From Camelus ferus (Eukaryota): a stretch of 64,000 bases of DNA. Both the position numbers and the translations under genes were made by a program. Location of the stretch: the NCBI RefSeq assembly GCF_009834535.1, contig NC_045712.1, positions 25,854,001-25,918,000 on the forward strand. Reading direction: 5' to 3'. Positions 1-64,000 of the stretch are shown here, one piece after another (position 1 is the stretch's first letter; the number at the start of each line of letters is the position of its first letter). Below the pieces are notes generated by a model, which did no database searches, was not told the DNA's origin, and saw nothing but the letters and a program-made list of their open reading frames with translations.

Positions 1-753
1 AAATTGTCTCTAGAAGGTATCCACTGTTGGTGAAATACTTCTTTTGGCAAGTTGATCCCTTGCTTAGGTGCTCCAGTTTCAGAGGGTGCCCTACTTGCTC
101 CAGAATAGTAAAATGTGTGGCGAAGAGATGTTCATGACTTTGTCAATAGATGCAAAATATGGATCCACTTAATCCTTGCTCTTCTGGGACCTTTGACCTA
201 TTAGAGAGGACAACGAAAGGGACTTCCTTTCAGATCCCCTGGGGAAAAACCGCATCACTAGACGGTGGCACTGTTCTCAAAAGTCTGCTCAGTGCTTCAT
301 AACTCACACCAATTCAGAACCTATCTGATACCCTCCCCTGCTGAAATCTTCCCTTGCTTTTAGAAGAGAATTCATATTTCTAACCCAGTCTAGGACCTGT
401 CTCTCCTTGACCTCACCTGGCTTCTCCCCAGCTTGGTCGCAATCCTTAAGTCATAAGGCCTCTTTTTGTTGTTGTTCTTTTGTTCTTCCAACACTACTCT
501 CTCTCTGGCCTCTATATCTTTGCACCTGCATTTCCCACCACATAGAATGCTCTTCCACTGCTCTCATGGTCAGGTATCACCCCCATTGTCATGAGGTGCT
601 GTCCCTGTTCCCTGTCACTCAATCTAGTCATCAGGTTATTTCTTTCCCGACCCTTTTCACTTGTCTCTCTCCCCCATCAGAAAGAAGTTTCATAGGGGCC
701 AGGGTCTTTCTGTCTTCTCACTGCTGTCACCCTAGCCCATATTAGGACCCTAT

Positions 754-832
754 GAAGAAAGAAGGAAAGAAAGAGAAGGAGAGAAAGGAGGAGAGAGGGA
801 GAAAGGAATGAGGGAGGGAGGAAAGAAGGAAA
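754..832. repeat. Purine-rich (GA) low-complexity tract
   Basis: Almost exclusively G/A over about 80 nt. Confidence 0.85.
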
Positions 833-1086
833 TTACCCCTTCCTTACACACACACATAACCCTCCCAGGTGGGCCAGCACAGCTGAGGCCAACTGCTCTA
901 ATGGTGGAGGGAGATGTCTCCCCCTGGGCTCTCAGCTGGCCCCTCGCCCAGGGTGTCCCCTGTTCTCTGATTCTTTCTATTCTGTGAGGAGCTCCCAGGA
1001 GAGGCTTCTAGCCTGGGGGACCCAAGGTCTGGGACTCAAGAGTAGGGGTTTGGCTGGGATTCACCTTTAAGCCTGCCTTGTTACAG

Positions 1087-4000
1087 CACAACAATGGCTT
1101 CTATGGGCACTACAGAGGCCAATTCAAGGGTGAAAGTTCTCGAGAATACCGCCTTGCAGCCAAGCCCCAGCCTCCAGCAGTGTTCCTGCAGCGATGTCAG
1201 GTAAAAGGTGGCCCTGGGGGCAACTAGGGCAGTTGGGCCAGATTCTGCTTCTCTGGCCCCAAGAGCATTATCCTCAGCACCACCACAGCTGGACTGTCAC
1301 AAGGCCAGCCTAGCCCTGGGACTTGCATGAGGCCTGGACCCTCTTCCCCTGAAATGTCAGGTCTTCCCCCTGCAGATAGCATGGAGTAGAGCCAGTACCA
1401 GGCAGTCTTGCTCAGTGCTCCTTCTGCATGGAGGAAGGGTCAGGGCCTAGGTGGGATGGGTGGCCAGAGGGAAAGAGCCTCCAGAACCCAAGAAGTAAGC
1501 CCTGAGCTTTGCCAACAGCTGCCCTTCAGCACAGATTCCTTCATGCGGTGAAAGTCCACTCTAGCTCACAGTCAGCTTTATAGTCCAGGGGCTCAGGAGT
1601 GAGTAGGAGACCTCCTCTGGTCAGGGAGACAGCATTAAAAGTAGCATGTACCCACTCCCATGCCTAGCCAAGGAGGATTGGAAAGTATTGATGGCAAAAG
1701 TGGCCTAGGGTGGCTAGAAAAGGCTTCCAGAAAACAGGAGAGGGATGGAGGGATCCAGGCCCTCCACTACTTCCAGGCCTGGAGACAAGGAGGCACTAGC
1801 ATTAGTCAGAGTCACAACAGTAAAAAGCCCACTCAAAACAGGGGAACTCAGGAGGGTATACATTCAGAAGAGTAGGTTTGGGGCCTCAGGAAAAAGCAGT
1901 CTCACAGGGTGGTAAAACTGAGTTATCAGTACTGCTGGGCCTGAAGGGACAAGGGGAAGGGGGTGCTCCTAGAACCCAGAAGGAGAGAGTCGTGGAGGGG
2001 GTTGGCCTGAGTTGGAGCCAGGAGAAGAAACACCTCCTCCCATCTTCCCTCCATCTTCTTCCAGGGTACCCCAGTGGTCAGAAGGAAGGCAATCTGGGGA
2101 AAAGTGTGCTCAGATAAGACTCCTGGGCTGGATTAGGGTGGAAGAGGGCTAAGGGGGACCTGGAGGTATGCCTGGAACAGGCTCTGCCCACTGCAGCTTC
2201 TTGCTTCCCAGCCTCTAGCCAGGTCCTATTTGGCCACCTGGATTCTCTACAAATTGCTTTCCCAGGCCAAGAGCAGGGTCTTGGAGTCTGCTGTGCTGCA
2301 GAGCCTGAATTTTCTTAGCATGCCAGTTGGAAGGGCTGCCTGGCATAGCCTACTGAGCCAGGCCGAAATGCAGCTCCAGACTGCTCATCCGGGGCTACTC
2401 TCCCTGAGAGAGTGATGAGGTCTGGGTAGTGCAGGGACAGAAGCAACCTGGGGACTTCCTGCTAGGTGTTTGTAGTAGTCCTCAGTGGCAGCTCTCATCC
2501 CAAAGAACCGAATATTCTCTCAATCCGTCCTCCAGGAACAGAGTAGGGGACATATTTGGGCACATGTTTTGATTGAAGACTTGCTACATAAAGCATTTAT
2601 CAGCATTATCAGTAACCCCAAACAGTATGATCTGTGTGTTAGGTTCCGGTTGTACAAATGCCAAGTCTCCTGGCTCTTTCTCGATCGAAAGCTGTTTTAG
2701 TTAGCTGGGCTGCTCAAGGAAGGTGCACATTCTTTTCTCTTATTAGCTGAGAGATACCAGGTGTCAGCTGGCTGATTGTAGCTATTCTTGTTGAAGACCT
2801 TTCCAAGATACAGCATCCACTTTACTTCAGTTTGGAGCAGGTAGAAATTTTGTCATTCAGATGTAAGAAAACTCTTTTTTATTTTTATTCTTCATTTTCT
2901 TTTTAATTTCTTTCTAGCCTTCACCTATCTGACGCTTGGGAAATATAATCCTGATCTTGTTTGTTCTTAAGGTCAGACAAGAGTCCCAGGGGCTTGGTTG
3001 GAGTCAGGTCCCTCATTGGTGGTGCCATGATTGCTGTGTCCCTTTCTCTGCCCCACCCTCCACCACTCCTCAGTCTGCCACAGGGGCTCCTCACTCAGTA
3101 TCCGGCTGACTGCACACTGCCCAGCCTCCACAGGGACCCTTAGCCCTCCCACATGCAAACACTGACCCATCCCAGGAAACCTACCTCTCCTCCAAGACTT
3201 CTTCAGCTGGAACCCCAGCCCAAGCCCCACCTGCTCAGAGACCATGGGTTTTACCACCTCAGTGGAAAAGTAGCCCTTTTTTTTAGAAATAAAGATGCAG
3301 GTGAAATTCTCCTCAGGGACAAGGATACTCAGAACTGCCTGGATAGAGAGGAAATGACTGCACTTTTTACCAGGCTCCCACAGTTGTGAGAATAAAACTC
3401 AAGTCAGTGGGAGTCGATAGATTATCCTGTCACTGTAAGAAGAATGAGTTGCCTGAGTCAGAGCTGCCTCCACATTGTAGGGCTGTGTACAATTTTATAG
3501 CTGAGGATTGAAATGGGGAAGAAATTGGAGGGGTTAATTGGAAGATGTCCCAGACTCCCAGGTTTTTTTAATTGAAATTTTTATTGAGATGATTGTAGAT
3601 TTATAAATAGTTGTAAGAAATAGTATAGAGAGGTCTCTTCTATGCTTTGCCCAGTTTCCTCCAATGGTAACATTTTGCAAATCTATAGTATCATATCATA
3701 ACCAGGACATTGACATTGATGCAATCCACCTATCTCATTCAGATTTCCCCAGTTTAACTTGTACTCACTTATGTGTGTATATCAAGATCTATAAAATCTT
3801 ATCACCTGTGTAGGCTTTTGTAGCCACCACTACAGTCCAGATACTGACCAACATCACAAGGATCCCTGGTCTTGCCCTTTTATGACTGCACCCACCAGCT
3901 TCTCATTCCTCCACTCTTCCCTTGACTCTAATACCTGGCAACCACCAGTCTCTCCTCCATTTCTAAAATTTTGTCACTTCAAAAATGTTATGTAAATGGG

Positions 4001-7000
4001 ATGATACAGCATGCAACCTTTGGGGATTGATTTTTCTTGATCAGTGTAACTTCCTGAAGATTCATCCAAATTGTTGTGTGTATCAGCAGTTCATTCCTTT
4101 TCATTACTGAGTAGTATTCTGTAGTATGTATATAGCAGTTTACTTAACCATTCACCTATTGAAAGATATCTGGGCTGATTCCCATTTTTACCTCTTACAA
4201 ATAAAGCTGCTATGAACATTTATATACAGTTTTTTTTGGTGAACATAAAATTTCATTTCTTTGGGCTAGATGATCAGGAGTACAATTGCTGGATCATAAT
4301 GTAGTTGCATGTTAAGTTGTTTTTTGTTTTTTGTTTTTTTTTAACTGCCAAACTGTTTTCCAGAGTGGCTGTTTTATATTCTACATTCTCACCTGCAATG
4401 TATGAATGATCTGATTTCTCTGAATTTCTGATTTCTCTGAATTCTCACCAACATTTTGTGCATTGTGGTTTTAATTTGCATTTCCATTATGTTCAGTGAT
4501 GGTGAACATCTTCTCATGTGTTATTTATCATCTGTATATGCCCTTTAAAGAAATGTCTTCATGTCATTTGCCCATTTTCCAGTTGAATTGTTTGTTATTT
4601 TACTGTTGAGTTGTGAGAGTTCTTTATACATCTAGATACTAGTCCTTTATTGGATCTGTGGTTTGCAAATATTTTCTCCCAGTTAGTAACTTGTCTTTTT
4701 ATCCTCTTCATATGGACTTTCACAGAGCAAATTTTTTTAAACTTCAGATGAGTTCCAATTTATCAATTTTTTCTTTTATGGCTCTTGCTTTTGGTGCCAT
4801 GCCTAAAAACTCTGCATGTCTCTGGATTCTGAAGATTTTTTCCTATATTTTTTTCTAAAAGGGCCCTGGGTTTTTAATTTCTGTTGCATAACCTTGGTTT
4901 TATGAGGAATGAAAGGTAAGGCAAGCTGTCTTCCTACCTTCATGGAGCTTTCATTCTATTTGGAGACCACAACCAGCTGTCTAAGGCAGGAGGTCCCAAT
5001 AGGGGAGCTTATTAAAGGCTCCACTCTAAAGATTATGGTTCAGGAATCTGGGATGGAGCTAGCCCCTGACTTTTACCTAGGAACCTGCTGTCAGCCGTTG
5101 CTCATATCCTAACCTAGCCAATACTGAACTTACCAGGTCAGGTACTACATTCAGGCCTGCAGCAGGAGAAGCTGAGTGGCTGGGGAGTGGGGTCCTGGGG
5201 GCAAAGACTCGACTGCCTTGGGAGAGATTCCTGCTGAGGTCTAGGGGCCTGAGAAGTGGTCTTGCTCTGCCTGGGGATGGGGCATGGCTCTCTGGCCCCA
5301 ACTGGGCCAAAGCAAATGCCCTGGGGACCCTCTGTCCCTGTTCACTGATTTAACAGCAAACATGAATTGAGCGCAGTGCAGTGCCAGGCTCTGTGCTGGA
5401 GATATAGATGTAAGATAGACAGTAACCTTTGCCCTTGAGGAGCTTATGCTCTAGTCAGGGGCATCATATGATAAGCAACATCATAATATGTAGTCATATA
5501 GTTCATTAGACAATTAAAAATGCGGGGTTGGGTGATGGGACTGCTGATGTAGTGGTCAAGGAAGGCCTCCCAAGGGGTAGGTGAGAGGGAGTCATGGCCA
5601 GCTGGGAGAAGAGTTCCAGGCAAAAGGAACAGGTAGTACTAAGGTCCAAGGTGAGTAGCTAGTGTATTTGGGGAGCAGTGAAGATGCCAGTGTGGCTGGA
5701 GGAAGTAGAGAAATCAAAATCATGTGGGTCCCAGGGACCTCTGTGATGACTTTGGCTTTTACAAACAAGTGGAACTATTGTGGATTTTGGCAAACAAGGA
5801 ATGTGATCTGATCTACATATTAAAATAATTACTCTGCTAAGAGGACAATAGACTGAAGGGGCAAGCTTGGAAGCAGGGACAAGGGGCAAGTAGGAAGCTC
5901 TTGCAGTAATTCAGGATGAGAGGAAGGTGACTTGGACCAGGGAAAGCAGTGGCCATGCTGAGGAGTGGTCTGATCCTGGGTATATATTGAAGGAGGTATC
6001 AACAGGATTTCCTGGCACATTGGATATAGGTTGTGAAGGAAAAGAATTAAAGGGACTCCAAGGTGTTTGGCAGGATCTAGCTGCCATGACCTGAGCTGTG
6101 GGAGGCTGAAGATGGGGTGGGTTTGAGGAATGATACAGAGCTCAGTCATGTGTTTGGAGATGCCCATTTGACATTTACCTGGGGATGTGGAACAGGCTGT
6201 TAGCTAGTGAGTCTGGAGTTTAGGAGAGAGCTTGAACTATAGAGAGAATTTCAGTTTCAAGGTGGTCCTTAGGGCCAAGAGCCTGGATTACTGATGAGAG
6301 AGTAAAAGAGGGAAACAGAGAGCTGGAGCCTGGTCCTGGCAGATATAGAGCTAATGGGCCTGATGGAAACGAGCCATTGCCTCACTGATGGCAGGATGTC
6401 CTGCAAGATGCCTCAGGCCCATCCTCAATCAGTGGCCCCAAAGACTTCTGCTTTGGGAGTAACTGCTAGGATGAGATGGCCCAGGAGTGACTTGGTTGCT
6501 TTAATTTGTATCTGCCCTTTCAGGGTGTTGGCAGGTTAGCAGTTTAAGGGTGGTGGCTCCTGGCAACTTCCCTCCATTATGGGACCCTGAGGTAATGTCT
6601 TGGGGACAGGTAAGCATCATTTTTTCTCATTCACCTTCTTTCTCACTGTCTTTCAAGGAGCCAGCACAGCAACATTTCTTCTCCAAGCATGACAACCGTA
6701 CTTCCTTCGACAGAGTGAGTGCTAGAGAGAGAAAGGAGAATGGGTAGGCCCCCAGCCCAGGTTGAAGCTGAGGTAGGGAGGAGGGGATAAGACACTGAGG
6801 GGAAGGAGGGCTCCTTTATACAAAGGGTGTCTGTCTGCCTGACAACCTCTCTCCTCTGGGAAACAGATCATTCCCCAAACAGATGTACCTCCACTTTGGT
6901 TTCCTCCACCAGCTTGCCTAATGTACAAATATCCTGGGGCCACTGACTTTCCGGGGGCTTCATTCACTCTGGAATGGAAAGTATGGCTGGGAAGGCAGGC

Positions 7001-7528
7001 CAGAAAGCTTAGGCACAGGTCAGGCATCACTAGGCAGGCCTCGGTTTAGGAGAGGCCCAAGGAATTGCCTGGTACCAGGACTGTGGGCCAAGGGCCCGTA
7101 CCGTTGAGGAGGGCCCTTATTGCCTGCTCCAGGGAATTGGAAGGCGGAAAGACCTGGAGCGCCTGTGGCAACAGCACACCTTCCTGCGCTGGGCACCCTG
7201 TGAGCTGGAGTTGCGCCAACAGCGGCCCCTCGAATCCTCCTACCAGGCTGATTTCCGGTCAGGGCCAGGACTCAGTGAACTCCCCCAGCGCCTTGTCCAC
7301 TTTGTACAGATCCAGCCTCCCCGTATCTGCACCACTTACCAGCAGAATTTCTGCCAGCCATCCCGGGGTGGCCATTGTGGCAGTGACAACATGGGGCCCC
7401 AGGCCCGGGTCACTGACACATTGCCTAACCTCCCAGGGACCCCAAGACCCAAGCTGCTGCAGCATTACCTTCATGCTGGGGTCTCCGAGTGTCTAAACTG
7501 GTCCAGAACATTAAACAAGGACAGCTGA
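1087..7528 (+). CDS. C3orf84: C3orf84 (CIMIP7) ortholog, 5'-partial; three coding exons visible
   Basis: Exons 1087-1200 (ag|HNNGFYGHYRGQFKGESSREYRLAAKPQPPAVFLQRCQ|gt), 6658-6714 (EPAQQHFFSKHDNRTSFDR) and 7112 (or 7079)-7528 (GPYCLLQGIGRRKDLERLWQQHTF...LQHYLHAGVSECLNWSRTLNKDS*). All junctions are phase 0. Peptides match C3orf84 as I recall it, and the position is syntenic (tail-to-tail with KLHDC8B). The start exon was not found in the window. Confidence 0.88.
3563..4860 (-). mobile_element. Old LINE-1 (L1M-type) 3' fragment, antisense
   Basis: Begins with a poly-T run; AT-rich with typical antisense L1 motifs (CCATTCACCTATTGAAAG, GCTGCTATGAACATT, TTTAATTTGCATTTCC). Subfamily not determined. 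Confidence 0.85.
5340..6335 (-). mobile_element. LINE-2 fragment, antisense
   Basis: L2 3'-end-like AACAGCAAACATGAATTGAGC...GTGCCAGGC...GTGCTGG, followed by purine-rich L2 ORF2 antisense sequence. Confidence 0.75.
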
Positions 7529-8369
7529 CACAGTGGCCTGTCTGTGCTTGCAGCCCAAGGGATCTCAGAGGCTGGAGAAAGGCACTGCCAGGCCCTAGGC
7601 CTGGCTCCTATGGTGCCTGTGCCACACACCTTGTACTGGGCAGGGGAGATGCTGCCTTGGGAGCCCTGCCACTGAGTGAGAGGAGGTAAGGCCTGCAGGA
7701 GGCTAAGGGTCCCGGAGGGATACTTTGGCCACAGTGGGTGGGTTCCAGGACCACTCTTGCTGCAAACCCAGCTGTGAACCCCTTGCAATCAAGTGTGGTG
7801 GCAGAGAAAGCAGAGTCAATGGCCCCTACTAGTGGGCAGCAAAGACCAGAGGAGAAGGCAAGGGCTGGCAGTTTTGCATTCTCTGGGAGGCCACTGCCTC
7901 TAGGGGTCTAGTGAGTGGCCACACAGTCCTGCCTAAGAGACAGCTTCCCCACAGCTGGGACAGAGGGAGCAGCCCCTGCTGGACTTCCACTGAACCACCT
8001 CTCCCTATGGAGATGAACAGAGGCTTTGAGGAAATGCTGTGCAACATGGCTCTGGAGGTCATCCTGATCGTGTGGCATTTTGTTATAGTTTTCTGAGCTC
8101 TGGTCTTCCTGTGAGTGTGCTCTAACACCCAGGGCAGTGGGGGATGGTGGTCATCCTATGTCACCAAGAGAGAAACTGAGGCTTAGGTGGGGCTGAGACA
8201 CCAGAACACTCTGAGGGGAGAGGCCAGGTCCTAAAGGCTCCTCTAGACCCTCATCCTTGGGAGAGTTAAGGTGCCCAAAGGAGGGCCAGGGGTGCAGGGT
8301 CAACACAGGAGTCCACACCAAGGGCTATATACCAGATTTTAGCAGCAGTTTTACTTCCACATCTGAACT

Positions 8370-8500
8370 CCCTAGGTCCTCACAACAGCCCTGTGAGGTA
8401 GGTAGGGCAGGAAGGTTTCAGAGATCCTCATTTATAGATGAGGATGCTGAGGCACAGAGAGGTGAAATGACTCGCCCAAAGTCACACAGCCAGCCGTGTA
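8370..8500 (-). mobile_element. MIR SINE
   Basis: CCTCACAACAGCCCTGTGAGGTAGG...ATAGATGAGGATGCTGAGGCACAGAGAGGTGAAATGACTCGCCCAAAGTCACACAGC matches the MIR core. Confidence 0.85.
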
Positions 8501-8999
8501 AAGAGCCCAAAGCCAACATTCTTCTGGCCCTCTGGAGGTTCCTACATCCACCCCTCCACCCCTCTGTGTTCCCACCCTCTCTGAACTCTCCTGGATCCAC
8601 AGGGGCCTTCAAGGCCGGCTGACAGGATTTTTCAGGAACAGCCATTGGGGTGGGCCTGATCAACTCAACTCCAGGTAGGCACTGACCCTGTGGTACATGA
8701 GACCAGCTCTCCCTTCCCCTACTTCCCAGTTGGACAGAGGGCCTAGTAGGTTCCAGAACAAGGGTGGAGCTGGGCATGGTCCATGAATGAATGGGGGGGT
8801 AAATGTGGGTATAAGCGTATGTATGTCCTGCGCTAAAGATGAGAAGGCCACCCCTAAATCCCTGAGGCAGTGACTCAAGTGCCCCGCCCTGTGCCTCCCT
8901 CATCCCACATAGCCACAGTTAGCTTCCTCGGCAGCAAAAGGAACCACAGGCATCTGCTTTGGCACTGAGCTGCTCCAGGGGACAGGTCCCATCAGGCAT

Positions 9000-11976
9000 T
9001 CAGACTCCATCACGCAGACACAATGCCTCCACAGCTTGACTGGGACCCTGGGCCACACCCCCGATGGCAAACAGCCGGGGCCCAGCCTGCAGACTAGAAC
9101 AGGAGCAGCGGGCCGTAGGCATGGCAGGCAGTGCCTCCCAGCGCCGCCGTGTTAGGCTGAAGCCCTCCACAGAGCCTAGAGGGCACGGCTGGTTTCCTGC
9201 AGGAAGGAGACAGAAGTTGTAAAGGGCACAGGCTGCAGGGCCTACAGCTCTTTTGCTCCCTGAACCAAGAGCATGACCCAGCATGCATCGCCCCAGGATG
9301 GGCTATCTGTGGCCTGTTATTCATTGCCCCCACTCATCTCTTGTTCATTTATTCATTCACATTTCTATTTCTCCAGTATTCAGTGGTCATTTGTCCTGTT
9401 CCTGTTTCCTAGGACCCTGCTGGTACAGAACCCAGTTAGGCACTGAGGGACGCCCTAAGAGCTGAGTCAGGTAGACCATCTGCTGCCTGCTTCACAGATT
9501 GGGAAAGGGAATTTCACAAAGCCCTGACCCCTGGAGTGCCTATAGAAGGGCAGGAGGTGGTGCCCATGTGGGGCAGGGAGGAGAGGCTCTCCTTCCTGTC
9601 TTGGGATCCCTCTCACATACCTAGTCCAACAGAGACTCACCTAGGCCCCCAATGGCCACGATATGGTCCCCAAGGGAGCCAACCACAAAGTCGGCCCTCT
9701 TATCCCTCATGCGCAGGCTTCGGGGCAGCTTGGTCCAGGACCCTACAGGACAGGGAAGGTCAGATCAACCCCCTGACACACACACTGTACCCTTCCATCC
9801 CCAAAAGTGGAAAGATTGCCCAGACCAGCCACTGCTTACCATGCTCCAGGTCAAACATCTCCACAGTGTTGACAAAGTGTGGGCGGGAGTAGAAATTGTG
9901 AGGCCCAGGCTGCTGCAGGCCACCCAGGCTAAAGACGCTGCCTTCGGCCATGGCGCAGCCAGCAAAGGCCCGGCGGCTAGGCAGGCTTGGGTGTCGGGTC
10001 CAGGTACGGGCCTCCAGATCAAAGGCCTCAAAAGCAGTCACTGGGAGCTTGCCCTGGCGGCCCCCTGCCAATGGAATTTGGGGACCTAGGAAGCAGCCCA
10101 GGGGCCCTGGCAGGCTCTTCCTATACCAGGTTGCTGAGCCTTTACCACTGCCAACCCCAGCCACCCATACCCAGCTGTGTGCACACCAGAGCATGGATCA
10201 CCCACCCCAAAGGTCCTCAGGTAGTGGGGTTTGGCTTTCCAGCCCCAGCAGACCACCAGAGGTCAGAGCCTCAGAGCAACCCTGGCTCAACCCAACAAAG
10301 CTTCTCTTGTTCCACCATCCCAAACCAAGCTTAATCCCAACCACTCCACAGGGATAGGTGCTTCTGGACTTCATTTCCTTTCCCAAATCCCCCAGGTCCT
10401 TACCCAGGACATAGATCTTGTTCCCATGCAGAAACGTGGAGGCCCCATAGCAGGGTGTTGGCATCGAGGGCAGTGAAAGCCAGCAGTCCCGTCTGGGTTC
10501 ATACACCCGAACCTGGGCCTGGGGAGCCGTATCAGGGCCCATTCCCCCCAGAGCATACACCATACCATCTGCATAGAAAAGAGTAATTCACACTCTATCC
10601 AAGCCTGGCTAGGACACCCCACCCTGACAATTGCCCTGATCAGGTGGGGGGTGGTTTGGGACACAAGTTTATAGTACTCTTCTCCAGCAGCAGAAACCCT
10701 CCTGGGAGGCTGGGAGAGCTAGGATTCCCACTCTGGCCAGGGCCCCTCCAAGTGAAGAGCAGGAGGCAGCAGATCTAATTATAATCCGTCTCCGTCTCCC
10801 TGGAGACGCTATGGCAACCAAGTCTGGCATTCAAGCAGGGCCCGGTGGTCAGACCTGGAGACCACAAGGTGGGGACTCTCATGGGGGAAGGAGGGTGGAG
10901 AATGGTTTAAGCCAGGAGTAAGGGCCATATGGATATCTGTTCAGCATGGAGCTGAGACTGGGGAGGGGGCTCTGAGGGTCAGCTGCAGGGTTGGGAGAGG
11001 GGCTTGGGCCTGTGGGATGGGGGTACTGTCCACAGGCCTTCTGCCCTGGAGTCCTGTCAGCACCTCTGTGCCCTGCCCTTTCACTAGAGTAGGTTCTTGC
11101 TCTGTTATGCCCTCAGAGTCAGCTGGGGGCCTTAGGGAGATGGGCTTCCATGGCAACTGTCCCAGGCCAGCTTGGCCTTTGTCCATCTCAGGCTCACTGA
11201 TTTGTGTGTGTGGTACGAGGAATCTAAGCATTTGCCAGGCTCTGAGCCAGGGCCCTGTTCCCCTCCCCCTCTCCCAGACTATTTATAACTGTGGGAGTCA
11301 TCGGGCCACCCCTCCTCGACTCTTGGAGAGGAGGAATAGGGGAGGGAGGTGGTTGGGGCCTCCCATCATGCTGGGGACTAGCCTGGGCTCTGCCTCCCAC
11401 CTCACAGCTGGAAAAGGCAGTTAAGGCTGCTGCCAGCCCAGCTCAAAGCTAGGTAGGGAAGAGTACAGGGGGAAAGCCATGTCCAGGGCACCTAGGTAAA
11501 ATTTACAGCACTTGCTGAATCTTGGAAGGTAAGGGACCAAATCAGGAAAGAATGGAGAGTGTTGGGGCACCTGAAGGACCTTCCTGGGGAGGTCACTCAC
11601 CTCTCTCCACAGTTGCAACCCCCATGGCTGCCTGAGGGAGGGTGGCCCGGCGCTCCCAGCGGCCCTCGTCAGCCAGAAAGGCCTCCACAGCAGCTACTGG
11701 GCTCTGGCCTTCATCCACACCGCCCACCACTAGCACCTGCTTGCCCAGTACCACAGCAGCTGCACCAGCCCGGGCAGTGGGCAGGGGCGCCAGTGCCAGC
11801 CATGTATGCGAGACCATGTCCAGTGTCTCGGCAGTGTTCAGGGGCAGTCCAGCCCGGCCACAGCCCCCCAACACTAGCAGATGCCCATCCTGGTATGCCA
11901 CTGTGCTATATACCCGGCAGGTGGGCATGGGGGGGAACACCTGCCAAGCAAAGGCTCGGCCACCTCCAGTAGCCAT
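9000..11976 (-). CDS. KLHDC8B: Kelch domain-containing protein 8B, 354 aa
   Basis: Minus-strand exons 11976-11601, 10568-10404, 10064-9840, 9742-9641 and 9196-9000 have GT/AG ends and sum to 1065 nt (354 aa + stop). The protein runs MATGGGRAFAWQVFPPMPTCRVY...QAVEALCLRDGV with kelch GG/W repeats. Confidence 0.97.
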
Positions 11977-12879
11977 GGTGTTCACCTCCAGTGGCAGGCC
12001 ATGCTATCTGCTCAGGCTGCAGGCCTCACTGAGAGGCATGATGGGACCTCATCTTGACTCTACCAGGGCTACAAGGGGACGTCTGGCCAGTCCAGGGGCT
12101 TTGCCTTCACCTAAAGGAGAGAGGGAAAGCAAAGGGTCAGCCACTGACCAGCCCCTCAGGATACAGATGAGCAGCCTGTAGCTGAGGGCAGAGCTGGCCC
12201 AAAATCGCTGGTGGGAAAAGCAGGTGGAGGACCCACCCCCCTCCCTAGCACACTGCTATGGAGGCCCTCCTAGAGTGGGAAGGAGGGCAGTCTTCCAGTC
12301 ACCCAGGCAACTTCACCCCTTCCTATGGGCCATGAGGAGTTCTCCTCCCATTCCCTGCCCTCACTGCTCCCAGGTCGAATCTAGGTCTAGGTGGGAGGTA
12401 AGGTGACTAGGATAGGACTTTTCACCCTAGACCTCTTTCTTTCCCCTCAACAGTCCTCATGCTGGTGCCCTGCATAAGTGGAGTTTTACTGTACCTTCCG
12501 CTTTACTGGCTTCCAGTGTGCTCTGGGCAGCCATCAGGGTCTCTCACCTGCTGCCATGGATCAGACTCCAGGGTATCCTTACAACCCCTTTGGGAGCCAT
12601 TCCATAGAGTTCGTCCATTCCCACCAGCGAAAGGCCAAGATTAGGGTGTTTGGGACTGAGAAGGGAGGGGCTGGAGGCCTGAGTCCCACATTTCCCCTCA
12701 AGGTCTACCCTCCCAGGTTTGCCATGCCAGGTCGCCAGAGGCCAACCTTGGTGTCCGAAAGTGGGGAAGGGGATGGTTTGGGGATCCCATGAACACTGGA
12801 CTCTACGTTCTCAGAGTCCAGGGCGTTTCCAGCAGGGGTGGGCAGCTGACTTCTGGGTTCCCTAACAGCAGATCCCCAA

Positions 12880-13560
12880 GTTTCCCAGTTTCTTGGGGCC
12901 CCTGGCGCGAGGGCCTCCGGAGGCCCCAAACTTCCAGCTCGTGGAGGGGGGGCGGGTCCCGGTGAGCGCGCTTGGGGCTCTACACCCCGCGCCCCAAACT
13001 TCCCCTGAGCGCGGCTCCCGCGGGACTCACCGGCCCGGGCTCCGGCGCCACCGGTGCGCGGGGTCTGCCGTTCAGGCTTGGCTGGTGCCGGCTCTGGCTG
13101 GGGCTGAGGCCGGGCTCCGGCGGGGCTCCGGCGGGGCTCCGGCTCGGCTCCGGCGCGGGGCGGGGCTGGACGGGGTCCGCCCCTCGTCCCCCCTCTCGCC
13201 TCAGGAAAACCTCCCCCCGGCTTTAACCCTGCACCTGCCGTGGACAGAGCAGGGCGCGCCGACCTGTGGTCACACGCAAAAGGATGAACTGACAGACCAA
13301 CACGTGGACACTGGGCCTGCCCAGGATTTGGGGTCAGACCTCAAGTTGGGGAAGAAAGGAGGCAGCGGTGGGCTGCACAACACGCGTACGGTGGGAGGCG
13401 TTCCGAATGGGACTCAGCCTGGGAAGCACCGGCGAGGGGGCGGGCCAGCAGAACCTGGGGGCTTGAGGGGCGGGCGCCTGCCCACTGCTGCTGCGCTCAG
13501 GAGCCCAAGGACACTCTTCGCAGCGGCGCCCCCTGGAGGCCACTTGGGGTGTGGCCTGGG
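12880..13560 (-). promoter_or_regulatory. CpG island, promoter and non-coding exon 1 of KLHDC8B
   Basis: CpG-dense block with GGGGCGGGGC boxes. Minus-strand donor CCG|GTGAGT has its exon end at 13031; the matching acceptor TTTAG| starts exon 2 at 12110. Confidence 0.75.
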
Positions 13561-14074
13561 CCTGTGATAGGGGCTGTGGCTGGGTCGCCCTTCCCCAGGC
13601 ACAGAATAGGCCTTGTGGTGTACACTGAGGCTAGCAGGGAGGGAGAAACAAACAGTGCCAGCCTCACTACTTGACAGGCCTCTCCACAAGCTTGGGTGGG
13701 AAGGTATCTCTGAGCAGAGGGTGAAGAGTCAGAGGCCAAGGGACCTCCCAGGCAGGTCATTCTGGTCTTACTCTGTAGGGCCTGAGGCCTGGGCTACTCT
13801 GGTGCCCAGGACACTTTGTGACTGTCCAACTTAAAGGTTCTGGGCCTGCCTCTAGCCAACTCTGAAGTCAGGGGAGAGCAAGTTGGTATGACAGAGGCTG
13901 ACACCTCAGACCCAGACTCTGGCCCGGCCTATCTTCTTAGCATTCAGAGTATTGGCTAAGTCTGTGGATTGGGGATCCATTTATAAAAGTCAGTGGTCAC
14001 CTATGAAAAGAGGGCCTCCTGGTTGTCTATGTTTGCTACAATCTTGTCCCTCTTTCATTGACAGTGTCTGCCTC

Positions 14075-14275
14075 ACTTTCCCCAGAAGCACACCTGGAGA
14101 CTGAGATACAAGTGCATATAGTTAATGTGAGATGAGGACAGGAAGCACCAGCAGACGAATGGCAAGGAGACAGGGAAAGCAGTCAATAAAGGGTGTGTCA
14201 TCAAGCAAGTTCCCACTGTGGGCAACTGGGACCAAATCCTTCTGAAGACTCTGGGAACCAGTGTAGAACTTGGGC
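14075..14275. mobile_element. Old ERVL-type LTR remnant (LTR33/LTR16-like)
   Basis: CCCAGAAGCACACCTGGAGAC...GGAAGCACC...AATAAAGGGTGTGT...CCCACTGTGGGCAACTGG resembles this LTR class from memory; the family is uncertain. Confidence 0.5.
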
Positions 14276-14979
14276 ATCACATTTTTGTTCCCCTCAGAGC
14301 AAGGGTTACTAAGCTACTCATTCTCAAATCTTTATCAGTCCTGGGTTGAGAGGAAAGGTGCCTTTGGTCATAGCAATAGAGACCAATCTGACCCTTCAGA
14401 CTCCTAGGGTTTATTTTTACTGGTGTCCTCTCATCTGGTGCTGCTTGGGCGGTGGGCCCTATAAGCACCACCCTCTGCTGGCTCCAGGGTACAAGCGGAA
14501 AGATTGAGATCCCACTCTTTTAGGCCAAAGGTCAAGGATCTGGAGAAGAGTTAAGACTTGAGGGAGGGCTTCCTATCATTGAGGGAGCTGAGGCTGGACC
14601 AGGATCCTCCCATCATACCTGTGGGCATGTTTGTAAGCAAGTACACTCAGGCCCACACAGATATAGTGGGACTCTCAGATTGGACATGCCCAGCTTTGGG
14701 CTTACGTGCAATACATGTGTGCACACCAGCCTTTCAAGCCACATGCAGTAGGCTGCATTCTCAGAAAGGGGGGGGGGGTCTGCTGTCCTCAGAGATACAC
14801 CTGCTGCAAAATAAAGGAACTCCAGTGGGACACTCTCAGGCAGGGGGTACTCCTCTTTCACCTTCTGGTCAGGTACCTGGGACAGAGGCAGGCCTTGTCA
14901 GTGGCTGCAAGCGGACTTGCGAATGAAAGATGGCTTGGACCTTGCCAGCAATCCCTCGCAGATGTCGCTGCACCACCAG

Positions 14980-15680
14980 GTCCCTGAGAGAGGGTGTCCG
15001 GCTCAGGCACAGTCCTGCCTCGGGCAGCGTCTGAAAGCGCCTCTGTCCCTCACACTCCTGCACAGGCCCGCAAGAGTTTGGAGCGGTCCCCGCAGCCACC
15101 TCCTCCAGGAAGTCTTCCCTGGTTCCTACTTGTCCAGCCCCCAGACTTTGGGGGAAACGGGGTCTTGAGGGGTCAAGGGTCACTAGGGCGGGCCAGATCC
15201 CGGAAGCGGAAGCGCAGCGCACTTCCGGTGCGCAGCGGGCGGCCATGTTGGAGCAGCGGAGGCGGCGCAGAGGCGCGTCCTGTGTCCCCGCGGCGGCGCC
15301 GGTAGGTTCGGGCCATGGGCCTAGCCACGCCGTGGAGGGGCCGTCCGCGAGGCGGCCGGGCGGATGGGCCGGGCGGCCGGTTCCTTCGGAACCCACGCCC
15401 TCCGCCGGCCCGGCCGAGACTCCCAACCCCCACCCCGTACCCAACGACCCCACCCTGGGGCTGCGCGACCCAGTCGGGCTCCCACCGCCCACCCCGTGCA
15501 TTTTGCTCCCTCCAGGACCCCCGCTCCTACCCGCATCTCGGGCCCCAGGAACGCCGACTCCTAGCCCGAGGGCCCTGATCTGTCCCCACCCCAGTTCGGC
15601 TCGGATGGGTCCTCTCCCTTACTGCATCTTTCATCAGTCTCCCCTGTCGGCCCCGGGGGCACGTGTGAAGGGAACTCAGG
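14980..15680 (+). promoter_or_regulatory. CpG island, promoter and non-coding exon 1 of CCDC71 (divergent from KLHDC8B)
   Basis: CCGGAAGCGGAAG and ACTTCCGG ETS-type sites (~15199-15228), a YY1-like GGCCATGTT at 15241 and donor CCG|GTAGGT at 15301/15302. Confidence 0.75.
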
Positions 15681-17232
15681 GGTCGGGCTGCAGTATCTGT
15701 TTTCCGGAACCTCTTGAAAAGCCCGGAAGACCCCTCCCAAGGGCCCAGACCGACTTGGGCAGAAGAGCCCCCAGTTAACTGTTCCGGAAAGTAACAGGCT
15801 CCTCATTCCACAGATCAAAGCCCTGGGAACTACCCGCCCTGGGGGAAAAAAAGTACTAAAGTCAAGTGCAAGGGCTGTACTTGGAGAGTGGCCTCTGGAG
15901 AGGAGAAGAGCCCGAGACAGCTGAGGATCTAAGAATGTTTCCAAACAAAGAGCTCCAGGGCACTTCCTCCAGGGAAAACTTCCTCTGCTCCATTAGGGCA
16001 GAGGAAGTAGCTGCACAGACGCACCTCTTGGCCCCAGGGACTTGCTTGATCCCAGCTGATCTTTTAATGCTTTGGTGCAGCTGCGGAGCTGCCTCTGGGG
16101 CCCCTCATTGCTGGGCTGGGCTGGAAATTAGTCATGATTGACTGCCTACAGCTTCTTTAGAGAAGCCTGGGGCAACTTGGGTCTTCCCAGACAGCTTCAA
16201 ATGGCTGTACCGAGGTCTGCAGCCCTCTAAGCCCTAGGTAGGACAATTCAAATGTCCAGTGTCTACTTTATTAACCATGTTACTTAGAGTCATTAGCTCC
16301 CACTGTCAGACCTTGGGCTCATGGTCTGGCTGCTTGGCCCCAGGCTGCTTGATTGCCTAGAGATATGTTTCTAGTACCTGCTACTCATCATCTTTTTAGT
16401 TTCTGTTGAAAGAAAGTCTGGCTCTTTCCCTGGGGTTGGTCTCCATGACTCTGGTACTAGGAGTTGGACCTCCCAGTGGTCTGTCTGGGAACTCTGAAAG
16501 CAGAACTTCTGCTTGGGAGGAAGATTGGCCCCTGGGCACCTGAACAGCAGCAACTGGAGGAGCAGAGATGATCATGGACCTTGGGTGTAAGTCTGGGCCC
16601 TTTGGCCAGCATCCAGGGAGCATTCAAAGCTTATATTGCCCTACTTTCACCTGCTTTTCCAGCTGGACCTCCCAGCCCTGACCACAGATTTTAGTCACAC
16701 TCAAGTTTGCCTTACTCTTTCTCACTTCAGAGCCAATGCATTGGCTGTTCCCCTTTTTGCTCTGTTTCCGTCTGGTCCTTTCCTGTTCATCACTCGTGTC
16801 CCACCTGGGTGTTCTTATCCCAGGAATCCTTCCCTGACCCATTGGCAAGCTGAGCTGGGTGCCAGTGTATACTCCCAAGAACCTTGAGGGTATCTTTATC
16901 TTGCATCTTGTGCAGGTCTCCTGAAGGACAGAGATATTTGCCTGTGTTCACAGTGTTGAGAATAATACTAGAGAGTTGGCCAAGCCCAAATCATTCCAGG
17001 GGCTGGACAACAGGTTGGATGGCTCTGATGAGCTTATGAGCACATATCCTGAAAAAACTGCCTCTGACTGTCCTCCACCCTCCACCATGGTAGATGAGGA
17101 GACCAGGGTTTTTCCCCAAGGAGTGACTCACTCTCACCAGGCCTCTCTGTGTCATTAGGTGTTGTGAAAAATGCTGGCCCTGATTGACTTACCTACCTGT
17201 CCTGTCCCCTGTCTTGGTGCCATTCTTATTGA

Positions 17233-18768
<1,536 letters not shown>

Positions 18769-21700
18769 CTTGTTTGTGGAAACTGAGCCCAACTATCTGT
18801 GTGGCCAGTGGCACAGTGTGCAATGCCCATGGATTCCACAACTCCAAGGACTCCAGGTGCCTCTCCAGGACCCTTTCAGAGACTGGAGGATGTGGGGTGG
18901 GGTGGGCGGGTGGGAGGGGTGGTCTCATGGCGCAATGCACTGTGACTTGTTAGTCTTCAAGTTGTATGTCCACTGTTCCATCTATCACGTTTTATACCTT
19001 TCCACTTCCAGTCTCCCTGCCCACCCTCCATGGTCTTTTTTGCGCGTGGCTGCCAGTAGGCCGGCTTGAGAGCATATGGGAAAATGTCCCCAGGAACAGG
19101 GATGCCAGAGCCTGTCTTGGTAGCCCAGGCAGTTCATTGATGTGAGTGAAATGGCAACTTTCTGGCCCCTGAGGGCAGGGGCAGAGCCGCTCTGAGGTGG
19201 GACACCTCCCCTTGGGGCTGCCCTGGTTTTTTATCCAGATGGGTCCCATGGAGGAGGCTAGTAGGTGGCTCTGTGGGGAATCTTGCAGGCAGCAGGTTTT
19301 TGGGCCAGTGAAGGGGCGGTGTAGACTGCTTGGCCTTGTCTCCCAGCCTGCTCTGGCTGAAACCTTGGGGCTTTGCCTGGGCTTGTCAGGGACAGACTAA
19401 ATTGGCTTAAGTACCCCTGCTCATTCTCCCTTCTTCTCCTTCCAAGAGAGGGACTAGCCTTGACTTACCCAGTTGATGGCAAGGGGTTGTGAGTTGAGTC
19501 AGGGCAGGGTGGCTCTGGGTTGTAGGGGCGGAGTCCTTTCACTGACTAGTTTTCTTGGATGGGTGGGGTAATGTGGTAGCTGAGCTTGGAGAGTGTCCAC
19601 TGCCTCTCAGTGCTTTCTGCCTGGGTTCCAAGTGCTCTGTATTCCCAGGTCCAGCCTCAGCATGCTTTCCAACAGGGGCCTCTGTTTCAGACATTATCGG
19701 TTCTTCTTGGTTTGGAGAGGGGGCAGGGCCCTGAGCCCAGAACAAAACCAGATCCCTGCCCATCTGCCAGTCCTTTGCTGGCTGCCCAGCATGAAAGGCA
19801 GTGGCTGGGGCTGGCGGGGAGGGGGACACATTCCCCAGAGGCTCCTGGAGACGAACAGCCTTTCAGGGCTAGGGATAGAAGCCTCATTTGAATGAGAATC
19901 AGATCTTTTCTGTCTCTGTGGGTTAGTCTGAACCCTGGCCCCACTAGCACCAGCTGCCTTGGATAACGGATCTCTAGAGAAGTTCTGTGTGCTTCCTGGT
20001 GCCCCCCTCCCCACCTTTCTTCTGCATCTGGTGGCTGTTATTAATATCCTTCCCCTGGGCACGGTCACCCTTCGTTGCCGAGGCTCTGGAGACCCCCTTG
20101 CTCCTAGCTACACCATTGCCCAACAATCATGCACACTCCTTGCCTCTGGCAGCCCTACTTTCATCTACCATGTGAATATGGGGAGGAACCTGAGGGCCGC
20201 ATCAGATCCTCAAGGGCAGTCCAGCTGCGGGCCCACTCTACATCCTCTCTCTCAGGCCTGATTCCAGCTCCCACCACTCAGGACCCCCAGCCGGGCTAAG
20301 TGCCCTTCTTTCAGCTCTGCTCTGCTATCACCAGTGGGTAAGAGGTTGTCTCTTTCCCTGAGAGCCATCAGTAGTGGGAGAAGAAATTACCAGGCCTCCT
20401 GGGACGGGGTGAGGTGGGGGATACCCCTAGGATCTCTACTCAGACCCTGCCCCTCCCAGTCCAGGCTTCCAGAACAGTTGCTGAGGAGGTGCCAGACACA
20501 CTTCCTCCTCCTGGCTGCTTCAGTGGCAGCTGCTTCCCACCTACCGGCAACCTGATTATTGGCCATGGCCAGAGGCTTCGAACTTCATCCACCTGTGGGC
20601 TCCATGGCTTTGAACCCTACTGCGTTGTCAGTCACCGACAGGTGAGGAGAAGGGTATGGGCTCTGCAGATGGTATCTGGGTTTTCCTGGGCAGGTGACCC
20701 AGAAAGCCATGGCATTGAAAATGTGGTCTCCCAGAGTGGTCCTGGTGGCAGAAAGACCTGGTGGCAAGAAGAGAGTGGTGAGGGTGCTTGTGTGCCCATG
20801 TGTGCAGGTCTGAGATCTGGGGTCAGGGCCTGGTCACTGACCAACCCTTGTGATTAACAGGTGTTGAGAATGTCACCATCCAGCTGGACCTATAGGGTGC
20901 CTTTTACTTTACCCACCTCATCATGACTTTAAAGGTGACCCAATGCCCCAGCCTAAAGACTTATTCTCTCCCTCCTGACTTCATGGCTACCAGTGATGGT
21001 TGTCCCTGGTGACCCAAGGACCTCCCCTCTGGTCCCCAGACATTCCGCCCAGCAGCTCTGCTCCTTGAACGCTCAGTGGACCATGCCACTCCTGGCATGT
21101 GTACCGCTACTTTGCCCACAACTGCTCAGGCCTCTTTCCTGGGATCCCTCCAGTCCCTGGCCACAGAGTTGGTGACCTCGTCTGTGACCAGCATTACTCA
21201 GATATCGAGCTTTCCACTGAAGGAGAGGTCAGGCCCAGAGGAAGAGGAGTTGGGCCCTGGATTGAAGCCACAAGCTCAGGCTTGCTGCTTCTTCAAAGGT
21301 AATTTTTGCAGTTCTGGATCTGGCCATTCTGGTGGAGAACCCAAACAGCCCCAAGATTCAGGGTAATTATCCACAGGCAGTCCTGTACTTGTGTGTCAGG
21401 AAAACCAGATCTCACTGAGGGGAGGTAGGGTCCTGAATGGGTATGTGCACCAGTTGGGCAGGGTGGCAGGCAAGCCAGCTCAGTCCCCCAAGCATTTTTC
21501 CCCAGCTCTGCCCCATCATGGTCGTCTATTGTGGTCCCTGTTATGGCTCTCCATTTCTGTCCCTTTACTGTTCCCCATACCTGTGCCCAGTGCATACAGA
21601 GTGGCATGGATAGCAGTTTCTCTCTCTGTCCCTTAGCCCTGTTGTTGAATTCCTTTGTGAGGCCCCATTGTGTTGTCTGTCATTTCTCTCCATTCCAGCC

Positions 21701-22239
21701 TAATCTCTGTCCCCCGGCTCTGCTCCTATCACTGTACCTCATAACTCTCCCCTTTGTGAGCCACTGTCACCATCTCCTATTACTGCCCCATCACAGTACC
21801 CTGTCATTGCCTTCCTCCCTCCTTGATTCATTACCCTGGCCATGATTTCATCAAGGATTCAGTTGCCCAATCCCTGAGGCTACCTCCAGGTGGCGCCAGG
21901 GCATCTCCGGGTGTGACCTGTTGTAAAGCAGAAGTCATGTTAAAAGGACAGGAGAGGCAGGACAACCCAGCATGGCAGCCCAGAGCCAGGCCAAGAGAGT
22001 ACCGGAGCAGGAGGACAAACCCTGAACTAGCTTTTTCTCTACACTCTCCACCCACTTTGACTTCAGTTGTTACCAGCTACTCATCCTGAACTTCCACTCT
22101 AGGGCCTAGAGCAGCTGTTTCCTGTTCCCCTAGTCAGGAGAAAGGGGAGCTCTGTTAAAAGAGGGATCCAGGAGGTGGCCTTGGCTTGGTAGTTGACGTA
22201 AGCTGTGTAGAGAAAGAGGAGCATGGACCCATCTCTCTC

Positions 22240-22610
22240 CATATGTGCATTTAACAAGTGCCCATTGAGCCCCACTGTGTGCCAGGTATCTTCTGAGCAG
22301 TGCTCAGTGAGGAGCAGACAGACAAGGTATCGGTCTTGGAGCTGACATAAAAATGAGAAAGGCAGTTGATAAATAAGCAAACAAACATACCTTATGTGGT
22401 TTGGCTGGATAATAAGCTGACTTCTAATTTGAATGATGAGCTGGGGAATGGAATCCTTTTCTACATTGAGGAAGAGGTTTCAGATATCTAGAGGTGCTAG
22501 AAAGGGATGTCTGGGAAGTGGTGAGATGTGCACGTCTCAGCTCAGGAGCGATATCAGGTCTGGAGCAGTGCACAAGTGGAATTATCACCATTAGGCTGTT
22601 CATCCTAGAA
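22240..22610 (-). mobile_element. LINE-2 fragments in a LAMB2L intron
   Basis: TTAACAAGTGCCCATTGAGCCCCACTGTGTGCCAGG...GGAGCTGACA L2 3'-end pattern. Confidence 0.6.
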
Positions 22611-25600
22611 TGGTATGCTCAGGGGAGCATGGGTGCTGGAGGAGGTGGCTGCAATGATGTAGAGAGGAGTGATGCACCCCAAATTCCTCCCCTCCATCCC
22701 AGACATAGAGGGATAACCACCAATGCACCTGAGGTCTCTTGATCTGTGTCTCCAGAGCTCCTGCATGTGACTAACCTCCTGTGAACTTCAAATTGCACAC
22801 ACTGGGTGACAGGCCCCTGGGGGGCCTCAAGGGACAACCCTTCTACTCCTATGCCCTCTATGAGCTTGTGGCCCAAGGCAGCTGCCTGTGCCACGGCCAT
22901 GCCTCAGTGCAGGCCCGCACCTGGGGCCCCAACCAACGTGGAAGACATGGTGAGAACCCTGGGAAGGGCATCCTGTGGCTGGTGGGGTGGGCAAGCTGGG
23001 GCACTGGGGCAGATTCGTCTTGCCCTCCTCCCTCCCAGGTGCATGGCCTTTGTGTCTGCCGCCACCACACAGCTGGGCCCCACTGTGAGCGCTGCCAAGA
23101 CCTGCACCAGGACCACCCAAGGCAGGCAGCAGAGCCTGAGCACCCCAACACCTGCTGGGGTAGGTGCCATGCCCTACTCTGCCTGGCCATACTTGCCATG
23201 GTCAGCCCACTCCATATCAACCTTCCTTGTTTGCCCCAGAATGTGAGTGCCATGGGCATGCCCGCAGTTGTCACTTTGACATGGCCCTGTATCTTGCATC
23301 TGGCAATGTGAGTGGAGGTGTGTGTGATGCATGTCAGCACAACACAGCTGGGTGCCACTGTGAGCTCTGTCAGCCCTTCTTCCACCGAGATCCCGGGGAG
23401 GATCCCTGCTCCCTTCACTCCTGCAAACGTGAGCCCTCCAACTCCCAGTTCCAGTCCTGACCCTGATCCTTCAGCTTCATGGTGAACTCTGACCTGACTC
23501 TGTTCTCACTTCTGACCCCTGATCCAGCCTATTACTGTGACCATATGGGTGCTCTGGAAGGGGGTTTGTGTGATACCCACACAGATGAAACCCAGGGCCT
23601 CCTTTCTGGGCAGTGTCGTTGCAAAGTTCATATCAGCGCTGTGACTCCTGCCAGCCTGGTCACTATCGCCTGGGCCCCACCCAGTCAGGGGGCTGCCAGC
23701 ATGAGTGACCCTCCGAGTGGACCCCTACTCCCATGTCCTCCTCGGTTCTCCCCCCTGATTATTGCCCTAGTAACATGGGCACCCACCTACCCCTGCAGCA
23801 GTCCCATTAGCATCCTGATAGCCCTGTGCCTTAGTCTGCAGGTACGATCCCTGGGGGCCAAGTCCCTGGCGTGTATGCCTGTGATCCCCGCAGTGGTGCC
23901 TGTCGTTGCACACGGTTTATCTCTGGATGGGACTGCAGCCATTGTCTGGTGAGGCTTGACCCACCTTCTGATCTTTGGTTTTGGGTGCTGAGCTTCTAAA
24001 AGCTGTCAAGCACAAGACTATAATCTGGGTGACTATAGACTGAGCCTTGCAGGTGGGTTGGTGTCACTTACCGACCTGGTCACCAGACTCGGCACCACCT
24101 TGGCTAGCTGTTTGAAGGAACACTGAGTGCATCTCCTTCTTGCCTTTCCTTGAATATTACAAATCTTTTACTTAACTTTTATTTTGACCCTGGCTGTATC
24201 CTTATCGTCTTTCCTCTTACGTCTTCTCCGCAAAGCCATGCAGGAGTACACCAGGGTCTCCTCTCCCCCTCTCAGCCAGAGGCAGAAGAGCATTCAAGCC
24301 CTGCACTCACCCTCCTTCTTCCTGCAACAAGCAGTCCCAGCATACAAGACCTCCCAACCCCTGACCCTTCTCTCCTTGCTCAGATCTTCCTTTACTTCCT
24401 CCATCCACCTGCTCTCTCTTGTAGCCCGAGTTCTGGGATCTGAGCACTGACTCTCTAGGCTGTCGGCCCCTTGACTGTGACTTTGGGGGTGCCTACAGCA
24501 ACAGGTATAAGGCAGGGCCTGGGGGTTTGGATCAAGTGGAAAGAATGGGGAGTTGACTCTGTCCCCTCCCTATCCCCACACTGGTCCAGGTGTTCCGTAG
24601 GGGAGGGCCTCTGCCTGTGCCGCCCCCACTTCCATGGCTGCCGCTGCCATGAACTCCAATCTGGGTATTTCTGTGCTGCCCTGGACCAAGCCACTGCTGA
24701 AGCCGAGCTGGGTCAGGGCCTCCAGCCTGATGACCCCCGGCTACCTGTGAGTGTCTAGGAAGGGCAGAGGCAGGGAGGGGTAGGAGGAAGTCAAGGCTCA
24801 CACCTTGGGGCTCAGGAGAGGGAGTGAGTGTCCAGAGAGTGCTAGTTGGAGGAAGAGGCTGGACAGGGTTAGGAAAGTGAGGAAGTCCAGGTGGAGCAGC
24901 GTCAGCATGGTCAGAAGTTTGATGTCTTGGACAGAGCTGATATTCCCAGGACAGTGTGTGAGAAGACAGGGCTAGAGTTTTGGAGGTACTGACACACAAC
25001 TTGCCCCCAGGGAGGCCCCTGGAATGCTCCCCACTGTACACAAGCCCCAGGGACCTCCCCTACTTGGCTCTGGCCCTGACTTCGGAGACAGCATGACCCT
25101 CGATGTGTCCTCCACCCTGCCAGGCGAGCCCATTACAGCCACCATCTACCCAAGGTGAGAAGTATGAGGAACGGGTTGGGTCACAGGTCACTAGCTCTTA
25201 GTAGGGACGAGGCCTAAGAACTGGGAATATGAGTCCCTGGGGGTCTTAGAGGAATGGGAACCTAAATCCTGAGGGTCCTAGGTCCTGGAGTAGATGGTCT
25301 GGGCCTGGGAATCTGTGTCTCACATCCAGGCCCTAAAGGAGCCCTGCCTCTGCATCAGGGAACTGGCTGTGCATTGTGGCCTGGCTTGGACTTTGCATGT
25401 GTGGGTGATGCTGCTGGCCTCTCTCTGCTGGCACCCGCAGCACCTCGGGTCCTAGAATATAACATTGTCCTGTGCTATGAGACCCTGGTCAGTGGCGTGG
25501 GTGCCAGGCAGGTGGAAGGGTGGTGCTGGGTGGTATGTGGGGGCAGCTCTATGACTGCTGACCCCTAACCCTAGGCACCTGGAAACTGGCAGGCATTAGT

Positions 25601-28600
25601 CAGTGTCCGTGCCCAATCCCAGCCTAGCAGTACCCGCTGCGCCCATCTGCTGCCCTCAGAACAGCTGTTCCAGGCGACCTTGACCCATGCATACAGGTAG
25701 GCAGGACCCTGTGGCCCCCAATACAAGACTCTATTATGTTACCAATACATTTGAAATAATACCCAAATGAAGTGGAAACCCTGCAGTATGATAAATCATG
25801 TCACAGAATAATCAAAATATGGACCTAATTTAAAACAGAGGGATTTAAGAACTTGTTTTTTTTCCACTGATCGTATGGACCCCATATCTGCACAATGGAA
25901 ATGGGGCATTCTTAGGACTACACGATAGTGGCCTTCTTACCCACCCTTACTCCTCTGCCCTCTCCCTGCAGAGCTGTGGTTCTATCCAGACCTTTCTGCT
26001 TTGAACCCAGAACCCACTACTCTGTGACCCTGTGGCTGTGGCAGACCAAAGGGGTGCAGAGGCCTGAGGGGGGCACCATCCTTCTGGATTCAGTAAGATC
26101 TTAGGGGCTCCACCCCATATCTGGGGGAGACACAAATTATAGCAGGACATTATTGGATGCAGTGGGCCCGGGGGACGGGGTGGTGGAGGCCTAGAATTGC
26201 ACCAAGAGGACTGAGACAGGTGGAGAGTGTAGGGAAGGGGATCCTGGCAGGAAGAGCACATGGCAAGGATAGAAGGTGAGGTACCAGACTTCACAGGGCC
26301 TTGTGGGCCAGGAGAGGGCTTATCCTTGGTCAGTGCAGAGCCATGGAAGAAATATGAGCAGGGAAGAGACATGGGGAGAATGGATTGTTAGGGGAAGGCT
26401 GCTGCAGTGATTGAGTGAGAGGTGGCATTGCCTGGACTAGATTGGAGCCATTGAAGAGGAAGGAGAAACAGACTCAAAAGAGAAACAGAAAAGGAGCGAG
26501 AAGAGGCTATGAAGGCCAACGTAAGGAAGTTACAGCAGTATAGGTGTTAGTGCGTGGGGCAGGGGTCACTTCCCCTGCCGACACCCTCAACCTACCAGAT
26601 TGTGCTCCTGCCACGGGTGAAAGAGTTGCCTGGGCTGAGATCCGTGGACCCTGGGGCCACAGGGAGCTCCACAAGGCGGGCTGCATGGAGGCAGTGAGGA
26701 TGGGCCCCTCTAGCACCAGGCCTGAGGCCTGTGCCCACCTTGCTTGCAGCATCTAGGCCCTGCTCCATGGGGGCGACCTCGGTGAGTGTGTGGCCCTGGC
26801 TTGAGGGATCTGAAGCATAGGGATTGCAGGAGGCACCATGAGGTTCATCTCATCTTGCCTTTTCCTGGCAGCATGTGAGTGCCATCCCCAGGGTTCACTG
26901 AGCACCAAGTGTGCCCTGCTGGGTGGGCAGTGTCCCTACCATCCTAATATCATTGATTGTAGCTGTGACCACTATGTGCCTGGAATGTATGGCTTCAACC
27001 CCACTGGCTGCAGTGTTGAGCCTTCAGGGCCAGTGGGTGTTGGTGTAGGGTCTGGGACCAGCCATCTCCTTTCTCTACATGGCTTGATTGCCCTGTCATT
27101 TCCCAGAGTGCCACTGCCACACTGAGGGTGCCACCAGTGCCATCTGTAACCCTATGAGTGGGCAGTGCCCATGCCAGGCTGGCTTTGCTGGTCTCCGCTG
27201 TGACCACTGCCTCTCTGGCTGGTGGGGCTTCCCTCACTGCCAGCCCTGTGCCTGCAATGGTCATGCTGAGTTGTGCCACCCACTCACAGTCGTCTGCCAG
27301 GACTGCCATGAAGCCACCATGGACCGGCACTGTGACAGGTCAGGCTGACATTGGAAGGGTTGGGGAGGAATTATGGTGAGTGGGCTAGTCCCCATTCTGT
27401 GTGCTCATGCCCCCAGGTGCTTGGATGGCTACTACGGAGACCATACCCTGGGCTCAGGCCAGCAGTGCCAGCCTTGCCTCTGTCCTGGGCAACCTGGCTC
27501 AGGCCTCTACCATGGGATTTCCTGCCATGTGGACAGTGCAAGTGGCCGTGTCCTGTGCCTCTGTGCACCTGGCTATGCAGGTGAGGCGCTGCTGGCAGTG
27601 ACAAACCATGGCCCTGCTCACTTGTTCACAATCCCATCAGATCCACAAGGGAAATCTTTACCAGTGCCCTCTGTATGTAGAGCTGCAGGCTGGGCACCTC
27701 TCCTCAAGAAGTTGCTGTTCTTGAGAAATTATAGGCATGGAACTTGTAAGTCAAGAAGATGGACCATAATGTAGCTATTGTGTCCTCTGCCCTCCTGGCT
27801 GGATCTCAGACTTTCTGGCTGGTTAAGTGGGACTCAGAGGCCCCAAGGGTATAGGAAGATAACTGAGACAACCCACACATATCCCAATCTTCCCCAGGCC
27901 CCCGCGGTGTCCGCTGCTCCTCTGGCTACTTTGGGCGCCCTTGGCCAGGAGGAGACCCCAGGAGGAGTCCGTACTGGCCCTGCCAGTGCAACAACAATAT
28001 TGATCCCTGTGACCCTGCTGCTTGCGATCCCCACAGTGGGCACTGCCAGCACTGTTTCCAGTACAGCCATGGCCCTGGCTGTGCACACTGTAGGCCTGGC
28101 TTCCATGGCACTGCCCTGTGCCCAGGGGGCTGCCGGCGTGAGTGTGTGGGTGGGATGGGTGGGGGCATCCCAAGGTGGATAGATAGGTTCTTTTTCCTCA
28201 GACCTTGTCAAGCCCTTCCTCTTCCCAGGCTGCCGCTGTAACCCCCAGGGCACCATCCCTGTGAGGTGCCCATCTGGGGCTGAAGCCTGCTTCTGCAACC
28301 AGGTCAGCGGGCAGTGCCCCTGCTGCCCCACACACTGGGGCAGGACTGTAGCTTCTGTGCCCCGCCTCTTCTGGAATCTGGGAGGGCCCCGAGGCTGCAA
28401 ACCCTGCAGCTGCCATGCCCGACACACTTTGCAGCCAGTGTGTCACCCAGTGAGTGAACCCATGTTGCAGGTAGCATGTGGCAGCAGCCAGGTGTGAGTG
28501 AATGTGTGTGCCTGTGACAGGTGTGATTTATGGCTGGTTAAAGTGTTAATGTGATCACCAGCCGGGGTGTGTGTGGCTGCAAATAGCCGTGTCTATGCTC

Positions 28601-31554
28601 TTGTGTGACATTAACTGTGAGCAGACTCGAGATTGCATGGGCCCGACCCCACTCGCAGCCATGCATTAGTGTGTGGGTGAACCACAATGAGTGGGTCATG
28701 ACAAGTGGAATGAGCGTGGGCTCAGGAGAGGGGGCAGAGGGTGAGGACTGAGAGCTGGCACAGGCAGAGACGGATGGCCTTGGGAAGCGCATGTTTCCGG
28801 GAGGAGCCTGGTCAGTGACTGAACAAGATGATGTCTGAAGCATGTTCTTGTGTCCTTGAGGAGGAGAGGGTGGGTGTTGGGGGGTGAAGGAGGCATGGGT
28901 TGAGAGTGTGGAGACAGTGGGGTGCTCGACTCAGGACACTGAGGAACAAAGGGTAGCAGGTCAGGAGTTGAGAACTTGGAGGGCCAGTCTGTGAGGGGCG
29001 AGGCTAGCAATATGGGAAGGTGGGGACTGGTCAAGGGGTCAGGTTGGAGGAGGCAGGAGGGAGAAGCCCTCAGCCAAGCACAGGTGTGGTGCTGCCTCTG
29101 AGCACTCATGTCCTTCTCCCTCCCCTAGAAGAGGCTCTTTGTTTCTGACTGGTCGTATTCCTTCCCCTCAGGTCACCGGTCAGTGCCCCTGCTGGGCAGG
29201 ATTTGGGGGCCGCACATGCTCCCCGTGTCAGGATGGGTACTGGGGTGACCCAGAGCAGGAGTGCAGAGATGAGCAGGCTGCTCACACAATCCCCCGCCAG
29301 GGGTGAGGCTGCCCTGATGGGGCCCTCAGTGTAGGGGAGCAGGGGAGCAACTGGGTGATCCTGGGGGAGAGCACAGTGTGTTTATTGCTGTTTCCTCCAA
29401 AACTTAATGAAATACTCATGAAAACAGCTGTAGGAAAAAAGCGTTGGCCAGGCTAGGTCAGGTATGTCTGCAGAGAGGACACGTTGGTGGCTCTTTCCTG
29501 ACCCTACCTTGCCGTCTTGACCCTAGCTGACCCCTGACCAGTCTGCAAAGCCCCTAGAGCCCAGTGCCTTCCTGCCCCAAGGCTGCCATGCAGTATGGCC
29601 TCTTTGGCCAAGGTAGATGCCCGTGCCCATGGCCGTTCTGGACAGTGGCTTGTGTGAGGACCTTTACAGTCACACAGGGCCGTTTTCTTCCTTCAGACTT
29701 CTTGGAGGCGAGGCTCCGGTGAATGCTGCCTGCTTCCTTCCCTAACCCTGTCTCTCCCCCGCAGCCTGTGCCTGTGACCCCCAGGGCTCCATTGCACCAG
29801 CTGTGACCCACACACAGGCGCCTGCCACTGCAAACAGGGCATCTCAGAGTGAGATGCCAAGCATGTGCCCGTGGCTCCAGAGGTGGCTTTGCACAGTGCA
29901 CGTCCTGCCCTCCCTGTTTCACCTCCTGGAATCAACACCTGGCTCTGCTCCAGCTGCAGCTAGACGTAGTGGCCCGGGAGGTGGCTACCCTCTGTCAGGG
30001 GATGCCTGGCTGGGGTACCAGGGGCCAGGGAAGACACTTGCAGGCCCTGGAGGGGATACTCCAGCAGGCACAGATGCTCCTGGAATCTCCCTCCCCCACT
30101 GTGGGGCCCCTGCAACAACTTGCAGAGTGGATAGCTGGACTCAGGCAAGGGGTCTGGGGCCAGTAGGGAGGCGATCTCCAGCTAGCTTCCCAGGTCAAGG
30201 ACTCAGAGGGTCACAGGTTGGCCTATCTGACTCCTGGGTTTGGAAGTGAGGGGAGTTTTCTTGAGTGAGGAATTGGGGAGGAGAGGGCATCTCTGGCCAG
30301 GCTGTTGATACTCCATCTTCCCATAGGAGGAAGACAATTGCATTGGCCCAGACATTGTGGGCCACCAAACAGGTTGTTGTAGAAAGAGAGCCATGGGTTA
30401 ATGGGCAGTGTGAATGTCTTAAAAGAATTATCCCAGGAGCTAGACTGTGTCAAGGGCTTGGCCTGGCCCAAGAAGGCCACAGGAGCCCAAGGTGAGGCCA
30501 GGTGGGCAGGTGGGTGAGCAGCAGGTGAGGGGAGGGGCTAGACTGGGGCAGAGGAAGGAAAAGGGTGCCGTTGCTTACATATCTGGGGGACCCAGGAGGC
30601 CCATGGACCCTGCCTCAGCCACTGGAGCCCTGAGCTGCTCCTCTGTCCAACCTTCCCATTCCCTGCAGATGCTGAGGCCCAGGCCTATTCAGCTGCCCTT
30701 CTTCCCCAAGAGGTCATACGTGGACCCCAGATTATGGCAACACCTGGAGGACCAGACAGCATCCTGAGACAGGCCCGAGAGGCTTGGTGGTGGACTGAGC
30801 AGCTGCTGTAGGGGTTGGGCCATCAAAGGGATAGCTGTGTGGCAGCTGAAATTGGAGGGGCTGGTCAACAGGGTCCAGAGTCTACACCCACAGCTTCTGA
30901 GACTCCTAGTCAAGCTGGAGTGGTGGGTGGAGATATGGATCACTGTGGGAAGTTTTGCCAAGACAAGGACTCTCTCCTAGGGGTAAACTGGGTGTAGGGC
31001 GATGGGAGATCTGGGACATGCATTCCTCACTGGATCCCCTATCTTGTTGGCAGGAATGCACGGGTTGGGGACCTGGGCTGGCCTGTGTTCCTATGCCCTG
31101 TGTTGTTCCCTCTTGTCCCAGAACCCTGCCCACCACCCAATGGGCTCTGGTTGCCTCTTGTAACTCCTCTTATAGCCTGGACCTAGCAGTCACAACTTCG
31201 GAGCGGTGTCAGCAACTGGTACAGAGCCATGGGGGCCATGGAGGGGAACATGGGGGAAGTCATAGGGTATCATGGCTTGACCATGGGGTTGCAGGAGAAA
31301 CATTCCACGTCTGATCTGCCCCTACCAGCTACTGCAAATCCAGGCCACTGCAAGCTCTATGGGAATCCAGGCCCAGAAGATGTGGCGTCATATAAGGGGG
31401 TCCAGGGGTGTGGCCACTGTGGCTCATGTGCAAGCAACTGTTCAGACTGTCCAGCATTCCCTCTTGGGTACATATCTGCTAGTTGTGTGTCTGAGGGCAG
31501 GGGCAGGTGGGCATCCAGGACCTGTTATAATACTCCTAGAATTAAGAATACTCA

Positions 31555-31771
31555 GTGGGTGGGAAGGGACTGGGATTTCAAAATGTAGAATAGATAAACA
31601 AAATTGTACCGTGTAGCACAGGGAAATATATACAGGATCTTGTGGTGGCTCACAGCGAAAGAGAATGTGACAATGAATGTATGTATATTCATGTATAACT
31701 GAAAAAATGTGCTCTACACTGGAATTTGACACAACATTGTAAAATGACTATAACTCGTTAAAAAAAAAAGA
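31555..31771 (+). mobile_element. 5'-truncated young LINE-1 3' end with poly(A) and target-site duplication
   Basis: About 215 nt ending in an A-run, flanked by the direct repeat AAGAATACTCA (31544-31554 and 31772-31782) at a TT/AAGA L1-endonuclease-type site. Confidence 0.85.
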
Positions 31772-31859
31772 AAGAATACTCATCAGGGTTGACCAAGGGT
31801 CAGGTGGGAGCACTAGTTTTCTATTAAATGTTTGGCAAGTCAGGGTTGGGGGTCAGGAG

Positions 31860-32000
31860 GAACTGATTTGTAGTGTTTGTCAATTTCCAGTGGAAGGAAT
31901 CCCCCCGTGGCTGATTTCAGTCTACCTATCATTTAACAGTTGGTTCGCAAAATTCTTGAAAATTTGACAATTGGTTCTTGGAAGCCTCCAGCATACCATG
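31860..32000. mobile_element. Possible DNA-transposon (MER-type) remnant
   Basis: GGTTCGCAAAATTCTTGAAAATTTGACAATTGGTTC...CTCCAGCATACCA resembles a MER-type terminus from memory; the family was not identified. Confidence 0.35.
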
Positions 32001-34199
32001 TAGTCATGTTAGAGGCAGGATCAGTGAGAGGTTAGGGTCAAGGTTCGTTGGGTCAGGGATCAGAATTCATGTCCAGGGTCCCTACCTCCATCCCTACAGA
32101 TGAAGGTGCAGATGCTATGAGTGTGGAGCTGGTGGCATGGCGTGGGCTGGCGGTGCCTCTCCCCCGAGGTGGAACAGCAGGCATTGCCCTGCTGGATCAG
32201 ATCCAGGGTGCCTGCCCTGTACCAGATGTCATAGGCCAGGAACTGCCCAGAGCTGAAGGTGTCCTCCATCAGGCACAGCAGACCAGGTGAAGGGCAAGGA
32301 GGCTGGATGTAGAGGTCAGAGGGTGGGGAAGAAAGGGATGCCCAACTGATCATCTGTGCCCTTCAGGGAGGGTATAGTCAGGGCCCAGGACCAAGCACTG
32401 GATGTTCAGGGTGTGCTGGCTGAGGCGGGAACTCATGCAAGAGCTATAGAGCAAGGGCTGCAGGTGGTGAAACAGAGACTTCAAGGCCTGGAAGCCAGTA
32501 TACAGGAGGTGATACCCCACCCAAACCCCTCAGCTCCCTCACACCTCTTGTTCAGAGGCCACTGTGATCCCTGTTCTCCACCTGAAATGTTTGACCCACT
32601 GTGATACTATGGTGCTACCAAATACCCTGACCATGTGAACACTTTACTTAGTTGCTACCCTAATGTGACCTCTCTGTGATCCCCTGACCTTTGCCTCAGG
32701 TGGCAGGGCTACTGGCCTGGGTGGCTCTGGAAGTGGATGTGACCCCAGTCCTGGGGCGTTTGTCCAGTGCAGCTGTGGCTCTCAGGACCCTTTTGGCCCT
32801 GAGTCAGCTGCAGGCCCAGGAGGCAGAAGAGCAGGCAGCACATGCCTTGGGCATGGCTGGGAGCCTGAACAAGATGAGATGGGAAAAGTGGACATTAGAA
32901 TCTCAGGGACACCTCTGGAACAGTGTGAAGTGGGGTTTAGGCTGGGACTGGACTGTGCTGGGCTGAAGCAGGATCTCAGTTCTAAAAGCCCCTGCCCCCC
33001 AGGAACCTTGGGCAGCAATGTGTTTGGGACAGTAGGGTCTAGGTGGGGTGGGGTTTCAGATCCAGTCCTGCTCTAGGAGTTGCAGGTGTCCCAGTTAGGT
33101 GTGACAGAGTTGCAGGAGGGCACGTCTAGCCTGGTGATTATGGTGCAGGATGTAGGAGAGCGGGTACAGCGGGAATGAGCTGAGGCTCAAGAGCTGCTAA
33201 AGCTGGCACAGAACAGCTGGAGCCACCTGGAGGGTGCATGGCTGTGCCATGGTGGGGAGAGTACAGGGGCAGGATCAGGGTCAGAAGGGAGGGTCAGAGT
33301 CACAAGGGTGGTGTAGGAGGGTCAGGGCTGGGTCCAGGTCAGGTCCAGCTTCATGTAGGGATCAGGCTGCGGACAAAGTTCAGAACAGAGGGTCAAATGT
33401 TGACTAGGGTTAGAGCTCATTTAAGACTGGGGTCAGAGTCAGGCCGTGACAGAGATGAGGACCAGGGTCAGAGATGAGGGCCAAAGGTCAGAGCCTGGCT
33501 CAGATGACCTTGATCCCCAGGCTTGGAGCACCACCTGGCACAGAACGAGCAGGCACTGGGCAAGAAGGTGGCCACCCTGTGGACCCTGGAGCAGCAGGCA
33601 GTAGAGCTGCTTGAGGACACGTAGCTGTGGGCCAATGCGTATGCCACCTGCTGACTGCTGTCTATGGATGCCAGTAAGAGGGACTCTGGGACTGCTTGGG
33701 TGACTCAGAGTGACCAGAGTGGCCCAGGAATCTCCTGACCTTGAGAGACCAGAGACACCACTGAGTGGCTCCCCCATCCTGAGCCCCAGGAGACACCATG
33801 ATGTCTTCCAGTGGCCCTCTGACCTTGAGAAACCTGAAACATCATGTAAAACTCCCTAAGGCCATCGAGTGCCCCAAGACCCTGATAGATCCTTATCTTT
33901 AAGTGATCTAAGGTTCTGAGCCACCTCTAGTATCCCTGAGCCCCTCAGGTGGACTATGTGACCCTCAGGGTGACTGGAGATCTCTACTCCAGATAACTGG
34001 TGTAACTCCCAGCAACCCTGGAAGTCCAACAGATTGACTGCCTCCTGATTTCCCTGAAGAACCCCCAGCTTTCTCCCCTGGGCCAGCAGCTCCGGGGTAC
34101 TCTCCACTCGACCCCAGACAGAAAGTGGGTGCAGCTGTGGCAGCTCAAAGTCATCCTGACATGGCCCTACAGTCCCACAGAGTGCCTGGTCCTGCCGCT

Positions 34200-34310
34200 G
34201 TCCCAGGGGCCTGGGTGGGGCACGCGCTCCGGCAGCGCGCATTCCAAGCCCGGGCTCAGGCACTCTCGGCAGGCCAGAAAGTCCGGAGTGGATGAATAGC
34301 CGTAAGATCT
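34200..34310 (+). promoter_or_regulatory. Small CpG-rich patch, candidate upstream promoter or non-coding exon of LAMB2
   Basis: Local CpG cluster, a GCATTCC (TEAD-like) motif and a donor-like CC|GTAAGA at 34301/34302. An acceptor-like CCTCTTCAG|G lies one base before the LAMB2 ATG. This assignment is an inference. Confidence 0.4.
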
Positions 34311-35190
34311 GGATTCGCTCGCTACTGCTCTGCTCTGTTGTCGGTGCCCAGCACCTATTTATACCAGGAAACTAAGCACTTCTCGTGCCTATGTGCTGTA
34401 GTGACTGGGGGAGGTGGAGACCTTGGGCAGGGGATGGTCTTTCTCCATTTCTACCCATACCCCTGTGTTGTCCTGTCTCTCCTGCCAGGCCATCCTAAAC
34501 CTTCCCAAATCCCTGAGTAGGGGAGCTTGACAGCCCTGAGTGCACCCTTCCACCTCCCTGCTGATGCTGGAGCCCTGGGACTGAAAAGACTACTCGATGG
34601 TGACTTCCGAAGCATCGACAACACTGGGGACAAAGGCTAATTTCCATGGGCCCTTGAGGTCTCGAAGATCAGACTCCTTTGCTTATGCCATGGCCCCTGC
34701 TTGGTGCGTTCCTTAACTGCAGTGGCGTAAAGCCCCAGGCCCCTACCTTCCCCTGGCTCTGCACAGGCCTGGGTATGGGGGCACAATAAAGATTTGCAGG
34801 TGAGCAGGCCTGTGTCTGGTTTCTAGAATGAGGGAGGAGGAGGTTCTGCATGATGGTGGGCAGCAGAGGCTCAGGGAAGGGAAAGGTCCCAGGGGCCCAC
34901 ACCAATTTGTGGCTGAGCCAGTTCCAGAAAGGTGGAGGGTTTCTGCATGATGTTGTGCTCCTGCCCGAGATCCACTCCATTCTTTGCTTCCTGCCATGCT
35001 TCCCAACTTTGCTCAAAGTCGCCAGACTCCGAGCAAGTGGAGGGACCGCTGGACAGACAGAGGACTGAGTGGGGAATCAGCCAAGGACCCACACAGGCAG
35101 AGTCAGCATGGGACCCCAAGGGTAGGGGTGGGTGGCAAGGGCCCCAGACCTCCCACTTCCCCTCTCATCCTGATTCCCCTCCTCTTCAGG

Positions 35191-47013
<11,823 letters not shown>

Positions 47014-47110
47014 CCCTTGTCCGAGGACTACCCCAGACCTCAGTCCCCAGTCTCTCCCTGCACGCATTACTGCCTGTGCATGGAATAGTCCCCAGCCTGG
47101 CAAGGCCCCC

Positions 47111-47116
47111 AATAAA
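47111..47116 (+). terminator. LAMB2 polyadenylation signal
   Basis: AATAAA about 100 nt after the stop codon, followed by GT-rich sequence. Confidence 0.85.
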
Positions 47117-47189
47117 CCGGTGTGAATCCCTACTGTGTGGTCTGGACTCTGATTTGGAGAGGGCGGGGTCTCTGGGCGGAACCTCGGGG

Positions 47190-47900
47190 CTGCCATCAGC
47201 CTGGGCCCCAGGCAACGCCGAGGCACCGGAGCCCCGCCTCCTCCGTTCGGCCCGCCCCGGAGCTGCCCGTCGCCGCGTGCCCGCTCCCGCAGGAAGTGCG
47301 TCACGGGCTCTGCGTTCAGCCTCCCGCGGCCACTAGAAGTCGAAACAAAACAAGCAGCTGAGGCGGTGGCGGCGGTGCCGGGACGGGGGAGGGGCGCGCC
47401 GGAACCGGAACCGACTTGACGCCGGAACCGGAACCGAGAGCGGGTTGCCAGGGCCCGAAGAGGGCTGGCGGCTGCGGCGGCGGCGGCCTCGCTCGGTGAG
47501 TTGGGCGGGCCGCTGCTCGCCTGTCTCGCCAGAGCCGGGAGGCCGCGACGCGGGCCCGGGGTGGCCTGTTCAAGGTCACGGGCCGTGCCAGCCTCCATCC
47601 CTCGAGCCCTGCGGCGTGCCGGGCCCACTGATGCAGGCGGGGCCGTTGCGCTACTCCCGTGGCCGTCCTCCCGCTTCGGAGAGTGCTGGCGGCGAGCGAG
47701 GGCGGCTTCCTGGAGGAGGTGGTGGCGGGCCCAGGGTTCGGAGGCTGGAGCTGGGGCGCAGCCCGGCTGGGGCGCTGGTCAGTCGTCAGTAACCCCGCGC
47801 CGCCGTATTAGGCCGGCTTGGGTCTCTAGGCAGCCCCTTTCCCTCCTCGATGTCCCAGGAGGTTAGGGGAGGGACGCGACCTTCGACTGGGGCTTGGGTG
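47190..47900 (+). promoter_or_regulatory. CpG island, promoter and non-coding exon 1 of USP19
   Basis: CpG-dense. GGAAGTGCGTCAC (ETS/CRE-like) at 47292, four CCGGAA at 47399, 47405, 47422 and 47428, and donor TCG|GTGAGT at 47495/47496. Confidence 0.8.
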
Positions 47901-48433
47901 CAAAGAGGCGGAGGATGTCCACTCCTCATTCTCTTAACCTGTCGTCATTGAAGATCCAGCCCACTAGTCCCACATCTGACCCAAAGAAGGATATCTACAC
48001 CCACCTTTCCCCCCGCCCACACACTCACGTACCCAAACCCTGGGGAACACAGACTAGTAACTATCTGTCCTGCTACTGTCTCAAGCCAGGCTTGAGGCTG
48101 CCAGGGGTCGTGATCCATGATTCATCCCCGCCTTTATCTCAGTTTTGATAACTTTATTTTGGATGGAGAAACAGCCCAGAATCCACTGGTGGGTCTGTGG
48201 GAAACTTGGCAGAAAGCCTCTTCCCTGGCTCAGCGCTGATGAGTAAGTGGACCTGGGAAGGAAGGAGATAATGTCTGTTTCAGTCTCTAACTGGATGCCC
48301 GCCCTGCCTTGGCTCTGGGGCAGGGTTGCTGCTGAAAGGGTAATGTGACATCTGAACACCGTTTTCACCCTAGCTTTTGCAGGCCCCTCTCTGCATGGTA
48401 CAGCAGCTGGAGAGAGGAATCTCTCCAGATGCA

Positions 48434-48468
48434 GAAAAAGAAGAAGAAGAAGAAGAAGAAAAAAAAAA
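48434..48468 (+). repeat. (GAA)n microsatellite with A-run in USP19 intron 1
   Basis: GAAAAAGAAGAAGAAGAAGAAGAAGAAAAAAAAAA. Confidence 0.9.
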
Positions 48469-49195
48469 CCCTATGCAGTGGAAAGAAGCAGGTTCAGAGG
48501 AGGGTGGGAACTGGCAGGTGGCAGATGGGGTACCTTAACTTCAGGACCTTTCCTGGGCAGTGGTAGCACCTGGGCTGGGCCTGTTTTCAGCCACAGAGCC
48601 TGGTCCTCCTGCTGCTTGGTTGTCTGGCTTCTCCTTTTCTGCCTTCGTCTTCTACCTCCTACGTCTCGGCTGGTGACTAAGCAGCCAGTGAGAGTGAAGG
48701 AAAAGTGAGCACCCTGCTCAGAGTGCCAGCCCTGTGGGCTGGAGCCATGGCTCTTCTCCAGACTGATGATGGAGCCTGGTCCCAGGTCATGGCTGCCTTG
48801 ACCTGGCACCTCCTCAGTGAGGCTACTCTTTTTGTGGGTCTGTATGGCAAGCATCTAGGAGTCTCAGCCAGAATTGGTTGCTGCTACTTGCATTGTTTAT
48901 TCCACCTTCTGAATAGTCTAAGAGTACTCAGGGGTATACCAGGTGATGGTGGGATATTGCTCTGTAGGGTTAGAAGTGTCCCAGGTTGTCGAGCCCTGGC
49001 TGTAACCAAGGAGCAAATTGTTGGTCCTTTGTAGTAATCACTGGTCACCTTCTCGTTAGGCTGTCAGTTCCTTGCTGGAGAATTTGGCCACAAAGAGTTG
49101 CCAAGATAGCTGGGCCAGGAAGAAAGCGCCGTAGCCCTGACCCAGACGCCGTTGCCGAACCCGGGGCACTCTGGCTGTCGACCAAGCGGCTCAAG

Positions 49196-57930
<8,735 letters not shown>

Positions 57931-58184
57931 GCTCGCCTGCAGGCAGCTGCTGTGAGCTGGCCCACCTGCCTACCCGCCAGGCTATGCCTGCCTCTGGTGG
58001 GGACCAACTCTGGGCTTGGGCCTCAGTGTGTGCATCTTAGGGGAGAGGGTGGGACTGTGGCTCCTGCAGGGGCAGAGGATCCTAGGGTGGATATCCATCC
58101 AGCTGTCTGTCCGTTCGTCCTGCTGCTCCGACCTTTGGCCTGGGGCTTAGCCCTGCCCAAACAGCTTCCTGTATTTAAAGTGTT

Positions 58185-58190
58185 AATAAA
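58185..58190 (+). terminator. Proximal USP19 polyadenylation signal (TM-isoform terminal exon)
   Basis: AATAAA about 255 nt after the TM-exon stop codon. Confidence 0.7.
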
Positions 58191-58329
58191 GCGAGACTGT
58201 TCAGGCCCGATCTCGTCTCTCTGTCTCAACGCCGCTGCTGTCTGCACCTGCCTTGGGGCCCTCCCCTGGGTGCCGGGGCTCCAAGCCAGCACCCCCGGGA
58301 TGCCAGGCGGCATACTGGGCAGCCCCCAA

Positions 58330-58477
58330 NNNNNNNNNNNNNNNNNNNNNNNNNNNNNNNNNNNNNNNNNNNNNNNNNNNNNNNNNNNNNNNNNNNNNNN
58401 NNNNNNNNNNNNNNNNNNNNNNNNNNNNNNNNNNNNNNNNNNNNNNNNNNNNNNNNNNNNNNNNNNNNNNNNNNNNN
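58330..58477. other. Assembly gap (148 N), probably hiding the alternative USP19 terminal exon
   Basis: Run of N between the two USP19 poly(A) signals. Confidence 0.9.
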
Positions 58478-58821
58478 CCTGGCTGGTGGGAGGACTGGGC
58501 TTGGAGGATCCCCCACAGAGGGCCAGCTCTTTGCCGCTTCACTTTCTCTAACCCAGAGGACACTGGCTTCATCAATGGGAAGTTGTGGGGTATGATTTGA
58601 GGGTGGAAACCTCACAGGTTGGTACCTCTTTGTCAGCCTGACCTCCCAACCAGTGGGCCTTGGCTTCTCTAGCCACCCCCAGTGCTGCGTGATTTGATTC
58701 TCAGTTGTATCTTCAATTCTTTCTGACTCGCATTATAAACATTTTAATTTTATTCTAAAAATTGTAATTTTTTTTTTTTTGCATTTGGGAAGTGATTGCT
58801 GCTGTTTAAATATATTTTAAA

Positions 58822-58827
58822 AATAAA
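58822..58827 (+). terminator. Distal USP19 polyadenylation signal
   Basis: AATAAA at the end of an AT-rich, 3'UTR-like block (58730-58830). Confidence 0.7.
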
Positions 58828-61579
58828 TGACAAATAAGCAGACTTAGTCACTGTGATGCCCTAGGTGCTGTGGCAACCTCCCCTCCCCATCATTCATTGT
58901 GTTGTGTGTGTGTGTGTTTAAGACCCTGAAAGTGCTCATGCCTGAGGAGAGATGATAAGGTACCAGCTTAGGCCCTTTGGGTCATGAAGCCCCAATGCCA
59001 TCAGCTCTTTGGGGCCTGCCTGCTGCCCTTTGATCCCACTGATTCTGAGTCCCAAATGGAGGCAGCTGTGGTTGGCATCACTGTCAATACCTCACACCCA
59101 AGGGGTGGAGTATACTCCATTAAATTCAAGAAGCTGACAGCATGGGGTTGAAGTTGCAGGCACTGGAGCAGCCTGGGGTTGATAGCCAGATGGGAAGGAC
59201 TTGTTGGGGAACAGGAGGTACTGGGAGAGGGGGACTCTCTCCTTTTCTATTCTCAGGTCTTTTCTGTAGTTTGAGCACAATCTGGATCACTCAGGAGAAC
59301 AGAGCAGGAAAAAAAATGCTGTGGGGAAAGAGGCCCCATTCTAAAAGGACAGGCAGAGAGGACCAGAGCTAATCTTGGCTGACTTCCTGTGGGAGGGAGG
59401 TACGGGTCTTGCCAGGCCATTTCTTCCCTTGAGTCCCTGAGACTTTGGCTTTTGGCAGCTGCCCCAGGCTGTTTACCCACAGTGGGTCTGCAGGCTTGTC
59501 CCAGCCTCAGGGCCTTTGTGACCTTGTACATAAAGCAAAGGCAAATCTTGTGAGAAGCCTAAAGAGACTGCTATAATGCTGCTCCCTCCTCTTTCTAACT
59601 GCTTGGGGTTAGGAGTGGGTGTCTCCAGCTGGAGGGAGATGGGGAGCAAAGGTACTCATGAAGCAGGTGTTCAGGTAAGCCAGAAAGAGTGTAAGGCAAC
59701 CCTAAAGGTCCATCCTTGCCCCCAAGCCTGTGGGATCAGACTTACAAGAAGCTCAGCATGTGGGTCCTGCTAGCACCCCTCAGTCTCAGCTTGCATTAGG
59801 GGTGGTGGTGAGCAAAAGGACCTCGTGGAGAAAGCTAGGCCTGTGACCAATGTTGGCTTTTTTCTATTGGGACAACAGCACAAGGGCCATGTAGGGTTGT
59901 TGGCCATGAAGAGGGGCCAGGAGAGCTGAGTGTGAGGCCCTGCAGTCAAGGGAGAATTACCAAGCTGGGTGTTGGTGCTGGCATACTGCTGAAGGGCCTG
60001 CTAGACATGGGCTGCAACAGGATTGTGCTTGGCTTTCAATGTGTGTAGCCCCAAATATCTGGCCACTGGTGGTCTGCATGTGTTGGATGCACTGACCAAG
60101 GGGCTCTCTCCACCTCTGACCATGGCCCTGCTGCTTCTGAGCCTGCCACATTACCCTTCTGTGGCATTTGCACAGGGCTGCTGTGGCCATCAGTACTGTG
60201 GTCACTACTGCTTCTTTGCTGTCAGTCTGTGCCACCGGGACCTGTCCGTGGGCCTGGCTGCTGGACCCTGCCTCTTAACACGCCACAGCTGGGCCTTCTT
60301 GGTTGCTGCCTGGCTTTTCTTGTTGATTTTTTTTTTCTTGATTTTCCTTAAAGTAGCGCCAGAGGCTTACACAAGCAAGCCTGTCCCCCAGGGCCTGGAC
60401 CCATACAACTTCACGGTTCTGCTCTGTGCAAGTCATAGGGCTCCAGAGGACTGGCTGGCCTGCCACTGCTAATTGTGGCATTCTTGGTCGCACTGGTGGA
60501 GCTACCACCCCATCCTGTGACATGGAACCACAAGGTCAGCACCATGAAGGAACCAGTGAAGAGGTTACAGATAGACCCTGACCCCACTGAGGGGATCATC
60601 ACCAGACCTGCAGGACTCAGTGTTGGTGGTGATGGTGCTGTAATGAATCCTGCAGTGGCATCAGGCACTCTGTTCATCATAGGCACCCTTGTGGTGAGCT
60701 AGGTACTTGCAGCTGTGGACTCAGCACAAGGCTGGTGTGCCTATGGCTCTGCTTCTCGTGCCTGTGTATAGCACCACTGCACTGCATCTCCTGCTTAATG
60801 CCTGCTCCTGGTCTTGGCTGGGCTGGGCATCAGGCTGGAGCTAAGGGGCTATGTGGAGCCAATACACAGGACTGGACCTGGATACTGATGTAATGTGTGG
60901 ACCTGGCCTGTGGTCATGTGGTGCTCAGACATGGACTTGGTCATTAGTGAGATATGGCCACAAAGCAGGACACAGAATAGAGATATAGACTGCAATCAGG
61001 ATTCTGCCCAGTGCTTGAAGGTCCAGGAATATTAGGGACACCAAGTTCTCTAAGACCCTGAGTTTCCATCCCAGATTTGGGGATCTCCTCACCATCCCAC
61101 CATCAGCAGCTCCAGTTCCATAAAGAAAACAGCTTGTATGTCCAGCTTTACCCTGACCTTCCAGTAGGTCCTGGAAGTCCAGTGAGAGACTGTGGGGAGA
61201 CTCCCAAGCACAATAGCCATCATCATGACTATTCTACCTCCTCTGTTCAACCCTTTCCCAATTGCAATAAAATATCCTGTCAAAAACCTGCATATGGATT
61301 TCAAGGTCTAATCTGCTTGTGGTTTTTCTGACATTTGAATACTTTGTTAAGGGGAATAAGTATGCCAGGAGATTTTAAACCAAATCACAGAACTTATGAA
61401 AGGTCCCTCCTGGCCCCAACCCTCCCCTCTCTTGGCCAGGTGTGTGTTCAGGTGGGTATACGAAAAATGTTGGTCTGCTGGGGTCCATCAATGGGCCATT
61501 AAGCATATTCTCTCCGCTGGAGTCTTGAGTGGATTTCCCGGGCTTCAGTTTGCTCATCTGTTTCTAAGACAGCTACAAA

Positions 61580-62005
61580 GCTGTGACGTCAGAAACGCGA
61601 TGTGGACTCACGTTTGTTCCCAAGAACAGAATTGGGTTGGTCCCAAGGTTTCCAGGGCTTAAGAAGAAAAGTCTAAAAGCAAAGGGTCATGCCAGCGTCT
61701 GCCTCCTGCCTCGGTGCTGAACACCTTCCCTCCAGGACCGCGGCAAATCTCCCCTTAAAGCCCCGTCGCCCACTACTCCTTCATGGGACCGGGAGTACGA
61801 AGACGGAAGTGAGGCGCCCGGAAAACCCGGCTGTGATGCCTTCTGCCCTTTAAATGGCGCTGACAACTCTGGAGAGTCCCGCCCCTCCCCCAAGGAAGGA
61901 CACCATTGGCTCTCCCAGACTGTTTCGCTCTCCTATTGGTCAGTGGGCTAATACTCGCATACAGATTGGCCCCAAAGTTTTCTTTCGGTTTCCGGTGTCC
62001 CAGCA
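61580..62005 (+). promoter_or_regulatory. QARS1 promoter (CpG island)
   Basis: Perfect CRE TGACGTCA at 61584, ACGGAAGTG at ~61803, a GC box at ~61878, and ATTGG at 61905, 61935 and 61965. Confidence 0.8.

Positions 62006-64000
<1,995 letters not shown>

Follow-up and report, generated by a model that had tools for sequence, protein, structure and literature searches.

The interval between CCDC71 and LAMB2 in a 64,000-nucleotide stretch of the Camelus ferus genome (the window, taken here at its full length) holds at 20112-33654 on the forward strand a LAMB2L gene, an ancient fifth type of laminin beta chain gene, whose 34 coding exons and introns are all still in order. The evidence laid out below makes it highly probable that this remnant is an unprocessed pseudogene without protein-coding function, the dead orthologue of a gene that most other vertebrates, deer, bats and marsupials among them, have kept. 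The earlier note on this stretch had pointed to a near-complete laminin beta fossil just upstream of LAMB2, which the recovered exons and introns bear out; its notion of a lost mammalian protein to be reconstructed does not hold, as the genomes of Dama dama and Rhinolophus sinicus encode the full protein, under purifying selection. A dead gene is in itself ordinary, and this kind of object is already known from the pseudogene of the same gene in human; the family history that surrounds it is moderately interesting.

Results

The gene order in the window is CCDC71, the LAMB2L remnant, LAMB2 and USP19. The coding ORF of CCDC71 (17242-18768, +; Pfam PF15374, E 2.7e-174) lies upstream, and the intact LAMB2 (35200-47013, +; 32 coding exons, all introns GT-AG, no stop, 93.8% identity to Cervus LAMB2) lies downstream; the remnant fills the slot between them on the same strand as LAMB2, and the two runs of N (56553-56684 and 58330-58477) both fall outside it. 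The order CCDC71-LAMB2L-LAMB2 recurs in Dama dama (L001) and Rhinolophus sinicus (L002), each with a CCDC71 family member just upstream of LAMB2L, and LAMB2L precedes LAMB2 in bichir and swift as well. In blastn and tblastx comparisons 20.5-29.9 kb is collinear exon by exon with LAMB2 at 35.4-44.3 kb, and in alignment with the intact Dama orthologue all 34 coding exons are collinear from 20257 to 33651. Because coding exons and introns are all in order, the pseudogene is of the unprocessed type; a processed, retrotransposed copy was rejected on the presence of introns and the syntenic site. Conserved single-copy synteny further suggests that the pseudogene is unitary, as the earlier note had it.

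Exon lengths and indels were judged against the orthologues, chiefly that of Dama but also that of the bat, and all exons lie on the forward strand. A 5' exon (20112-20171, its 5' limit approximate), aligned to the first exon of the bat gene and to the Dama junction ACCAT/GTGAGT, ends with the AT of the start codon, whose G lies beyond intron 1 (ACCAT/GTGAAT), and its GT donor is retained. Coding exon 1 (20256-20337) contributes the G of the ATG and the signal peptide, with a 3-nt insertion and a 4-nt deletion relative to Dama. The LN domain starts in exon 2 (20460-20641; 182 nt, as in the orthologues), which is followed by a 30-nt remnant of intron 2 (20642-20671; 159 nt in Dama) with an acceptor that now reads TG; exon 3 (20672-20777) has a 9-nt in-frame deletion, exon 4 (20861-20934, 74 nt) a TAG at 20893, and exon 5 (21040-21227, 188 nt vs. 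189) a 1-nt deletion at 21084. Pfam Laminin_N passes its gathering score in two places, 20510-20647 (E 1.9e-6) and 21087-21233 (E 1.7e-8), and the remnant can be aligned through the LN domain to Rhinolophus LAMB2L (P0157).

Exon 6 (21299-21362) has 64 nt, and exon 7 (22756-22949) has 194 nt vs. 200, with deletions of 1 nt at 22779, 3 nt at 22788 and 2 nt at 22905. They are followed by exon 8 (23039-23159, 121 nt), exon 9 (23240-23428, 189 nt), which is the best-preserved LE exon, exon 10 (23528-23700, 173 nt vs. 180), with a 7-nt deletion at 23633, exon 11 (23835-23948, 114 nt vs. 113), with a 1-nt insertion at 23848, and exons 12 (24425-24504, 80 nt) and 13 (24590-24746, 157 nt). A basic insert is encoded by exon 14 (25011-25154), which has 144 nt and a TGA at 25077 and aligns to a 147-nt exon of deer and bat; the insert is found in 18 of the 18 other LAMB2L sequences aligned and in neither LAMB1 nor LAMB2. 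Exon 15 (25330-25487, 158 nt vs. 159; 1-nt deletion at 25341) and exon 16 (25575-25696, 122 nt) lead into the LF or laminin IV type B region with exon 17 (25972-26092, 121 nt). The LAMININ_IV_B match on this decayed LF piece is weak, 16 bits against a cutoff of 27; the region is collinear with the exons that encode LF in deer and bat, and both of their proteins contain PF21199. Pfam EGF_laminin matches lie above threshold on three pieces of the remnant, which thus has the two LE blocks split by an LF domain that mark a laminin beta chain.

Exon 18 (26599-26781, 183 nt vs. 193) carries a 10-nt deletion at 26660 and a TAG at 26754, and is followed by exons 19 (26872-27015, 144 nt), 20 (27107-27338, 232 nt), 21 (27417-27580, 164 nt), 22 (27898-28137, 240 nt), 23 (28229-28449, 221 nt; 1-nt deletion at 28325 and 1-nt insertion at 28364) and 24 (29172-29268, 97 nt). 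The alignment of exons 25-34 falls on the coiled-coil portion of the bat protein. Exon 25 (29765-30144, 380 nt vs. 382) has lost 1 nt at 29792 and 1 nt at 29849 and is followed by a GC-AG intron common to window, deer and bat; exon 26 (30327-30491, 165 nt vs. 164) has gained 1 nt at 30419; and exon 27 (30669-30922, 254 nt vs. 257) has lost 2 nt at 30821 and 1 nt at 30911 and has a TAG at 30809 in the homologous frame. The cysteine-rich exon 28 (31054-31218, 165 nt) covers the L-beta knob region, after which come exons 29 (31329-31467, 139 nt), 30 (32100-32286, 187 nt; equal in bat, 190 in deer), 31 (32367-32508, 142 nt), 32 (32700-32873, 174 nt) and 33 (33077-33233, 157 nt; TGA at 33176). Exon 34 (33521-33654) contains a TAG at 33622 and closes with YATC and a TGA at 33652-33654.

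Altogether, the homologous frame of the remnant is interrupted by six stop codons and shifted by at least 14 indels, and four splice donors are lost, where GT has become AT at 23701, 29269 and 32874 and TT at 27016. Its 33 intron positions match those of deer and bat, with only intron 2 cut down, and of the 34 donors at the end of an exon 29 survive, if the conserved GC of intron 25 is included. Cysteines conserved between deer and bat are replaced at 9 of 128 positions; the reciprocal controls gave 2 and 1. The cysteine losses announced in the earlier note are thereby confirmed, as are its four stops (TAG 20893, TAG 26754, TGA 33176 and TAG 33622) and its frameshifts in the exons that start at 21040, 23528 and 23835. 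We additionally observed stops at 25077 (TGA) and 30809 (TAG) and frameshifts at 22779, 22905, 25341, 26660, 28325, 28364, 29792, 29849, 30419, 30821 and 30911; the four donor losses and the 30-nt intron 2 had likewise gone unmentioned.

LAMB2L of Dama (P0162) and Rhinolophus, the two species covered by our genome-level check, gave protein-to-genome matches of 100% with no stop or frameshift, and annotation lists seemingly intact LAMB2L proteins for marsupials, platypus, ruminants, hippopotamus, bats and tenrec. The deer and bat genes share with the window their neighbours, 34 coding exons, GC-AG intron and split ATG, and exon lengths wherever the window is undamaged, but they are intact and show a third-position excess of changes, in contrast to the damaged, neutrally evolving copy in the window. 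With a dN/dS of 0.28-0.34, deer and bat LAMB2L are under purifying selection. On the window branch dN/dS ranges from 0.59 (NG86) to 1.0 (YN00), and lineage-unique substitutions at the three codon positions number 109/141/128 in the window, 106/101/210 in deer and 75/53/159 in bat: the window branch evolves neutrally while the orthologues are constrained. It is important to note that, on the NG86 value, inactivation could have come later than YN00 implies.

These figures also bear on whether LAMB2L might still function, its lesions being errors of assembly or sequencing. Every exon is present, the split start codon, the terminal stop and most donors are retained, and related orders have functional orthologues; yet about 25 independent disabling changes of varied kinds, among them 7- and 10-nt deletions and stop-creating substitutions, equally frequent lineage-unique substitutions at the three codon positions, nine replaced disulphide cysteines and a flawless neighbouring LAMB2 in the same assembly leave such a gene with hardly any probability. 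An assembly error is conceivable for any single lesion, but for the whole this is very unlikely because the independent lesions are so many and the codon-position spectrum is flat.

In a 56-sequence tree the remnant is nested in placental LAMB2L, within a LAMB2L clade (support 100) with members as distant as sharks and placentals, and the LAMB2 of the window falls within mammalian LAMB2. A LAMB2+LAMB2L clade is rejected by the AU test (cost 135 lnL units, p-AU 3e-119), the constraint still costs 94 lnL units with cyclostome sequences included, and tree and test alike make LAMB2 the sister of LAMB1 and not of LAMB2L. The laminin tree that the earlier note had named as a check has thus placed the sequence outside mammalian LAMB2 and inside the LAMB2L clade, and the anciently diverged beta-chain lineage, fish lamb2l included, that it had postulated stands. 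The remnant is the orthologue of vertebrate LAMB2L, for which "laminin subunit beta-2-like" is the usual annotation and which is known as lamb2l in fish and LAMB2P1 in human. A tree restricted to mammals joins the remnant to hippopotamus and ruminants (97/97), a placement near Cetartiodactyla that in both gene trees rests on a sparse sampling of Laurasiatheria.

The same trees decide against a copy of LAMB2 that arose recently, by tandem duplication within mammals, and later decayed. Such a duplicate would fit the adjacency to LAMB2 on the same strand, an exon with 85.6% nucleotide identity to LAMB2, and the ten exons said in the earlier note to have LAMB2 lengths (74, 64, 121, 189, 80, 144, 232, 164, 97 and 142 nt), all of which hold against the LAMB2 model, those of 144 and 97 nt being set by homology, as is that of the 173-nt exon, with their donors mutated. 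The protein identity of the remnant, however, is about 50% to neighbouring LAMB2 but 74-79% to deer and bat LAMB2L (79% to Rhinolophus); it is nested with LAMB2L of shark, fish, frog and bird; it has exon 14, which LAMB2 lacks; and its coiled-coil exon structure differs from that of LAMB2. As its nearest relative is not mammalian LAMB2, tree and AU tests refute recent duplication, to which we assign next to no probability at all, and the earlier note was right to set it aside.

Discussion

We propose that LAMB2L was born by an ancient duplication predating the LAMB1/LAMB2 split and has ever since remained the immediate upstream neighbour of LAMB2, in the same orientation. In the lineage of the placental mammal represented by the window, near Cetartiodactyla, selection at the protein level probably ended long ago, and the neutral drift that followed has left every exon and intron in place while adding stops and frameshifts, damaging splice sites and replacing cysteines. 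The loss is probably old, filling most of the private branch and thus spanning tens of millions of years. It is lineage-specific, since LAMB2L is intact in the Dama and Rhinolophus genomes and apparently intact in other mammals.

The nearest counterpart is human LAMB2P1 (formerly LAMB2L), a transcribed pseudogene of the unprocessed type that lies at 3p21 with CCDC71 and LAMB2 on either side and was reportedly first described by Durkin et al. in 1999 (Cytogenet Cell Genet 84:173). Both are intron-containing laminin beta pseudogenes directly upstream of LAMB2 in the same syntenic slot, but they belong to different species, and the remnant groups with hippopotamus and ruminants that have intact LAMB2L; the two losses were presumably independent, because intact bats, ruminants and afrotherians intervene on the mammal tree. 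By analogy with the human locus, which is listed as non-coding RNA NR_004405 and detected by RNA-seq (PMC5707042), the window copy might encode no protein yet live on as a regulatory element or a transcribed non-coding RNA; the retained first-exon donor, the splice sites kept for the most part and a 5' exon 1.3 kb downstream of CCDC71, as with the live gene in other species, would allow this. Against this, conservation of its exons exceeds that of its short introns by only 2.7-2.8 points (against deer and bat), changes are even over codon positions, nothing points to constraint of whatever sort, and the damage extends to four donors and one intron, so that we grant such a role a slim chance and retain the reading of a plain pseudogene.

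Within the family, LAMB2 (laminin beta-2, or s-laminin) and the remnant share the domain order LN, LE, LF, LE, coiled coil with knob and C-terminal Cys, as well as many identical exon lengths and phases, but they represent separate ancient lineages, and by branch lengths LAMB2 has evolved about half as fast as LAMB2L in mammals. Between their first LE block and LF domain, LAMB4 and LAMB2L carry an insertion at an identical position; LAMB1, LAMB2 and the nematode chain have none there. LAMB4 lies upstream of LAMB1 as LAMB2L does of LAMB2 (fused gene models; PMC9504374). LAMB4 forms its own clade (support 100) apart from LAMB2L and groups with it weakly (support 64); LAMB2L probably pairs with LAMB4, a sister relationship not established by these sequences given an alternative root with p-AU 0.29, which is not rejected.

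Teleost lamb2l, about 46% identical to mammalian LAMB2L, falls in the same clade as the remnant but, unlike it, is functional. It stands in tandem with lamb2 (PMC9504374), and the zebrafish protein was found by mass spectrometry in skeletal matrix (PMC3946537). The lamb2/lamb2l pair has been ascribed to the teleost genome duplication (PMC9504374), an origin that our 56-sequence tree contradicts.

Results

A LAMB2L Pseudogene with Intact Orthologues in Deer and Bats

The window DNA is mammalian, and its genes lie on the + strand in the order CCDC71 (ORF at 17242-18768; Pfam PF15374, E 2.7e-174), LAMB2L pseudogene (20112-33654), LAMB2 and USP19 (51888-52694, with USP19_linker and UCH domains), while two N runs (56553-56684 and 58330-58477) fall within the USP19 gene region and outside the finding presented here. 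Gene models were built with our own protein-to-genome spliced aligner, which handles frameshifts and non-canonical jumps as well as introns; guided by a true LAMB2 protein, it yields an intact, stop-free LAMB2 of 32 coding exons, with GT-AG at every intron and 93.8% identity to Cervus LAMB2. In blastn and tblastx comparisons of 20-34 kb with 34-64 kb, positions 20510-29935 match 35434-44306 in a collinear series, with one exon reaching 85.6% DNA identity to LAMB2, and stop-free pieces of the pseudogene score above threshold for Pfam Laminin_N and EGF_laminin and weakly for LAMININ_IV_B. The ten exon lengths that the earlier note had claimed to equal those of LAMB2 are all correct against the LAMB2 model.

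Identity of the pseudogene is about 50% to this neighbouring LAMB2 and 79%, over 34 exon blocks, to a Rhinolophus LAMB2L protein. Searched against the whole library, the best-preserved exon matched mainly ORF fragments of one exon each, and the sole useful lead was P0007, a marsupial 'laminin subunit beta-2-like'. Its relatives are full-length proteins from sharks, teleosts, coelacanth, amphibians, reptiles, birds, platypus and marsupials and, within placentals, from bats, ruminants, hippopotamus, tenrec and elephant shrew. Among the matches listed there is no primate, rodent, carnivore, horse, pig, camel or whale protein; since the listed fish matches would score below any orthologue from a placental, these gaps suggest more losses, though they amount to absence of evidence. 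Close relatives with shared lesions were sought among fragment clusters, all of which derive from Logan run assemblies and one also from ENA; of two contigs compared, one (L003) is the LAMB2L of another placental, too distant at only 78% DNA identity to the window, and the other (L004) was rejected as LAMB2 rather than LAMB2L.

The Dama dama (L001) and Rhinolophus sinicus (L002) loci are organized like the window, with CCDC71 followed by LAMB2L and then by LAMB2 starting ~1.4 kb downstream. Both LAMB2L proteins match their own genomes at 100%, with no stop or frameshift, across 34 exons (35 in the bat model), the exon lengths being identical between the two species in 32 of 34 and the introns GT-AG throughout except for one conserved GC-AG. 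The latter, a rare splice type still visible in the pseudogene, is the intron after coding exon 25 (window 30145-30326; L001 13799-13978; L002 about 14173-14352), whose donor reads GCAAGG in deer, bat and window alike. With such orthologues living in deer and bats, the reconstruction of a lost protein from the fossil, as envisaged in the earlier note, is unneeded.

Lesions and Timing of the Loss

Lesions were called from a DNA-level alignment with the deer exons, which also served to fix the junctions of the pseudogene (mutated donors, the GC-AG intron and a collapsed intron 2). The start codon is intact and split by intron 1, with AT at 20170-20171 and G at 20256 (ACCAT/GT...AG/G), and the deer model begins exactly there (L001 about 3001-3086). 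The bat model starts at an ATG farther upstream and thereby gains 16 residues; the window has not kept that ATG and reads ACC at 20112. Upstream of the terminal stop (33652-33654), stops in the homologous frame occur on the + strand at 20893 (TAG), 25077 (TGA), 26754 (TAG), 30809 (TAG), 33176 (TGA) and 33622 (TAG). Frameshifting indels on the same strand are found at 21084 (-1), 22779 (-1), 22905 (-2), 23633 (-7), 23848 (+1), 25341 (-1), 26660 (-10), 28325 (-1), 28364 (+1), 29792 (-1), 29849 (-1), 30419 (+1), 30821 (-2) and 30911 (-1), with an additional net -1 in the variable coding exon 1, and in-frame deletions at 20700 (-9), 22788 (-3) and 25032 (-3). Splice donors are destroyed at 23701 (AT), 27016 (TT), 29269 (AT) and 32874 (AT), and intron 2 survives as a 30-nt remnant (20642-20671; 159 nt in deer) that has lost its acceptor, leaving exons 2 and 3 nearly contiguous at the DNA level. 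Replacement of cysteines conserved in deer and bat affects 9 of 128 in the window, the reciprocal counts being 2 (deer) and 1 (bat). The lesions total roughly 25, and all of those listed in the earlier note are present.

Selection was assessed over 1766 aligned codons in three taxa (window, deer and bat) with pairwise dN/dS methods. Between deer and bat dN/dS is 0.28 (NG86) to 0.34 (YN00), and on the window branch, by three-taxon decomposition, 0.59 (NG86) to 1.0 (YN00). Lineage-unique changes at codon positions 1/2/3 number 109/141/128 in the window, a flat spectrum, versus 106/101/210 in deer and 75/53/159 in bat, both of which have the surplus of changes at third positions that marks a constrained gene. 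Furthermore, exons exceed short introns in similarity by only 2.7-2.8 points between the window and deer or bat, versus 4.8 points between deer and bat. From the flat codon spectrum and the small exon-intron gap we conclude that coding constraint ceased early on the private branch of the window lineage; as a rough inference, the count of about 20 indels in 5.4 kb at a branch dS of 0.08-0.12 fits early loss. In mammals, LAMB2L was a fast-evolving gene (dN/dS about 0.3) even before any loss.

Position of LAMB2L in the Laminin Beta Family

A tree of 56 sequences (LG+G4, SH-aLRT, quick search) was built from both window genes, LAMB1, LAMB2, LAMB4, LAMB2L and cyclostome chains, with one long-branched nematode chain as the outgroup, and recovers four jawed-vertebrate clades. 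Here the window LAMB2 adjoins Cervus LAMB2 and the pseudogene falls inside placental LAMB2L, adjoining deer, and not inside mammalian LAMB2, the placement that the earlier note had said would speak against an anciently diverged chain; in a mammal-only tree it groups with hippopotamus and ruminants (97/97). LAMB1, LAMB2 and three cyclostome sequences form a group with support of 95 that leaves LAMB2L outside, and a LAMB2+LAMB2L clade is rejected by the AU test, at a cost of 135 lnL units, or 94 with the cyclostome sequences allowed in. The divergence of LAMB2 and LAMB2L is thus older than the LAMB1/LAMB2 split. Teleost lamb2 and lamb2l have been attributed to the teleost genome duplication (PMC9504374), an origin that does not fit the 56-sequence tree. 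The mammal, therian and placental stems of LAMB2L measure 0.24, 0.32 and 0.27 changes/site in this tree, two comparable LAMB2 stems (0.12 and 0.20) lying well below them.

Hagfish P0149 (3843 aa), annotated as 'laminin-like protein epi-1', starts with an LN domain of beta type and closes with a C-terminal half of beta type; between them a block of LE repeats, ~200 residues long, occurs in about five tandem copies, which are either a real expansion or a mis-assembly.

The relationship of LAMB2L to LAMB4 is approached through exon 14 (25011-25154), a regular LAMB2L exon of 147 nt in deer and bat. It encodes a basic segment with an RLRRQR-like motif that every aligned LAMB2L possesses, from sharks through to mammals. 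At this point of the alignment LAMB4 also carries an insert, which is lacking in LAMB1, LAMB2 and the nematode chain. The insert may be a derived character that LAMB4 and LAMB2L share. Mis-fused public models place LAMB2L directly before LAMB2 in bichir (Polypterus) and swift (Chaetura) and LAMB4 directly before LAMB1 in whitefish (Coregonus) and pigeon (Columba); these models (P0274, P0168, P0273 and P0275) are annotation errors, yet evidence for same-strand adjacency, and both tandems are reported in teleosts (PMC9504374). The tree joins LAMB4 and LAMB2L weakly (support 64), and a topology that sets LAMB4 apart from all the other chains passes the AU test (p-AU 0.29). Taken together, the insert, the tandem adjacencies and the weak grouping suggest, without proving, that an ancestral tandem pair was duplicated whole.

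Discussion

Laminin biology generally counts four mammalian beta chains, and the textbook number of mammalian laminin genes is 11-12. Livestock species and bats nonetheless keep a fifth beta chain intact and selected, for which, to our knowledge, no function, tissue or partner chain has been described. The human pseudogene, reportedly described as LAMB2L in 1999, is likewise unprocessed, LAMB2-like and located upstream of LAMB2, and the window copy is its counterpart in another placental. The human copy is annotated and transcribed (LAMB2P1, NR_004405; PMC5707042), so that the camel pseudogene, being of a kind already annotated in human, adds little by itself; zebrafish Lamb2l, for its part, is a real matrix protein (PMC3946537). 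Our literature search found no paper on LAMB2L/LAMB2P1 evolution in tetrapods.

We lean, if only somewhat, toward the reading that LAMB2L is misnamed, being no offshoot of LAMB2 but the genome-duplication twin of LAMB4, live in several mammal groups and independently dead in several placental lineages. In an ancestral vertebrate tandem pair, the upstream member would have carried the additional basic exon and the downstream member would have lacked it, and duplication of the whole pair would have given rise to LAMB4-LAMB1 and LAMB2L-LAMB2. The fifth chain would still be live and selected in ruminants, bats, some afrotherians, marsupials and monotremes, and would have died independently in several placental lineages, the window's and the human included. 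Assuming that LAMB2P1 is the human orthologue, these two losses must be independent, since the window's lineage is flanked, and cut off from primates, by bats, ruminants and afrotherians in which the gene is intact.

If so, the textbook tally would be one gene short for cattle, sheep and deer, where further laminin trimers may exist. The family also offers a natural experiment, in which a basement-membrane gene lost several times independently can be compared with its retained copies, and a test case for a tandem-pair-then-genome-duplication origin of the beta chains. Automatic names of LAMB2L orthologues range over beta-1, beta-1-like, beta-2, beta-2-like, beta-4 and beta-4-like, with that of Xenopus tropicalis even labelled beta-3, a jumble that hides the family in databases.
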